Shown: positions 1 through 64,000 of the stretch, one piece after another
Layout of the letters: each line of letters begins with the position of its first letter
Numbering within the stretch: the first letter of the stretch is position 1
NCBI GenBank assembly: GCA_023140215.1
Contig: JAGLMC010000048.1
Coordinates: 379-64,378 of the forward strand
Length of the DNA stretch: 64,000 nt
From: Alphaproteobacteria bacterium
GTDB taxonomy: Bacteria > Pseudomonadota > Alphaproteobacteria > Micavibrionales > Micavibrionaceae
Direction of reading: 5' to 3'
Translations under genes and position numbers: made by a program
Notes under the pieces: model-generated
The model's input: only the letters and a program-made list of their open reading frames with translations
Told to the model about the DNA's origin: nothing
Databases searched by the model: none

Positions 1-485
1 TTAACGCCTCGTCGCTCTCCGTTACCTAAATCCTCAATTCCGCGAGGTTCACCAAAATATACACCGCCAGTTAATTCACGAACTATCAAAATATCAAGCC
101 CTTTAACAATTTCCGGTTTAAGAGTAGAAGCATCAATTAACGCATCAAAAACAATAGCAGGGCGCAAATTTGCAAATAAATCCAGCTCTTTGCGCAATTT
201 TAGAAGTCCTGCTTCAGGGCGCAAATTATATTCAACGTCATCCCATTTAGTACCGCCGACAGCACCTAGCATAATAGCATCAGCAGCGCGGCAACGCTCT
301 AATGTAGTGTCATCAAAAGGATTTCCAAATTCATCAATGGAAGCTCCTCCGATCAAACCATTTTCAGTGTTAATATTCAGAGGCGTATGTTCATTAATCC
401 AGTTAATGATTTTTTGAACTTCATTTATAGTCTCTGCGCCAATGCCATCACCGGGGAGTATCATCATATTATATTCATTTGTCAT
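1..485 (-). CDS. leuB: 3-isopropylmalate dehydrogenase, N-terminal ~161 codons (gene continues past the left edge)
   Basis: My own reverse-complement translation from ATG 485..483 reads MTNEYNMMILPGDGIGAETINEVQKIINW...LGAVGGTKWD...LRKELDLFANLRP...IVRELTGGVYFGEPRG, a typical LeuB N-terminus. It is on the same strand as leuD and leuC. The track ORF 190..417(+) is its antisense shadow. Confidence 0.9.
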   Translation of the reverse strand, partial: MTNEYNMMILPGDGIGAETINEVQKIINWINEHTPLNINTENGLIGGASIDEFGNPFDDTTLERCRAADAIMLGAVGGTKWDDVEYNLRPEAGLLKLRKELDLFANLRPAIVFDALIDASTLKPEIVKGLDILIVRELTGGVYFGEPRGIEDLGNGERRGV

Positions 486-501
486 GTTTGCTTATGCCTT
501 T

Positions 502-1224
502 TTATAAATTAGTAAAGTAAAAATCATGCCCAATCTGATGTAGGTTTTTATATTCAGCAGATAAGAGCTTGCCAACACGTTCCAGATTATTATCTAAGAT
601 TTCTATTTGAATAAAGCATTTATTATTATTTAAAATATCTTGCATACCTAGAAGAACAGATTCTTCATATCCTTCAACATCAATTTTAATTAGTAATGTT
701 TTGTTTTTAAAATCAAAAATACTATCTAAAGATTTTTGTTTTATAGTTATTGAACTTCCTTTTTTAGAATTTTTTCCAACATGTGATGTACCTGTATTGT
801 CATCTGTAGCCATTTGAAATATTACATTATTGTTAGTATTTCCAACTGCAAAGTCATGAACTGTGACATGCTCGCTAAGGGCGTTCATTTTTAAATGAGC
901 ATAAAGGTGATAAATATTGCGAGGATCACATTCAAAGCTATGTACTTCAGGAATAAGATTAGATCCACCAAGTATGCAGGAATAAAGTCCGAAATTTGTT
1001 CCAATATCTAAAAAAGCATTAAAAGAATATTTTTTAGCTTGTTCTATCATATAGGAGAGCTGTTTTTTCTCATAGCCTCTTTCAATCCACATACGTCTAT
1101 CAATATAATTATCAGGTTTTATAACGAATTCAGATCCCATAAATCGTACAATCTTATGCTGTGTACGACTTATATGCTTATACCAAAAGCGATATATACT
1201 TGTTTTTATTCGTATATAATTCAT
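502..1224 (-). CDS. FkbM-family SAM-dependent methyltransferase
   Basis: 240 aa. Motifs FLDIGTNFGLYS, HSFECDP and LIKIDVEGYEESVL match the FkbM-family pattern. It sits 12 nt after leuD and 16 nt before leuB. It is very AT-rich: my hand count is 24 G+C in 601..720. Confidence 0.75.
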   Translation of the reverse strand: MNYIRIKTSIYRFWYKHISRTQHKIVRFMGSEFVIKPDNYIDRRMWIERGYEKKQLSYMIEQAKKYSFNAFLDIGTNFGLYSCILGGSNLIPEVHSFECDPRNIYHLYAHLKMNALSEHVTVHDFAVGNTNNNVIFQMATDDNTGTSHVGKNSKKGSSITIKQKSLDSIFDFKNKTLLIKIDVEGYEESVLLGMQDILNNNKCFIQIEILDNNLERVGKLLSAEYKNLHQIGHDFYFTNL

Positions 1225-1236
1225 TGATTTTACGCT

Positions 1237-1842
1237 CTAAATCCACGGTTTTTCAGTATTGATTTTGTTCTCATAAGAATCTATATAATTCTTTTTTTCC
1301 AGTGTGAGGTCAATATCATCAATACCACCAAGTAAACAATGTTTGCGAAAAGGATCAATATCAAAATTAAGGCTGAATTTATTTCCTCGTGTGATTGTTT
1401 GCTTTTCAAGGTTGATTTCAATCAATACATCTGGATTTTCTTGCACTTCTTTCATTAAGGTATCAACTTGTTCTTGCGGTAGTTCAATAGGTAAAATGCC
1501 GTTCTTAAAGCTGTTATTATAAAAAATATCGGCAAAGCTTGAAGCAATGATGCATTGAATCCCAAAATCTTTAATAGCCCACGGTGCATGCTCACGTGAA
1601 GAGCCGCAACCAAAATTCTTTCCGGTAATTAGAATTTCTGCATTTCGGTATGGTTTTTTATTGAGAACAAAATCTTTATTTTCATTACCGTTTTCATCAT
1701 AGCGTAAATCATTAAAAGCATTAACACCAAGCCCTGTTCGTTTAATCGTTTTAAGAAATTGCTTTGGGATAATAATATCCGTATCAATATTTATCATAGG
1801 CATAGGCGCAGCAACAGCTCGCAGAGTTTGAAAAGGTTTCAT
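1237..1842 (-). CDS. leuD: 3-isopropylmalate dehydratase small subunit
   Basis: 201 aa. INIDTDIIIPKQFLK, GKNFGCGSSREHAPWA and IASSFADIFYNN are LeuD hallmarks. Confidence 0.95.
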   Translation of the reverse strand: MKPFQTLRAVAAPMPMINIDTDIIIPKQFLKTIKRTGLGVNAFNDLRYDENGNENKDFVLNKKPYRNAEILITGKNFGCGSSREHAPWAIKDFGIQCIIASSFADIFYNNSFKNGILPIELPQEQVDTLMKEVQENPDVLIEINLEKQTITRGNKFSLNFDIDPFRKHCLLGGIDDIDLTLEKKNYIDSYENKINTEKPWI

Positions 1843-2621
1843 TATTTGTCTTTCAAGAGTTTATCTATCAAAATATTTTTATAGTAATAAACTCGTTTCA
1901 TCAAACCTTCCATGATTTTAAACCACGCTCTTCCGAATGGGTAAGCAAGTTTCATAATACTGGAAAGGTTTAGGGTTTTATCAAAACGCTCTGTACCTAT
2001 ATATTGCGGTTGTTCAGCGTTTTGACGTGATAATCCCGGTTGTATAATAAAAGCATTAACACCGGTTTTCCAGCAATGCCCCATAAGAGTATCAATCGGA
2101 ATATAATTCTTATCTAAATTACGTAACATCTTTACAGCACCGGCAAAGGTAATAATATATGCATGCGCTCCTCCGGGCGTTGTGCATAGGCGGTTAAGCT
2201 TATATTTATCCATTATTATGCGTTTAGTATATTGCTTGAGCGTTGCAACTTTCTTGCTACCTAAAAACCGCACCAACTCAAAATCCTGCGCTCCATTTTC
2301 CAATGCTTGTAATATCTTTGGGAAATCTTTGTATAGCTCGACATCGTCTTCCAGAATAAGACTAATTGGAATTTCTTTATTCACCATTTTTTGATAAATG
2401 CTTTTATGAGAAAGAAGAACTCCTATCTCACCACCTTTCATATTCCGGCCAAAATATAATTGCCTTTTGAATGTATGGTGGTTTGGATGGTTTGGAACAT
2501 CAAAGCCGCGTCCGTCAACAGCTTCAAAGAATTCAAATTCAAGATTGCGTTCTTCCATTATTTTTGTGATATGGGTTTTACGCTCTTTTGCTTCAGCTAG
2601 AGATATAACAAATGTTTTCAT
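1842..2621 (-). CDS. Glycosyltransferase family 25 (LPS/LOS glycosyltransferase-like)
   Basis: 259 aa. The N-terminus MKTFVISLAEAKERKTHI...FEFFEAVDGRG and the EDDVEL acidic motif fit the GT25 family. Its stop shares one base with the leuD start (TAATG at 1840..1844). Confidence 0.75.
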   Translation of the reverse strand: MKTFVISLAEAKERKTHITKIMEERNLEFEFFEAVDGRGFDVPNHPNHHTFKRQLYFGRNMKGGEIGVLLSHKSIYQKMVNKEIPISLILEDDVELYKDFPKILQALENGAQDFELVRFLGSKKVATLKQYTKRIIMDKYKLNRLCTTPGGAHAYIITFAGAVKMLRNLDKNYIPIDTLMGHCWKTGVNAFIIQPGLSRQNAEQPQYIGTERFDKTLNLSSIMKLAYPFGRAWFKIMEGLMKRVYYYKNILIDKLLKDK

Positions 2622-3283
2622 ATAGAGCTTTCTTTTATTTTCATATCAGAGAAAGCTTCAAAGAGTTTCATATCAAAAATTTCTGCGCCTTTTTCCTCAC
2701 GCATACGTTTAAGAACGCCGGCGGGAGAAATATCACGTTCTCCATAATGCGGACGCCAGATACGCCAGCCGTCGTATGCTTCTATGATAGCGGTAAGGCG
2801 TACAGGTGCGGAAAGCTGATTACCTGAAATGCCGTGTGTGCCGTTACCATCCATTTGTTCATGATGGTTAACCATAATATCAATCATCAGGTCTTTAAAG
2901 GGATGATTAATATCAGCCAGATGTTCTTGTACGATTTGCGCACCAAGAAGCGTATGCGTACGGCGTACTTTTTTAAGCATACCGCTAGGTTTTTCTTCTT
3001 TATCCCAAAGCTCTAAAGGCAGATTCTTTTTGCCTATATCATGTGGAAGGACAGCCCAATACATATTTTCAGCCACAAGATCGCTCAAACCTATATGCAG
3101 GCATGTATTTTTAACATTGTTTGCAACGCGCTTTGCATGTTCTGGAAAAATATAGGCATGATCTTCAGGGCGTTGATTATCATAGGTTTTTAGCTCTTGA
3201 AGTTGTTCTTTTATGAATATCTTGATCTGATTACATATTTCATTTGTTTCTCTTAAATCAAAATTATCAGGCCAAGAAGACAT
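2618..3283 (-). CDS. Stand-alone HD-GYP-type HD-domain phosphohydrolase with a degenerate GYP motif
   Basis: 221 aa. LPHDIGK and HHEQMDGNGTHG align with the HD-GYP signatures HDIGK and HHErxDGsGYP, with GTH replacing GYP. IEAYDGW corresponds to the DvfDAl region. It overlaps the GT25 start by 4 nt (ATGA) and the leuC stop by 1 nt. Confidence 0.7.
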   Translation of the reverse strand: MSSWPDNFDLRETNEICNQIKIFIKEQLQELKTYDNQRPEDHAYIFPEHAKRVANNVKNTCLHIGLSDLVAENMYWAVLPHDIGKKNLPLELWDKEEKPSGMLKKVRRTHTLLGAQIVQEHLADINHPFKDLMIDIMVNHHEQMDGNGTHGISGNQLSAPVRLTAIIEAYDGWRIWRPHYGERDISPAGVLKRMREEKGAEIFDMKLFEAFSDMKIKESSI

Positions 3284-4686
3284 TAGAATTCCCTGACATC
3301 AGTTAACCGACCTCGAATAGCTGCAGCCGCAGCCATAGCAGGACTCATTAGATGCGTACGTCCTCCGCGACCTTGGCGACCTTCAAAGTTGCGGTTAGAA
3401 GTGGAAGCACAACGTTCCTCAGGCTCTAGCTTGTCAGCGTTCATAGCTAAACACATAGAGCATCCCGGTTCACGCCAGTCAAATCCGGCTTCAATAAAGA
3501 TTTTATCCAGTCCTTCTTTTTCAGCTTGTTCTTTTACAAGCCCTGATCCGGGCACAATAAGAGCATGTACGTTATCTGCAACTTTATGCCCTTGAGCAAT
3601 TTTTGCTACTTCACGTAAATCCTCAATCCTTGCATTGGTACAAGAGCCAATAAAGGCTTTATCAATCGTAATTTCTTGCATATGCATGCCGGATGTTAAT
3701 CCCATATAATCAAGCATACGCTGAACAGAAGCTTTTTTCTCTTCAGTATCAAAATCATCAGGGCAGGGGACTATACCTGTAATTTCGATTACATCTTCCG
3801 GTGAAGTTCCCCATGTAACAAGCGGTGTAATATCATCGGCATTTATTACAATATCTTTATCATAGGTTGCGTCTTCATCTGAAAAGAGTGTTTTCCAATA
3901 TGAAACAGCCATTTCAAATTTTTTACCTTGTGGAGCCATTGGCCGCCCTTTGATATAATCAAAGGTAGTTTGATCGGGGGCAATAAGTCCGGTACGCGCA
4001 CCGGCTTCAATAGCCATATTGCACAGAGTCATACGGCCTTCCATAGAAAGCGCACGCACAGCTTCACCGGTATATTCAATTACATGCCCTGTTCCGCCTG
4101 CTGTGCCAATCTCACGAATAATTGCAAGAGCCATATCTTTAGCGCTAACACCTGTAGATAAAGCTCCGTTTACTGTAATGCGCATATTCTTGGCTGGTTT
4201 TTGAATGAGAGTTTGAGTTGCCAGTACATGCTCAACTTCTGATGTTCCAATTCCAAACGCTAAAGATCCGAACGCGCCATGAGTGCTGGTGTGGCTGTCA
4301 CCACAAACAATAGTCATGCCGGGTAGGGTAAAGCCTTGTTCAGGGCCAATAATATGTACAATTCCCTGACGTTTGTCATCCATATCGAATAAAGTCACGC
4401 CGAATTCGCTACAATTAGCTCTTAGGGTTTCTATCTGGATACGGCTGTCTTCTTCTAAAATTCCATTTGTGCGGTTTGTAGTCGGCACATTGTGATCCGC
4501 TACAGCTAGAGTTGTTTTTGTTTTGTGAACTTTGCGGTTATTCATACGCAAACCTTCAAAAGCTTGCGGGGAAGTAACTTCATGCACAAGGTGGCGGTCA
4601 ATATAAATCAGGCATGTACCATCATCTTGTTTATGTATAACATGCTCATTCCAGATTTTTTCAAAAAGTGTTTGTTGTGTCCTCAT
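3283..4686 (-). CDS. leuC: 3-isopropylmalate dehydratase large subunit
   Basis: 467 aa. The aconitase-family motifs [19 protein letters not shown] and CSMCLAMN are present, and the overall pattern is LeuC. Confidence 0.95.
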
Positions 4687-4713
4687 TCATCCGTTCACTT
4701 TCCCGTTTTGCTT

Positions 4714-5295
4714 TTATTCTTCATTCTTAGAAGAAGCCTGAGCATCCTCTGTTTTAGCTTCATCTAATTTTGCAGCAGCTTCATCAGCCTTTGCTTTTGC
4801 TTTGGCACTAGCAGCATCCTCATGAATCTTGCGAGCCTTGGCGCGGGCAGCTTGCTTTGCTTCTTTTTTCTGTGCACGTTTCTTGGTTTTAGTCATACCT
4901 TCAACGGTAGCATCTGTAGCTATTTCAATTCCATGTCCGGATATGCGTTCTGAAATACGGGCAGATTTACCACGGCGATTACGTAGATAATACAGTTTTG
5001 AACGGCGCACTGAACCACGGCGAACCAGTTCAATTCCATCAATACGTGAACTCCAAAGCGGGAAAACACGCTCGACACCTTCACCATAGCTTATCTTACG
5101 AACTGTAAATGTTTCGTTGATGCCACTACCTTTTCTTGAGATGCATACGCCCTCAAAGGCTTGGATACGCTCACGAGTACCTTCTTTAACACGTACATTA
5201 ACCTTGATCGTGTCTCCTGAGCTGAATTTTGGAACTTGTTTTTCGCTCTGTGCTTTTTCAAGCTGACGAGCTTCAAATTTTTGCAGTGTGTTCAT
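4714..5295 (-). CDS. rplS: 50S ribosomal protein L19 with a ~65-aa Lys/Ala/Glu-rich C-terminal extension
   Basis: 193 aa. The L19 core reads [35 protein letters not shown]...[18 protein letters not shown]. The tail reads [19 protein letters not shown]...[16 protein letters not shown]. Confidence 0.95.
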
Positions 5296-5561
5296 TTTTC
5301 TTTCCCTTTATCAGAACCCGATACGAAGCTTTAAGTCCGGCGGTTCATTTATCTTTTTGTGGGTTAAATCAAAATCTCGCGCATAAATACAATAAAACCA
5401 GAAGCTCTGCAAGTTTTATTTTACATTTATGAATAGAGCTTATCCCTTTCTATGCCTTTGTTTTAGGGCGAAAAAGAATAAATTATTGCAATTTTTTGGG
5501 AAACGGCACTATAGTCAGCGTACTTTATTATGTATAAACATGTTAAAAAAGGTAAATTACC

Positions 5562-5873
5562 ATGAGTTTAAGTGGTTCAACATTTCGTAATGCAGCTTTG
5601 AATAGTGTTATTATTTTGCCGTTAGTATTTTCGTTAGCTGGATGCGCATCTATGAATAATTCTTTTATAAAAGATCCCAATAGTTATTCTGTAGAAGAAA
5701 AGGGTGATTGTTCAGAGTTTGAAAGACATAAGCATAATTTTATTACTGGCGAATCTTTAAATTCTGAGTGGCCGCATACGCATGGCTGGTTTCCTCCAAT
5801 ATGGCATCAACATCCACTTTGTTCTAAGTATGGTACGCCGATTAAAGAAGATCAGGTCGTCGCTCCTGAGTAA
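5562..5873 (+). CDS. Small lipoprotein, His/Trp/Cys-rich, function unknown
   Basis: 103 aa. The signal peptide ends in the canonical lipobox L-A-G-C (VFSLAGCAS). An AAGG lies ~11 nt upstream of the ATG. The mature part reads HKHNF...WPHTHGWFPPIWHQHPLC. It lies antisense between trmD and rplS and overlaps the trmD 3' end by 32 nt. Confidence 0.6.
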   Translation: MSLSGSTFRNAALNSVIILPLVFSLAGCASMNNSFIKDPNSYSVEEKGDCSEFERHKHNFITGESLNSEWPHTHGWFPPIWHQHPLCSKYGTPIKEDQVVAPE

Positions 5874-6546
5874 GTGTTTTTGATTGTTCTTTACGCCATT
5901 CTTCTATTTTTTTATGATCGCCGGATTTAAGAATATCAGGTACATAAAAAATCTTTCCGGTTAAACTTTTCCATTCAAAAGGGCGGGTATAATGTGGGTA
6001 TTCCAGCAAACCACCTGATTTTTCAGAGAAGCTTTCTTCATTCGGTGTTTTTGTATTTCCCATTACACCGGGCATTAGCCTTATACATGCATCCATTAGA
6101 ATAAGCGCAGCAGGTTCTCCACCGGAGAGTATATAATCACCAATGCTGATTTCTTCAAATTCATGAGCATCAATCACGCGTTGATCAACGCCTTCATAGC
6201 GTCCGCAAAGTAAAGTGAGTGTTTCTTCAGCGCATAATTCCTGTACAAGCTTTTGTGTAAGAGGCTTTCCGCGTGGACTTAAATATATTTTGCGTCCTGA
6301 ATTTCCTCCTTTTTCTTTAATTGAAAGAAGGGCTTTTTCAATTACATCAGCACGCATAACCATTCCTGCTCCTCCGCCATATGGAGTGTCATCCACGCAT
6401 TTATGCACACCATCGGCAAAATCACGAATATTGATAGTGTTGTAGCTCCAATCTCCACGTTGCAATGCTTTTCCACTTAGAGAGCAAGCAAGCGTACTTG
6501 GAAACATTTCAGGAAAAATGGTGAGAATATTTACATGCCAGTTCAT
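5842..6546 (-). CDS. trmD: tRNA (guanine37-N1)-methyltransferase
   Basis: 234 aa. The TrmD pattern DDTPYGGGAGMVM, YLSPRG, LLCGRYEGVDQRV and ISIGDYILSGGE is present. Confidence 0.95.
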   Translation of the reverse strand: MNWHVNILTIFPEMFPSTLACSLSGKALQRGDWSYNTINIRDFADGVHKCVDDTPYGGGAGMVMRADVIEKALLSIKEKGGNSGRKIYLSPRGKPLTQKLVQELCAEETLTLLCGRYEGVDQRVIDAHEFEEISIGDYILSGGEPAALILMDACIRLMPGVMGNTKTPNEESFSEKSGGLLEYPHYTRPFEWKSLTGKIFYVPDILKSGDHKKIEEWRKEQSKTLTQERRPDLL

Positions 6547-6549
6547 ACT

Positions 6550-7077
6550 CTATTCCTCTGCATATATTTGGTAATTTTTGATTTTAAGAACTCCGTCTTT
6601 GATATTAATTTCCGGCACTGTCTCTTTAAGAAATGGAAGAAAGAAGTCTTTTCCGGATGATAATCTTATTTCCAGTAAATCCCCAGCTCCAAAATTTTTA
6701 ACGGATAAAATTGTGCCTATGATTTTATCACTTTCAATAACGTCAAGCCCTATAAGGTCTTCAAAATAAAAGCTGTCTTCATCTTTAAGTGCGGGAAGGG
6801 TGCTTTTATCAATAAAAAGCTCTATTCCTCTAAGCTTTTCAGCTTGGGTTCTGTCGGTTATTTCTTTAATTTCAGCTAAAATATATTTGCCAAGTTTGTT
6901 TTTAAGAGTAATAGAAAGAGATTTTTCTCCACTCTCATCAATATATATAGTTCCGTTCAAAAGTTCGGTATCATCACCAAAGCTCAAAATTTTAACCAGC
7001 CCCTTAACTCCATGTGCGGCAACAATTTTGCCGATACATATACGTTTTGGAGGCTGGTCAGTATTTTGAAATGTCAT
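6550..7077 (-). CDS. rimM: 16S rRNA processing protein RimM
   Basis: 175 aa. IGKIVAAHGVKGLVKI matches the RimM N-terminus, followed by a PRC-barrel-like C-terminus. It occupies the conserved position between rpsP and trmD. Confidence 0.9.
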   Translation of the reverse strand: MTFQNTDQPPKRICIGKIVAAHGVKGLVKILSFGDDTELLNGTIYIDESGEKSLSITLKNKLGKYILAEIKEITDRTQAEKLRGIELFIDKSTLPALKDEDSFYFEDLIGLDVIESDKIIGTILSVKNFGAGDLLEIRLSSGKDFFLPFLKETVPEINIKDGVLKIKNYQIYAEE

Positions 7078-7086
7078 AAAAGGAGA

Positions 7087-7641
7087 TTACTCTTCTTTCT
7101 TTTCTTGTTCCTTAGGAGCTTCATCAGTAGGAGCTTCATCAGTAGGAGCTTCATCAGTAGGAGCTTCATCAGTAGGAGCTTTTTCTTTTGTTTCTTCTTT
7201 TGGAGTCTCTGTTTCTTTATCTGCCTCTTTGGCTGCTTCAGCAGCGACTTTTGCAGCTTCATTAGCTTCTTTAGCAGCAGCTTTTGCAGCTTCAGCAGCA
7301 CTGGCTTGTTTTTCTTTCTTTTCTTCAATACGAAGCTTTGTTTTTTCAGATTGTTCAGCTTTTTTCGGACGTACAGGTTGAGCAGGCATATCAATTATAC
7401 CGGCCTTACCAAGAAAGATTGCAACGCGTTCAGAGGGTTTTGCACCTTGAGAAAGCCAGTATTCAATCCGGTCTTTTACAAGTGTTACGCGGTTTTCGTC
7501 TGCATCATTCAAAAGCGGGTTGTACGTGCCAAGTTTTTCGATGTAACGACCATCGCGCGGCATGCGTTTGTCTGCAACAACAATGCGATGGAATGGGCTA
7601 TTTTTACGCCCGCCTCTTGATAGTCTTATTGATAGTGCCAT
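7087..7641 (-). CDS. rpsP: 30S ribosomal protein S16 with a ~100-aa low-complexity C-terminal extension
   Basis: 184 aa. The S16 core reads [43 protein letters not shown]. The tail is rich in A/K/E and ends with (APTDE)x4. Confidence 0.95.
7125..7190. repeat. Perfect 15-bp tandem repeat, 4 copies plus a partial copy, inside the rpsP tail
   Basis: GGAGCTTCATCAGTA is repeated four times head-to-tail (7125..7184), followed by a partial GGAGCT. It encodes (APTDE)4 on the minus strand. Confidence 0.95.
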
Positions 7642-7688
7642 TTTTTATTTCTCCTTTTTAAATGTTTAAATATTACGTAATTAATTAT

Positions 7689-9269
7689 TTATCGCTTGTT
7701 CTTTTTGCGATTCTTTTTCTTGCCACTTACGTGTGGTGAAGAATTTCCTAATAATTCGGCTAAATCACCGGATGGTACACCTCCTGAAGACATTGCCCCA
7801 CCGGCTGTAAACGGGTTTGCACCAAGAATGCTATTGGAGGAATTTTCAGCTCCTTGAATTGCACTTATATCTGCACCTAGCCCGTCCGGATCCATGCTTT
7901 GTGCCATAAGCTCCAGATCATCGGTGTTTCCTCCCATCATTTCTTTCATCATGCCCATCATTTTCCTAGTGCCCATTTTGCGCATTTTCTTCATCATGCC
8001 TTGCATTTGTTTGAGCTGTTTAGCCAGTTTGTTAATTTCCTGTACGCTTGTACCTGAACCGGAAGCTATACGTTGTTTACGGCGCATATTTAAAAGCTCC
8101 GGCTTTTCACGTTCAGCAATAGTCATAGACAGGATAATTGCTTCTTGTTTTTTTATCATAGAATCATCTACGCCAGCCTCATCTAAAGCACCTGCTATTT
8201 TTCCCATACCGGGCAGCATTTTAAGCATTGTGCCCATACCACCCATTTTTTGCATCTGACGCATTTGTGATAGCAAATCATTAAAATCAAACTTGCCTTT
8301 TTTGAACTTGGCGGCCATCTTTTCAGCTTCGGCAGCATCGACACTTTCAACGGCTTTTTCAACAAGAGATACAACATCACCCATACCAAGAATGCGTCCG
8401 GCAATCCGTTCAGGATGAAAAGTTTCAATTTCACTCCAGTTTTCTCCAACACCTATGAGTTTGATTGGCTTGCCTGTTACAGCTTTCATAGACATTGCAG
8501 CTCCGCCTCTGGAATCACCATCGACGCGTGTAAGCATAATGCCGGTTATCCCGACTTGTGCATCAAAAGCAGTGGCAGTCTGAACTGCGTCTTGCCCTGT
8601 CATAGCATCGGCAATTAACAATGTTTCAACAGGATTAGTCACATCCTTGATTGACTTGGCCTCAGCCATAAGCTTTTCGTCAATGGATAAACGGCCGGCC
8701 GTATCAAGCATAACAACGTCATAGCCTTCTTTGCTTGCGGTTTTCATAGCTCGTTTGGCAATATCGACAGGCTTTTGATCTTTAATAATTTCCAGCGTAG
8801 CTATACCGGTTTGTTCACCGAGCTGTTTTAATTGCTCTTGCGCTGCCGGACGGTAAATATCCAGAGAAGCCATAAGAACTTTTTTCTTATGCTTTTTGGT
8901 GAGAAGTTTTGCAATTTTAGCAGTAGATGTTGTTTTACCAGATCCTTGCAATCCAAGCATTAAATAGGCGCAAGGTGGTGTGGAAAATTGCAGTTCATCT
9001 GCGGAAGAGCCTAGCATTTCTATCAGTGCATCATGGACAATTTTTATGATTTGCTGACCGGGATTAATACCTTTAATGACATTTTCACCAATAGCTTTGC
9101 CTTTAATAGCAGATATGAAGTTCTTAACAACCGGCAGAGCAACATCAGCCTCAAGTAACGCTATGCGTATTTCACGGCTAACAGTCATTACATCATTTTC
9201 AGATAGAGTGCCTTTGCCGCGTAGCTTGTCGAATACGTTTCCTAATTTATCACTGAGCGAGTTAAACAT
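7689..9269 (-). CDS. ffh: Signal recognition particle protein Ffh
   Basis: 526 aa. GLQGSGKTT, DTAGR and the Met-rich M domain (MQKMGGMGTMLKMLPGMG) are present. The C-terminal tail is long, Gly/Ser-rich and ends basic (KKKNRKKNKR). Confidence 0.95.
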   Translation of the reverse strand: MFNSLSDKLGNVFDKLRGKGTLSENDVMTVSREIRIALLEADVALPVVKNFISAIKGKAIGENVIKGINPGQQIIKIVHDALIEMLGSSADELQFSTPPCAYLMLGLQGSGKTTSTAKIAKLLTKKHKKKVLMASLDIYRPAAQEQLKQLGEQTGIATLEIIKDQKPVDIAKRAMKTASKEGYDVVMLDTAGRLSIDEKLMAEAKSIKDVTNPVETLLIADAMTGQDAVQTATAFDAQVGITGIMLTRVDGDSRGGAAMSMKAVTGKPIKLIGVGENWSEIETFHPERIAGRILGMGDVVSLVEKAVESVDAAEAEKMAAKFKKGKFDFNDLLSQMRQMQKMGGMGTMLKMLPGMGKIAGALDEAGVDDSMIKKQEAIILSMTIAEREKPELLNMRRKQRIASGSGTSVQEINKLAKQLKQMQGMMKKMRKMGTRKMMGMMKEMMGGNTDDLELMAQSMDPDGLGADISAIQGAENSSNSILGANPFTAGGAMSSGGVPSGDLAELLGNSSPHVSGKKKNRKKNKR

Positions 9270-9436
9270 TTCTAGCCTTTCCTTGTTATTGCAAGCCTTA
9301 GTTTCATGGTGATTAACAATCCGAACTTAACAAAACAAACTAACCCCAATGAGCGTAAATTCGCCGATTGGGGGATACCTGATCCTCTAAAGACCTTGGG
9401 CACTGAAATTAATAGCTTTCAGTGAAATTTGGTGGC

Positions 9437-9465
9437 AAGCTATGTGGGTTTGCAGGGAATGTCAA
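9437..9465 (-). promoter_or_regulatory. Candidate sigma70-type promoter for ffh
   Basis: The minus strand reads TTGACA (9465..9460), a 17-nt spacer, then TAGCTT (9442..9437). This would give a ~165-nt leader containing two hairpins. It is a sequence pattern only. Confidence 0.3.
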
Positions 9466-9528
9466 GAAACTTGTTTGAAAGTATAGTGATTTTTAATGTA
9501 AATTATTATGAAAGAAGGGTTTAGGTAA

Positions 9529-10338
9529 ATGCGCTTTATAAAAATGCATGGTTGTGGCAATGATTTTGTTATTTTGGATCAAAGAGATATACGAGGTATG
9601 TTGACTAATGCCCAGATCATAAAGATTTGTGATCGTCATTTTGGTGTTGGCTGTGATTTGCTTGTGATTTTGCATCCTGCTCAAAAAGCAGATATTCGCG
9701 CACAGTTCTTTAATGCAGATGGCTCTGAGTCTGCTGCTTGCGGAAATGCAACCAGATGCGTAGCTGATTTGGTTATGAATGAAATCAATCAGGATTCATG
9801 CAGAATTGAAACAAGCAATGATATTCTCCTTTGCAGAAGAGAAGGGGAACTTGTTGAGGTAGATATGGGAAAAGCTTTTTTGGAGTGGAAGGATATCCCG
9901 CTGTCAGAAAAAATGGATACTCTTGATTTACCTATAGGGGATAATATCCTTTCAAATCCGGTAGCTGTTGGTATGGGAAATCCTCACTGTGTTTTCTTTG
10001 TTGATAATATTGAGGATATTGATGTGGAAAAGTTGGGGTGTACGTATGAACAACATCCATTTTTCCCTGCAAAAACAAATGTAGAGTTTGTGGAAATCAT
10101 ATCAAGAACTAAAATGCGTCAAGTTACGTGGGAGCGTGGTGTCGGTTTGACGCTTGCTTGTGGCTCTGGAGCATGTGCGGTGGCCGTGGCTGCTGTTCGC
10201 CGTGGATTAACAGGGCGTAATGTCGAAATTGAGCTTGAAGGCGGGGTGCTTAATATTGAATGGCGGGAAAAAGACGGTCATGTTCTCATGTCCGGTTCTG
10301 TAGCTCATGTATTTGACGGAACGATAAAAGAACTGTAA
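9529..10338 (+). CDS. dapF: Diaminopimelate epimerase
   Basis: 269 aa. MHGCGNDFVILD is present, with the catalytic Cys motifs CGNATRC and ACGSGACA. Confidence 0.95.
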   Translation: MRFIKMHGCGNDFVILDQRDIRGMLTNAQIIKICDRHFGVGCDLLVILHPAQKADIRAQFFNADGSESAACGNATRCVADLVMNEINQDSCRIETSNDILLCRREGELVEVDMGKAFLEWKDIPLSEKMDTLDLPIGDNILSNPVAVGMGNPHCVFFVDNIEDIDVEKLGCTYEQHPFFPAKTNVEFVEIISRTKMRQVTWERGVGLTLACGSGACAVAVAAVRRGLTGRNVEIELEGGVLNIEWREKDGHVLMSGSVAHVFDGTIKEL

Positions 10339-10348
10339 AACCCCGTTT

Positions 10349-11599
10349 ATGGACAAGAAAGACCCTAAGCTCGTAACTTTTGGTTGCCGGCTTAATACAT
10401 ATGAATCGGAAGTAATGCTATCTCATGCCAAAGCAGCCGGACTTGAGAATGTAATAATATTCAATACATGCGCTGTTACTAAAGAGGCAGAGAGGCAGTC
10501 CAGACAAGCTATTCGTCGCGCACGTAAGGAAAATCCACAGGCGCAAATCATAGTCACAGGATGCTCTGCGCAGATTGATCCACATACTTATGCACAGATG
10601 GATGAGGTTGATCGAGTCATTGGCAATGATTTAAAACTTAAGGCTGAAATTTGGAGAGATAAACCTGAAAAGCGCGTTTTAGTAAATGATATTATGATGG
10701 TTAAGGAAACAGTTTCTCATATGCTAAAGGGTTTTGAGAATCGAGCAAGAGCTATTGTGCAGGTTCAAAATGGCTGTAATCATCGTTGTACTTTTTGTAT
10801 AATTCCCTATGGTCGCGGGAATTCGCGTTCTGTACCGGTTGATATTATAACAGATCAGGTTCGTATTTTAGTTGAGCAGGGCTATAAAGAAATTGTGTTT
10901 ACCGGAGTAGATATTACATCTTATGGCGCTGATTTGCCGGAAGCATTAACACTAGGACAGATGATCCGCCGTATATTGAGCTTAGTTCCAGAGCTTCCTC
11001 GCTTGCGTTTGTCTTCTCTTGATTCGGTTGAGATTGATAAAGATCTTTGGTATTTAATAGAAAATGAGCCACGTTTTATGCCATATCTACATTTATCACT
11101 TCAATCTGGTGATAATATGGTTCTAAAGCGTATGAAAAGACGGCATTTACGTGAAGATATGATCGAAATATGCAATAAAGCACGTAATTTAAGGCCTGAA
11201 ATAACCTTTGGGGCTGATATTATCGCAGGATTTCCAACAGAAACCGAAGAAATGTTTCAAAATACGCTCAATATTGTAGAAGAATGTGATTTAACTTTTC
11301 TGCATGTATTTCCGTATTCAGAGCGTGATGGAACTCCTGCTGCTAAAATGCCGCAAGTTGATATGGGTATTCGTAAAGAACGTGCTGCGCGTTTGCGTGA
11401 TTTAGGTCAAATGCAACTCCAAAGCTCTTTAAAGAACAATATGAATAAAACCATGCAAGCTATTGTTGAGCAAGGAAATATTGCTCGTGCCGAGAATTTT
11501 TTACCAATCAAAATTTCACAGGATATAAAATCCGGAACACTTATTTCTGTTTTAACCCAAGGGATTGATGGAAATAAACTAACCGGTAAGATTCTTTGA
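10349..11599 (+). CDS. mtaB: tRNA methylthiotransferase (MtaB-like radical SAM enzyme)
   Basis: 416 aa. It has the UPF0004 N-terminal domain (TFGCRLNTYESE) and the radical-SAM CNHRCTFCIIP motif. The dapF-mtaB-ftsY synteny is typical of alphaproteobacteria. Confidence 0.85.
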   Translation: MDKKDPKLVTFGCRLNTYESEVMLSHAKAAGLENVIIFNTCAVTKEAERQSRQAIRRARKENPQAQIIVTGCSAQIDPHTYAQMDEVDRVIGNDLKLKAEIWRDKPEKRVLVNDIMMVKETVSHMLKGFENRARAIVQVQNGCNHRCTFCIIPYGRGNSRSVPVDIITDQVRILVEQGYKEIVFTGVDITSYGADLPEALTLGQMIRRILSLVPELPRLRLSSLDSVEIDKDLWYLIENEPRFMPYLHLSLQSGDNMVLKRMKRRHLREDMIEICNKARNLRPEITFGADIIAGFPTETEEMFQNTLNIVEECDLTFLHVFPYSERDGTPAAKMPQVDMGIRKERAARLRDLGQMQLQSSLKNNMNKTMQAIVEQGNIARAENFLPIKISQDIKSGTLISVLTQGIDGNKLTGKIL

Positions 11600-11652
11600 A
11601 ATTACCTTTGTTTTAGGCTCTCTCAAGGCTATAATATTTTCAAGGAGTTGTT

Positions 11653-12828
11653 ATGGTTTTTTGGCGTAAGAAAAAAAATATAAAAGATCAGGAAGAACAA
11701 GAGCATGCTGATGCTGTTATCCATCATGCTGATGATATTCCAATAAAGCCTCCGTCTGAATGTGTGGTTGATTCTCGGACAAAGCGTGATGTTGAACAGA
11801 TAGATGATATACCTCTGCAAGAAATGGATTTGCCTACAGTACATCAACATACTGTAGAAAGTGCTGCAAAGGAAAAAGAAGAGCTTAGAGATCATACAGA
11901 AGAGGGTGGATGGCTTTCCCGTTTAGCATCTGGTTTATCTAAATCAAGCAATAAATTTACTAAAAATATTTCCGGTTTGGTGACAAGGAAAAAGCTGGAT
12001 GAAGAAACACTGGAACAGCTTGAGGATATATTGATTGAGTCAGATTTAGGGCCTAAAACAGCAGCAAATATAATTGAGAGTTTTTCAAAGGATAGATTTG
12101 GTAAAGATATAAGCGAAGAGGAAATAAAAATAGCTCTTTCCGAGAGTATGGAAAAGATACTTTCAGGCGTTGCGCAAAAGCTTGTAGTTAAAAAGCTGGA
12201 TTCAGAGCCTTTTGTTATTGTGATGTGCGGTGTTAACGGAGTTGGAAAAACAACTACTATAGGTAAGCTTGCTTATCATTTGCATTACAAGGAGGGGAAA
12301 TCTGTAATGATGGCTGCCGGAGATACCTTTCGAGCCGCAGCCGTTGAACAGTTGGAAGAATGGGCAAACCGTTCGGGAAGCAAGTTTTTTTCCAAGAGCC
12401 TTGGTGATGATGCTGCTTCCGTGGCTTTTGAAGCATATGAAGAAGCTAAAGCACAAGGCGTTGATGTTCTTTTTATTGATACTGCCGGTCGATTGCACAA
12501 TAAGGCTAATCTTATGGCGGAGCTTGAGAAAATTATACGGGTTCTTAAAAAACAGAATGAAAATCTTCCGCATGCGACACTTTTAGTTCTTGATGCAACA
12601 ACAGGGCAAAATGCTTTTGCACAGCTTGATACATTTAAAGATATGGTTGATATCTCAGGGCTTATCGTTACTAAGCTTGACGGTTCAGCTAAAGGAGGTG
12701 TTCTTGTCGGTCTGGCAGATCAATTCGGCGTACCTGTGCATGCTATTGGAATAGGCGAGGGAATAGAAGATATGCAGTCTTTTTGTGCTCGTGAGTATGC
12801 CAGATCTCTTGTTGGGTTGGAGACATAA
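11653..12828 (+). CDS. ftsY: Signal recognition particle receptor FtsY
   Basis: 391 aa. An acidic N-terminal region is followed by GVNGVGKTTT, DTAGRLHN and TKLDGSAKGG. Confidence 0.95.
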   Translation: MVFWRKKKNIKDQEEQEHADAVIHHADDIPIKPPSECVVDSRTKRDVEQIDDIPLQEMDLPTVHQHTVESAAKEKEELRDHTEEGGWLSRLASGLSKSSNKFTKNISGLVTRKKLDEETLEQLEDILIESDLGPKTAANIIESFSKDRFGKDISEEEIKIALSESMEKILSGVAQKLVVKKLDSEPFVIVMCGVNGVGKTTTIGKLAYHLHYKEGKSVMMAAGDTFRAAAVEQLEEWANRSGSKFFSKSLGDDAASVAFEAYEEAKAQGVDVLFIDTAGRLHNKANLMAELEKIIRVLKKQNENLPHATLLVLDATTGQNAFAQLDTFKDMVDISGLIVTKLDGSAKGGVLVGLADQFGVPVHAIGIGEGIEDMQSFCAREYARSLVGLET

Positions 12829-12882
12829 TTAAATCAAGCCTTAATTCATTGAAATTTAACAAGAAAGCTGTGACAATATTAT

Positions 12883-14304
12883 ATGCTCAATCCTCCTAAA
12901 ATATTCAAATCCAAAAAGTATAAAACACCGGAAGATACCTTTAATGCGATTAAGGATATCTATGAAGCTCATATTTCTTATTTACAAGGTGAGTTCAGGG
13001 CATTTAGTGAAGGTAAGATAAAGCCGGGGGACAAAGTTTCCGCTTGTTATCCGTATGTGAAGGCTGTTACCAAATTTGCGCATAGGTCTGATATGCGGCT
13101 TTCTTATGGTTTTGTTCCCAGACCCGGTATTTATACAGCAACACTGACCCGTCCTGATATTTTTGAAAAATATTATCTGGAACAATTTTCAGAACTTATA
13201 AGAAATCATGAAATTTCGTTAGAGGTTGGTGTTAGCAAGACACCGATTCCAATTCATTTTGCTCTTGGTGATCGTTTTCATCTGGAAAGGGATCTTTCTG
13301 TAAATAAAATTAGAAATTTACCAGATATTTTTGATGTGCCTGATCTTAATATTATGGATGATGAAATTGCTAATGGAGCTTTCGTTGCAAAATCAGGTAA
13401 GCCTTATCCTTTATCTTTATTTACAGCGCAGCGAGTTGATTTAAGTTTGCAGCGTTTAAAACACTATTGCGGGTCTACAGCATCTCATTTCCAAAAGTTT
13501 ATTATTTTTACTAACTATCAATTTTATATTGATGAATTTATTGCTCTTGGAAAGGAACAAGTAAAAACCAGTGAATATACGGAATTCATTGAACCTGTTG
13601 AAGATAAACGCTTACCGCAAATGCCGGCCTATCATCTCAAGCGTGAAGATGGTAGCGGTATTACTATGGTTAATATAGGTGTTGGCCCTTCAAATGCTAA
13701 AACAATTACAGATCATATAGCAGTTTTACGCCCTCATGCTTGGCTGATGCTGGGACATTGCGCAGGATTAAGAAATTCTCAAAAGCTTGGTGATTATGTG
13801 CTGGCACACGGATATTTGCGTGAAGATCAAATTCTTGATGATGATTTGCCATTGAGCATTCCAGTCCCTGCTTTAGCAGAGGTGCAAGTTGCTTTAGAAA
13901 AGGCGGTTGCTCAAGTTACAGGTGAGGAAGGTTATGATCTTAAAAAGATTATGCGTACAGGAACTGTTGCCACAACAGATGATAGAAATTGGGAATTGCG
14001 CCCGTCTATACGTCAAAATCTTCGTTTGTCACAAAGTCGGGCAATTGCAATGGATATGGAATCCGGAACGATTTCTGCTAATGGTTTTCGTTTTCGTGTT
14101 CCGTATGGCACACTTCTGTGTGTTTCTGATAAACCCTTCCATGGACAGTTAAAATTGCCCGGTATGGCAGATAATTTTTACCGTGAGCGTGTTGAACAAC
14201 ACTTGAAAGTTGGTCTTTTAGCTATGACGATGTTGCGTGATTTGAAACCATCCAAGCTTCATAGTCGCAAATTGCGGAGTTTTAATGAGGTTGCGTTTCA
14301 ATAA
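12883..14304 (+). CDS. amn: AMP nucleosidase
   Basis: 473 aa. VNIGVGPSNAKTITDHIAVLRPHAWLMLGHCAGLRNSQKLGDYVLAHGYLRED closely matches the Amn catalytic-domain pattern as I remember it from enterobacterial Amn. Confidence 0.85.
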   Translation: MLNPPKIFKSKKYKTPEDTFNAIKDIYEAHISYLQGEFRAFSEGKIKPGDKVSACYPYVKAVTKFAHRSDMRLSYGFVPRPGIYTATLTRPDIFEKYYLEQFSELIRNHEISLEVGVSKTPIPIHFALGDRFHLERDLSVNKIRNLPDIFDVPDLNIMDDEIANGAFVAKSGKPYPLSLFTAQRVDLSLQRLKHYCGSTASHFQKFIIFTNYQFYIDEFIALGKEQVKTSEYTEFIEPVEDKRLPQMPAYHLKREDGSGITMVNIGVGPSNAKTITDHIAVLRPHAWLMLGHCAGLRNSQKLGDYVLAHGYLREDQILDDDLPLSIPVPALAEVQVALEKAVAQVTGEEGYDLKKIMRTGTVATTDDRNWELRPSIRQNLRLSQSRAIAMDMESGTISANGFRFRVPYGTLLCVSDKPFHGQLKLPGMADNFYRERVEQHLKVGLLAMTMLRDLKPSKLHSRKLRSFNEVAFQ

Positions 14305-14321
14305 AATTATAAAAACGCGCT

Positions 14322-14576
14322 TTAGACAATTATATCAACGATAGAGCCGCGTTTTTGTTCAGATGTTTCTTGATGACTAGAGCTTGACGTCTTTAATTTA
14401 ACGCTGACTTCTTCATTATCTTTAGTTGATGTAGTTTCAGAGGCTTTGGATTTGGCAACCCCTTCTTTTACCTGAACTTCTTCATGTTCACGGGTTTGAC
14501 TTGACTGCCCACCAGGCTGAAATGTATTAGAAATGGGAAGTTGTTGCCCACCAATACCGTTTAATGATCCTGCCAT
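14322..14576 (-). CDS. Small Ser/Thr/Glu/Gln-rich hypothetical protein
   Basis: 84 aa. GGAGA lies 9 nt upstream of the ATG. The composition suggests disorder and I recognise no family. It is convergent with amn, with an 18-nt gap. Confidence 0.4.
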   Translation of the reverse strand: MAGSLNGIGGQQLPISNTFQPGGQSSQTREHEEVQVKEGVAKSKASETTSTKDNEEVSVKLKTSSSSHQETSEQKRGSIVDIIV

Positions 14577-14837
14577 ATCTATGTGTCTCCAGTTAAGTTA
14601 ATACCTTCTTTAATTGTAGAAGAAAGTCTTTAACAAAGGATTATTATATGTTTTTTTTTAAGAAAAGTAAAAAAGTTCTTAATATTTAAGTAATCTTTTA
14701 TTAACGATATAGTAATGAATGTTCTGTATAAATAGGTCTGGGGCAGGGATAAAGTTCTGTAATTAATAACAGTTTTTCCCTGAAGCTAATAAATAACAGG
14801 TCTTATGCATTTTTTCTAATGTATGTGATTATAAAAA

Positions 14838-15995
14838 ATGAATGTGCTGGGGTTTTTAAAAATGGATCTAAGTTTTCTAGATAAGTCTTCTTCTGTGACA
14901 CCTCTTCTTGTACGTCTTTACGATACTCACAAGTTATATGGGTTGGCGAAAGATAAAAAGCCTTTAGCGAGAGTTGAATTAACATCGGCTGTTAGTGAGC
15001 TTTTTACAATGGAGATGTCATCACATGAAAGCGAATTGATAGCAGATGTGTTAATTGAGCTTATGCGTCAGGCTGAAATAGATTTAAGAGAGGCATTATC
15101 TGAACGTTTATCTATTATGGACAATATACCGCTTCGTCTTGTCCTTCAAATGGCTAATGATGAAATTGAGGTTGCTTCTCATGTTTTAAAGAAAAGCAAT
15201 GTTTTGGGAGATCTTGATCTCATATATATTGTTAAATCTAAAAGCACAGAATATTGGCAGGCTATTGCCGGTAGAACTCAGTTGAATGATCAGATTGTAA
15301 ATCTTCTTGCTGATACAAAAGATTTTGATACAGCTATAACTTTAGTTAAAAATATGAATCTCTCGCTAACAAAGCATGCTGTCACAGTATTATCTGATAT
15401 GGCTCAGAACTCAGAAGTTTTGGCTCGTCCGCTTTTGCGTAGAGATGAAGTTTCAAGCGATATTGCATCTCTTCTTTATAGATTTGTTGGAGAGGAATTA
15501 AAGCATTTCATTCGTAATAATTATGATCTGGATACAGGCAGTTTAATTGATACTGTTGATGATATTGTTTTAGAATTGCAGAGTATTGATGATAAGAGTG
15601 AATTTACTCCGCAGCAGAGTACTTTAAACGCTGCAAATCGTTATAAAGAAAAAGGACTTTTAACTGTAAAGCTTATGCTTGGTACATTACGCCGTAGTCA
15701 GATTCCATCTTTTATTGCGCAATTTTCAAGGTTTTCAGGGCTTTCTTCCGGAACAGTGGAGACAATACTTGCGCAACCAAACGGACAAGGGCTTGCTGTG
15801 GCATGTAAAGCTTTTGATCTTGTGAAAGAAGATTTTATATCTATATTTTTGCTGACAAATCGTGTTCGTAATAATGGAAAAATGGTTGATTTAAAAGATA
15901 TGACACGAGCAATTAACTATTACGATCGAATTGAAATAGACGTTGCACGCGGGATTATGAAGAATTCTTTGGATATTGAAACTGAATTACAGTGA
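14838..15995 (+). CDS. DUF2336-family protein (conserved alphaproteobacterial protein of unknown function)
   Basis: 385 aa. The pattern ...DEIEVASHVLKKSNVLGDLDLIYIVKSKSTEYWQAIAGR... resembles DUF2336 repeats as I recall them. The start could instead be the internal Met at codon 9. Confidence 0.65.
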   Translation: MNVLGFLKMDLSFLDKSSSVTPLLVRLYDTHKLYGLAKDKKPLARVELTSAVSELFTMEMSSHESELIADVLIELMRQAEIDLREALSERLSIMDNIPLRLVLQMANDEIEVASHVLKKSNVLGDLDLIYIVKSKSTEYWQAIAGRTQLNDQIVNLLADTKDFDTAITLVKNMNLSLTKHAVTVLSDMAQNSEVLARPLLRRDEVSSDIASLLYRFVGEELKHFIRNNYDLDTGSLIDTVDDIVLELQSIDDKSEFTPQQSTLNAANRYKEKGLLTVKLMLGTLRRSQIPSFIAQFSRFSGLSSGTVETILAQPNGQGLAVACKAFDLVKEDFISIFLLTNRVRNNGKMVDLKDMTRAINYYDRIEIDVARGIMKNSLDIETELQ

Positions 15996-16029
15996 TTTTG
16001 AATAAGAATCGTATGATTCTATTCAAAAT
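15995..16029 (+). terminator. Strong hairpin immediately after the DUF2336 gene stop
   Basis: ATTTTGAATAAGAATC-gtat-GATTCTATTCAAAAT forms a ~15-bp stem with one bulged A and starts at the last base of the stop codon (TGA 15993..15995). The T-tract is weak. Confidence 0.45.
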
Positions 16030-16111
16030 TGTACCGTGTGACTGCACGGCGGGCGTAAGCCCGAAGCATGTCCGGCGTTTAATACAAATTGTTATAAAAG
16101 AATAAGATTTA

Positions 16112-17320
16112 TTAAGATGTTTCGGTATAAGCACTAAGCGCTGCCACACCCGGCAGTGTTTTTCCTTTTAGCCATTCTAAAAATGCACCGCCTGCTGTTG
16201 ATATATAGCTAAATTGTTCAGCAACACCTGCATTTTCAAGAGCTGCAATCGTATCACCACCACCTGCGATGCTAACAATATCACCGTGATTAGTTAGCTT
16301 TGCCACGCCTTTAGCTAATGCATTGGTTCCATTGTCAAAAGGCTTGATTTCAAATACGCCCATTGGCCCATTCCATAAAATTGTTTTGCAAGTTTTGATT
16401 TTTTCAAGTGTATATTTTATACTCTCCGGGCCGGTATCAATAGCCATTCGTCCTTCAGGTATTTTAGAGCTTGGAAGTATTTTAAATTCTGCATTTTCTT
16501 TAAGCTCTGTAACGCTTACCAGATCAATAGGTAAAATAATTTCACAATTATTATTTTTGGCATAAGCCATAATTTCTCTGGCTTTTTCTGCCATGCCTTT
16601 TTCACATAAGGAGCTTCCTACATCAGCGCCATTAGCATATAGAAATGTATTTGCCATACCGCCACCAAGAATCAGGAAGTCAGCTTTTTCAATTAAGTTA
16701 TTAAGAACACTGAGTTTTGTTGATATTTTTGATCCGCCTGCAATAGCAGCAACCGGTTTTTCAGGATTTCCAAGAGCTTTATCTAAAGCTTTAAGCTCTT
16801 CTTCCATAAGTAATCCGGCAACAGAAGGCATTAAATGCGCGATACCTTCAGTTGAGGCATGAGCGCGGTGAGATGTTGAAAAGGCATCGTTAACATATAT
16901 ATCCCCAAGGCTTGCAAGTGTTGCTGCAAATGTTGGGTCGTTAGCTTTTTCTTCTTTGTAAAAGCGTACATTTTCAAGCAGTGCAATATCTCCGGCTTTA
17001 AGAGTTGTGGCAATTTCTTTTGCTCTTTCACCAATACAATCAGGAGAGAAGCTAATATCAACGCCCCAACATTCTTTAAGAACCGGTAATAAAAAAGCCA
17101 TGGACATTTCAGGATTTTGCTCCCCTTCAGGACGGCCAAAATGTGAGAGAATTAAAATTTTAGCTCCGGCATTGCGTAAGTAATCAATCGTAGGCTTAAT
17201 ACGGTCAATGCGAGTTGTATCTGTAACTCGTCCTCTTTGAGCGGGGACATTAAGGTCTACCCTTAAAATCACGGTTTTATTTTGAAATGTAATGTCTTTG
17301 ATTGATTTAAAGCTCTTCAT
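16112..17320 (-). CDS. pgk: Phosphoglycerate kinase
   Basis: The PGK pattern runs throughout (VILRVDLNVP, ILLSHFGRP, STGGGA-type C-terminus). I moved the start to Met29 of the track ORF (MKSFKSIKD...), because the longer form would overlap the upstream gene. Confidence 0.95.
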   Translation of the reverse strand: MKSFKSIKDITFQNKTVILRVDLNVPAQRGRVTDTTRIDRIKPTIDYLRNAGAKILILSHFGRPEGEQNPEMSMAFLLPVLKECWGVDISFSPDCIGERAKEIATTLKAGDIALLENVRFYKEEKANDPTFAATLASLGDIYVNDAFSTSHRAHASTEGIAHLMPSVAGLLMEEELKALDKALGNPEKPVAAIAGGSKISTKLSVLNNLIEKADFLILGGGMANTFLYANGADVGSSLCEKGMAEKAREIMAYAKNNNCEIILPIDLVSVTELKENAEFKILPSSKIPEGRMAIDTGPESIKYTLEKIKTCKTILWNGPMGVFEIKPFDNGTNALAKGVAKLTNHGDIVSIAGGGDTIAALENAGVAEQFSYISTAGGAFLEWLKGKTLPGVAALSAYTETS

Positions 17321-17363
17321 GAATTTTCTTTCTTTTGATGAAGCTTGTTTGTTGTTTGTATAG

Positions 17364-18173
17364 TTATTCAATAACTTCGATAGCTTGCGGATGATTGATT
17401 TCAATATAAGCTCCGTTATAAGATTCTACCCAGCCACGAACGCGAATGGTTTTATTATTCCATTGTAGCGGATCAATCCCCTGTTTTGAGAAAATACGTT
17501 TATCAGCAGGGGCGATAGAAACTGTAAAATCTGTTTTCCAGTTTTTACCAAAATTCAAATAAATGCGGTTATTTTTAAGAGCTGTACTTTCGATAAGTCC
17601 TTCTATGATTTGAAAGCTATTTAGATGCTCTATGGCTGTTTCAGGAGTTAATATCTTGTAGGTTTCATCTTCCCAAATTCCAAGTTTTTCATTACGGGCA
17701 GTGTCTTCAAATGCGTACATCTGCGCAGACATTTCAGGATTGCGCTGTGTTGTATAAACTCGTGCAAGCCCTAATGTTAGGAGTGTTCCTTGTATCCAAA
17801 CTCCGTCTTTTTGGCGTTCTAACTGTACCAGATGATGACCCATACGATTCATCCGACCCAAGTTTTTCTTTTGTGTATGGTATAGTGTAACGCTTTCTCC
17901 TTCCAGCATATCACGCAGAATATCCATAGCCATTAATGAGAATTTACCCGTGTTTTCAGTATTATAATCCGGATAGTTAATCCCGCTGAGACGGATAATA
18001 CGTCCATCATGTAATTGTAGTGTTTGTGGGTTTATAATCTGCGATACTGTAACAATATCGCTGCGCTTCATTTTAGAAAAATCCCCTTTGGGAAGAGTTT
18101 CATTTTCAGCGGCAGAAATTGATGTATAAAAAAAGCTGGTAAGCAGCGTAAAAAATACTAAAATTATTTTCAT
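17364..18173 (-). CDS. Secreted thermonuclease (SNase)-like protein
   Basis: The start is set at MKIILVFFTLLTSFFYTSISA, a signal peptide. IRLSGINYPD resembles the SNase VRLxGIDAPE motif. The family assignment is moderate. Confidence 0.55.
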   Translation of the reverse strand: MKIILVFFTLLTSFFYTSISAAENETLPKGDFSKMKRSDIVTVSQIINPQTLQLHDGRIIRLSGINYPDYNTENTGKFSLMAMDILRDMLEGESVTLYHTQKKNLGRMNRMGHHLVQLERQKDGVWIQGTLLTLGLARVYTTQRNPEMSAQMYAFEDTARNEKLGIWEDETYKILTPETAIEHLNSFQIIEGLIESTALKNNRIYLNFGKNWKTDFTVSIAPADKRIFSKQGIDPLQWNNKTIRVRGWVESYNGAYIEINHPQAIEVIE

Positions 18174-19650
18174 GAAAATATATTGGACAATTATATATGA
18201 TATTGGCAAGCGTTTGTTTGTTCCTTTGCTGATTTGTTTATCTGTTTTGAGCCTTTTGGCTTGCAGTATGAATCCGGCAACAGGTAAATCACAATTCACA
18301 GCACTGATGTCACCACATCAAGAACTTAAAATCGGCGCTAGTGAACATGTTAAGATTATAAAAAAATTTGGTGAATGCCAAAATATTTTACTTCAAAATT
18401 ATGTACGTGAAGTTGGTGCTAAAGTATCTGCAAACACAGAGCGTCCGGATATTAAATATAAATTTTATGTCCTTGATACGCCTATGGTAAATGCTTTTGC
18501 ATTGCCCGGAGGATATATTTATATTTCCAGAGGGCTTTTAGCGCTTGCAAATAGTGAGGCTGAGATGGCTGCTGTGCTTGCGCATGAAACAGGTCATATT
18601 ACCGGAAAACATTCTGCGCAGCGTTATTCAACGGGAACGCTTACTTCTTTGGGAGCAGGGATATTATCTGTTGCTCTTGGAAGTAATGGTATTTCACAAG
18701 CTATCGGGCTTGGCTCTGATCTTTATTTAAGCTCTTATTCCAGAGGGCAGGAAAATGAAGCGGATAGTTTGGGGATGCGTTATATGACGCGAGCCGGCTA
18801 TAGCTCTACTGCAATGCCGTCTTTTCTTTCTTCTTTGCAAAAGCACAGCATATTGGAAAATAAGATAAAGGGTAGTGAAAAGGTGTCAGATTTTAGCTAT
18901 TTTTCAACACATCCAGCCACATCAGAGCGTATAAACAAAACCAGAGCAGAATCATTGAGCTATGGTAAAGCAGGAAACATTAAGCATAATCACTATCTTA
19001 ACATGATTAATGGTTTGATTTACGATGATAGTTCTCGTTCCGGATTTATTCGTGGGCAAAATTTTTATCATACTGAAATGGATTTTACTTTTAACGTGCC
19101 GGATGGATTTCATATTGTTAACCGGCAGTCACAAGTTATAGCTACATCTAAATCCGGCTCTGTGATTGTATTTGATATGGTTGGGAATAAGAAATCTTTA
19201 GATCCGCTTGATTACATTACAAATAGCTGGATGAAAAATGAAAAGCTGCAATCTTCAGAAAGAATTATTGTAAACGGGATGGACGCTGCAACGGCTTCAT
19301 TTTCCGGTCATATTAATAATAAGCCTGTAACTATTAGATTGGTTGTTGTGCGTTGGTCTAACAATCGTTTGGCTCGTTTTCAGATGGCTATTCCACGGAA
19401 TGTTTCTGCGGATTTACTTGAAGGATTAAAGCGCACTTCTTATAGTCTGCGCCGTTTGACATCAAAGGAAAAGGAGTCATTAAGGCCATATTATGTTAAA
19501 ATAGTTACAGCTAAAGCAGGCGACACGGTAAGCACTCTTGCAAGACAACAGCCATTTAATACGCTACAAGAGGAACGATTTCGAGTGTTTAATTCGCTTG
19601 AAGCCGGAGAAGGGATTGTTTTCGGGCAGAAATATAAACTGATCTTTTAA
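18172..19650 (+). CDS. M48-family zinc metalloprotease lipoprotein with a C-terminal LysM domain
   Basis: 492 aa. The lipobox is LLAC. The zinc site is HETGHITGKH (HExxH). The C-terminal VKIVTAKAGDTVSTLARQ...YKLI is LysM-like. Confidence 0.8.
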   Translation: MKIYWTIIYDIGKRLFVPLLICLSVLSLLACSMNPATGKSQFTALMSPHQELKIGASEHVKIIKKFGECQNILLQNYVREVGAKVSANTERPDIKYKFYVLDTPMVNAFALPGGYIYISRGLLALANSEAEMAAVLAHETGHITGKHSAQRYSTGTLTSLGAGILSVALGSNGISQAIGLGSDLYLSSYSRGQENEADSLGMRYMTRAGYSSTAMPSFLSSLQKHSILENKIKGSEKVSDFSYFSTHPATSERINKTRAESLSYGKAGNIKHNHYLNMINGLIYDDSSRSGFIRGQNFYHTEMDFTFNVPDGFHIVNRQSQVIATSKSGSVIVFDMVGNKKSLDPLDYITNSWMKNEKLQSSERIIVNGMDAATASFSGHINNKPVTIRLVVVRWSNNRLARFQMAIPRNVSADLLEGLKRTSYSLRRLTSKEKESLRPYYVKIVTAKAGDTVSTLARQQPFNTLQEERFRVFNSLEAGEGIVFGQKYKLIF

Positions 19651-19655
19651 ATAAT

Positions 19656-19682
19656 GGGGACATATTAATTTAATTTGTCCCC
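19656..19682. terminator. Hairpin between convergent genes (possible bidirectional terminator)
   Basis: GGGGACA, a 13-nt loop, then TGTCCCC, followed by GTTT. It lies 6 nt after the M48 gene stop. Confidence 0.45.
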
Positions 19683-19710
19683 GTTTAATATATCCCCGTT
19701 CATCGCTTTG

Positions 19711-20529
19711 TTAAGCTTCCAGAATATCCAGAGTTTCACCATCGGCGGAAAATGCAGTGCAAATTAAATTTCCACCAAAGCCACAACCATCATCAATCGT
19801 AGCCGTTACACAGTTTATATCTATTCCATTGTGTTCAGGATCATAACCGCGAATAACTTTCTGAAATGGCTCATACGTATTTTTAATTTGTTTAAATTGC
19901 TCACCTGCCCACCATAGGTGATCTCCTTGTTCTTCAAGCGGTTTTTCACCATTTAATCCGGCATGAACAAATAGCATCGGGTAGTTTTGATCTGTAGCAG
20001 TATATGAGGCTCGGACAAGCTGTGTTGAGAAAATATCATGACCGGGATGTTTTCGTATTACATTCTGGATAGAGGCTATCCATTTTGTAAGAAATATTGA
20101 ACCGGAGCGACATGCCTCGATACCGTCATGAGGAGAAACCCCGTAGCTATATAGTGTATTTGATAGGCCATTACCAAGCATCCATAGAAGTACGTTCATT
20201 GGATCAGGTGCAAAATGTAATTGTAGCAATTTTTTCCACATTTCTTCCTGACATCCGCGAAGATAGATAATATCGCTACATAACATGCCGGGTTGAGAGA
20301 GAACCAGACGGCGAAAGGTTAGAATTTCATCAACACATTCAGCAGAATGCTCACCGTAACCAGTGTAATTTCCTAAATAAACAAGTCTGTCTTTGGGGGC
20401 TATATGTTCGAATATGTTATCGTGAATAGTAGTAAGTTTTTCAATATTGCCATGAATAGCAGGAATTGCCCAAATTCTATCGGGCTTTTCAAGATTCACA
20501 AATTGGTTATCTTTAATAACTCTACACAC
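19711..20529 (-). CDS. PPP-family metallophosphoesterase homologue with substituted metal-binding motifs (probable pseudoenzyme)
   Basis: 272 aa with a GTG start. It aligns to the lambda-PP/PrpA motif order, but GDxHG becomes PAIHG, GDxxDRG becomes GNYTGYG, GNHE becomes GCQE and GH becomes GY. VHAG is retained. Confidence 0.65.
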   Translation of the reverse strand: MCRVIKDNQFVNLEKPDRIWAIPAIHGNIEKLTTIHDNIFEHIAPKDRLVYLGNYTGYGEHSAECVDEILTFRRLVLSQPGMLCSDIIYLRGCQEEMWKKLLQLHFAPDPMNVLLWMLGNGLSNTLYSYGVSPHDGIEACRSGSIFLTKWIASIQNVIRKHPGHDIFSTQLVRASYTATDQNYPMLFVHAGLNGEKPLEEQGDHLWWAGEQFKQIKNTYEPFQKVIRGYDPEHNGIDINCVTATIDDGCGFGGNLICTAFSADGETLDILEA

Positions 20530-20629
20530 TTTGAAACCGTGGTTTATTGAATGGGTATAGATAATTTAAAGGCGGGGTAATAATCTATAGATAAGAGAAG
20601 TTCAATTCCCAGAATCAACAACAGTATAC

Positions 20630-20680
20630 AAAAAAAACAGGCAGATAGGAAGCCCCTGAGCTTATATTTGCCTGTTTTTA
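20630..20680 (-). terminator. Rho-independent terminator candidate downstream of carD
   Basis: AACAGGCA...TGCCTGTT forms the outer stem, with an inner AAGC/GCTT pairing. It is flanked by an A8 run on one side and T5 on the other, so it could act bidirectionally. Confidence 0.5.
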
Positions 20681-20714
20681 TAATATTTTTAAAAGTAAAT
20701 GAAAATGATTGTAA

Positions 20715-21245
20715 CTATGCAGCTTCTTTATTTTCACTTGCTTTATTCGTTCCTAAAATATCTTCCAGCTCTTCAGTAGCCTTGCATTCGCTGATATCTT
20801 TCACGGCAGCAACTTCGCGTGCCAGTCTTTCCAATGCTGACTGGTAAATTTGGCGTTCGCTATATGATTGCTCGTTATCATCATTACTGCGTTTTAAATC
20901 ACGTAAAACTTCTGCAATAGATACAGGGTTTCCGGAATTAATTTTTGTTTCATATTCCTGTGCGCGGCGACTCCACATTGTACGGCGTATACGAGAGCGT
21001 CCTTGAAGGGTTTTTAGAGCATCTTTTAAACGATCACTGGTGCTAAGACGGCGTAAACCTGATTCCCGTGCTTTCACTACAGGAATTTTTAAGCGCATAC
21101 GTTCTTTTTCAAAGCTGATTGCATAGAGTCGAATTTCCATACCGGCAATAGTTTGAGTTTCAACGCCTTCAATTTGTCCTACGCCATGCGCAGGATATAC
21201 AACATAATCACCTCGTGTGAAGTCTACATTATCATTATCAGCCAT
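20715..21245 (-). CDS. carD: CarD/CdnL-family RNA-polymerase-binding transcription regulator
   Basis: 176 aa. GDYVVYPAHGVGQIEGV and RRAQEYETKINSG match the CarD_CdnL_TRCF pattern. Confidence 0.9.
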   Translation of the reverse strand: MADNDNVDFTRGDYVVYPAHGVGQIEGVETQTIAGMEIRLYAISFEKERMRLKIPVVKARESGLRRLSTSDRLKDALKTLQGRSRIRRTMWSRRAQEYETKINSGNPVSIAEVLRDLKRSNDDNEQSYSERQIYQSALERLAREVAAVKDISECKATEELEDILGTNKASENKEAA

Positions 21246-21523
21246 GTTTTTTCCCTTTTCTTTATATTGTTATTTTTATCAAAACATACTTATGAGATAT
21301 TTTTTATACCTCCAAAGCTCTCCCTAATTTATTTCAAGTATAAGGCATGCTTGGTCGTGTAGACCTTCGGGAAGTTAATTCCCCATGTGGCAAACCACGT
21401 TCCTAATTTTTTTAAGGATCATCACTATACCTAAAAATTAGATAAAATTCAACAAATAAGTAATGACGTGGCGTTAATGCTTTGAAATATAGGAATAAAA
21501 CAGCATAGTGGGAACACATTAAT

Positions 21524-22228
21524 TCAATGTGAGCTGTTTGCTTTAATTTTGCGGTTGTATTCAGTGATTTTTTTGTATGGAGAGAATCCATTATTTAGAA
21601 TATGAGAAATGCTTTCCATATTAGAAGATGCGCTTAAAAGATTATATGCAGATTGGCTGTGATAGTGTGCATATTCAATATCCATAAGTTCGTTAATAGC
21701 GGTTTTTGAAAGGTTTTTCATGATGCCGTGAATAGAAAATGATGTAGCTTTAATCTCATTACTATTTTGAGTTCTTAGTTTGGCGATATAAAAGTTCTTT
21801 GAGTCTCTTGTTTTGATTTCTTTAATTTTGATGAGATTGATATTAAAATCGTTACAAAAACCATAAGAAAAATGTTTAAATTTCTTGTGTTCAAGATTAA
21901 AGCTGTAGCGAGATAGACGCACTGAATTTTCCAAAATTGCAATAATTCGACTTCCGTTTAATATTTCCGAGAGGTCTATTGTTTTGTTATTGCTTAACAT
22001 TAAAGCATTGATTTGTGTGGCTTTTTCTAAATTTTCTATATAAGAAACTGGATATCTTGATACATGCCGATCAAGATATATATGTAAAAGAGGGCTGTTT
22101 TTTCGCGCATCTGAAACTTCAAGGATATGATCGTCAGGATTGTATTTATAATTAAATCCAATTCCCCACGCAATAAAAGAGCCTTGGGAGCAAAACTCCT
22201 TATACTTTAACTTTAACGCAAATGTCAT
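21524..22228 (-). CDS. Orphan hypothetical protein
   Basis: 234 aa with no signal peptide and no motif I recognise. It is AT-rich (17 G+C in 21781..21840 by hand count), has a weak RBS, and is flanked by long AT-rich spacers. Confidence 0.5.
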   Translation of the reverse strand: MTFALKLKYKEFCSQGSFIAWGIGFNYKYNPDDHILEVSDARKNSPLLHIYLDRHVSRYPVSYIENLEKATQINALMLSNNKTIDLSEILNGSRIIAILENSVRLSRYSFNLEHKKFKHFSYGFCNDFNINLIKIKEIKTRDSKNFYIAKLRTQNSNEIKATSFSIHGIMKNLSKTAINELMDIEYAHYHSQSAYNLLSASSNMESISHILNNGFSPYKKITEYNRKIKANSSH

Positions 22229-22414
22229 ATTTTCTATGCTCGTTTTTATTATTATTGACGGTATGTTAGCATAAACTTATATGTGTGTGCTAGATTTTTC
22301 CATAAATCTTTGATATTAAAAGATAATCTAAACTATTGTTTTTTTAGGTATTTTCTTGTCATACGATTCTTTCTATATTTTGGGTTTTATTGACATAAAA
22401 ATACAAAAATAATG

Positions 22415-23323
22415 CTAAATCGTAACACTTGTTTCAAGAAAGCTGAGTTTTGCCAGTGTGGTTTTTAAGTTTACATGTGTTCCTATAGGAAGCGTATATA
22501 TATTTTCTCCATGGCCAAAGGGAGCATTCATAATAATTGGGATATTGCATTCCTTTGTGTATTCTTCAATTAAATCGCGCAGCTCAAATCCGAAAGGATT
22601 GTCACTTTCTTGCATATTACAGAATTCTCCAAGTATAAGAGCGTTTATTTCTTTAAAAACACCACGTCGCTTTAGGTGGAGTAACATACGATCTATACGG
22701 CTAAGGTGTTCATTTGTATCTTCAAGAAAAAGAATTGCATTGCTAAGTGGGGCACAATCTTCTGTAGAGATTAAATATTGAAATAGACTAAGGCAACCGC
22801 CAATTAAAATTCCTTCTGCTTCGCCTTCTTTTATAATGCTCACATTATTTAAAGGAATCTCATTATTTATTCCACGCAGAATATCCAGAGTTTGAATGAG
22901 TTGATTTTCTTGTATTTTATGAACATTTTTAAAGACAGTTCCATGAAATGTTGGAAAACCTGTATGAGCGTAAATGCTATTTAACAATGTTGTTGAATCA
23001 CTAAAGCCTATAATTGCCTTTGGCTTTTTTTTCATTGCTTTGAAATTAATAGAATCAAGCAAGTCTAGAGAACGGTTTCCACCGCCTGCAAGCCATATAG
23101 CTTTAATATCATCACGTTGCCATAGCCCTTGCAAAGCCATTATTTTTTGAATAGATGTTCCGGCTGATTGGTTATGTTGCTCATAGGTTTGAGGATGTAT
23201 AAAAACGTTATACCCCAGCTTTTCAATTCTGACCTTTGATTTCTCGATATCACTTTTTTCAACAATACTCGACGGAGCCATAACTCCTATGCAATCACCG
23301 GGATTCAACGCTACTGGTTTCAT
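22415..23323 (-). CDS. ldcA: LD-carboxypeptidase (peptidase S66, murein tetrapeptide carboxypeptidase)
   Basis: 302 aa. GDCIGVMAPSS, IIGFSDSTTL (nucleophile Ser) and FGHG near the C-terminus are present. Confidence 0.85.
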   Translation of the reverse strand: MKPVALNPGDCIGVMAPSSIVEKSDIEKSKVRIEKLGYNVFIHPQTYEQHNQSAGTSIQKIMALQGLWQRDDIKAIWLAGGGNRSLDLLDSINFKAMKKKPKAIIGFSDSTTLLNSIYAHTGFPTFHGTVFKNVHKIQENQLIQTLDILRGINNEIPLNNVSIIKEGEAEGILIGGCLSLFQYLISTEDCAPLSNAILFLEDTNEHLSRIDRMLLHLKRRGVFKEINALILGEFCNMQESDNPFGFELRDLIEEYTKECNIPIIMNAPFGHGENIYTLPIGTHVNLKTTLAKLSFLETSVTI

Positions 23324-23370
23324 AATACTAGCGTTCAGATAAAAGCTGTTTTTGCAAATAAATTACTATA

Positions 23371-24333
23371 TCAGCCATCAGATGTAATTCTGTCTATGAT
23401 CTTATGTAAAGTTTCCTCGGCATTCAAGTTTTTTATTTGACATGTTCCGGCAGCAATATGACCTCCACCGTCATATTCTAGACAAAGATTTCCAATATTG
23501 GTTTTGCTGGTACGGTTAAGAATGGATTTACCAATCGCTAAAACAGTGTTTTGTTTATTTTTCCCCCAAATTACATGTATAGAAATATTAGATTGCGGGA
23601 AGAGGGCATAAATTACAAAGCGATTACCGGACCATATTTTCTTTTCTTTACGCAAATCCAATACAACTAGATTGTTATATATAGTAGAACACTGTTCTAT
23701 TTGTTCTCTGAATTTCAGTTGATGCTCAAAATATAAATCAACACGTTCTTTAGTATCCGGTAGCTCTAGAAGTTCTTCAATTGTTTCATGATTGCGGCAA
23801 TGGTCAATTAGTTTCATCATTAATTGATAATTTGAAATATTAAAATCACGAAAGCGGCCTAATCCGGTTCTTGCATCCATGATAAAGCTTAGCAAAACCC
23901 AACCTTCAGGATTTAAAATTTCTTCTTTGGAAAAATCAGCAGTATCCGCTTTATCAACGGCCAGCATCATTTCATCTGAAACTCCCGGAAATCGTTTTGC
24001 GCCGCCAAAATAATTATAAAGCACTCGTGCAGCAGATGGAGCATCAGGATCTATAATATGATTACTATGTTTTTCTTTAACTCTTGTCATTTCGCTGGTG
24101 TGGTGGTCAAAAGCTAGATAGACACCATCAACATATGGAAGATTTGTTGTTATATCATCGGGACCAACATCAACAAGCCCGTCTTGCATATCCTTTGGAT
24201 GAGCAAAAGTTACATCTTCAATAAGATCAAGTTCCTTAAGAAGTATACCGCATACAAGTCCGTCCATATCACTACGTGTAATGAGGCGGTATTTTTTACC
24301 ATGTTTAGGCAATATCTTAGTGTGTGGTAACAT
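23371..24333 (-). CDS. DHH-superfamily phosphoesterase (NrnB/'exopolyphosphatase-related' type)
   Basis: 320 aa. RSDMDGLVCGILLKEL, AFDHH (the DHH motif) and GGGHIAAG (a DHHA1-like GGGH) are present. Confidence 0.7.
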   Translation of the reverse strand: MLPHTKILPKHGKKYRLITRSDMDGLVCGILLKELDLIEDVTFAHPKDMQDGLVDVGPDDITTNLPYVDGVYLAFDHHTSEMTRVKEKHSNHIIDPDAPSAARVLYNYFGGAKRFPGVSDEMMLAVDKADTADFSKEEILNPEGWVLLSFIMDARTGLGRFRDFNISNYQLMMKLIDHCRNHETIEELLELPDTKERVDLYFEHQLKFREQIEQCSTIYNNLVVLDLRKEKKIWSGNRFVIYALFPQSNISIHVIWGKNKQNTVLAIGKSILNRTSKTNIGNLCLEYDGGGHIAAGTCQIKNLNAEETLHKIIDRITSDG

Positions 24334-24490
24334 ATATTTTCCTCCTGAAAAAAATTTATATTAAATAGGATACAACATTTTTTCATTATCTTTGACTAAA
24401 AAAAGAAAAATCGGTGATTTTTTTTAATTACATACATTGTTTGCGATGCAGCATTTTTCTGGCGATGACTACAAATAAAAATAATTATAA

Positions 24491-25810
24491 CTAAGAAGCC
24501 GAGATTTTTTTCTCTCTATTATCTTCTTTTTCTTTGTCATCTTTTTTCTTTTTTGTAGAAGTTTTTTTCTTTTTATTAGCAAAAATATATTCAGGAGTTT
24601 TTTGTTCTTTAATAGAATCCTCATTGATAATAACTTCTTTTATATCTTCCATATCAGGCAATTCAAACATTGTATCAAGGAGAAGAATTTCTAAAATTGA
24701 TCTTAGTCCACGAGCGCCTGTTTTTCTTTTAATTGCTTTTTTTGCTATTGCTTTCAAAGCATCATCAGTGAATTTAAGCTCTGCACCTTCCATATCAAAA
24801 AGTTTTGCATATTGTTTGGTTAAGGCATTTTTAGGTTCAGTTAGTATTGTAACAAGAGCATCTTCATCAAGATCTTCCAGTGTAGCAAGAACAGGTAGAC
24901 GACCAACAAATTCAGGAATCAAACCGTACTTTAATAAATCTTCAGGTTCTAGATCTTGAAAGATTTCACCGATGCCGCGAGCATCATCATCTTTAACATC
25001 AGCACCGAATCCAATAGATGTTCCACGACCGCGTGCTGCAATAATTTTATCAAGTCCGGCAAAAGCACCGCCACATATAAATAAGATACCGCTAGTGTCG
25101 ACCTGAAGAAATTCCTGTTGAGGATGCTTGCGTCCACCTTGAGGTGGAACGCTTGCTATTGTGCCTTCCATTAATTTTAATAATGCTTGTTGCACACCTT
25201 CACCGGAGACATCACGAGTAATAGAAGGGTTGTCCGATTTACGGGATATCTTGTCAATTTCATCAATATAAACGATTCCTTTTTGTGCGCGTTCAACATT
25301 ATAATCAGAAGATTGCAGCAATTTCAGAACGATATTTTCAACATCTTCGCCAACATAACCGGCCTCTGTTAATGTTGTTGCATCAGCCATAGTAAAAGGA
25401 ACATCAAGAATACGGGCAAGAGTTTCAGCTAGAAGCGTTTTACCGCATCCTGTAGGGCCTACAAGTAAAATATTTGATTTTGCCAGCTCTATCTCGTCGC
25501 CGTTATTGCTGTGTTCAAGGCGTTTGTAATGGTTGTGTACTGCCACAGATAAAACACGTTTGGCCGTTTCCTGACCAATCACATAATCATCAAGAAAGTT
25601 TTTAATTTCAGATGGCGAGGGAACACTTTCACCTTTACTAACAATCTGTGTTTTGTCTTCTTCACGGATAATATCCATGCAAAGTTCCACACATTCATTG
25701 CAGATAAATACATTTGGCCCTGCAATTAGCTTTCTAACCTCATGCTGGCTTTTACCGCAAAATGAACAATAAAGAGTATTTTTCGAATCACTAGAACTTG
25801 TTTTACTCAT
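24491..25810 (-). CDS. clpX: ATP-dependent Clp protease ATP-binding subunit ClpX
   Basis: 439 aa. The zinc finger is CSFCGK...[12 protein letters not shown] and IVYIDEIDK are present. An extra Lys-rich tail reads [23 protein letters not shown]. Confidence 0.97.
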
Positions 25811-26023
25811 AAAGGTTTCCCGTCCTTTGGTTTATTCATCTTTAAGCATTACGGTATTTTAATACGCCTTTGTTTAATCTAGACAAGAGGTTGATTGCTA
25901 CGCAAGTCTTTAAATCAATGAAATCATTTTTTCCCTTAGATTATTTATAAAGTTCAAAGTTTCCACTTTGTGTTTATTGTATTATATCTAAGATGTAGAT
26001 TTAATTAACTGATTATAGAAAAT

Positions 26024-26443
26024 ATGTTGCAGGATAATAATTTAAGCTCAGACTTATTAAAATTAATTGATGATTTTTCATTCTTCGATGACTGGGAAGA
26101 ACGATATCGTTACCTTATTGATATCGGGCGCAAGCTTTCAAAAATGGATGAGTCTCTCAAGACAGATGAAACATTAGTGCGGGGATGCACATCACGTGTA
26201 TGGGTGCATGTAGATATACAAGATAATGTTTTACATTTTGTAGCTGATAGCGATGCTCATATAGTGCGTGGATTAATTGCTTTGCTTGTCCGAATTTATG
26301 AAGGAAAAATGCTTGAAGAAATAGCTGAAATTGATATTCATGCTGTTTTTGAAGAGATTGGACTTAATCAGAATCTCAGTCCTAACCGCCGTAATGGATT
26401 TTTTGCAATGGTAGAGCGGATTAGATCATTCGCTGATTTCTAG
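26024..26443 (+). CDS. sufE: SufE-family sulfur acceptor protein
   Basis: 139 aa. WEERYRYLIDIG, VRGCTSRVWV (active-site Cys) and NRRNGF are present. Confidence 0.85.
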   Translation: MLQDNNLSSDLLKLIDDFSFFDDWEERYRYLIDIGRKLSKMDESLKTDETLVRGCTSRVWVHVDIQDNVLHFVADSDAHIVRGLIALLVRIYEGKMLEEIAEIDIHAVFEEIGLNQNLSPNRRNGFFAMVERIRSFADF

Positions 26444-27067
26444 TTCTTTATTTTCAGTTTCGTCTTGCTTGAGTTTTGTCGTTGATTCTTGATCTTCCAC
26501 ATCTTTTATATCTTCCACATTTTCCACATAATGCACGCTTTTTAGAATATCACTAAAAAGTTTATCAGCGTTATTATTAGCCTCACCAATCAGCTCTGCT
26601 TCAACAGAAAGCGCAGATTGTTCTCCAATCCATAGCTGGGCAATATAGATAGTTGATGTACGACCAACCTTTCCTTCACCAACCAGTCCGGCTTGTTTAT
26701 AGTTTTCTTCTTCACGGTAAGATGTGTTGAAGGTTTTGACAACCGAGCGATCTGTCATAGCGCGTAAGGTAGCTTGCATAACATCACCGTTATAGTTTTT
26801 TTTCACTTCTTCACCAATTGGATTGCAAATCACGCGAAAATTCACAGTAGAAGCCATTTCAAAAACTTCTGTATAGCTAATCTGGTCATAACATTTCTTA
26901 TCACCGTCCTGATCGCACCGACGTGTTTTATATGGTTCGGTAGGAAATGTGACTGAAAATTCACAAAATTCAGGCTTGTATGTTGAAGGCTCATCCGCAT
27001 GTGAATTAGTTGCCATAATAAGAGTAGAAAGTATTAAAGTTAGAAACAACAAATGTATTTTATTCAT
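26426..27067 (-). CDS. Secreted hypothetical protein with four Cys and an acidic C-terminal tail
   Basis: The start is set at MNKIHLLFLTLILSTLIMATNSHA, a signal peptide. This start overlaps the hisS stop by 8 nt. The 3' end overlaps the sufE 3' end by 18 nt. I recognise no family. Confidence 0.55.
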   Translation of the reverse strand: MNKIHLLFLTLILSTLIMATNSHADEPSTYKPEFCEFSVTFPTEPYKTRRCDQDGDKKCYDQISYTEVFEMASTVNFRVICNPIGEEVKKNYNGDVMQATLRAMTDRSVVKTFNTSYREEENYKQAGLVGEGKVGRTSTIYIAQLWIGEQSALSVEAELIGEANNNADKLFSDILKSVHYVENVEDIKDVEDQESTTKLKQDETENKELEISE

Positions 27068-28448
27068 CTTTATTCCAATCATTTGTAGTAGTTGGTATTT
27101 GTTTGCCGGTTTCCATGTTTTTAACCTCATGTGGATTACCATTTTCAAATGGAGGAAACCATACATAAGGAATGCCTTTTTTTTCAGCGTAAGCAAGTTG
27201 GCGTTTTAACTTTCCACCGTGAAATACTTCAACATTAAATCCTCTACGGCGAAGGATAAGCCCTGTTTCATTAGCAACGCTTCGTTGTTCTTCAGAAGGC
27301 ATAACCACCAGAATATCAGCAGGAGAGCTTCCCTTTACAGGAAGTTTACCTTCTCGCCGGATTCTATCAAATAATCGGGAAAAGCCAATAGAAATACCAA
27401 CTCCGGGAAGCCTTTTGTTTATATAGTTACTTGTTAGATCGTTGTAACGTCCACCGGAACAGATCGAGCCATAGCCGGGATCTTCGGTGAAGACTGTCTC
27501 GTATACTGTGCCTGTATAATAATCCAGTCCGCGCACAATAGATAAATCAGCTACAACCGCCCCTTCGGGCAGGTGGGAGAGTTGTTCGAGTACAAATTTT
27601 AAATCTCTAAGTCCGTCAAAAACGTATCCGTGACCATCTATACCTTCAATTTTGTAAATAAAGTCTTGAATCTTACTAGGATCTGATGTTTTAAGACTAG
27701 CCATATCTATAAGCATTTTTGCCTGACCGGGGGTTAAATCAAGCTTGCCTAATGCGTAATATGTTTCATCATTGCCAATTTTTTCAAGTTTATCCATGAT
27801 ACGCATAACCTCAGGTATCTTGCTAATACCAAGCCCTAGGCAATACCCCATCAAAATTTTCCGATTACTAATTCGTATCTGTAATTTTTCATTTTCCATA
27901 CCGGGAAGAGAACTTAAAATCTCCCAGATAATTGCGGGCATTTCCGCATCAAAATGCAAAGGCAGGGAATCAATATTAATCACATCAATATCACATTGAT
28001 AAAATTCCCGGAATCGTCCTGCCTGTGGACGTTCACCGCGCCAGACTCGTTGTATCTGATAGCGTTTAAACGGAAAGATCAAATCATTAAAATGCTGGGC
28101 AACATATCGAGCCAGTGGAACTGTCTGGTCAAAATGTAACGCCAGACGAGCTTCTTTTTTTGTGATCCCTGTCAGGCCTTCGGCCTTCCCCGCCTCTTCA
28201 TCACCTTCTTCTTTATGTAATCGTTCCAGCACATAAACTTCTTTATCAACATCCGATCCATTATCGCCTTTAATATTGATAACATTCAGTTCTTCTACGC
28301 TCGGCGTTTCAATAGAGCAAAATCCATAACTTTCAAATATTTTTCGGATATGGTCAAACCATTGTTGCTCAATACGGCGTACTTCAGGAAGCCATTCTGG
28401 AAATCCGCTTATAGGCCGTGGTTTATATATTTTCTTTTTATCGGTCAT
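27060..28448 (-). CDS. hisS: Histidine--tRNA ligase (alphaproteobacterial-type)
   Basis: 462 aa. It shows class II aaRS motifs of the HisRS type (GFPEWLP, RVWRGERPQAGRFREFYQCDIDV, GGRYDNL-like GGRYNDL) and a C-terminal anticodon-binding domain. Confidence 0.8.
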   Translation of the reverse strand: MTDKKKIYKPRPISGFPEWLPEVRRIEQQWFDHIRKIFESYGFCSIETPSVEELNVINIKGDNGSDVDKEVYVLERLHKEEGDEEAGKAEGLTGITKKEARLALHFDQTVPLARYVAQHFNDLIFPFKRYQIQRVWRGERPQAGRFREFYQCDIDVINIDSLPLHFDAEMPAIIWEILSSLPGMENEKLQIRISNRKILMGYCLGLGISKIPEVMRIMDKLEKIGNDETYYALGKLDLTPGQAKMLIDMASLKTSDPSKIQDFIYKIEGIDGHGYVFDGLRDLKFVLEQLSHLPEGAVVADLSIVRGLDYYTGTVYETVFTEDPGYGSICSGGRYNDLTSNYINKRLPGVGISIGFSRLFDRIRREGKLPVKGSSPADILVVMPSEEQRSVANETGLILRRRGFNVEVFHGGKLKRQLAYAEKKGIPYVWFPPFENGNPHEVKNMETGKQIPTTTNDWNKDE

Positions 28449-28615
28449 GATTTTGTTTTACGTGCATGACCGCGTGTAGTCTAGTAGGAAAATCGAAAAA
28501 TATATGAAAATTTTAAATTCGCTATAAACAATTTTTTGGATACAGCTATGGCCTTGTTATTTTTAACATATGAAAATATTCCTATAATGTCAAGCTTTTT
28601 ATTTATTTTTTTCTT

Positions 28616-30448
28616 TTAATGCTTTTCTTCAAATAAATCATCAAGCTGCCCGACAAGCGCTTCAGCAAGTTCATCAACATCAGTAATGGTAATAGCTCGT
28701 TTATAATATTGAGTTACATCATGTCCGATTCCGATAGCTGTTATCTCGATCATGGATTTTTTTTCAATCCACTGAATCATGTTACGCAAATCCAGTTCGA
28801 GAATATTAGATGGATTAACGGATAGAGTTGAATCATCAACCGGCGCACCATCAGAAATAACCATTAGAATTTTACGTTCTTCAGGACGTTTGCTTAGGCG
28901 GTTATGCGCCCAAACAAGTGCTTCACCATCAATATTTTCCTTTAGCAATCCTTCCTTGAGCATCAGTGCAATATTTTTTCGTGTACGGCGCATTGGAGCA
29001 TCGGCAGCTTTATAGATAATATGACGAACATCATTCAAACGTCCCGGATTTGAATGGCGACCGTTTTCTATCCAAAGATCACGGGACTTTCCACCTTTCC
29101 ATCCGCGTGTTGTAAAGCCTAAAATTTCTACTTTCACGCCACACCGTTCCAGAGTTCTGGCAACAATGTCAGTTGTCATTGCAGCGATAGCAATAGGCCG
29201 TCCACGCATTGATCCGGAATTATCAATCAGCAGCGTTACAACAGTATCGCGGAAGTCAGTTTCTTTTTCCTGTTTAAATGTTATGGGTACATTAGGATTA
29301 GCAATCACGCGGGCAAAGCGCGAATTATCAAGAATGCCGTCTTCAAGATCAAACTCCCAGCTTCTACGCTGTTGCGCCATGACCTTGCGTTGCAAACGGT
29401 TTGCAAGTTTTGCAATAATTGTTTGATGTTGGTAAAGCTGTTTATCCAATGCTAAACGTAGCCTATTAAGCTCTTCAGGCTCGGCCAGATTTTCAGCCTC
29501 GATTTCTTCATCAAATGCAGTTGTATAAACAGTGTAATAACCATCTATACCATGCTCATAGCCTTCAGGGCGATTAACTCTAGCATTTCCCGACATTTCC
29601 ATATTTGGTTGATCCGTTGTATCCTCAGGTGAGTTGTCCTGACCATCTTCAGCATCATCTAAGTCTTGCTCTCCTTCTTGTTCATTGAGTATTTCCATGC
29701 CTGATTGTTCTTGCTCAGAGCTATCTTGATTGTCTTGCTCATCGCTTTGCTCAGAGTCTTTATCATCTTTTGCCTGTCTTTCTTGCTCATCAGATATGCT
29801 TTCACCAACATCCATATCAAGCGCGGTTATAAGCTTGCGTGTTATATTAGCGTAAGATTTCTGATCGTGAAGCAGTGGTTTAAGATCATCAAAGCCAAAT
29901 GTTTGCAGATGTTTATCTATCCATGGTTTCCATAGCTCTATTAGCTTGGCGGATGATGGAGGAGGCTTTTCTTCTGTAAGAGCTAAACGACATAGTATAT
30001 GTAGCGCATCACCGAGCTGAACTTGTTCACGGTTTGTAATATTTTGATATCCCGATCTGCGGCATTTTTCTTCCAGCACTGCATTAAGGTTACTACCGAT
30101 ACCGCTCATTTCTTTAGAGCCTAGAGCTTCACAGCGGGCTTGTTCCAGAGATGTAAAAGCTTGCGATGCTTCCAAATTTCGCGGGCAGTTTTGTAAATGC
30201 AGTTTTTGATTGTGGTATGCAAGGTGAAGAGCCTGTACATCCGCACATCCGCGTATAAGCTGAACAGATTTTGCATTCATGTCATGATCTGGCAGAGGAA
30301 GCCGTAGCGTAGTTTCGGGAGATATTCTGCCAATAGGCGGCTCTCCGGATGAAAAATTAATATCAAGCTCCTGCTTGCCGGAAATTGTGCGCAATACGCC
30401 GGCCGTAGAGTTCTTGAATGTTTCTATGTTGTTTTGAATATTTGACAT
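28616..30448 (-). CDS. cobT: CobT-like vWA-domain protein (annotated as a cobaltochelatase subunit in databases)
   Basis: 610 aa. There is a central acidic low-complexity region, and the C-terminal vWA domain carries the MIDAS motif LLIDNSGSM. Confidence 0.85.
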
Positions 30449-30493
30449 ACCTAGAAACTATCCTACCATTTAAAGGTAGGCTATAGCTTTTTT

Positions 30494-30549
30494 ATTGACA
30501 TAATTATTATTTTTTCGTATTGTCTTTTTACTTTTAGGTTCAATGAAAG
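30494..30549 (+). repeat. Left copy of the direct repeat bracketing the cobT/cobS-interrupting cassette
   Basis: ATTGACATAATTATTATTTT[ttcgtattgtcttttta]CTTTTAGGTTCAATGAAAG. The blocks outside the brackets match 31899..31938 at 38 of 39 positions. Confidence 0.85.
30495..30523 (+). promoter_or_regulatory. Candidate sigma70-type promoter for the cassette
   Basis: TTGACA (30495..30500), a 17-nt spacer, then TATTGT (30518..30523), ~44 nt upstream of the ATG at 30567. It is a pattern only. Confidence 0.35.
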
Positions 30550-30566
30550 AATTGTGAGAGAAGAAA

Positions 30567-31118
30567 ATGGCACCAAAGCTTAGAGTAATTGCTAATGAAC
30601 ATTACAAGGATCCAAATACAGATTCAGTTTCATATCGAGATTTATTTCGACTTCAAGCTCTAGCCAAATGCGGTAGAGTTCCCACAGATGACAATACAGA
30701 TGTTAATAGGATAAGCGCTGTGTCAGAACAGTCAGCTAGTGTAATAGCTTTAGAAAGCATTCAATTTGTCCGAGATTTAGTTGTAAGAACGTCCTCAGAT
30801 TTAAAAAGTCTTCAAAAAAATATAGATTATCTAGAAGAATTAGAACTTTTTATTCACGAAAGTATCCTAAATTTAGAAAAGGATATATGGACAATATCTA
30901 TAGAGGATGTATTAGAGGTATTTAAAAGCTTAAAGAATCGTTCTTTCGATGGTCAAAAGCAAGTTTTATCAGAGTATCTAGATATTTTAAAGGATACAGA
31001 GGATAAATTGAAAAAGGTGGGTACATTACAACAATCGACAACTGTCGTGACACAGTCACCCCAGAGCAACATATTTAATACGGGATCGTTATGGCCACGT
31101 TTCAGTTATACTCCGTGA
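30567..31118 (+). CDS. Orphan hypothetical protein (cassette gene 1)
   Basis: 183 aa. The RBS-like GAGAGAAG sits upstream. There is no signal peptide, the composition looks helical/coiled, and I recognise no family. It is AT-rich (15 G+C in 30781..30840). Confidence 0.55.
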   Translation: MAPKLRVIANEHYKDPNTDSVSYRDLFRLQALAKCGRVPTDDNTDVNRISAVSEQSASVIALESIQFVRDLVVRTSSDLKSLQKNIDYLEELELFIHESILNLEKDIWTISIEDVLEVFKSLKNRSFDGQKQVLSEYLDILKDTEDKLKKVGTLQQSTTVVTQSPQSNIFNTGSLWPRFSYTP

Positions 31119-31129
31119 GAGAATAAAAA

Positions 31130-31888
31130 ATGAAATTGAATGGAGTTTTTGGAAAAGTTGCTGGCATTGCTAGTGTGGCAGTTCTTACATTAGGATTAAC
31201 TGCATGCGCTACTTTAGATGTTAGTGATAAGCCAATCATTGATGATAAGCAAACAGAGGCAAGCGCTACGTCAAAACCTGTGAAAATGCCGTCAAAGAAA
31301 GAATTGCTTTTAGAACATATTGGAATACTTCGTAATAATGTAGAAAATCGCTTAAATATTAAATATGGTTTAAGTAAGCAAGAGATTCAATTTGCTTTAT
31401 CTATAATGGAGGGTTTAAGTGAGCAAAAGATTCAATATGCTTTATTTGTAATGGAGGGTTTAAGTAAGCAAGAGATTCAATTTGCTTTATCTTTGATAGA
31501 AGATTTAAGTGTGCAAGAGATTCAAGAGAGTTTAAATGATCAAGAGGTTTTAAGAGAATTATGGAGTCAAGAGGGTTTAAGTGAGCAAGAGATTCAACAT
31601 GCTTTATTTGTAATGGAGGGTTTAAGTAAGCAAGAGATTCAATATATTTTATCCATAATAGAACCTTTAATAACAGAACCAAGAGAGATAATAACAAAAC
31701 TAAAAGAAATAGTAAAATTAGATACTTTAATAGGTAGAGTTATCAAACTTTCTGAAAATTCATTGAAAGGAGGGGTTGTAATCACTGAGATAATAAAAGA
31801 ACAAATTGCCGAAAGAAAAAAAGATAATGAAAAGCTACCTATAATAGTACCTGAAAATATCTTTAAGCCATCACCGTTTCGGATTTAA
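31130..31888 (+). CDS. Lipoprotein with six 15-aa tandem repeats (cassette gene 2)
   Basis: 252 aa. The signal peptide has the lipobox L-T-A-C (TLGLTACAT). The repeats follow GLS[KE]Q[EK]IQ[FYH]AL[SF][ILV][MI]E. It starts 11 nt after gene 1 and has a similar GTGAGAGAA RBS region. Confidence 0.7.
   Translation: MKLNGVFGKVAGIASVAVLTLGLTACATLDVSDKPIIDDKQTEASATSKPVKMPSKKELLLEHIGILRNNVENRLNIKYGLSKQEIQFALSIMEGLSEQKIQYALFVMEGLSKQEIQFALSLIEDLSVQEIQESLNDQEVLRELWSQEGLSEQEIQHALFVMEGLSKQEIQYILSIIEPLITEPREIITKLKEIVKLDTLIGRVIKLSENSLKGGVVITEIIKEQIAERKKDNEKLPIIVPENIFKPSPFRI
31367..31663 (+). repeat. 45-bp in-frame tandem repeat array (six units, one 27-bp interruption)
   Basis: The units are 31367-31411, 31412-31456, 31457-31501, 31502-31546 (diverged), then 31574-31618 and 31619-31663. 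The consensus is ggtttaagtaagcaagagattcaat(t/a)tgctttat...atggag. Confidence 0.9.
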
Positions 31889-31898
31889 TAGTTTTTCC

Positions 31899-31938
31899 AT
31901 TGACATAATTGTTATTTTGCTTTTAGGTTCAATGAAAG
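31899..31938 (+). repeat. Right copy of the direct repeat bracketing the cassette
   Basis: ATTGACATAATTGTTATTTT[g]CTTTTAGGTTCAATGAAAG. It ends 6 nt before the cobS stop codon (31945..31947). Confidence 0.85.
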
Positions 31939-31944
31939 TACCGT

Positions 31945-32994
31945 CTACACCACAGCCACATTCCGAATAGCACTTTCCGGAAGTTCAATATCAAAGCAAC
32001 GCTGATAATATTCAGCAATTAACGGACGTTCGGTTTCATCACATTTATTCAAGAATGAAAGCTGAAATGCAATTTCCTTATCTTTAAAGATAAGCATATT
32101 CTCAATCCATGTTATGACTGTACGCGGAGACATAAGCGTTGATAAATCACCATTAATAAAGCCTTTACGGGTTAAATCTGCCATACGCACCATGCCATCA
32201 ATATCACTTCGGCCTTTCTCATTATCCAGCTCTGGAAACTTGGCTAGCATAATTCCCATTTCATCATCATGCGGAAGATAGTTAAGTGTAGCGACAATGT
32301 TCCACCTGTCCATTTGTCCCTGATTGATTTGTTGCGTGCCGTGGTAAAGACCTGTTGTATCGCCTAGTCCTACCGTATTGGCTGTTGAAAAAAGCCTGAA
32401 CGCCGGATGTGGGCGAATAATGCGATTTTGATCGAGAAGGGTAAGCGCACCTTCGGCCTCTAAAATACGCTGTATTACAAACATTACGTCCGGCCGTCCG
32501 GCATCATATTCATCAAACACAAGAGCAATCGGGTTTTGTATTGACCATGGTAGCAGACCATCAACCCAGCGTGTGATTTGTTTATTCTCTTGCAGAACAA
32601 TAGTGTCTTTACCGATTAAATCAACGCGGCTAACGTGTGAATCCAGATTGATTCTAACGCACGGCCAGTTAAGGCGAGCGGCGACTTGTTCAATATGTGT
32701 TGATTTACCTGTACCGTGATATCCTTGAATCATCACACGTCGGTTATGACTAAAGCCGGCCAAAATCGCCAGAGTTGTATCATGGTCGAATTGATATGCT
32801 TTGTCTGTTTTCGGAACATTGGCATTTTCTTCACTGAATGCGGGAACTTCCCAGTCACTATCCAGACCGAATGTTTCACGTACACTGAGCCTTATATCCG
32901 GAATAGAAGTGTATTTTCCTTCTTTGGCTTTAATATTGGTGATGTCAAAAGACATACCGGCAGCTTCTTTTTCTTTATTTAGTTCATCGGGCAT
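31945..32994 (-). CDS. cobS: CobS-like MoxR-type AAA+ ATPase
   Basis: GYHGTGKSTHIEQVAARLNWPCVRINLDSHVSRVDLIGKD (Walker A) and LVFDEYDAGRPDV (Walker B) are present. The start is set at ATG 32994 (MPDELNK...), 4 nt after the J-protein stop. The track start at 33024 is a TTG inside the upstream gene. Confidence 0.9.
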   Translation of the reverse strand: MPDELNKEKEAAGMSFDITNIKAKEGKYTSIPDIRLSVRETFGLDSDWEVPAFSEENANVPKTDKAYQFDHDTTLAILAGFSHNRRVMIQGYHGTGKSTHIEQVAARLNWPCVRINLDSHVSRVDLIGKDTIVLQENKQITRWVDGLLPWSIQNPIALVFDEYDAGRPDVMFVIQRILEAEGALTLLDQNRIIRPHPAFRLFSTANTVGLGDTTGLYHGTQQINQGQMDRWNIVATLNYLPHDDEMGIMLAKFPELDNEKGRSDIDGMVRMADLTRKGFINGDLSTLMSPRTVITWIENMLIFKDKEIAFQLSFLNKCDETERPLIAEYYQRCFDIELPESAIRNVAVV

Positions 32995-32998
32995 TGTC

Positions 32999-33610
32999 TT
33001 AATATCTTTCAGGTAGTTCTTCAAATTGCTTATATGCGAGCTTCAATATGGTATAGGCCATATTAATATGTTTGAGAAGCTCTTCAGATTCAAGGCAGCC
33101 GTGATTAAGATCCGGATGATGCTTTTTAGCCAGAGTTTTATAACGCTTTTTGATTTTATCAAGCGTTATAGGTGGCTCAAGTCCCATGAGAGCCAATGCC
33201 TCAAATTCAGGAGTGTTACGGTCAATTCCGGTATAGCCGGATTTGTGGTGTTGTTGATTTTTCTCTGAGTCATTATCTGTAAAAGAATATGTTTGTTGTG
33301 CTTTTTTCCTAAGAATATCATCTGCTGCACTTTGTGGGTCATAACGCCATGTTGGCCGGTGACCATACATAGCACTTGTCATATGCTCTTGAACCTCTGC
33401 ATTTGACATACCGGAAAAGAAATTCCATGCTTTGTTATATTCTTTAATGTGTTCCAGACAAAATGTATAATGCTCGTTTAGCCCTCTGTGTTTTGGTGCT
33501 TTATATTCTCCACGTAATTCACATCCCGGCATATCACAGCATTGTGTAATATGATCTTTCTTTGTATCTGCGAATTCCGCTGATTTAGGTTTGAGAACAA
33601 TTTTTGGCAT
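32999..33610 (-). CDS. J-domain protein with a Cys/His-rich N-terminal region
   Basis: 203 aa. The C-terminal J domain reads KIKKRYKTLAKKHHPDLNHG (HPD motif). The N-terminal region reads CCDMPGC...FCLEH. It lies immediately upstream of cobS. Confidence 0.8.
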   Translation of the reverse strand: MPKIVLKPKSAEFADTKKDHITQCCDMPGCELRGEYKAPKHRGLNEHYTFCLEHIKEYNKAWNFFSGMSNAEVQEHMTSAMYGHRPTWRYDPQSAADDILRKKAQQTYSFTDNDSEKNQQHHKSGYTGIDRNTPEFEALALMGLEPPITLDKIKKRYKTLAKKHHPDLNHGCLESEELLKHINMAYTILKLAYKQFEELPERY

Positions 33611-33898
33611 TGATTATAAAATTAAACTTTTAAGGTAATTATAGCGACTTGCATTTTATGTGAATATGGTAATTGTTTTTTTATTTAAAGCTTCACTAAA
33701 CTACGGCAAGCGGGAATATATTAAACTAATATGTCCCCAAAGCAAGTGTTTCCAATTTAAGTTAATATATATGAGTATAATAAAAACAACTCTTTACACC
33801 CATAGGTTGTGTTGTTATATATATTCTTAAGTGTAGTAGAGGACGATTGTAACCAAAGGTTGTTTTTGTGTTTTGCTATTTTAATGTGGGGGATAAAT

Positions 33899-34348
33899 AT
33901 GCAAAATAGTGTATCTTACGGTCAATGTGTATTAGAGGAAGAAGATGTTTTAAAAACCAGTCTGGTTAGTAGAAATATTACGGTTTCAGGACGAAGAACA
34001 TCTGTGAGATTAGAGCCTGAAATGTGGACAGCACTTCGGGAAATTGCAAGGCGTGAAAATTGTACAATTCATGATATTTGTACTTTGATAAGTTTTCGTA
34101 AAAAGGAAAATTCATCTTTGACAGCAGCTATTCGAGTTTTTTTGATGCTGTATTTTCGTGCTGCGACTACAGAAGATGGGCATAACAGGGCAGGGCATGG
34201 AAATTTTGAACATATGCAAAAGCGTGCCCGTGTTCCAAGTAGACTCGCTTCTTTGTTATCTGAAAAAAACAGATCATTTAATATATCTACAAAAGGAAAT
34301 TCATTAGATTTGGATATTAGAAAAGAAGCATTTGGAAGTAGTGCGTAG
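33899..34348 (+). CDS. Ribbon-helix-helix domain protein (RHH_4-like)
   Basis: RNITVSGRRTSVRLEPEMWTALREIARRENCTIHDICTLI fits the RHH family that is often mis-annotated as aryl-sulfate sulfotransferase. The start is set at ATG 33899, preceded by GGGGGA. Confidence 0.65.
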   Translation: MQNSVSYGQCVLEEEDVLKTSLVSRNITVSGRRTSVRLEPEMWTALREIARRENCTIHDICTLISFRKKENSSLTAAIRVFLMLYFRAATTEDGHNRAGHGNFEHMQKRARVPSRLASLLSEKNRSFNISTKGNSLDLDIRKEAFGSSA

Positions 34349-34393
34349 AATATAAAGCCAAACGATTATATTTCTAAAAACGGGGATATTATC

Positions 34394-35341
34394 TTAAATA
34401 TTACGTCCAAAGTTTAAAAACTTTTCGCGTCGCGATTTAATTAACGCATCACCTTCCCAAGGGGTAAGTTCTTGAAGAGCGCTTTCTATATGTTTGGCTA
34501 CTCTATGGATAGTTTCTTCTTTATGACGGTGTGCGCCACCAATAGGCTCGGAAATAATATCATCAATAAGCTTTAGGTTTTTAAGGTCTTGTGCTGTGAG
34601 CTTTAGAGCATTTGCAGCTTCTTCTGTATGATTACTGCTTCGCCAAAGAATTGAAGCGCAGCCTTCTGGAGAAATAACAGAGTAGATAGAATGTTCCAGC
34701 ATATAAATACGATCTGCTACAGCAATAGCAATAGCTCCACCCGAACCGCCTTCACCAATAATAACAGAAACAATAGGTACATCTGTTCGTAGGCAGGATT
34801 CAATAGATCGAGCAATAGCTTCCGATTGTCCGCGTTCTTCTGCTCCAAGACCCGGATATGCTCCGGCTGTATCAATAAGGGAAATAATAGGTAGCTGAAA
34901 CTGACTAGCCATTTTCATTAGGCGTTGGGCTTTGCGGTATCCTTCCGGTCGTGCCATTCCAAAGTTATGTTTAATGCGACTTTTTGTATCATGGCCTTTT
35001 TCTTGTCCCAAGATAACGCAAGCTGTTCCTGCAAAACGTCCAATTCCTCCCATTAAAGCATAATCTTCTGCAAAGTTTCTATCACCGGCTAATGGTGTAA
35101 AATCTTCAATTAAAGTTGCAATATAATCGACAAAATGCGGGCGGTTTTGATGACGCGCAATCTGGACTTTTTGTGAGGGGGTAAGTTTACTATAGGCTTG
35201 TTGAAGTAATTTATTGGCTTTGAACTGCATGCGGCTTATTTCATCCGCAATATTAATTTCATTGTTACTGCTAACATTCCGTAACTCAGCAATTTTACCT
35301 TCTAGTTCCAAAATCGGCTTTTCAAAGTTCAACTGACTCAT
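34394..35341 (-). CDS. accA: Acetyl-CoA carboxylase carboxyltransferase subunit alpha
   Basis: 315 aa. The AccA pattern [19 protein letters not shown]-like ([13 protein letters not shown]), DTAGAYPG and GEGGSGGA is present. Confidence 0.95.
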
Positions 35342-35398
35342 AATCTGACCTTTAATCTGACCTTGTGATTTGATTATTTACTGGAGATACATAACAAA

Positions 35399-35435
35399 TC
35401 AGGCAGATAAATTCAAACTTGAATAGCCTGCCTGA
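35399..35435 (-). terminator. Hairpin downstream of xerD
   Basis: TCAGGCAG...CTGCCTGA forms an 8-bp outer stem, with an inner ATTCAA/TTGAAT pairing. On the minus strand it is followed by TTTGTTAT. Confidence 0.4.
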
Positions 35436-35460
35436 GAAAGATTATTTTAAACAACTATAG

Positions 35461-36453
35461 TTATCCGTCTGTCCCTGTTTTTGACAATGGATGTTTTTCT
35501 TTTACCGTGTTTTTCAAATCTTCTCCAATGATATGCGTATAGATTTGTGTAGTTGCAATATCGGCATGGCCAAGCATTTTTTGAACTGAGCGCAAGTCTG
35601 CACCGTGGCGCAAAAGATGTGTAGCAAACGCATGACGAATAATATGTGGACTAACGCGATCCTCTTCAACACTAGCCGCACGTGCCAGATCTTTCAAAAG
35701 TTGCGCAAAACGCTGGCGAGTTAAGTGACCGCTATCGGATGTACGTGACGGGAATAACCATTTTCCCTGACGTTCTTGTCCATCAGTGCCAATAAATTGC
35801 TTGCGAATGTCTGTATAATTTTTAAGAGCTTTCTGTGCAGGATCAGATAGAGGAACCATACGCTCACGACCAGCCTTGCCTGTAATCATTAGGAACTGGT
35901 TGTTTTCATCAATAGCAGATGTTGGCAAGCCAACTAGCTCAGATACACGAAGTCCGGTTGCATAAAGAACTTCAATTAGACAGACAAGACGAATACTTTC
36001 AGGTGTTCTGCTTTGACCGGCGGTTTTAATCAATTCATCAATTTCAGCTTCACTTAGTGTTTTGGGAAGCGTACGACCTTGCTTAGGGCTTTTAATTGTA
36101 CTTGTAGGATCATCATCTCTGATATCTTCGGAAACTAAAAATCTATAGAATTGACGCAATGCAGATAGACGTCGTGCAATAGTACGAACAGCAACTTTAC
36201 TGGTGTTTGCTCCTTTGCTATGTGTTTTTTCACTAAGATTTTTGAGGTAGTCTTTTAAATCCTCAGTTGTAGCCTTATCAATTTCTATATTTCTTTCTTT
36301 ACGTAAATAAAGGCTTACATCAGCTAGATCACGCCAATAGGCATGGCGGGTATTTAAAGCTGCACCGCGCTCTGTTGTGAGCATATCTAGGAATGTGTCT
36401 ATTAGCGGATGTAGATCCGGTTTTGGTAGTGCTGGGCGACCTGGACGAGCCAT
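35461..36453 (-). CDS. xerD: Site-specific tyrosine recombinase XerD
   Basis: 330 aa. The N-terminal SAM-like domain and the catalytic region (ATGLRVSEL, HIIRHAFATHLL, LGHADIATTQIYTH) are present. Synteny with accA argues for the housekeeping XerD. Confidence 0.85.
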   Translation of the reverse strand: MARPGRPALPKPDLHPLIDTFLDMLTTERGAALNTRHAYWRDLADVSLYLRKERNIEIDKATTEDLKDYLKNLSEKTHSKGANTSKVAVRTIARRLSALRQFYRFLVSEDIRDDDPTSTIKSPKQGRTLPKTLSEAEIDELIKTAGQSRTPESIRLVCLIEVLYATGLRVSELVGLPTSAIDENNQFLMITGKAGRERMVPLSDPAQKALKNYTDIRKQFIGTDGQERQGKWLFPSRTSDSGHLTRQRFAQLLKDLARAASVEEDRVSPHIIRHAFATHLLRHGADLRSVQKMLGHADIATTQIYTHIIGEDLKNTVKEKHPLSKTGTDG

Positions 36454-36475
36454 ATTGGTTTCTCCTCTTGTTTAT

Positions 36476-38245
36476 CTAAAATTTTCCAAGACTTGCACTT
36501 ATCGCTAGAGTTCTGGAAACATCTGTTAAGCCTACATTTTCAGTGTTTTGCAAAACATCCCTAAATAAAATCGGATATATATTTTGTAAATCCTGATTAC
36601 AAAGCAAAATAATACTTAGTAAAATCGTTTCCCCAATTGCACCTTTACGGCTAGATTCTATAGAACGATCCCACACAACACCTGACTGCATTACATAATT
36701 GTCTTTAAAAGTCAAGTAAAAGTCTTTTTCATAAACTTTTTTATGACTGTATGCTTTATGTTTCCCGTTGTCAAATTTTATAAGAATTTCTTGTAAAAGT
36801 AATGCTTGAGCAGGGTTTTGTTTTTGCAATGCATCAAATACTGAATCAAAATTTTCTTTTATATTTTTTGGGGATGGTTTGGTTATGTGACTTGCAACCA
36901 TAAGCTTTGCATATTTTTCCGTATTGTTCGGATTAAGCTTAATTCGTTTATATGCATTTATCCAATTTCTATGGATATTTTTGCCGGCACGGTGAAGAAT
37001 TAAATATACAGATAAAATTTCATCCAGAGAGGCGTTCTCAGTTTTTATTTGTTGAATAATGCTCGCATAGGGAATAAGTGCTGTATATCCAAACTTGTTA
37101 GCCAGAGGTAAAGCTTTGCGCAGGAGTTGCCATTGTTCTTCATGGTCAATAGTTCTTTTTGCTTCATTATATAGGTAAGCCAATTTTCTCCAGTCTTCTT
37201 TTGGCATATTGTCTTTTATAGTATCATTCGTACTGCCATTGCTGTTTTTAGGTGTTGTGGTTTTAGTATAGAGCATTTCAAGTTCATCTGCTGCGATCAG
37301 GCCAAGTTCTACACCACGAATGCTTAATATTATTTTTTCTTGAGCAGAAAGTGTGTCTAATTGCAAAAGAGGTTGTATATGTGCTGCCGGTATTTTTCTA
37401 AGAGCATCTGCTTTAAGATTTTTAATTTCCAGTCTGTCTTCGGCTGCTAAGATAGCACGTTCTAAAACATCTAATCGTTCATAGGCTTTTTTTGTGTATG
37501 TAAAACGGTAGTCTTTGTTTGTTGATAGTTTATTAAGAATTTTGCTGTTTGAAATATATTTTTTGGAAGTTTCTTTTAAAGAACTTTTAGAATCCTTATT
37601 TAACAGGCTGAAATCACAATAAGCAGATAAATCTGTCCAAAAAGATATGTCGGAAAATCTTTTTCCAACAATATTTGTTTCAAGGCATGCCAGAGATTTT
37701 TCACCTGTATATAGCATGGCGAGAACTCCGGCGCGAGCAAGTCGTTCGTGGTATGCTTCGTCTTCAAGGATGCTGTAAAGCTCAAAAGCTTGTTTGTATG
37801 CTCCACCTTCTATGAGTTTTTCAAGGCGCAATGTTAGTAAGTCCCGTCCATTTTCCGGATCAATATCATTTTCAATGAGTTTTGTGTTTGCAGATGTTAA
37901 AAGAATACTCAAAATCATTTTGTTAACTTCAGGCGTTTTAGAAGTTGCAGGCATATTTTCCAGTAAAGCTATAATTGAAGATCGTTTTGAGTTTTTCCAA
38001 ATGTCCTTACCAAAACTTCCTTTACTTAATCTATTGTATAGACCGATACCTTCAATATTTTCAAAGGCTACATCTAAAGTTGTATTAGGTGAAATTGAAT
38101 TAGACGGTTCATCAGATTTAGTTTCAGCATATGCAAAAGAAACCGTTATAACCGTAAAGGTTAAAATCAGAAAAATGGCTAAAAAGTAAATGGATGATCT
38201 ATTAATCACGGAGATGCTCATATGGTATTTCTTTTGAAACTTCAT
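36476..38245 (-). CDS. Large secreted or membrane-anchored hypothetical protein
   Basis: About 589 aa from MKFQKKYHMSISVINRSSIYFLAIFLILTFTVITVSFAYA (signal/anchor). An alternative start is 38221. The composition looks helical and I recognise no family. Confidence 0.6.
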   Translation of the reverse strand: MKFQKKYHMSISVINRSSIYFLAIFLILTFTVITVSFAYAETKSDEPSNSISPNTTLDVAFENIEGIGLYNRLSKGSFGKDIWKNSKRSSIIALLENMPATSKTPEVNKMILSILLTSANTKLIENDIDPENGRDLLTLRLEKLIEGGAYKQAFELYSILEDEAYHERLARAGVLAMLYTGEKSLACLETNIVGKRFSDISFWTDLSAYCDFSLLNKDSKSSLKETSKKYISNSKILNKLSTNKDYRFTYTKKAYERLDVLERAILAAEDRLEIKNLKADALRKIPAAHIQPLLQLDTLSAQEKIILSIRGVELGLIAADELEMLYTKTTTPKNSNGSTNDTIKDNMPKEDWRKLAYLYNEAKRTIDHEEQWQLLRKALPLANKFGYTALIPYASIIQQIKTENASLDEILSVYLILHRAGKNIHRNWINAYKRIKLNPNNTEKYAKLMVASHITKPSPKNIKENFDSVFDALQKQNPAQALLLQEILIKFDNGKHKAYSHKKVYEKDFYLTFKDNYVMQSGVVWDRSIESSRKGAIGETILLSIILLCNQDLQNIYPILFRDVLQNTENVGLTDVSRTLAISASLGKF

Positions 38246-38477
38246 ATTGCCTAATAGGAATATCTGTAAATGCAAAATAGCCAAATCCGCAAACGATAAG
38301 AGCAAGAACGAGAAGCGATGTGAATTTTATAATTTTCATTTTTTAAAAACTTAATTCGAGTATGTTAAATTCGAGTATGATCTGACCTTTGCAAGATTGC
38401 CAATACCATATACAAAGAAATACGGTATTTCAATCTGGATTTTCAGAACTGAATTTCCAGAAAATGTATATGGTATT

Positions 38478-39056
38478 ATGACGCAAAATTTACAAAATTT
38501 AGAACAAATTGAAAATATTAAATCAGTTCTTGATAGGCCTGTAATTCTGATGGGGATGATGGGCGTTGGAAAAAGCCGTATTGGAAGAAAGCTTGCAAAA
38601 GCGTTAAATGTTATTTTTTATGATAGCGATCATTTAATTGAAGAAAAGGCCGGTTGTTCAATTAATGAAATTTTTGAGCGTTTTGGAGAAGATAAATTCA
38701 GAGATTCTGAACACAGAACAATTACAGAATTATTAACTAAAGGTGCATGTATAATAGCAGTTGGAGGAGGCGCTCCAGTTAATAATGAGACATTACGTGC
38801 AATTAAAGAAAAATCTATATCCATTTGGTTAACTACTGACATTGAAAAAATTTTAACTCGACTAAAAGGTAATCAGACTCGACCGTTGTTAAAAGATAAA
38901 AATCATGAGCAAATTCTTAAAAAATTGATGAATGATCGTGCAGCATTCTATGCACAGGCTGATATCAAGCAGGAAACAGGAAGTCTTTCAGTTAAAAAAA
39001 TTATATCAGAGCTTATAAAAGCGTTGTCTGAAAACCTAAATACAGTTACCTTCTAG
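38478..39056 (+). CDS. aroK: Shikimate kinase
   Basis: GMMGVGKSRIGRKLA (P-loop), DSD and GGG motifs are present. I prefer the start at ATG 38478 over the TTG at 38397. Confidence 0.9.
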   Translation: MTQNLQNLEQIENIKSVLDRPVILMGMMGVGKSRIGRKLAKALNVIFYDSDHLIEEKAGCSINEIFERFGEDKFRDSEHRTITELLTKGACIIAVGGGAPVNNETLRAIKEKSISIWLTTDIEKILTRLKGNQTRPLLKDKNHEQILKKLMNDRAAFYAQADIKQETGSLSVKKIISELIKALSENLNTVTF

Positions 39057-39062
39057 CTCATT

Positions 39063-40259
39063 ATGGAGACAAAAATTGTAACAATTGATCTTGGAACAAG
39101 ATCCTATGACATCTATATCGGCTCCGGTCTGCTTTACCGGTTTGCCGACTTTGTGCCGGAAGATATGGAAGGGCTGAATATTTTTGTCATTACAGACAGA
39201 AACGTAGAACCATATGCACGCAAGATTATAGATAGGATTCTTGATGATGGAGCAAGAAGTGCTGAGCTTTTAATATTACCTGCCGGAGAGCAAACTAAGT
39301 CTTATGAGTATGTTGAGAAGGTATGTAATTGGCTTCTTGATAATAATGTAGGGCGTGATTCTATTATTGTTGCTGTTGGCGGTGGAGTTATTGGTGATTT
39401 AACAGGTTTTTGTGCATCGACTATTATGCGTGGTGTTCCCTATGTTCAAGTTCCAACAACGCTTTTATCTCAAGTTGATAGCTCTGTGGGAGGGAAAACC
39501 GGTATCAATACTCCACAAGGTAAAAATCTGATTGGAAGCTTTTTCCAGCCTATTGCTGTTATTGCGGATATAGATACGTTAAAGACACTATCACACAGAC
39601 AGTTTTTATCCGGTTATGCTGAAGTTGTAAAATATGGCTTGATTAATGACAGTCTCTTTTTTGACTGGTTGGAAAAGAATGGTAGTGATGTTTGTGAACT
39701 TGAGAAGGATGCTATAACTCATGTACTGGAAGTTAGTACAAAAGCTAAGGCTGGTGTTGTGCAAACGGATGAGCATGAACATGGACGGCGCGCTCTTTTA
39801 AATTTAGGGCATACGTTTGGACATGCATTGGAAACTGCTGCCGGTTATGGAGATCGTCTTTATCATGGCGAGGCTGTAGCTATTGGAATTGTTATGGCAT
39901 TTGATCTTTCAAAACGTCTTGGATTTTGTACGCAAGATGATCTTGATCGTGTGGAAAGACATTTTATGGATGTTGGATTACCAACTCGTGCGTTATCTAT
40001 TCAGCCAAAGTTGGAAACAACGATTGATGAGCTTATGCTCATTATTGGGCATGATAAGAAAGTTTCCAGAGGTAAAGTAAAATTTATACTCGTTAATGGA
40101 ATCGGAGAAGCTTTTATAACAGATGATGTACCCGAAAAGCTTGTTCGTGCAGTGCTTAAGGATTCTCTAGGTGGAGAGCCAAAACAATCTGTACGAGGTA
40201 ACTTTAAATCTCAAGGAGTGAAAGGTCTATGGAAGTCAGCATTTTCGTCTCTGTCGTAG
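39063..40259 (+). CDS. aroB: 3-dehydroquinate synthase
   Basis: 398 aa. GGGVIGDLTGF, PTTLLSQVDSSVGGKTGIN and LNLGHTFGHA are present. Confidence 0.95.
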   Translation: METKIVTIDLGTRSYDIYIGSGLLYRFADFVPEDMEGLNIFVITDRNVEPYARKIIDRILDDGARSAELLILPAGEQTKSYEYVEKVCNWLLDNNVGRDSIIVAVGGGVIGDLTGFCASTIMRGVPYVQVPTTLLSQVDSSVGGKTGINTPQGKNLIGSFFQPIAVIADIDTLKTLSHRQFLSGYAEVVKYGLINDSLFFDWLEKNGSDVCELEKDAITHVLEVSTKAKAGVVQTDEHEHGRRALLNLGHTFGHALETAAGYGDRLYHGEAVAIGIVMAFDLSKRLGFCTQDDLDRVERHFMDVGLPTRALSIQPKLETTIDELMLIIGHDKKVSRGKVKFILVNGIGEAFITDDVPEKLVRAVLKDSLGGEPKQSVRGNFKSQGVKGLWKSAFSSLS

Positions 40260-41512
40260 CTATTATTATCCTTTTATTTCTTTCGGCTTTTTTCTCTGGA
40301 TCAGAAACAGCCTTAACTGCTGCTTCAAAGTTTCTTCTTCATGCCAAGGAGAAAGAGGGTAATCGTCTGGCTACAATTGTTAACAAGATTCGTGATAAAA
40401 AAGATCGCATGATAGGAGCGCTTTTACTTGGCAATAATTTAGTTAATATTTTGGCCTCTGCTTTGGCTACCAGTGTGCTGATTAAGGTTTTTGGTGATGC
40501 TGGTGTTGTTTATGCAACGCTGGTTATGACTATGATGGTTTTGGTTTTTGCGGAAGTTTTGCCTAAAACATATGCTCTTCATCATGCAGAAAGTATGTCT
40601 ATGCGCATTGCTCCGGTTATGCGTGTTGTTATTTTTATTTTTGCTCCGATTACCGAGGCAGTTACATGGATTGTGCGGTTATGTTTAAAATTCGTTGGTG
40701 TTGATATATCTCGTGTTGGTGCCGGTTCTCATTTGGAATTATTGCGTGGGGTAATTGATATGCATCATGGCCCTGAAGAAGAAACGCAAGAACAACGTGC
40801 TATGTTGCGCTCTATACTTGATTTAGCTGATGTAGATGTTGAAGAAATAATGGTTCATCGTAGGAATGTAACCATGATTGATGCGGATCAAAACATTAAA
40901 AAAATCATTGAAGATGTGCTTGAAAGCTCTTTTACACGCTTGCCTCTATGGAAAAATAAGCAAGATAATATTATTGGAGTTATTCATGTGAGATTATTAC
41001 TTGCTGAAATGAGTAAATCTGCCGGTGATATTTCAAAGATATCACTTGAAAATATAGTTATGGCTCCAAGATTTATTCCTGAAACAACGCATCTGTATGA
41101 CCAGTTACAGGCATTTCGTGATAATAAAGAGCATTTTGCAATTGTTGTTGATGAGTATGGGAGCTTTATGGGTGTTGTGACTCTTGAAGATATTCTTGAA
41201 GAAATTGTTGGAGAAATTGATGATGAACATGATGAAACGGTAGATGGGGTATGTTACTCGACTGAAGGAACATATTTGGTTGATGGAGCTGTTACTATTC
41301 GGGATTTGAATCGTGAATTTGAATGGGGCTTGCCCGATGATGAATATAATACACTGGCAGGTTTAATTATACATGAAGCCCAAACGATTCCGGATGAAGG
41401 GCAGAGTTTTTCTTTTTTCGGATTTCGTATGGATATTGTTAAACGGCAACGTAACCAGATTACACAAATACGTATTACTCCCTCTGAATTAAAGAAAGAT
41501 ATTGAGTCGTAG
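40229..41512 (+). CDS. HlyC/CorC-family (CNNM) transporter, DUF21-CBS-CorC_HlyC
   Basis: 427 aa. FFSGSETALT marks DUF21. A CBS pair follows, then a C-terminal CorC domain (TLAGLIIHEAQTIPDEGQ). The start overlaps the aroB 3' end by 31 nt. Confidence 0.9.
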   Translation: MEVSIFVSVVAIIILLFLSAFFSGSETALTAASKFLLHAKEKEGNRLATIVNKIRDKKDRMIGALLLGNNLVNILASALATSVLIKVFGDAGVVYATLVMTMMVLVFAEVLPKTYALHHAESMSMRIAPVMRVVIFIFAPITEAVTWIVRLCLKFVGVDISRVGAGSHLELLRGVIDMHHGPEEETQEQRAMLRSILDLADVDVEEIMVHRRNVTMIDADQNIKKIIEDVLESSFTRLPLWKNKQDNIIGVIHVRLLLAEMSKSAGDISKISLENIVMAPRFIPETTHLYDQLQAFRDNKEHFAIVVDEYGSFMGVVTLEDILEEIVGEIDDEHDETVDGVCYSTEGTYLVDGAVTIRDLNREFEWGLPDDEYNTLAGLIIHEAQTIPDEGQSFSFFGFRMDIVKRQRNQITQIRITPSELKKDIES

Positions 41513-42272
41513 TTTTTACATTTTCTTTTAAGTGATTAATATTGATTGTACCGATAATTGCACTTGTAACGCCCGGATGTGAAAAGGCAAATTCCAGAGA
41601 TTTGGATGGTGAGGAAGTATGACCACTAGCCATAACTTTCTTTAGTATTAATCCTTTATTATATTCTGCGGCATAATTTAGCACCGGCTTTTCATTTGTA
41701 TTCTCAGTGTTATAAGTGGCCATAACGACATCAAGTAATTGCAATGCCATAATACCACCTTCTATAGTTTTGGTTGAAGCACCAATGGCCTTAACAAGTC
41801 CTTGTTCTTTAAAGTGGTGGAGTTTTTTTATAAGGGAGTTATTTGATAATATCTCGATGTCATGCCCATCAGAATGAATAAGTAATACGTCAATATAATC
41901 TGTATTTAGCCGTTTCAAAGATCTTTCAAGGCTGCGTTCAAAATGATCGGCTGTAAAAATGTATGATGATTTATTATCTTTAAATTCTTCACCGGCTTTA
42001 TCAATAATAACCCATTCATTACGTTGATTATATAAAAGCCGTCCAAGCCGTTCCTCACTGCTACCATAAGAAGGTGCTGTGTCCAGAGTGTTTATGCCGA
42101 GAGCTTTTGCTTGTGTTAATAAATTGCTTAAATGTTCATCAGAAGGAAGTTCATAGCTTTGTGGATATTTTACGCTTTCATTGCGTCCAAATTTGACCGT
42201 CCCAAGTCCTATTGGTGAAACTTCAATTCCAGTTTGTCCTAATTGTCTTTTATCCATTGTGCTTTGTCCCAT
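41475..42272 (-). CDS. Aldo/keto reductase (short form)
   Basis: 265 aa. LGLGTVKFGRN, GINTLDTAPSYG and DVLLIHS follow the AKR pattern. Confidence 0.8.
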   Translation of the reverse strand: MGQSTMDKRQLGQTGIEVSPIGLGTVKFGRNESVKYPQSYELPSDEHLSNLLTQAKALGINTLDTAPSYGSSEERLGRLLYNQRNEWVIIDKAGEEFKDNKSSYIFTADHFERSLERSLKRLNTDYIDVLLIHSDGHDIEILSNNSLIKKLHHFKEQGLVKAIGASTKTIEGGIMALQLLDVVMATYNTENTNEKPVLNYAAEYNKGLILKKVMASGHTSSPSKSLEFAFSHPGVTSAIIGTININHLKENVKTTTQYLSLIQRE

Positions 42273-43402
42273 GGTGCTAGCGTATAAGTTGCTTCCGGCA
42301 AGAATGACCAGTCTGTTTCAGTATTTGAAGGTTTAATTTCTTTTTCTTCAAGGCGTTGTAAAATCTTATCAGAAAGCATTGGAGCAAATGTTAATTTAGT
42401 AGGCCAGCAATACATAATATTTTCTGCTTCATGAATTGTTGGAGTGTCAGGCATCCAGTCTTTAGAGCCTGATTTACCCTCAATGCGATCAACCGGAACA
42501 ACCGCCCATTCAACATTTGATAAATCAACATCCGGTAGATATTTTGCGAAGCTCTTTTTTATTGCTTTGTAAACATCTTTGGGATCAGCTTCTTTTTTGC
42601 GTTCTGCAACATTGCCTCCTATATACCATGCTAGTTTTCCATCGTTTGTTTTATGAGTTGTGATTGTGGCTACAGGCTTTTCGGAAGCTCCAACCAGATG
42701 TGCATAAAGCGGATATGGAGCAGGTTTAATCATTCCCATGAGCAAAGGCCGAGCTTGTGTTTTTAGTCCTGCATTATGGTTAAGGTTTTTTGCAATGTTA
42801 TGATTACTTTTAGCTCCTGTAAAAATAATATGTTTGGCTTTAATATTGTGCTTTTCAAGAAATTCCATAGGTGGAGTATCATCAGTTTTCCGGATAAAGT
42901 TTTTGTAAGGTTCTGCTAATGCATGAAGGATTTTAGAAATATCTAAAACAGGCTCATTCATATAAATAACCGATCCTTTAAAGCCGGTTTGTTTGATTTC
43001 TTTTGGCCATTCTTTTTGTGATAATTCTCTCACATTTTCACTAAGAGCTTTAATCGTTATCAGTTTTATCAAGCTTCCTATTACACCCGGTTCAATGAGC
43101 ATATACTGAGAATAAATAGATTTTTTTGCTGCTGATAAATTAACTGATCCTTTTCCATCTAGGGCTAACCGCCATAAATCAGGCATGGCACTGATAGATT
43201 TGGCGAGCTTGTTAAGTTTTCCTGCAAATGCATATTTAAGGCCGGAATGAATAATTCCCTGAGATGTTATTGTTTGCCCACAGCCAATAGACTCACGCTC
43301 TAGTAAGAGTACATCATATCCCATATGCTTAAGACGGTTGAATATCCAAAGCCCTGCAATTCCTGCGCCGAAAATTACTATGTCAGGGGTTTTGTCAGCC
43401 AT
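42239..43402 (-). CDS. FAD-dependent oxidoreductase (DAO/GlpD-like)
   Basis: 387 aa. DIVIFGAGIAGLW is a dinucleotide-binding fold. SQGIIHSGLKYA resembles the GlpD/DAO signature. Confidence 0.75.
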   Translation of the reverse strand: MADKTPDIVIFGAGIAGLWIFNRLKHMGYDVLLLERESIGCGQTITSQGIIHSGLKYAFAGKLNKLAKSISAMPDLWRLALDGKGSVNLSAAKKSIYSQYMLIEPGVIGSLIKLITIKALSENVRELSQKEWPKEIKQTGFKGSVIYMNEPVLDISKILHALAEPYKNFIRKTDDTPPMEFLEKHNIKAKHIIFTGAKSNHNIAKNLNHNAGLKTQARPLLMGMIKPAPYPLYAHLVGASEKPVATITTHKTNDGKLAWYIGGNVAERKKEADPKDVYKAIKKSFAKYLPDVDLSNVEWAVVPVDRIEGKSGSKDWMPDTPTIHEAENIMYCWPTKLTFAPMLSDKILQRLEEKEIKPSNTETDWSFLPEATYTLAPWDKAQWIKDN

Positions 43403-44253
43403 TTTTCAATAACCTTAATTTGCTTTGGAGCCATTAGTGAAGGTACATGACCGCAATCTTTAAACACAGTTACATCCATGTTTAAACCTGCCCCACGGTT
43501 TTGCATTTGTTTAATAATATCTTTCGTCAGAATTAGTGATTTCTTTCCTTGAATTAGATGTACCGGACAAGTGATATTATCCCATTTCTCCCAAAGGTCG
43601 AACTCACCTGTCGGGTTGTTTTCAAAGACAATAGCAATTTTAGGATCATATGAGTATGTGATACTGGAATCATCAAGCGCTCTGGCGTTATGTTCTGCCA
43701 TATGTTTCCATTGCTCATTTGTAACATGCCCCCATGTTAGGCCGCGTGTTTTTCGCATCCATTTTTCCAGATCATTGATTGTATCAAAATGGTATGTTTG
43801 TGAAATTATGGTATAAATAAACTCAAGTGCTGCTTTAGGTACAACCGGCCCAACATCATTTAGAATAAGCCGGCCAATAGGCGAGTTCTTCATTCCGGCT
43901 AAATAAATACCAAGTAATCCACCTAGAGATACGCCAATCCAATCAACACTTGCAGGCTCATTAAAACCCAAATGAGCGAGTAGTGCGGTAAGATCCTGAG
44001 TATATTGTGCATAGGTATAATCAAGTGGATTTGGTAGAAAGTCACTACGTCCGCGTCCGGGTAAATCAACGGCAATCAAGCGGTATCCCTTATTACATAA
44101 ATCTTTGGCAAGGAAGTCAAAATCATGACCATTTCCAGTTAAGCCGTGAACACATATAACAGGAATACCATCCTTATCACCCCAGTCATTATAAATAATG
44201 CGGTGAAAACCTTCAGAGTTAAGTCCAAAATATTGTTTTTCAGAAAAAGACAT
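43378..44253 (-). CDS. Alpha/beta-fold hydrolase
   Basis: 291 aa. VHGLTGNGHDF marks the oxyanion region. GVSLGG is the nucleophile elbow (GxSxG). The C-terminal CGHVP provides the catalytic His. Confidence 0.8.
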   Translation of the reverse strand: MSFSEKQYFGLNSEGFHRIIYNDWGDKDGIPVICVHGLTGNGHDFDFLAKDLCNKGYRLIAVDLPGRGRSDFLPNPLDYTYAQYTQDLTALLAHLGFNEPASVDWIGVSLGGLLGIYLAGMKNSPIGRLILNDVGPVVPKAALEFIYTIISQTYHFDTINDLEKWMRKTRGLTWGHVTNEQWKHMAEHNARALDDSSITYSYDPKIAIVFENNPTGEFDLWEKWDNITCPVHLIQGKKSLILTKDIIKQMQNRGAGLNMDVTVFKDCGHVPSLMAPKQIKVIEKWLTKPLT

Positions 44254-44283
44254 AGGAGCAGTTTACAGTTGTTTTAAAAAGAA

Positions 44284-47022
44284 TCAAATGGAAGAAGTAT
44301 TTTGTATTTTGCCATGACAATGCTTGAATTTTTTTCCTGATCCACAAGGGCATGGGCTATTACGTGGAACTTTCCCCCATGTTGTTGAATCATTTTTATC
44401 AAAGGCTCTTTTTTGAGGCATAGGTTGAACATTACTTTTAGGTTTTTGTTCGGGTTGCATGTTTGTGCCAGCGAGAGCAGGGTCTTGACGTGTTTTTTGA
44501 TAATTCGTGTCATCAGGCATTGTCAGTCCGATATATCCGTCCTGCATGCTAAGTTCTACAATACTGAGCATTTGAGTAATGCCCTCGCGTATCTGGTTTA
44601 GCATTATTTCAAACATTGCGAATGCTTCGGTTTTATATTCATTCAGAGGATCACGCTGGCCAAATGCGCGTAAATTAATTCCTTGGCGTAAATGGTCGAG
44701 ATTTAACAAATGTTCTTTCCAGTGTTGGTCAAGAATGCGAAGCACAACAGATTTTTCAACGCTTGCCCAGATTTCAGCGCCATTGTTGGCAGCTTTGGCA
44801 GCCATTTTCTTATCAGAAGAATCAATAATGCGCTCAAGCATTTCAGAATCAGCAATGCCTTCTTCTTTAGCCCAATCATCAACAGGAATATCCATAGCAA
44901 GAAGTCGTATAATTTCTTTATTTAGAGATTCAATATCCCATTGATCGCTATAGGAAGATGCTGGAATTTTATTAGCTACCATGTCTTCTATAACTTCGTA
45001 GCGCATATCTTTAGTTAATTCACAAATGTTTTCAGAAGTAATGACTTCTTTGCGTTGTTCATAAATCATTTTGCGCTGGTCATTCATAACATCGTCAAAT
45101 TTAAGAAGATTCTTACGAACTTCAAAATGCATAGACTCAACTTTATTTTGTGCGCGTTCAAGCATTTTGGAAATTAGAGGATGTTCAAGAGCTTCACCTT
45201 TTTTTAGCCCAATGCGTTTATTAGCTAAAAGTGCCTCCAGTTTATCTCCGGCAAAAATGCGCATAAGATCGTCTTCAACGGAAAGGAAAAAGATTGTTGT
45301 CCCCGGATCGCCTTGTCGTCCGGAACGACCGCGTAGCTGGTTATCAATACGGCGAGATTCATGTCGCTCTGTACCAATAACATATAAGCCACCGGCATTG
45401 ATTACTGTTTTTTTATCAGCTTTAATTTCAGCATTTATCTTATCAATAGCTTTTTCTTTTTTGCTATCACTCCAGCTTTCATTAATTTCATCTTTGATTC
45501 GCATATCGGCATTACCGCCGAGTTGAATATCTGTTCCTCGTCCTGCCATGTTGGTAGCAATTGTTATTGCAGCAGGTTTTCCTGCTTGAGAAATGATATT
45601 GGCTTCTTGTTCATGATAACGCGCATTGAGGACTTTATGCTTAATTTTGAGTTTTTTAAGTTGCTTGGAGAGATTCTCAGATTTTTCAATTGAAACTGTT
45701 CCAACTAATATTGGTTGTTTTCGTTCCTGACAATCCTTAATAAGCTCTATAACGGCTTCATCTTTTTCATTTAATGATTTGTAGATTTGATCGTCATAGT
45801 CAATGCGGGTAACAGGAACATTGGTAGGCATTTCAACCACACCAAGCTTGTAAATTTCTTCAAATTCTGCGGCTTCGGTTAGTGCTGTGCCGGTCATTCC
45901 TGAGATTTTGGGATAAAGCCGGAAATAATTCTGGAAGGTGATTGATGCCAGTGTTTGATTTTCTGTTTGTATTTCCACGCCTTCTTTAGCTTCAATGGCT
46001 TGGTGTAAACCTTCTGATAAACGACGGCCATCCATCATTCGTCCGGTGAATTCATCAATAAGCATAACCTTGTTATCTTTGATAATGTAATCCGTATCGC
46101 GGTAGAAAAGTTTATGAGCCCGCAGAGCTTGATTAGCATGATGTACCAAAGAAATATTCTGGATGTCATACATGTTACCTTCGGTAAGTAGTTTGTGTTT
46201 TCTCAATAGCTCTTCAATTTTTTCTGTACCATCTTCAGTCAGAACTACAGTTTTATGTTTTTCTTCTTTTTCGTAATGGCTTTCATCAAGCTCTGGAATA
46301 ATTTTATCAACAGCCGTGTAAAGTTCGGTAGAGCTTTCAGAAGGCCCTGAGATGATAAGTGGAGTTCTTGCTTCATCAATTAGAATCGAATCGACTTCAT
46401 CAATGATGGCAAAATTAAATTCACGTTGTACCATTCTATCAGTGCGCATTCGCATATTGTCGCGTAAATAATCAAAACCAAACTCATTGTTAGTTCCATA
46501 AGTGATGTCTGAATTGTATGCTTTTTGACGTTCTTCATACTCGGTGTTGGCAGTAATACAACCAACGCTTAGATCAAGAAACCTGTAGATTTCTCCCATC
46601 CAGTTTGCATCACGCTGTGCAAGATAATCATTGACTGTGACAATATGGACACCTTTTCCGGAAATTGCATTTAGGTAAGCCGGAAGAGTTGATACCAGAG
46701 TTTTACCTTCTCCAGTTTTCATTTCAGTAATTTCCCCGTGATGCATGGCTAACCCGCCTATAATTTGAACATCATAGTGGCGTTGTTTAAGCGTGCGTTT
46801 GGCAGCTTCACGGACAACAGCAAAAGCTTCGTTTATAAGGTTATCTAAAGGTTCTCCATTATCCAGCCGTTCCCGAAATTTATCTGTCTGAGCGCGAAGC
46901 TCGGAATCTGACATAACCTCATAGGTAGATTCCAGAGCATTGATTGGATCAATATGCTGGCGCAATTTTTTTAGTGTACGCTCATTAGAAGAGCCTATTA
47001 TTTTGGTGAGAAGCCCAAGCAA
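44284..47022 (-). CDS. secA: Preprotein translocase ATPase SecA
   Basis: The SecA pattern runs throughout, and the C-terminal zinc motif [14 protein letters not shown] is present. There is no in-frame ATG near the conserved N-terminus. I set the start at TTG 47022 ([19 protein letters not shown]), with GGAGA 9 nt upstream. Confidence 0.95.
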
Positions 47023-47223
47023 GGTAATACATCTCCATAAAATTAAGTAATAGTGGTGTATATAAGCTATGTCTGTAAGGCTCGTCAACGCTTCTAAATA
47101 CTCTATCTATATTTTGTGCATGTTAAGTGTTGAAAAGCTATTGTCTATTCGTTAGTCTGCAAAGCTAGTTTATTTTATAGTTATAAATTTTAACACATTA
47201 CAGATGACAGGATACCAATAATT

Positions 47224-48210
47224 ATGTTTAATAAAAATGTTTTTCAAACCAGATGTTCCAAAGGCGAATCAGGAAATGTAGTTATTATTGTTCTTGTAGT
47301 TCTGGTTGTTATTGCTGTTGGTGCTTTGACTTATATGTCAGGACAAAGAAATGGAGAGCAACAACAAGAAACTTCCATTGCGGAATTAAAAGAACAGAGT
47401 GTTGATAAAAAGCAGCCGCCTTCATTTGAAATAAAACCGGGGAATCCGGTTGTAGCAAAAGTATGTGATAAAGAGATATCACGTCTTGATGTTTTTAATT
47501 ATATTCAGACACTTCCGGCAAATACACGCCAAATGCCTATAGAACAGCTTTTTTCTGTGGCAATGGAGCAGATAATTAATTCAACAGTTATTAATAAAAA
47601 AACCGAAGATGTGAATTTGGATAATGATCCTGAGGTTAAAAAACAACTGGCAGTGGTTAAAAATAATATTGTTAGAAACGTATATATTCAAAATAAGGTA
47701 ACAAAACGCATTACAGATGAGCGTTTGAAAGAAGCTTATGATATGTATAAATTACAGTTTCCTGAAGTTGAAGAGGTGAAGGCAAGTCATATTCTTGTAA
47801 AAGAAGAAAAATTGGCAAAAGATATTATCAAGCAGTTAAATGATGGTGATGATTTTGCAGCTCTTGCTAAGAAAAATTCAACAGATGGTACTGCTGTTAA
47901 TGGTGGAGTGCTTGGATATTTTGCAAAGGCTGATGTTGTTCCTCCTTTCGCAGAAGCAGCTTTTTCAACAGAGATTGGTACATATACTTCCGAACCGGTT
48001 AAATCTAAGTTTGGTTATCATGTGATTAAGGTTGAGGAAAAGCGTATTCGTCTGCCTGCTCAATTTAAAGATGTAAAAACGTTGATTGAAGCACAATTGC
48101 GTCAGTTTATGTTAAATCAAATTGTAAAGGAATGGCGCGATGAATTTAAAATTGAGCGTTTTGATATTAATGGCGATGAAATTAAGCCGGTTGATAATGC
48201 TGTAGAATAA
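47224..48210 (+). CDS. Parvulin-type peptidyl-prolyl isomerase (PpiC/SurA-like), membrane-anchored
   Basis: 328 aa with an N-terminal TM segment. The rotamase domain reads KASHILV...GGVLGYF...PFAEAAF...KSKFGYHVIKVEE. Confidence 0.8.
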   Translation: MFNKNVFQTRCSKGESGNVVIIVLVVLVVIAVGALTYMSGQRNGEQQQETSIAELKEQSVDKKQPPSFEIKPGNPVVAKVCDKEISRLDVFNYIQTLPANTRQMPIEQLFSVAMEQIINSTVINKKTEDVNLDNDPEVKKQLAVVKNNIVRNVYIQNKVTKRITDERLKEAYDMYKLQFPEVEEVKASHILVKEEKLAKDIIKQLNDGDDFAALAKKNSTDGTAVNGGVLGYFAKADVVPPFAEAAFSTEIGTYTSEPVKSKFGYHVIKVEEKRIRLPAQFKDVKTLIEAQLRQFMLNQIVKEWRDEFKIERFDINGDEIKPVDNAVE

Positions 48211-48263
48211 GCACAGGAAGCAGAATCAACTGTTAAGTAGTTTTTATTTAAATATTATTAAAA

Positions 48264-48292
48264 AGCCGTGGGTTTATTCTACGGCTTTTTTA
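48264..48292 (+). terminator. Rho-independent terminator after the PPIase gene
   Basis: AGCCGT-gggtttattct-ACGGCT is followed by TTTTTT and preceded by AAAA. Confidence 0.7.
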
Positions 48293-48317
48293 GATGTAAT
48301 TTTAAAGGTGAAATAAA

Positions 48318-48764
48318 GTGAATTGTAAGAAAGTATTAGAAAAGCCTAAACCTGAAGTGTTGAATTTACCAATTATGCTGGTTGCTGCTGCTGCATTGAT
48401 TGATAATGATGGTAAAATACTTTTGGCACAGCGCCCTGAAAATAAGTCTATGGCTGGATTATGGGAGTTTCCCGGAGGTAAGGTTGAAACAGGTGAAATA
48501 CCGGAGTTTGCATTGATGCGTGAATTGGAAGAAGAGCTTGGTATTGAAACTCGTCCAACTTGCTATAGCCCGATTGCCTTTGCCTCACATAGTTATGATG
48601 ATTTTCATCTTTTAATGCCGCTTTTTGCTTGCCGTATGTGGAAAGGCAATATTATAGCTAAAGAACATCAGGATATTAAATGGGTTAGTCCGGTTGATAT
48701 GTATGATTATCCAATGCCTAAAGCTGATATTTCACTAATAGCAATTTTACAAGATTTGCTTTAA
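48318..48764 (+). CDS. mutT: Nudix hydrolase, MutT-type (8-oxo-dGTP diphosphatase)
   Basis: The Nudix box is GLWEFPGGKVETGEIPEFALMRELEEELGI. The track start is GTG 48318. ATG 48375 (MLVAAAALI...) is an equally plausible start. Confidence 0.8.
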   Translation: MNCKKVLEKPKPEVLNLPIMLVAAAALIDNDGKILLAQRPENKSMAGLWEFPGGKVETGEIPEFALMRELEEELGIETRPTCYSPIAFASHSYDDFHLLMPLFACRMWKGNIIAKEHQDIKWVSPVDMYDYPMPKADISLIAILQDLL

Positions 48765-48872
48765 AATTATTTGATTGTTTTTGTGTTTTTGTACAAGGTA
48801 TGAATAATTCATTGTAGAAACCCTGTGCAGATAATGACATAATTATGTGTAGAAATAAGCGGAAACGGCTAC

Positions 48873-49613
48873 ATGTATTGCTCGGTTCATGATTTAAAAG
48901 AATTTTATAATAGCAAACTTGGATGTGTTGTTCAGCGTGTTTTGCAAGAGCGTATTGGTGAGTTTTGGCCGGATCTTCATGGATTGCGAATCGTTGGTAT
49001 AGGTTATGCTATTCCGTATTTGCTAGGAATTTCCACCGATAGTGAGCGTGTCATTAGTATGATGCCTGCGTTACAGGGGGTTCATGCTTGGCCGCAAGAG
49101 GGGAAAAATCTTGTTTGCATGTCGGAAGAGGGGGAGTTACCGCTGGAAACAAATTCTGTTGATCGTGTTTTACTTATTCACAATCTTGAATTTGCAGAGC
49201 TTATTAAGCCAAATTTGCAGGAAGTCTGGCGTATTTTAAAGTCAAATGGGCGATTGCTTGTAGTTGTTCCAAATCGTACAGGTTTATGGACACGCGCAGA
49301 TTGGTCACCGTTTGGACAGGGAACGCCTTATAGTGCATCACAGCTTGAATATTATCTCTATGATAATTTGTTTGTACATGAACGTACAGAAGAGGCTTTG
49401 TTTATGCCTCCGGCTAGGTTTTCTTTAGCATTAAAGTCTGCTGATATTTTTGAGCGTATAGGTCGAAAAATTTCTCCATTTATAGCTGGTGTGCACATGG
49501 TAGAGGTTTCAAAACAATTATATGCAATGCCTCGTAATGGTGAAGGCTCAAAAATACATGCGCGTGATCGTGTGTTTGTACCAAAGCCGATTCCGCAAAA
49601 TTATAAGACTTGA
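48873..49613 (+). CDS. Class I SAM-dependent methyltransferase-like protein
   Basis: 246 aa. VDRVLLIHNLEF...EVWRILKSNGRLLVVVPNR resembles the Methyltransf_11 post-I/II region. Motif I is weak (RIVGIGYA). Confidence 0.6.
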   Translation: MYCSVHDLKEFYNSKLGCVVQRVLQERIGEFWPDLHGLRIVGIGYAIPYLLGISTDSERVISMMPALQGVHAWPQEGKNLVCMSEEGELPLETNSVDRVLLIHNLEFAELIKPNLQEVWRILKSNGRLLVVVPNRTGLWTRADWSPFGQGTPYSASQLEYYLYDNLFVHERTEEALFMPPARFSLALKSADIFERIGRKISPFIAGVHMVEVSKQLYAMPRNGEGSKIHARDRVFVPKPIPQNYKT

Positions 49614-49657
49614 AATGAATGGGGATACATTAAATCAATGTGTTTCTGATTGATAAT

Positions 49658-50716
49658 CTATGATTTTAGCCCCAAAGGATCATCTTTGTTTACATCATTC
49701 ATAAATTGTTTTTTACGGTCTATGTTGGTGATTTGATAAACAAGTCCGATCCAGTTGCTAATAATGGCTCGTCCACTATCGCGCCATGTATTCTCCAGTA
49801 ACGGCTCAAGTGTTTCCTCAGGAAATGACGGTAAGGTTTTCTTTTGTTTAACACTTTGTTTGTATGCCTTCAGTATTTTTTCATTATCTTTGTTAAAATA
49901 ATATTGAGGAAATGGTGGATATTTTTTACGTTCTCCGTCAGCATAAAGTGCAACTTCGCGTTTATATTCTTTGAGTAAACTAACGGTGTCATATTCTGGA
50001 TGCCCTTGAAAACAGATAATGCGAAAGCCATCGGCACTCGTTGCTATATGTACGCCTGATTTTTCTCCTGCTACTAGAATTTTCATCTTAGCTTTTTCAA
50101 ATTGTTTGCTTGTAATAGTGTTATTTCTTGAATGAGGAACATCAAAGATTGTGTTCATACCTTTAACTAGAGGATGGTATCTATCTAAAACTCTGTGTTT
50201 GTATACACCCCATAATTTATTTTTCATTAAATGACGTTTTTGATTATTATGAAATTCCATATAAGCGTGTGTAGCCAAACAAGAGCAAATTGTTGAGGCG
50301 ATATTATTATACGACCAGTCGAGAACTTCTTGCAGCGGTTTCCAAAATGCATTTTTAGTCAAGTCAGGATCAATAACATTAGCTCCGGTAATGATAAGAG
50401 CATCAAGACCTTCTTTTTTAATATTTTCAAAGCTTTCATAATGTTCTTTGATATATGCTTTAGTTTCTTTTCCACGCTCCAGTTCAGGCAATGTAAATGG
50501 ATGAACATATATCTGTGCAATTTTGTTACTTTCCCCTATAAGGCGAAGAAATTGGCGTTCTGTAGCTTGTAGAGCAGAATCCGGCATCATGTTAAGCAGA
50601 CCTATATGAAGTTCGCGAATATCCTGCGTTATAGCACGGCCTTCTTGCAAAATTGTGTAACCTTCATCGGCAAGTCGGGCAAAGCTTGGTAATTTATTAT
50701 GAGCAATAAGAGGCAT
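49658..50716 (-). CDS. metA: Homoserine O-acyltransferase, MetA family
   Basis: 352 aa. IRELHIGLLNMMPD, ALIITGA, CLATHA-type Cys region and HSR follow the MetA pattern. Confidence 0.85.
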   Translation of the reverse strand: MPLIAHNKLPSFARLADEGYTILQEGRAITQDIRELHIGLLNMMPDSALQATERQFLRLIGESNKIAQIYVHPFTLPELERGKETKAYIKEHYESFENIKKEGLDALIITGANVIDPDLTKNAFWKPLQEVLDWSYNNIASTICSCLATHAYMEFHNNQKRHLMKNKLWGVYKHRVLDRYHPLVKGMNTIFDVPHSRNNTITSKQFEKAKMKILVAGEKSGVHIATSADGFRIICFQGHPEYDTVSLLKEYKREVALYADGERKKYPPFPQYYFNKDNEKILKAYKQSVKQKKTLPSFPEETLEPLLENTWRDSGRAIISNWIGLVYQITNIDRKKQFMNDVNKDDPLGLKS

Positions 50717-50819
50717 TTATATTAAAATCTTTTTGTATGGTTTGATTTATTACAGTCTTACCTGTAAGACCTTATAGTCTAAATAGTCTAAAACAAAGCC
50801 ATTAGTCTAGGATTACACA

Positions 50820-51740
50820 ATGTCAAAGACGCTTGATAACGCACGAAAGAAAATAGATACGCTTGATAATAAAATCCATGATTTACTTATGGAGCGTGCT
50901 GAGCTTATCGTTGGTATAGCTGAGGAGAAGCGTAAGAATAATTTACAATTTGTACATCCTGCGCGTGAAGCAATGATGATACGGCGTTTGTTAGCGCGCC
51001 ATAAGGGTGCATTACCGACAGCGGCGATTGTTCGCATTTGGCGGGAGCTTGTAGGTGCTATTTCTCTCATGCAAACAGGATTAAAGGTTGTTGTAGCATT
51101 AGAGGATGGATCAACTGATGAATGGGATATGGCTAAGAATTATTTTGGTAGCGTTGTACCGATGCAAAAATCTTCCAGTTCTTTAGCTGCTCTTGCTTTA
51201 TTACGTGAAGATGAGGCTTCTTTTGCCGTTTTACCTTGGCCACATGATGGCGATGAAAATCCGTGGTGGACATATTTATCCAATCATGAAAATAGAAAAA
51301 TTCAAATTGTATGCGCATTGCCTTACGGTGTTGCGAAAGGAGATCAATTAAGCTTGGAAGATAAAGCTTTGGTGCTTTCAAAGGATTCATGTTTTTCATC
51401 TGGAGAAGATAATAGCTTTTTGATCTTGGATATAGATCATAGCGCAAGTCGTGCGCGTATTGTTGAAGCATTTAAGGAATTAGATTTTAATCCTGTTGCC
51501 GTGTATACAAAAAGTGGTGCAGAGTTAGGTATACAAAGCATGCATATGATTGAAGTTAATGATTATATAGCTGAAGATGATGAGCGTTTAAGAAAGCTGG
51601 AAAGTAAATTTACAGATCAAGAGGCGGTTTGTCGCGTTGTAGGGGCTTATCCGGTTCCTCCTGTATATCAAAAATCTGAGGCTGAAATAAATGCACAGAT
51701 AACTCCTTTACGCGTACAAACTTCAAAAACAGGAATATAA
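50820..51740 (+). CDS. Chorismate mutase domain protein (N-terminal CM_2 plus C-terminal uncharacterised/ACT-like region)
   Basis: 306 aa. The N-terminus LDNARKKIDTLDNKIHDLLMERAELIVGIAEEKR is AroQ-class chorismate mutase. It lies directly upstream of the prephenate/arogenate dehydrogenase gene. Confidence 0.7.
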   Translation: MSKTLDNARKKIDTLDNKIHDLLMERAELIVGIAEEKRKNNLQFVHPAREAMMIRRLLARHKGALPTAAIVRIWRELVGAISLMQTGLKVVVALEDGSTDEWDMAKNYFGSVVPMQKSSSSLAALALLREDEASFAVLPWPHDGDENPWWTYLSNHENRKIQIVCALPYGVAKGDQLSLEDKALVLSKDSCFSSGEDNSFLILDIDHSASRARIVEAFKELDFNPVAVYTKSGAELGIQSMHMIEVNDYIAEDDERLRKLESKFTDQEAVCRVVGAYPVPPVYQKSEAEINAQITPLRVQTSKTGI

Positions 51741-51750
51741 ATTAAACGCA

Positions 51751-52704
51751 ATGTTTGAAAAAATTACAATTATAGGCATTGGCCTTATTGGTTCTTCATT
51801 GATACATGGTATTCGTAAGGCTGGTCTTGCGAAGAAGATTATAGCTGCTGATATTGATTCGGGTGTTTGTGAGACAGTTAAGAAGCTTGAAATTGCTGAT
51901 GCTGTAATGACAGATATTCGTCAAAGTGTTGTTGGTAGTGATCTTGTGATTCTCAGTATTCCTGTAGGTGCGTACGCGAGCGTAGGGGAACAGATATCCC
52001 CAACATTAAAGGCAGGAGCTATTGTAACGGATGCAGGTTCTGTAAAACAATCAATCATTGATGTTTTTTTACCTTTAATGCCGGATAGTGTGCAATTTGT
52101 TCCGGGTCATCCGATTGCAGGGACAGAATACTCTGGGCCGGAATCAGGCTTTGCAGAATTATTTGAGGGACGTTGGTGTATTTTGACACCGCTGCCTAAT
52201 ACAAACATAAAGGCAGTAGAGCAAGTAACAAAACTTTGGGAGACTTTAGGCTCACAGATTGAAATTATGAATCCAAAGCATCATGATTTAGTGCTAGGGA
52301 TTACATCTCATTTACCGCATTTGATTGCATATACAATTGTTGGAACTGCTGAGGATTTGGAAGATGATATAATGTCTGAGGTGATTAAGTTTTCTGCCAG
52401 TGGTTTTCGTGATTTTACTCGTATAGCTTCTTCTGATCCTGTTATGTGGCGTGATGTTTTTCTTAATAATCGAGACGCTGTTTTGGAGATTTTACAAAGA
52501 TTTACAGAAGATTTGACGGCAGTGCAAAGGGCTATTCGTCGAGGTGATGGACAATTTTTGTTTGATACTTTTTCACGCACACGACATATACGCCGTGAAA
52601 TTATTGAGCAGGGACAAGCTGATTATAAAGCTCCGGGTGGAGTTATTCAGGAAGGAACGCCACCGGTAGAGGCCCTGCATACAAAGTCCGTCCGCGTTGA
52701 GTAA
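51751..52704 (+). CDS. tyrC: Prephenate/arogenate dehydrogenase
   Basis: 317 aa. ITIIGIGLIGSS is the NAD-binding GxGxxG motif. GHPIAGTE is also present. Confidence 0.85.
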   Translation: MFEKITIIGIGLIGSSLIHGIRKAGLAKKIIAADIDSGVCETVKKLEIADAVMTDIRQSVVGSDLVILSIPVGAYASVGEQISPTLKAGAIVTDAGSVKQSIIDVFLPLMPDSVQFVPGHPIAGTEYSGPESGFAELFEGRWCILTPLPNTNIKAVEQVTKLWETLGSQIEIMNPKHHDLVLGITSHLPHLIAYTIVGTAEDLEDDIMSEVIKFSASGFRDFTRIASSDPVMWRDVFLNNRDAVLEILQRFTEDLTAVQRAIRRGDGQFLFDTFSRTRHIRREIIEQGQADYKAPGGVIQEGTPPVEALHTKSVRVE

Positions 52705-54067
52705 TTGGCACGCGAACTATATTATCTTTATCCATTAAGGTTGCAAAGCCCGCTCCTATAAAAAGAGCTATGTGTGGTTTAATAATTTCTTTCTTTGCTA
52801 ATGTACCAAGTAGATTTTGATGATTTTCAATGGTCATCATTAGATCAAAAATCTGGATAGATTTTTGACTAGTATCAATCTTTCCTTTAATAGCTCCCGT
52901 AGAATCACCATATTTTACAGAGCTGCTTATGATATCAATAACATCATTTTTATAAGTAAAGAGTGCTTGCATATCTTCAAGCACAAGCGGAACTTTCCAT
53001 TTTATATGATGAAAAGTCAGTTGATCGCCCTTAAGTTTAATTGGTGTAAACGGGATAGGCCATCCTTCAGCATGAAGGTTCTGTATTTTTAAAGTCCCTT
53101 CATCTGTTTGAATAGTTTGTTTTAATACATCAAGGTTAATTTTACCGGGAAAGCCGGAAATAACAGGAATATCCGTATTTTGAATATAAGATATTTTTTG
53201 TATGTTTTTGATATAGTTATTTTTAATGTCATCGGCGATTTTAAACCATGTAAGACTATAAAGAACGGATAGAATGAATAATATACCAAGCCACAAAAGA
53301 GCAGACTTTTTGTTTTTTTGTCCTTCAGCAGCGTTGATTTGTGCTTCATTCATAAGACGACTTGATTCATTTTCAATCTTTTTTTCTAATTCTGACATAA
53401 GGTCTTTCCTGCTTTTCCCCGGTTCAATAGGGGAAAGAAATTCAAAAATAATAGTACCGGAACTTTTAAGCCATCCAGACCTCGGCCAAAATATGCCGGA
53501 GTTAAGTGCAAGAGGTATAATAGGAAGATTTGTAGTATCTTGAATACGTGCAATGCCCGGCTTATATGGTTTATCCAGCGTTGATTGTTCAGGGCGCACA
53601 CGAGTACCTTGTGGAAAAATTATGATTGGGCGACCTTGCTTTACAACACGATGTGCCCCTTCTTCTATGGATATAAGAGCGCGCTCAGGTGTTTTGCGAT
53701 CAATAGAAATTACGTCACTTTTCTTGAGATACATACCCCAAAGAGGAATACGCAGTAGTTCTTTTTTCAGGATAATAGCCGGATTATCAAATAATATATG
53801 AAGCTTGAAAGTCTCATATGCTGATTGATGTTTGGCAGCAACAAGATATGATCCTGTCTTTGGAAGATTTTCCAGTCCGCGTACTTCATAGGTCAGGCCA
53901 AGTATGTTTTTTTCTAATATAGTGACTATATGAATCCAGAATTTTATAGCTCCAATAAACCATGATTGCGGTAAGAAAAGTAAAGGTATGCAAATAATGC
54001 AAATAATGGCTGTGACAAAGAAAAAGGATAAATTAAATATAGTTGACGCTATTAATTCTCGTTTCAT
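52643..54067 (-). CDS. plsC: Lysophospholipid (1-acyl-G3P) acyltransferase fused to a C-terminal membrane-anchored domain of unknown function
   Basis: 474 aa. The N-terminal ~250 aa carry AAKHQSAYETF (HX4D/E-type box) and IFPQGTR. A TM segment (LLWLGILFILSVLYSLTWF) follows, then ~200 aa containing ISGFPGKINLDV, which is reminiscent of DUF2125. Confidence 0.8.
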   Translation of the reverse strand: MKRELIASTIFNLSFFFVTAIICIICIPLLFLPQSWFIGAIKFWIHIVTILEKNILGLTYEVRGLENLPKTGSYLVAAKHQSAYETFKLHILFDNPAIILKKELLRIPLWGMYLKKSDVISIDRKTPERALISIEEGAHRVVKQGRPIIIFPQGTRVRPEQSTLDKPYKPGIARIQDTTNLPIIPLALNSGIFWPRSGWLKSSGTIIFEFLSPIEPGKSRKDLMSELEKKIENESSRLMNEAQINAAEGQKNKKSALLWLGILFILSVLYSLTWFKIADDIKNNYIKNIQKISYIQNTDIPVISGFPGKINLDVLKQTIQTDEGTLKIQNLHAEGWPIPFTPIKLKGDQLTFHHIKWKVPLVLEDMQALFTYKNDVIDIISSSVKYGDSTGAIKGKIDTSQKSIQIFDLMMTIENHQNLLGTLAKKEIIKPHIALFIGAGFATLMDKDNIVRVPITQRGRTLYAGPLPVAFLPE

Positions 54068-54687
54068 TATTTCATATTCTGTAATGGTTTTTGATGTGTA
54101 GTTTGATGTGTAAAGAGTAATTTAATCCAGCGAAAAACAGTTTTATGATATTCGGTAAATGTAAGCCGCCAGAATTCTTTTTTTCTAAAGGTAACATGTG
54201 GTTGTGTGATCGGGTGTGTAATAATTTTAATGTCAGGCATGGCGTGCTTGAATTCATTATGCGCTCGTATCATATGAAAATCAGCAGTTATAAGTCTGAT
54301 AGACGAGAATGTTTTATCAGAAAGCCAGAGCATTGTTTCATTTGCATTTTGAACTGTTGTATGAGCTTTGTCTCCCAGTGTAATACAGCATGGTGGAAGG
54401 GATGTTTCTCCAGTCCATTTTTGTATAATATCTTGTTTATTCACTCCGGGGTATATACCGCTGATAAAGAGATGACTTGCACGTCCTTTAGCAAAAAGGT
54501 TAAGACCGGTTTCAATGCGCATAGAGCCACCTGTTAAAACAATAATAGCATCTGTAATTTCATTTGTGCGTTCAGCCTTCATATTCAAGGTAGATGCTAT
54601 AAACCATCCATAACCTGTAAGCCATAGGCTAAAAACGCATAAAAGAACGCATAAAAAAACAAGGACTGTATTTTTAAAAAACACCAT
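54067..54687 (-). CDS. YdcF/DUF218-family protein
   Basis: 206 aa with an N-terminal TM segment. DAIIVLTGG...RIETGLNL...LFISG follows the DUF218 pattern. Confidence 0.75.
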   Translation of the reverse strand: MVFFKNTVLVFLCVLLCVFSLWLTGYGWFIASTLNMKAERTNEITDAIIVLTGGSMRIETGLNLFAKGRASHLFISGIYPGVNKQDIIQKWTGETSLPPCCITLGDKAHTTVQNANETMLWLSDKTFSSIRLITADFHMIRAHNEFKHAMPDIKIITHPITQPHVTFRKKEFWRLTFTEYHKTVFRWIKLLFTHQTTHQKPLQNMK

Positions 54688-54696
54688 AAAGACTTT

Positions 54697-55659
54697 CTAC
54701 GGCATAATGGCTAATGTGCGCAAGACAGTAAAACGTGCAGCCATTGCTGCAATAAGACAAGCTAGTGCTGGAATAGCTATAAGTATAAGCGCATGAAAGG
54801 CATTTAATTGAAATTCAGGCAGCAAAACCTCCGTAATTTCTCCTGAAAGTAATTTAATGAGCATAAGTGTTACAAGAGCAGCTAGTAAACCGCATAAGCT
54901 ACCTTTAAAGGCAATTATAACGGCATGGCGTTGAAGTTGGCGTGTAATATATGAATCATGCGCTCCTATAAGATGTAGAAGTTCAACTTCTTCACTGTGA
55001 ACGGCCATACGTGTTCGTATAGAGCCGGCAATAGCGGTTACGGTCGTAATTGTAATAATTAATGCAATGGTAATTGCAGCAAATTGAAGAGCGCCTGCTA
55101 GTTTTAGTAAATCTCCAAGCCATGCTTCATGTGTATCAATCTTAATATCTGCATTGATATTGCTCATTTCTTTTTTAAGATTTTGTATTATTTCGGGAGT
55201 ATTCGTATGCAGATCAATAGATATCAGTCCCGGTAATGGTATATTGTTTAAGGATACATTTTTTCCAAGCCAAGGAGAAAGTAAATCTTGAATATCTAAA
55301 TCGCTTAATGACTTAGTGGTTTTAATATAATGCAGTGTTTTTAGTTTTTCTTCAGATTTGTTTTGCAGGGCTTTAATTTCATCATTTGTACGTAAGCTTC
55401 CATTATTTTTTTCAGCCGGTATTTCAATTGTTACTTTATTCTCAAGTCCTGAAGACCAGTGATTTGTCATAGATTCAAGTGCAAATGATGTTATAATGGC
55501 GATTACTACTAAAAATGTCATTAAGGCAATTAAAACAATAAGAAAGCCAGTGCCTATATTTTTATTTAATGGTAAGTCATAATGACGCTTACCTTGAGCG
55601 CTGCCAAGGCGTTTGTCTTTTTTAGAGAGCCTTATAAAGACCAATAGTTCTTTTATCAA
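54697..55659 (-). CDS. ftsX: Cell-division ABC transporter permease FtsX-like
   Basis: 320 aa. It has a TM segment, a periplasmic loop and three TM segments in FtsX architecture. It overlaps ftsE by 4 nt. Confidence 0.8.
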   Translation of the reverse strand: MIKELLVFIRLSKKDKRLGSAQGKRHYDLPLNKNIGTGFLIVLIALMTFLVVIAIITSFALESMTNHWSSGLENKVTIEIPAEKNNGSLRTNDEIKALQNKSEEKLKTLHYIKTTKSLSDLDIQDLLSPWLGKNVSLNNIPLPGLISIDLHTNTPEIIQNLKKEMSNINADIKIDTHEAWLGDLLKLAGALQFAAITIALIITITTVTAIAGSIRTRMAVHSEEVELLHLIGAHDSYITRQLQRHAVIIAFKGSLCGLLAALVTLMLIKLLSGEITEVLLPEFQLNAFHALILIAIPALACLIAAMAARFTVLRTLAIMP

Positions 55660-56354
55660 AATACACCTTCAATTTTCTTTTGAATCCAGTTTTTTGGACG
55701 TTCAATTTCCAATTTACCATTATTCAGTATAAGGCGCGGATGTCCAAAGTTTTCCATTATAGCCTGATTGTGAGTAGCAATAACAATTGTAGTTCCCATA
55801 CGATTTAGTTGTTCAAATAAAGTCATAAGACGAAAACCTATTTCATTATCAAGATTTCCGGTTGGCTCATCCGCAAGAAGTAATTTAGGCCGTGCAATTA
55901 CAGCTCTGGCAATAGATATGCGTTGTTGCTGTCCGCCTGACATAGTCATTGGAAGTCTGTTTTTATGGTCGCCAAGTCCAACCCATTCCAGTAATTCATT
56001 GACGTTATTTTGAATTTCATTTTCCGCTCTTCCCTCAATGCGTAAAGGTAGAGCAACATTATCAAACGCAGATAGATGAGATAGAAGACGAAATTCTTGA
56101 AAAACAACACCAATACGTTGACGTAGTGAGGATAGCTGTTGACGTTTAAGTTGGTTAATGTTTTGTCCAAACATAGTTACAAGTCCGCGTGTTGGTTTTC
56201 GTCCCAGATACATTAAACTCATAAGGGAAGTTTTACCGGCTCCGCTAAGTCCGGTTAAAAAATGGAAAGATCCGGGTTCAAGCGTAAAATCAATATCGCT
56301 TAGAACTTCTGATCCTATACCGTATCTTAAGCCAACATGTTCAAACTTAATCAT
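55656..56354 (-). CDS. ftsE: Cell-division ATP-binding protein FtsE
   Basis: 232 aa. Walker A is GLSGAGKTS, the signature is MSGGQQQR, and Walker B is LLLADEPTGNLD. Confidence 0.9.
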   Translation of the reverse strand: MIKFEHVGLRYGIGSEVLSDIDFTLEPGSFHFLTGLSGAGKTSLMSLMYLGRKPTRGLVTMFGQNINQLKRQQLSSLRQRIGVVFQEFRLLSHLSAFDNVALPLRIEGRAENEIQNNVNELLEWVGLGDHKNRLPMTMSGGQQQRISIARAVIARPKLLLADEPTGNLDNEIGFRLMTLFEQLNRMGTTIVIATHNQAIMENFGHPRLILNNGKLEIERPKNWIQKKIEGVF

Positions 56355-57085
56355 TTTTTCTTAACTTCTCGTGGTTTTTGTTTATCCAGAATATATTGCA
56401 AGGCTTGTGCTTTTTTATAAGCATTTGTTATCAATTTGGCAGATGTAAATGCTTCTTCTAATTTATTACGATCCGCAAGGATTTTTGTAATAATGGAATA
56501 AGCTTTGTTTCTAAAGGCTGCGCTTTTGATAAAAGCTATGCTTTTCATAGCGGCCTTTGCATTTTCCCGTTCAGCTTGTATTTCCGCAGTTTCACCATAT
56601 GCTTTGTTACGTAAGGAATCGTTGTTCATATCGGCTGCTGTTTTCCATGCACCCTCATCATCACCGGCAAAAGCTTGTGACATAGCAATGTATGTAAGTG
56701 CAATCGCATAAGATGGCTTATGCTCAATTTTTTCAGCCATAGCACGTAGTTTTGTAAAAATATCTGTATATTCTTCAGAAGAGAGATGGATATCAGTAAC
56801 GGCCATGCCAATCCCGCGAATCGTCATTGCTTTGGTATCAGGTGTTTTTATTTTATCAATTAATGCAATGGCAGCATCAGTTTTTCCTTCAAAAGCCAGT
56901 GTTTTTGCGATTTCTCTGTAGGTTTGATCCCGCCAGCGTTCATTTTCAATTTGTTCAGTTGTGTTTTGTAGTATAGCGATAACGCAGGTTCTATCTTTAA
57001 GCTGGCAATCCTTTGCAAAAGCTGGGGATATCGCTATAAAAGTAATGAAGCACAGAAATAAAATCAGGTTTTTGTATTGTTGCAT
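56351..57085 (-). CDS. Secreted helical-repeat (TPR-like) hypothetical protein
   Basis: 244 aa. The signal peptide is LILFLCFITFIAISPAFA. The composition is Ala/Lys-rich and helical. It overlaps the ftsE start by 4 nt. Confidence 0.6.
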   Translation of the reverse strand: MQQYKNLILFLCFITFIAISPAFAKDCQLKDRTCVIAILQNTTEQIENERWRDQTYREIAKTLAFEGKTDAAIALIDKIKTPDTKAMTIRGIGMAVTDIHLSSEEYTDIFTKLRAMAEKIEHKPSYAIALTYIAMSQAFAGDDEGAWKTAADMNNDSLRNKAYGETAEIQAERENAKAAMKSIAFIKSAAFRNKAYSIITKILADRNKLEEAFTSAKLITNAYKKAQALQYILDKQKPREVKKK

Positions 57086-57187
57086 TTTATGATCTCCACA
57101 ATCTTTGCTAGTATAGAACTTTGAGTTTATTCATACTGAAATCTATAAGTACTAAAATAGAGCACTAAAGAGAAGCCTTAGCATTTT

Positions 57188-58012
57188 ATGATTCTAACAT
57201 GCCCACAATGTGAAATACGTTATTTGCTCCCTGCAACGATGTTAGGTGAAAAAGGCCGTCGTGTGAAATGTTCTTCTTGTGCTAAAGAATGGCATCAGCT
57301 TCCTGATATAGAGGAAATAAATGAATTTCAGGAACTTGATAATAGTGAGAATATTTCAGAAAATCATAAAGAAGAAGAACAGGAAGAATATGAACAGGAA
57401 GAGGAAAAACAAGAAGAATCTTCTATTGATGATATTCCTGATTCAGTAAAACCTGTTTTGGAAAAGTCATCCGTTCCAGCTTTACAGGAAGATAAACCTG
57501 TTTCACAAGGTGTATTGGGTGGATTTATAGCCGCTGCTGCTGTCTTTTTTATTATATTAGCAGGGTTGTATTTTGCATATAAGCCTATTGTTTCGGCATG
57601 GCCTGCCAGTCGTGCTTTTTATCAAATAATGGGCAAAAGAAGTCCAGTTTCGGGTGAAGGGCTTGTTTTTGATCATTTAACAGTTAAAGCAAATAGTGAT
57701 GGTAAAATGGAACTTATTGTCATTGAGGGGCAGATTATAAATCTTACTGCTTATGAGCAAATCATTCCAATTATCGAAGCCGGCTTAAAGGATGAGCAAG
57801 GAATAGAGATTGAAAAATGGAATATAAACTTGCCCGATTCTAAATTAGGTTCTGAAGGAGTTATGAAATTTTCTGATACTCATAAAGTTAATAAAAACCA
57901 CGCACAAAATGTGCATTTGAGTTTTGTTTTAAAATCCGAGAAATTTAAGAAAGCTGAAAAAATTCAGAAGACTGAGGAGTCTCAAGTTTCAGTTTCTTCC
58001 GAACAGCACTAG
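57188..58012 (+). CDS. MJ0042-type zinc-ribbon protein with TM segment and DUF3426-like C-terminus
   Basis: 274 aa. The N-terminus is MILTCPQCEIRYLLPATMLGEKGRRVKCSSCAKEW. An acidic linker, a TM segment and a C-terminal domain follow. It is a common neighbour of ftsEX in alphaproteobacteria. Confidence 0.75.
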   Translation: MILTCPQCEIRYLLPATMLGEKGRRVKCSSCAKEWHQLPDIEEINEFQELDNSENISENHKEEEQEEYEQEEEKQEESSIDDIPDSVKPVLEKSSVPALQEDKPVSQGVLGGFIAAAAVFFIILAGLYFAYKPIVSAWPASRAFYQIMGKRSPVSGEGLVFDHLTVKANSDGKMELIVIEGQIINLTAYEQIIPIIEAGLKDEQGIEIEKWNINLPDSKLGSEGVMKFSDTHKVNKNHAQNVHLSFVLKSEKFKKAEKIQKTEESQVSVSSEQH

Positions 58013-58022
58013 AAACTTCAAT

Positions 58023-59297
58023 TTATGAGTTAATCCATTCTGGAATAATATCCATATTTAAAATTTCTTCTATTGTTTGTCTTTTGCGAATAACCTCATA
58101 GTTTGAGCCGTTAACCATAATTTCTGCCGGTAAAGGGCGGGTGTTGTAATTCGAGGCCATACAAAATCCATAAGCTCCTGCGGATTTAATAACCGCTAGA
58201 TCACCCGCACTCATTTCAGAAATATCTCTGTTGATTGCAAATGTATCTCCGGTTTCACAAACAGGCCCTACAACATCATAAGTTTTACTTGAGGCATTTC
58301 TGTTTTGTACGGCTTCAATCTCATGATATGCATCGTAAAGCGTTGGGCGAATAAGATCATTCATTGCAGCATCCAGTACAAGAAAGTTTTTTTCTTCCGT
58401 TTCTTTCACATATAAAACTTTACTTAATAAAACACCGGCATTTCCGACTAGATAGCGTCCCGGTTCCATAATTATTTTTGTATCAAGAGGTACAATAATA
58501 TCATTGACCCATTGTGCATATGCTTTTAAATCGAGAAGTTGTTCATTGTCATAGACGATTGGAAATCCACCACCGATATCAAGACATTCGATGGTATGTC
58601 CTTCATTGCGTAAATCACTGACAAGCGCAGGAAGTTTTTTAAAGGCTGTTTTAAATGTTTCAACCTCAAAAATTTGTGACCCTATATGGATTGATAATCC
58701 GGTTGCATTTATGTTTGACATGTTTTTAGCCATTGCAAAGGCTTTAAAAACCGCATTACGGCTCAGGCCAAATTTATCACATTTACGTCCGGTAGAAATT
58801 TTATTATGTCCACCGCCGCTAATATCAGGATTTAGGCGAAAAACAACATTTGCAAATTTATCAATTTCATTTGCAACTTTTTGTATTTGTTCAAGCTCAG
58901 GGAGAGATTCTATATTAAATTGATGAATGCCTGCATTTAAAAGCTCTGTGATTTCATCTTTTTGTTTACCAACACCTGTAGACACAATTTTCGATGGATC
59001 AAATCCGGCCTTTAATCCACGGTGAAGCTCGCCTTTAGATACAATTTCAAGGTTACTGCCAAGGCTGTGAAGGTAGCTAAGAATGGCAATGTTGCTGTTG
59101 GCCTTGCATGCATAACAAAGCATTGGCTGATGATCTGCCGGAAGAACATTACGCATTGTATTTTGAAGTTTTTCATATTGGTTACGAATGTTTTCTGTAG
59201 AATAGACATAAGTAGGAGTTCCAACTTCTTTGGCAATTTGTTCAAGTGATATGTTTTCTACATACAGGCAATTATTTTTTTCATTATATCCAGTCAT
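58023..59297 (-). CDS. lysA: Diaminopimelate decarboxylase
   Basis: 424 aa. CYACKANSN carries the PLP-binding Lys. DIGGGF, EPGRYLV and GAYG motifs are present. Confidence 0.95.
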   Translation of the reverse strand: MTGYNEKNNCLYVENISLEQIAKEVGTPTYVYSTENIRNQYEKLQNTMRNVLPADHQPMLCYACKANSNIAILSYLHSLGSNLEIVSKGELHRGLKAGFDPSKIVSTGVGKQKDEITELLNAGIHQFNIESLPELEQIQKVANEIDKFANVVFRLNPDISGGGHNKISTGRKCDKFGLSRNAVFKAFAMAKNMSNINATGLSIHIGSQIFEVETFKTAFKKLPALVSDLRNEGHTIECLDIGGGFPIVYDNEQLLDLKAYAQWVNDIIVPLDTKIIMEPGRYLVGNAGVLLSKVLYVKETEEKNFLVLDAAMNDLIRPTLYDAYHEIEAVQNRNASSKTYDVVGPVCETGDTFAINRDISEMSAGDLAVIKSAGAYGFCMASNYNTRPLPAEIMVNGSNYEVIRKRQTIEEILNMDIIPEWINS

Positions 59298-59344
59298 GAT
59301 TTTAAATCTTTGTTTTTTATATTTAGGTAAATGATTATTGTTTG

Positions 59345-59482
59345 TTAGTGTGTATTTAAGTCTGGATAAGTGCGTGGATATATCTTAGTTTCAGCGTCTT
59401 TAGGTGCTTTTACAGTGCTGGGTTTTATACCGCATCCAGATACCATAAGACAGGTTAAAATAATAATTGTTAGCTTTTTCAT
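59345..59482 (-). CDS. Small lipoprotein upstream of lysA (LptM/YifL-like), below the ORF-track length cutoff
   Basis: My own translation reads MKKLTIIILTCLMVSGCGIKPSTVKAPKDAETKIYPRTYPDLNTH (45 aa). The lipobox is V-S-G-C. It is co-directional with lysA and ends 47 nt upstream of the lysA start. Confidence 0.6.
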   Translation of the reverse strand: MKKLTIIILTCLMVSGCGIKPSTVKAPKDAETKIYPRTYPDLNTH

Positions 59483-59622
59483 TTTAAAATTTCTCCAGAG
59501 CCAAACCTAATTAGTATAAGACTATATTTCAATGTTAAAAATTGATATCATCCTATTACGCTGCGTTTTTTCTGTTATCCGCCATAAATCTTTAATAATG
59601 ATATTCAAGACACAATAGATAT

Positions 59623-60924
59623 ATGCAAGAAAGCACAAATTTAGATAAGCAAAAGTTGGAGAAGATCACTCAAGATCAGCTCGATGCTATGGTACGATTG
59701 CATACGCGTTTTTTAGAGGGGCGTTTAGGCGGGCGTAGAGCTATGTTGAAAAATATAGATATTTCCGGTTTATCTCTAGAAAAGCAAAATTTACGTCAAG
59801 CCAACTTTGTCGGATGCGTTATGTCGAATATGAATTTATCCGGTACAAATTTTCAGGAAGCATCCTTATATGCATGTAACTTAAGCGAAGCTAATTTATT
59901 TCAGGCAATTTTTATCCGTTCAGATTTACGTGGTGCACGTATTGAAAATGCTAATCTTGAAAGTGCGGATTTTGAAAGTGCGGATTTACGTGTTGGCGGT
60001 GTGATTGTTAATAATGATTTTAATGCAGGGCAGGCAGTTAATTTCCGTGGAGCGAATTTAAGTGGTGCTAAACTTATGGGCTCTATTGCCAATAAGGCAG
60101 ATTTTTCTGATGCTATATTATCTGGTGCTAATTTATCACAGGCAGATTTATCAGGGGCGCAGTTTGAAGGTGCTGATTTGTCAGGAGCAGAAGTTCAAGG
60201 AACTAAATTAACCGGAGCTAATCTTAAATCAGCAATTCTTATAGACGTTGATGTTAAAAAAATGCAAGACGGTGAAAATATTGATATATCTATGGCGCTC
60301 ACGGATGATAATATAGGTATGGCTGTTGGAGATATGGATGAGCCATTAGCTCATATGATTGAAACGCATCGTAATTGGGTGCAATCAGCAGGCAAGTCAG
60401 GTAAGCAGCTTGATCTTAGTGAGATTGATCTTCGGCTTCTTAAAACATTAAAAATGGAAAAATTGACAGCAATTAAAGCAATAGATGCTAAATTCTTTGG
60501 TATGAATTTGTATAAGATTGAGCTTCAAAGTGCTGTTATGGATAAATCAGATTTTCGTAATTGTGATATGGAAGAAGCAGATTTGCGAGGTGCAAGCTTT
60601 AAAAATGCTCAATTTGGCCATGCTAATATGAGTGGTGTTAATGCTGGAGCGTTGATGTTTGGTGGAGGAAGTACAACGAGAAGATTTAGCCCATGTAACT
60701 TTGAAGGCGCAAAGCTACGATATGTAAATTTAACGAATGCACAATTGAAAAATGCTGTGTTTAAAGGAGCAGATTTATCTTATGCCGACTTGACCGGTTC
60801 CGATTTGCGCGATATTGATTTTACAGACACCATAATGAAAAATACAATTTTGGAAAATGCTCAGATAGAAGGGGCTGATTTTCCAAAGTCCGGTAATCCT
60901 ATATTTAAAATTCCATCCGATTAA
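59623..60924 (+). CDS. Pentapeptide-repeat protein with two repeat domains
   Basis: 433 aa. There are long runs of A(D/N)LxX pentapeptides, for example ANLSGAKLMGSIANKADFSDAILSGANLSQADLSGAQFEGADLSGAEVQGTKLTGANLKSA. A second block covers the C-terminal third. There is no signal peptide. Confidence 0.85.
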   Translation: MQESTNLDKQKLEKITQDQLDAMVRLHTRFLEGRLGGRRAMLKNIDISGLSLEKQNLRQANFVGCVMSNMNLSGTNFQEASLYACNLSEANLFQAIFIRSDLRGARIENANLESADFESADLRVGGVIVNNDFNAGQAVNFRGANLSGAKLMGSIANKADFSDAILSGANLSQADLSGAQFEGADLSGAEVQGTKLTGANLKSAILIDVDVKKMQDGENIDISMALTDDNIGMAVGDMDEPLAHMIETHRNWVQSAGKSGKQLDLSEIDLRLLKTLKMEKLTAIKAIDAKFFGMNLYKIELQSAVMDKSDFRNCDMEEADLRGASFKNAQFGHANMSGVNAGALMFGGGSTTRRFSPCNFEGAKLRYVNLTNAQLKNAVFKGADLSYADLTGSDLRDIDFTDTIMKNTILENAQIEGADFPKSGNPIFKIPSD

Positions 60925-60927
60925 TAA

Positions 60928-61857
60928 TTAAAGCTTATTTTCCAGTTCCGGAACTGCATCAAACAAGTCTGCTACAAGCCCATAGTCTGCGACTTGGAAT
61001 ATTGGTGCATTCTCGTCATTGTTAATAGCAACAATGATTTTTGAGTCTTTTATTCCTGTTAAATGCTGGATAGCACCGGAAATGCCAATTGCTATATATA
61101 AATCCGGAGCTACGATCTTTCCGGTTTGACCTATTTGACAATCATTAGGGATATATCCTGCATCAACTGCTGCGCGTGATGCTCCTACAGCCGCTCCTAT
61201 TTTATTAGCTAGTTTTTCAATTAGTGCAAAATTACTTGCAGAGCCAATGCCTCGCCCTCCGGCAATAATGATTTTGGCGGAAGTTAGTTCAGGGCGGTCA
61301 GATATTGTTTCCCGTAAAGCAACAAAGCTTGAAAGTTTACTTTTTCCTTTGCTTGGGATGTTTTCTATATGAGCATTGCCTCCTTCGTTTGAGCTTGGTT
61401 CAAAAGCAATGCTTCGTACAGTGATAAGCTTTATATCATCGCTTGATTTAACAGTAGCAATAGCATTACCGGCATAAACAGGACGTTCAAAAGTATCATT
61501 GTCAATAATTGCTGAAATATCGGAGATTTGTTGTACATCAAGTAATGCAGCCGCATGAGGCAAAATATTTTTTCCAAAAGTTGATGCGGGAGCTAGTACA
61601 TGAGTATAATTTTTTGCTAGATCAGCAATAATTGGCGCGATGTTTTCAGCCGTCACATGACTTAATTCTTTTGAATTAATTTTAAGAACTTTGGTGATGT
61701 TTTCTGTTTTAGCTGCTGATTCAACAGCGCTGTTGCAAGAGCTTCCGGCAACAAGAATATGAATGTCATTATCTAACTGTTTTGCTGCTCCGATAGTATT
61801 TAGAGTTACGGCTTTTAGTCTTTTATTATTATGTTCAGCTATAACTAAAACACTCAT
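60928..61857 (-). CDS. etfA: Electron transfer flavoprotein subunit alpha
   Basis: 309 aa. The C-terminal FAD-binding pattern IIAGGRG...[12 protein letters not shown]...[25 protein letters not shown] is present. Confidence 0.95.
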
Positions 61858-62621
61858 GATAATACCTTTGCTTCATTTTTAAGTTTATCAATTAGTTCAT
61901 CAACATTAGAAACTTTGATACCATTTTGACGGGCAGGGGGTTCTGTAACCTTAATTATTTTAAGACGTGGTGAGCAATCAATATCAAGGGTATTTATTGA
62001 AATAATTTCAAGCTCTTTCTTTTTAGCTTTTATAATATCAGACAGTTTTGCATATCGTGGTTCATTAAGGCGAAGATCTGTTGTAATAACGGCCGGCATT
62101 TTTAATTTTAAAGTTTCACGTCCGCCATCAATTTCACGAGTGACTATGATTGATTTATTATTAACCTCAATAGCAGAAGCAAAAGTTCCTTGCGCCCAAC
62201 CTAAAAGCGCAGAGAGCATCTGCCCTGTCTGGTTAGAATCATCATCAATGGATTGCTTTCCCATTAGAACAAAATCAGGATTTTCTTTTTCAACTAAAAT
62301 TTTAAGTATTTTTGCAACGGCTAAAGGTTCTATACCGCCTAGATCAATAGGATCATCTGTTTGCACAAGAATACCTCGATCTGCCCCCATTGCTATTGCT
62401 GTGCGAATTTGTTCTTGAGCTTTTTCAGAGCCAATGCTTACAACAATAATTTCACTTGTTTTACCGGCTTCTTTCAGGCGTACAGCTTCTTCAACTGCAA
62501 TTTCATCAAAAGGATTGAGCGACATTTTTACGTTTGCCAAATCAACGCCGGTTTCATCGGCCTTTACATGGATTTTTACGTTGTAATCAATTACCCTTTT
62601 GATCGGGACAAGAATTTTCAT
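61854..62621 (-). CDS. etfB: Electron transfer flavoprotein subunit beta
   Basis: 255 aa. MKILVPIKRVIDYNVKI...NPFDEIAVEEA...GKQSIDDDSNQTGQMLA follows the EtfB pattern. It overlaps etfA by 4 nt. Confidence 0.95.
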   Translation of the reverse strand: MKILVPIKRVIDYNVKIHVKADETGVDLANVKMSLNPFDEIAVEEAVRLKEAGKTSEIIVVSIGSEKAQEQIRTAIAMGADRGILVQTDDPIDLGGIEPLAVAKILKILVEKENPDFVLMGKQSIDDDSNQTGQMLSALLGWAQGTFASAIEVNNKSIIVTREIDGGRETLKLKMPAVITTDLRLNEPRYAKLSDIIKAKKKELEIISINTLDIDCSPRLKIIKVTEPPARQNGIKVSNVDELIDKLKNEAKVLS

Positions 62622-62636
62622 ATTAGGTGTTAGCCT

Positions 62637-63371
62637 CTATTTTATAGCAGTTAAAAAATAATTTATAGCAATGTTTTTTTCGTTCATCTCAAATTCTCCG
62701 TTAAGAATATTGAAAGTAAGTCCGCTTGTATTGAGAGGTTTTAGCTTTGCATCTCTGCAATATTTTACAAGCTCTGAAGGTTGTATAAATTTTCCCCAGC
62801 TATGTGTACCTTTAGGAATCCAGCGCAGAATATATTCCGCAGCCACCACACCAAATATTAAAGATTTTGGTGTGCGGTTAAGTGTTGAGAAAATGATTAT
62901 GCCTCCTTCTTTCATAAGGTTTGCACAAACTTTTATAAAGTCATTCGGATTATTAACATGCTCTAATATTTCAAGAGCTAGCACTACATCAAATTTTTCT
63001 TCAATTTCTTCTATTGAGCCATTTAGATAGTTGATTTTTAGATTTGATTTATTAGCATGTTTAGTTGCAACTTCAATTGCAACACTGTCTGCATCTACGC
63101 CGGTTATGTTAGCTTCCATACGAGCCATAGGCTCACAAATTAAACCTCCGCCACATCCAACATCTATAATGGAAATATTTTTAAAAAGAGCAGAGCTATC
63201 ATTATTTTTCGTATTATCTATAGAATAATGCGTGTAAATTTGTTGTTTAATATAATCAATGCGCACGTTGTTTGATTTATGTAATGGCTTGAATGAGCCA
63301 TTTTCATTCCACCAGTCATGTGCATTTTTTGAAAATTTATTTATTTCTTCTTTATTAACACTACTGGACAT
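62637..63371 (-). CDS. ubiG: Ubiquinone biosynthesis O-methyltransferase
   Basis: 244 aa. WWNENGSFKPLH, IIDVGCGGGLICEPMAR and ALEILEHV are present. The divergent arrangement with aspartate kinase is common in alphaproteobacteria. Confidence 0.85.
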   Translation of the reverse strand: MSSSVNKEEINKFSKNAHDWWNENGSFKPLHKSNNVRIDYIKQQIYTHYSIDNTKNNDSSALFKNISIIDVGCGGGLICEPMARMEANITGVDADSVAIEVATKHANKSNLKINYLNGSIEEIEEKFDVVLALEILEHVNNPNDFIKVCANLMKEGGIIIFSTLNRTPKSLIFGVVAAEYILRWIPKGTHSWGKFIQPSELVKYCRDAKLKPLNTSGLTFNILNGEFEMNEKNIAINYFLTAIK

Positions 63372-63522
63372 GGCACATATCTTCCTTGTAAAGGTTATAT
63401 TCTTTGAAAAATTATAAATGAATACTGATGAATATTAATCTTTCTATTTTTATTTATTACTATTTGTGTTCATTTATGTCCATTCGTAGTTAAAAGTTTT
63501 TAAAAGTTAGAAAATAAAGATT

Positions 63523-64000
63523 ATGGCGTTAATTGTTGCAAAATTTGGTGGAACGTCTGTTGCGGACGTTGAGCGTATTGAGGTCGTTGCTAACAAAATA
63601 GTACGTGAGGCTAAGCTTGGACACAAAGTTGTGGTCGTTGTGTCTGCAATGTCCGGTGTAACTAATCGACTTGTTGATTATTGTAAACAAATAAATCCAT
63701 TTTATGACATGAGAGAGTATGATGTTGTTGTATCCAGTGGAGAACAAGTGACGGCCGGTCTTTTGGCTATCGCTTTGCAAAAACGAGGAATTACAGCTAG
63801 CTCATGGTTAGGATGGCAGATTTCTGTGCATACTAATGATGTTCACGGTAAGGCACGAATTACCGGCATTGATACTAATGAAGTGCATAAACGTCTTGAT
63901 GATGGTGAAATTGTTGTTGTTCCCGGATTTCAAGGCATGACGCAAAGTGGTCGAATTACAACACTTGGCCGTGGCGGTTCTGATACATCTGCTGTAGCAT
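63523..64000 (+). CDS. lysC: Aspartate kinase, N-terminal part (continues past the right edge)
   Basis: My own translation reads MALIVAKFGGTSVADVERIEVVANKI...VVVVSAMSGVTNRL...VVPGFQG...TTLGRGGSDTSAVA. Confidence 0.9.
   Translation, partial: MALIVAKFGGTSVADVERIEVVANKIVREAKLGHKVVVVVSAMSGVTNRLVDYCKQINPFYDMREYDVVVSSGEQVTAGLLAIALQKRGITASSWLGWQISVHTNDVHGKARITGIDTNEVHKRLDDGEIVVVPGFQGMTQSGRITTLGRGGSDTSAVA

What the first reader, a model, noticed from the sequence alone, without database searches (positions are those of the whole stretch)
30449..31944. AT-rich two-gene cassette, bracketed by a ~40-nt direct repeat, inserted antisense between cobT and cobS
**Seen in sequence**
- Two co-oriented plus-strand ORFs lie between the cobT start (30448) and the cobS stop (31945), both on the minus strand.
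- Gene 1 (30567..31118) encodes 183 aa with no signal peptide.
- Gene 2 (31130..31888) encodes a 252-aa lipoprotein with lipobox LTAC.
- The pair is bracketed by a direct repeat at 30494..30549 and 31899..31938. The sequence is ATTGACATAATT[A/G]TTATTTT ... CTTTTAGGTTCAATGAAAG.
- The two copies show 1 mismatch in 39 aligned positions and one 16-nt indel.
- Only the left copy has a good TTGACA-17-TATTGT promoter in front of gene 1, and its -10 lies inside the indel. The right copy abuts the cobS stop and has no downstream plus-strand gene.
- Hand-counted composition is 15 G+C in 30781..30840, against 30 G+C in cobT 29041..29100.
- Both genes share a GTGAGAGAA ribosome-binding region.

**Established knowledge**
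- cobS and cobT homologues are normally adjacent and co-oriented in alphaproteobacteria.

**Inference**
- The ancestral cobS-cobT spacer was duplicated when a foreign ~1.4-kb cassette inserted, leaving att-like or long target duplications.
- No integrase or transposase is present in the window, so the mechanism and the function of the two proteins are unknown.
- A 14-nt match to the repeat's 5' end (TTTTATTGACATAA) also occurs at 22385..22398, at the edge of the other AT-rich orphan gene.
- TGACATAATTAT recurs at 48835. The motif may therefore be a recurrent promoter or boundary element rather than a unique att site.
Basis: partly seen in the sequence, partly recalled or inferred. Interest (0 to 1): 0.7.

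Follow-up and report, generated by a model that had tools for sequence, protein, structure and literature searches.

The report
Orphan two-gene insert splitting cobS–cobT
A 1.5-kb piece of DNA with two genes seen nowhere else, one a lipoprotein built from short helical repeats, has been inserted backwards between two normally abutting genes (cobS and cobT) of an uncultured cold-seep alphaproteobacterium; it is a real but fairly ordinary lineage-specific insertion whose origin and function remain unknown.

Summary
Two plus-strand ORFs (183 aa, and a 252-aa lipoprotein with lipobox LTAC) lie between minus-strand cobT and cobS. An imperfect direct repeat brackets them (67 nt left, 51 nt right, one 16-nt indel). 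Only the left copy has TTGACA-17-TATTGT.

Relatives confirm a derived insertion. In the nearest relatives the gene order around cobS is the same. cobS and cobT are 0-3 nt apart in four lineages, and 34, 153 and 162 nt apart in three others.

- **Composition:** it is not clearly foreign, because GC3 (0.24 and 0.21) is in the native range.
- **Mobility genes:** the cassette has none. The nearby XerD-like gene is conserved next to empty sites.
- **Repeat:** no third copy exists in about 83 kb of this genome, in IMG/VR or in JGI metagenomes. The short "recurrent motif" matches are at chance level.
- **Duplicated-spacer idea:** it fits poorly with relatives whose spacer is 0-3 nt. The repeat coincides with the operon's promoter and leader, so it more likely came with the insert or arose by partial duplication.

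Both proteins are true orphans: no homologue among 5.8 billion proteins and no family or fold match. This junction takes unrelated insertions in many alphaproteobacteria. Interest is low to moderate.

The parts
28616..30448 (-). cobT (610 aa), the downstream partner of cobS. Here it is cut off from cobS by the insert.
   Evidence: TIGR01651 E 6e-212 (705.6 bits, below the 759 cut-off); Pfam CobT and CobT_C pass their cut-offs. It is followed by hisS, as in relatives.
30449..30482 (.). 34-nt left flank holding a 6-bp hairpin (CCTACC-N7-GGTAGG, 30462-30480) immediately upstream of the cobT start. It has no counterpart in relatives with 0-3-nt spacers.
   Evidence: The minus-strand fold of 30430-30560 has z = -1.9, driven mainly by this hairpin.
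30483..30549 (+). Left copy of the direct repeat (67 nt). It holds -35 TTGACA (30495-30500), a 17-nt spacer, -10 TATTGT (30518-30523) and about the first 20 nt of the predicted g1 leader. An internal 11-nt imperfect duplication (30503-30513 and 30519-30529) bounds the 16-nt indel.
   Evidence: plus direct reading of the sequence.
30567..31118 (+). g1: 183-aa orphan protein with no signal peptide. It is predicted helical over residues ~54-154 and is preceded by GTGAGAGAA (30554-30562).
   Evidence: Only self-hits in 5.8 billion proteins and in a phmmer search of 1.84 billion representatives, apart from one repetitive hit that is likely spurious. AF2 pLDDT 50. No Pfam, NCBIfam, PADLOC, PHROG, PDB or Foldseek match.
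31130..31888 (+). g2: 252-aa orphan lipoprotein. The signal peptide and lipobox LTAC give Cys26 (31205-31207). It starts 11 nt after g1 and is preceded by GTGAGAGAA (31115-31123).
31367..31670 (+). In-frame 45-nt tandem array inside g2. It contains 6-7 copies of a 15-residue unit, GLSxQEIQxALxxxE. Each unit is predicted as one ~11-residue helix.
   Evidence: (family D1).
31888..31938 (+). Right copy of the direct repeat (51 nt). It starts at the last base of the g2 stop codon and ends 6 nt before the cobS stop codon. It has TTGACA but no -10 at 16-18 nt.
31945..32994 (-). cobS (349 aa from the ATG used by gene callers; the ORF extends to 33024). Its C-terminus is intact and the same length as in relatives.
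   Evidence: TIGR01650 E 2e-166 (553.1 bits, just below the 558.55 cut-off); Pfam CobS_N and AAA_5 pass. Also.
35461..36453 (-). XerD-like tyrosine recombinase. It is a housekeeping gene and is not part of the cassette.
   Evidence: NF001399 at 347.6 bits passes its cut-off, and TIGR02225 XerD gives E 3.7e-97. It occupies the same position next to accA in relatives that lack the cassette.

Best explanation
The region 30449-31944 is a lineage-specific insertion of about 1.5 kb. It landed exactly in the junction of the cobS-cobT gene pair of an uncultured cold-seep alphaproteobacterium and points the opposite way.

**What it carries.** It holds a compact two-gene operon of orphan genes. g1 is a soluble, mostly helical 183-aa protein. 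g2 follows 11 nt later and is a 252-aa lipoprotein whose central part is an in-frame array of 15-residue helical repeats.

**How it is probably expressed.** The operon is most likely transcribed from the sigma-70-type promoter in the left repeat copy. g2 is then exported, lipidated at Cys26 and anchored in the envelope. What the two proteins do there is not known.

**What the repeat is.** The bracketing direct repeat is the operon's own promoter-plus-leader segment present twice.
- I think it came in with the inserted DNA (a slightly longer-than-unit fragment) or arose by a later partial duplication.
- I do not think it is a duplicated ancestral cobS-cobT spacer.
- A 16-nt slippage indel bounded by an 11-nt internal repeat decides which copy has a -10 box. 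The right copy, which would otherwise fire into the end of cobS, is promoter-dead.

**Consequences.** The insertion separates cobT (and hisS) from cobS and sets up convergent transcription with cobS, because no plus-strand terminator follows g2.

**Shown versus inferred.** Shown: the derived insertion, the anatomy, the orphan status and the absence of mobility genes. Inferred: promoter use, lipidation, the origin of the repeat and the transcriptional consequences.
For: - **Derived insertion.** Nearest relatives keep the same surrounding gene order, with cobS-cobT spacers of 0, 2, 3 and 34 nt, or 153-162 nt. The window is nested among them in a CobS+CobT NJ tree. In 77 alphaproteobacterial loci the two genes are adjacent and co-oriented, with a largest spacer of about 1300 nt.
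- **Recurrent insertion spot.** Unrelated genes sit in this junction elsewhere: a 136-aa ORF in Bradyrhizobium, a 232-240-aa ORF in Enterovirga and one MAG, 165-180-aa ORFs in Methylobacterium and Tardiphaga, an antisense 130-aa lipoprotein in L001, and a co-oriented unknown ORF in L127/L128. None of these ORFs was run against a domain library except the L001 one, which matched no NCBIfam model.
- **Real genes.** The longest open frame is 253 codons against a maximum of 178 in 2000 shuffles. Tandem units are multiples of 3. GC1>GC2>GC3. A canonical lipobox is present.
- **Operon and promoter.** The intergenic gap is 11 nt, both genes share a GAGAG-type ribosome-binding region, and TTGACA-17-TATTGT lies only in the left copy.
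- **Repeat is private and two-copy.**
- **No mobile-element signature.** No tRNA, no Rfam match, no phage or plasmid similarity, and no paralogy in any of six frames to 83 kb of the same genome. The XerD-like gene is also syntenic beside empty sites.
- **Not an artefact.** The same sequence appears in independent assemblies.
Against: - No relative closer than about 86% CobS identity was found, so the pre-insertion spacer of the immediate ancestor is unknown. A spacer of about 100 nt that was duplicated on insertion cannot be excluded.
- The NJ tree has short internal branches.
- Promoter scans in this AT-rich DNA are no better than chance overall (6 sites found against 7.5 expected), so promoter use is unproven.
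- Only about 83 kb of the genome could be searched for further repeat copies.
- The perfect 19-nt block at the 3' end of the repeat, with mismatches concentrated at the 5' end, would also fit a recombination core.
- The function of both proteins is entirely inferred. AlphaFold models are of low confidence (pLDDT 37 and 50).
Confidence: 0.55

Rival explanations
1. A foreign cassette integrated into an ancestral cobS-cobT spacer of about 90-107 nt by site-specific or Campbell-type (single-crossover) recombination. The two repeat copies are attL/attR-like or long target duplications.
For: - The copies are in direct orientation and bracket the insert exactly. A perfect 19-nt block lies at one end, with mismatches clustered at the other.
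- Relatives have empty sites.
- Two relatives have spacers of 153-162 nt, so a spacer long enough could have existed.
Against: - There is no recombinase in the cassette. The only tyrosine recombinase nearby is a XerD-like gene that is also syntenic in cassette-free relatives.
- Four of the nearest lineages have 0-3-nt spacers.
- The L088 spacer is unrelated to the repeat by inspection, and a blastn of the whole cassette against the relatives' loci found nothing.
- The repeat coincides with the promoter and leader of g1, which this model does not predict.
- No tRNA target exists.
- No copy of either repeat half with flanking similarity occurs in IMG/VR or JGI metagenomes, and neither the whole cassette (plasmids, DNA search) nor its two proteins (plasmids and phages) have a match there.
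- GC3 and codon usage are native-like.
Confidence: 0.2
2. An antisense envelope-protein gene in the cobS-cobT spacer is old in this clade and evolves or turns over so fast that homology is lost. The window's cassette would then be an expanded descendant, grown by local duplication and amplification of the 45-nt repeat, rather than imported DNA.
For: - L001 has an antisense 130-aa lipoprotein ORF in its 533-nt spacer.
- L088 has an antisense 38-aa hydrophobic ORF, and the P0013 contig has a called antisense 40-aa ORF.
- GC3 is native.
- No homologue exists anywhere.
- About 40% of g2 is a tandem array.
- The flanks are duplicated.
Against: - The window is nested among lineages with 0-3-nt spacers, so several independent losses would be needed.
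- g2 versus the L001 ORF gives only E 0.14 in a two-sequence comparison, confined to the signal peptide.
- g1 and g2 are unrelated to each other.
- No source DNA for 1.5 kb is detectable in 83 kb of the genome.
- Small antisense ORFs in short spacers can be chance calls.
Confidence: 0.12
3. The two copies are a functional cis-element kept at both ends of the operon. It could be an operator for a regulator, or an insulator that shields cobS and cobT from cassette transcription.
For: - The 3' 19 nt are identical in both copies.
- Each copy contains an internal inverted repeat, ATTGA...TCAAT, overlapping the -35.
Against: - The spacing between the inverted arms differs between the copies because of the 16-nt indel (by direct reading, roughly 30 nt in the left copy and roughly 20 nt in the right), which is unlike a dimer-binding operator.
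- Folding energies are no better than shuffles for the right copy (z -0.17 and +0.34).
- There is no terminator-like feature on the plus strand.
- With only two copies and no relatives, there is no conservation evidence.
Confidence: 0.06
4. The cassette is a recombinase-less module moved by the host Xer system, a chromosomal analogue of dif modules or IMEX elements. The repeat would supply Xer-binding sites.
For: ATTGACATAA matches 10 of 11 positions of the reverse-complemented XerD arm of the proteobacterial dif consensus. That consensus is recalled from my own knowledge, and the comparison was done by hand. A XerD-like gene lies 3.5 kb away.
Against: - The would-be XerC arm matches only 6 of 11 positions in both copies, and the central region 3 of 6.
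- TTDACATAA occurs 6 times in the window against 5.0 expected, so the half-site is not significant. It is also simply TTGACA plus TAA.
- The cobS-cobT junction is not a dif site in relatives, where the spacer is 0-3 nt.
- dif modules normally have paired sites with both arms.
Confidence: 0.03

Closest known systems
Small genomic islets: lineage-specific gene insertions flanked by direct repeats and lacking their own integrase
   Same: - It is absent from syntenic relatives.
- It is bracketed by direct repeats of about 50 nt.
- It carries accessory, envelope-type genes of unknown function.
- It sits in an intergenic junction that takes different insertions in different lineages.
   Different: - It has no tRNA/tmRNA target, no integrase remnant and no compositional anomaly at third codon positions.
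- The repeat coincides with the operon's promoter and leader rather than with a recognisable att core.
- It splits a normally abutting, probably co-transcribed gene pair, in antisense orientation.
Bacterial lipoproteins with tandem helical repeats (Lgt/LspA/Lnt substrates)
   Same: g2 has an n-region with Lys residues, a hydrophobic core, a lipobox L-T-A-C with Ala at position +2, a disordered linker after the Cys, and then a repetitive helical body.
   Different: The 15-residue unit GLSxQEIQxALxxxE matches no Pfam, NCBIfam or PDB family above threshold. The best are sub-threshold hits to helix-turn-helix-like segments (GerE, DUF494, MCM5_C). No homologue exists in 5.8 billion proteins.
dif modules / IMEX elements and integron cassettes (recombinase supplied in trans)
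   Same: It is a one-to-two-gene module without its own recombinase, bounded by short repeats, and a Xer-type recombinase is encoded nearby.
   Different: - There is no complete 28-bp dif-like site, because only one arm resembles the consensus and it does so at chance frequency.
- No GTTRRRY/RYYYAAC attC core was seen on reading the repeat.
- There is no IntI; the integron-integrase model scores 128 bits against a cut-off of 265.
- There is no array of cassettes.
Unrelated genes found between cobS and cobT in other alphaproteobacteria
   Same: The junction is the same. ORFs of 136-391 aa of diverse sequence occupy it in Bradyrhizobium, Methylobacterium, Tardiphaga, Enterovirga and Sphingomonas loci.
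   Different: Those inserts are co-oriented with cobS and cobT and are single genes. The window's insert is antisense, has two genes, is the longest seen (1496 nt against at most about 1300) and is repeat-flanked. L001, the other antisense case, has no flanking repeats.

Membership tests
att-flanked integrative island or islet | Direct repeats at both ends of a segment that is missing in relatives | tested here: met
   The repeat copies are 67 and 51 nt. Relatives have empty sites.
att-flanked integrative island or islet | Integrase or recombinase gene inside or at the edge of the element | tested here: not met
   The insert holds only g1 and g2, and neither matches any recombinase family. The XerD-like gene 3.5 kb away is also syntenic in cassette-free relatives.
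att-flanked integrative island or islet | Integration into a tRNA/tmRNA gene or another recurrent att target | tested here: not met
   There is no tRNA or tmRNA in the 64-kb window. The repeat sequence is not found with flanking similarity in IMG/VR or JGI metagenomes.
att-flanked integrative island or islet | Composition or codon usage deviating from the host genome | tested here: inconclusive
   GC is 0.346 and 0.314 against a window mean of 0.374. GC3 is 0.24 and 0.21, within the native range of 0.18-0.36. A codon adaptation index computed against the window's other genes gives 0.628 (lowest) and 0.683 (typical).
IS element, transposon or MITE | Terminal inverted repeats, short (2-14 bp) target duplications and a transposase | tested here: not met
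   The end repeats are direct, not inverted. No terminal inverted pair was found. No transposase domain is present.
Integron gene cassette | attC site with R''/R' core sites, and an IntI integrase with attI nearby | tested here: not met
   By direct reading of the sequence (no pattern search run), the repeat has no GTTRRRY/RYYYAAC cores. The nearby recombinase scores as XerD (325 bits), not as an integron integrase (128 bits against a cut-off of 265).
Xer-dependent module (dif module / IMEX) | 28-bp dif-like site with XerC and XerD arms around a 6-nt centre, at both ends | tested here: not met
   The XerD-arm-like ATTGACATAA matches 10 of 11 positions, but the XerC arm matches 6 of 11 in both copies (hand comparison, consensus from my own knowledge). 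TTDACATAA occurs 6 times against 5.0 expected.
Bacterial lipoprotein (g2) | Signal peptide ending in lipobox [LVI][ASTVI][GAS]C | tested here: met
   The peptide MKLNGVFGKVAGIASVAVLTLG-LTAC gives Cys26. Processing itself cannot be tested here.
Sigma-70 promoter (left repeat copy) | -35 and -10 hexamers with 16-18-nt spacing, placed upstream of a gene | tested here: met
   TTGACA-17-TATTGT matches 10 of 12 positions and ends 43 nt before the g1 ATG. The right copy fails the scan. Function cannot be tested, and such matches are not enriched over shuffles in this region.
Any described protein family (g1, g2) | Significant match to a Pfam, NCBIfam, PADLOC, PHROG or PDB sequence, or a fold match | tested here: not met
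   No match reaches a curated cut-off where the library has one or is convincing; the best are Pfam DUF494 at 21.8 bits (E 1.8e-4) against a cut-off of 22.6 and PADLOC DrmC at E 0.012. The best Foldseek E-value is 0.44, on a low-confidence model.

The most novel reading that the evidence does not exclude
The cassette is not imported DNA. It would be a case of gene birth and rapid turnover at a hypervariable junction. In this clade the cobS-cobT spacer repeatedly spawns antisense envelope-protein ORFs: 38-40 aa in two relatives, a 130-aa lipoprotein in L001, and two genes of 183 and 252 aa here. On this reading the window's genes grew in place through local duplication (the flanking repeat and the shared ribosome-binding region) and amplification of a 45-nt unit. 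That would make it a traceable series of de novo emergence of a lipoprotein operon.
Probability: 0.08. Interest if true: 0.6.

Novelty: new member of a known kind. Interest (0 to 1): 0.27.

Why it matters
**What it shows.** A tightly linked gene pair that abuts in relatives can be split by an antisense accessory operon without damage to either gene. The case also adds two protein families with no detectable relatives, one of them a lipoprotein with an undescribed 15-residue helical repeat.

**What is more useful.** The observation around the finding may matter more. The cobS-cobT junction is a recurrent landing or birth site for unrelated genes across Alphaproteobacteria, and it is hypervariable in this uncultured clade. 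That could serve as a small natural series for studying how orphan genes arise or are acquired.

**Limits.** No new mechanism of mobility is demonstrated. Nothing links the cassette to CobS/CobT function.

Tried and rejected
**Protein homology and structure**
- Homology searches for g1 and g2 found only the proteins themselves (word-indexed search of 5.8 billion proteins).
- A full phmmer search for g1 against 1.84 billion representatives added one hit, P0123, at E 3.6e-6. That score sums five internal repeats of a repetitive 618-aa protein at about 22-26% identity, and I treat it as spurious.
- Pfam, NCBIfam, PADLOC, PHROGs and PDB sequence searches gave nothing that reaches a curated cut-off or is convincing.
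- Single-sequence AlphaFold gave pLDDT 37 and 50. Foldseek with the g1 model gave no match with E below 0.4. The g2 model was too poor to search.

**Links to mobile DNA or to the rest of the genome**
- tblastn of g1 and g2 against plasmids and phages, and blastn of the cassette against plasmids, found nothing.
- Rfam found nothing on the region, and ARAGORN found no tRNA.
- Six-frame comparison of the cassette with the rest of the window, about 19 kb more of the same genome, and the relatives' loci found no hidden paralogy. The one exception is a 30-nt, 87% match of the g1 start to a clpB-like gene, probably chance.

**The repeat**
- Scans for the repeat halves gave 0 and 14 hits in IMG/VR and 10 in JGI metagenomes. 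The JGI hits were inspected and are single matches with no flanking similarity; the 14 IMG/VR hits to the AT-rich half were not inspected, but that collection has no copy of the other half.
- RNA folding of the repeat and leader on both strands gave no structure better than shuffles, apart from the cobT-proximal hairpin.
- Repeat-flanked insertion in L001 was rejected, because no flanking repeats were found.

**Other ideas tested**
- Population variants gave no information on selection. No SNP falls in the cassette, although 43 differences lie in the flanks and many of those are clustered like assembly noise.
- The apparent variant of g1 in L082 is an N-gap scaffolding artefact.
- The dif/Xer, integron and transposon readings were rejected on their defining features.
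- Homology between g2 and the L001 antisense lipoprotein was rejected: E 0.14, signal peptide only.


Full report
**1. The observation**

- g1 (30567-31118, 183 aa) and g2 (31130-31888, 252 aa) are co-oriented on the plus strand. They lie between the start of cobT (30448) and the stop of cobS (31945), both on the minus strand.
- cobS and cobT are strong matches to the cobaltochelatase-subunit models: TIGR01650 E 2e-166 and TIGR01651 E 6e-212, each a few bits below the curated cut-off, with the Pfam CobS_N, CobT and CobT_C domains passing theirs.
- g2 begins MKLNGVFGKVAGIASVAVLTLG-LTAC, a canonical lipoprotein signal with Cys26. g1 has no hydrophobic N-terminus.

The direct repeat is real.
- 30494-30513 versus 31899-31918 has 1 mismatch.
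- 30531-30549 versus 31920-31938 has none.
- A 16-nt indel lies between these blocks.
- Weaker similarity runs a further 11 nt 5', which makes the copies 67 nt (30483-30549) and 51 nt (31888-31938).
- Each half occurs exactly twice in the window even with three mismatches allowed. This is more than shuffles give.

Other checked details also hold.
- The promoter-like TTGACA-17-TATTGT lies only in the left copy, and its -10 is inside the indel.
- The shared GTGAGAGAA before both start codons and the hand-counted G+C values are exact.
- Read directly, the indel is bounded in the left copy by an imperfect 11-nt duplication: ATTATTATTTT at 30503-30513 and ATTGTCTTTTT at 30519-30529. This is the signature of replication slippage. 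It could have created the -10 in the left copy or removed it from the right copy.
- The arrangement is not an assembly artefact. It is assembled identically in contigs from several samples of one study, by both ENA and Logan assemblies.
- One apparent variant (L082) is an N-gap with unrelated sequence, a scaffolding artefact.

**2. Where it comes from**

Exact look-ups place the window in metagenomes SAMN18200489-93. These come from the Site-F cold seep in the South China Sea (PRJNA707313; PMC9357000). NCBI holds the two proteins as hypothetical proteins of an "Alphaproteobacteria bacterium" MAG. The best species-representative genomes reach only 77-79% CobS identity and are MAGs labelled Micavibrio.

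**3. Are the genes real, and what are they?**

The genes look real.
- The longest open frame in the 1496-nt segment is 253 codons. In 2000 shuffles the mean was 78 and the maximum 178.
- Both ORFs show GC1>GC2>GC3.
- g2 contains an in-frame 45-nt tandem array at 31367-31670. It has 6-7 units of GLSxQEIQxALxxxE, and one partial unit has a spacing of 27 nt, also a multiple of 3.

Both are orphans.
- The search of 5.8 billion proteins returned only the proteins themselves.
- A filter-only phmmer search of 1.84 billion cluster representatives with g1 added a single repetitive 618-aa protein. Its E of 3.6e-6 comes from five summed repeats at 22-26% identity, and I regard it as spurious.
- Pfam, NCBIfam, PADLOC, PHROGs and PDB sequences gave nothing that reaches a curated cut-off or is convincing.
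- g1 and g2 are unrelated to each other.
- Single-sequence AlphaFold models are all-helical but of low confidence (pLDDT 37 and 50). In the g2 model each 15-residue unit is one ~11-residue helix.
- A Foldseek search with the g1 model found nothing with E below 0.4.

Beyond [quoted passage not shown], function is not established.

**4. Is it an insertion?**

Yes. Among 77 alphaproteobacterial loci, cobS and cobT are always adjacent and co-oriented. The gap between tblastn matches is at most about 190 nt in 61 of them, and the largest is about 1300 nt.

The nearest relatives reachable (CobS 84-86% identical) keep the same neighbourhood. The order is aroK-like, a ~590-aa orphan, xerD-like, accA, an RHH gene, (bolA), a dnaJ-like gene, cobS, cobT, hisS, a ~200-aa gene, sufE and clpX. 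Their cobS-cobT junctions are as follows.

| Relative | cobS-cobT spacer | Content |
|---|---|---|
| L091-93, L097/98 | 0 nt | none |
| L095/96 | 2 nt | none |
| L089/90 | 3 nt | none |
| L094 | 34 nt | none |
| JGI contig of P0013 | 153 nt | called antisense 40-aa ORF |
| L088 | 162 nt | antisense ~38-aa hydrophobic ORF |
| L127/128 | at least 388 nt | different, co-oriented ORF |

None encodes a relative of g1 or g2. An NJ tree of concatenated CobS+CobT (867 ungapped columns) places the window inside this group, with L001 as sister. Gain in the window lineage is therefore the parsimonious reading. The internal branches are short, so this is not a robust phylogeny.

**5. Is it "foreign"?**

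The evidence is weak.
- The window averages 37.4% GC. g1 and g2 have 34.6% and 31.4%, inside the range of the window's genes (28.8-43.8%).
- Their GC3 (0.24 and 0.21) is typical of native genes.
- A codon adaptation index computed against the window's other genes gives 0.683 (typical) for g2 and 0.628 (lowest in the list) for g1; cobS scores 0.631.
- There is no similarity to plasmids or phages at protein or DNA level.
- There is no tRNA and no Rfam family.
- No paralogous or frame-shifted source was found in about 83 kb of the same genome.

**6. What is the repeat?**

It is private and has two copies.
- No third copy exists in the window or in about 19 kb of additional flanking genome.
- The second half has no exact match in IMG/VR.
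- The AT-rich first half has 14 matches in IMG/VR; these were not inspected, but the collection holds no copy of the second half.
- The second half has 10 matches in JGI metagenomes, which were inspected and show no flanking similarity.
- The short matches at 22385 and 48835 that suggested a recurrent motif are at chance level and share no flanks.

Three points bear on its origin.
- The repeat spans a T-run, the -35, the promoter spacer and about the first 20 nt of the predicted leader of g1. In other words, it is the operon's promoter-leader segment. A duplicated target has no reason to coincide with that.
- Four of the nearest lineages have practically no cobS-cobT spacer to duplicate, and the L088 spacer is unrelated to the repeat on inspection. 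If the ancestor resembled them, the whole of 30449-31944, with both copies and the 34-nt hairpin-bearing left flank, is new DNA.
- The copies differ at about 10% of positions plus the indel. Either the duplication is not recent, or the two copies were never identical.

I therefore favour repeats that came with the insert (a slightly longer-than-unit fragment of a circular or tandem donor) or that arose by partial duplication. In this view the right copy is a promoter-dead duplicate.

I also considered other readings.
- **Xer-dependent module.** ATTGACATAA resembles the XerD arm of dif, and a XerD-like gene lies 3.5 kb away. However, the other arm fails (6 of 11 positions). The half-site occurs at chance frequency (6 against 5.0 expected). 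The xerD-like gene is syntenic beside empty sites.
- **Integron and transposon.** Both fail on their defining features.

**7. Consequences (inferred)**

- In relatives cobS and cobT abut, which suggests co-transcription and possibly coupled translation.
- Here 1.5 kb of antisense-oriented DNA separates them.
- No plus-strand terminator follows g2, and no convincing minus-strand promoter precedes cobT.
- Cassette transcripts should therefore run into the 3' end of cobS. cobT-hisS must rely on read-through across the cassette or on an unrecognised promoter.
- This cannot be tested here.

**8. Context**

Unrelated genes occupy the cobS-cobT junction in several other lineages. None of these ORFs was run against a domain library except the L001 one, which matched no NCBIfam model.
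- A 136-aa ORF in Bradyrhizobium.
- A 232-240-aa ORF in Enterovirga and one MAG.
- 165-180-aa ORFs in Methylobacterium and Tardiphaga.
- A 271-aa ORF with a hydrophobic N-terminus and a 391-aa ORF in Sphingomonas.
- An antisense 130-aa lipoprotein in the Micavibrio-like MAG L001.

The window's case is therefore one more instance of a recurrent phenomenon. It is the longest seen and the only repeat-flanked one.

**9. Verdict**

The feature is real and accurately described. It is a derived, lineage-specific insertion of a two-gene orphan operon. The specific mechanistic inference (duplication of the ancestral spacer by an att-like event bringing in foreign DNA) is not demonstrated and is somewhat disfavoured. 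No new kind of system is indicated. Interest is low to moderate.

Noticed in passing
L088 7054-7215; L001 7083-7475; L127/L128 after cobS; JGI contig of P0013: The cobS-cobT junction is hypervariable in this uncultured clade. It is 0-3 nt in four lineages and 34 nt in one. Two relatives have 153-162 nt with small antisense hydrophobic ORFs. One has at least 388 nt with a different, co-oriented ORF (MILAANGSVGERSKPDY...). L001 has 533 nt with an antisense 130-aa lipoprotein.
   Followed up: partly
window 33611-33808: A bolA gene (86-92 aa) lies between the RHH_4 gene and the dnaJ-like gene in most close relatives (L088-L090, L094, L095, L098, L127). It is missing at this position in the window, where only about 200 nt of spacer remain.
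   Followed up: no
L082 5845-5998: One ENA scaffold carries a run of N followed by about 145 nt of unrelated, GC-richer sequence inside g1. This makes g1 look split into 61-aa and 165-aa ORFs. It is a scaffolding artefact, not a variant.
   Followed up: yes
window 36730-36745 and 56707-56722 (and 7 other sites): The pattern ATAA-N6-TTATG occurs 9 times against 2.0 expected (0 of 100 shuffles reach 9). It includes two palindromic CATAA-N6-TTATG sites. One lies inside the ~590-aa orphan gene next to the xerD-like gene. Both are inside coding regions, so they are probably not dif sites.
   Followed up: no
window 30566-30595 versus L125 4813-4842: The start of g1 (peptide APKLRVIAN) matches 26 of 30 nt, in frame, of a stretch of the clpB-like gene of the same genome (AQKLIEIAN). 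blastn gives E 0.001 in about 200 kb. It is probably chance.
   Followed up: partly
window 21524-22228: There is another AT-rich orphan gene (234 aa, GC 0.313, unusually low GC1 of 0.34, no Pfam or NCBIfam match) between carD-like and peptidase S66 genes. The 14-nt match to the repeat near it (22385-22398) is a chance match with no flanking similarity.
   Followed up: partly
window 36476-38245: A ~590-aa protein without any Pfam domain is conserved in the same position (between aroK-like and xerD-like genes) in all close relatives examined, at 552-601 aa. It is a clade-specific conserved unknown.
   Followed up: no
window 25568-28345, 30053-30296 and 32435-32456 versus L083: Differences between population contigs come in tight clusters of 3-8 substitutions within about 50 nt, and none fall in the cassette. 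The clustering looks like assembly or strain-mixing noise rather than evenly spread polymorphism.
   Followed up: no
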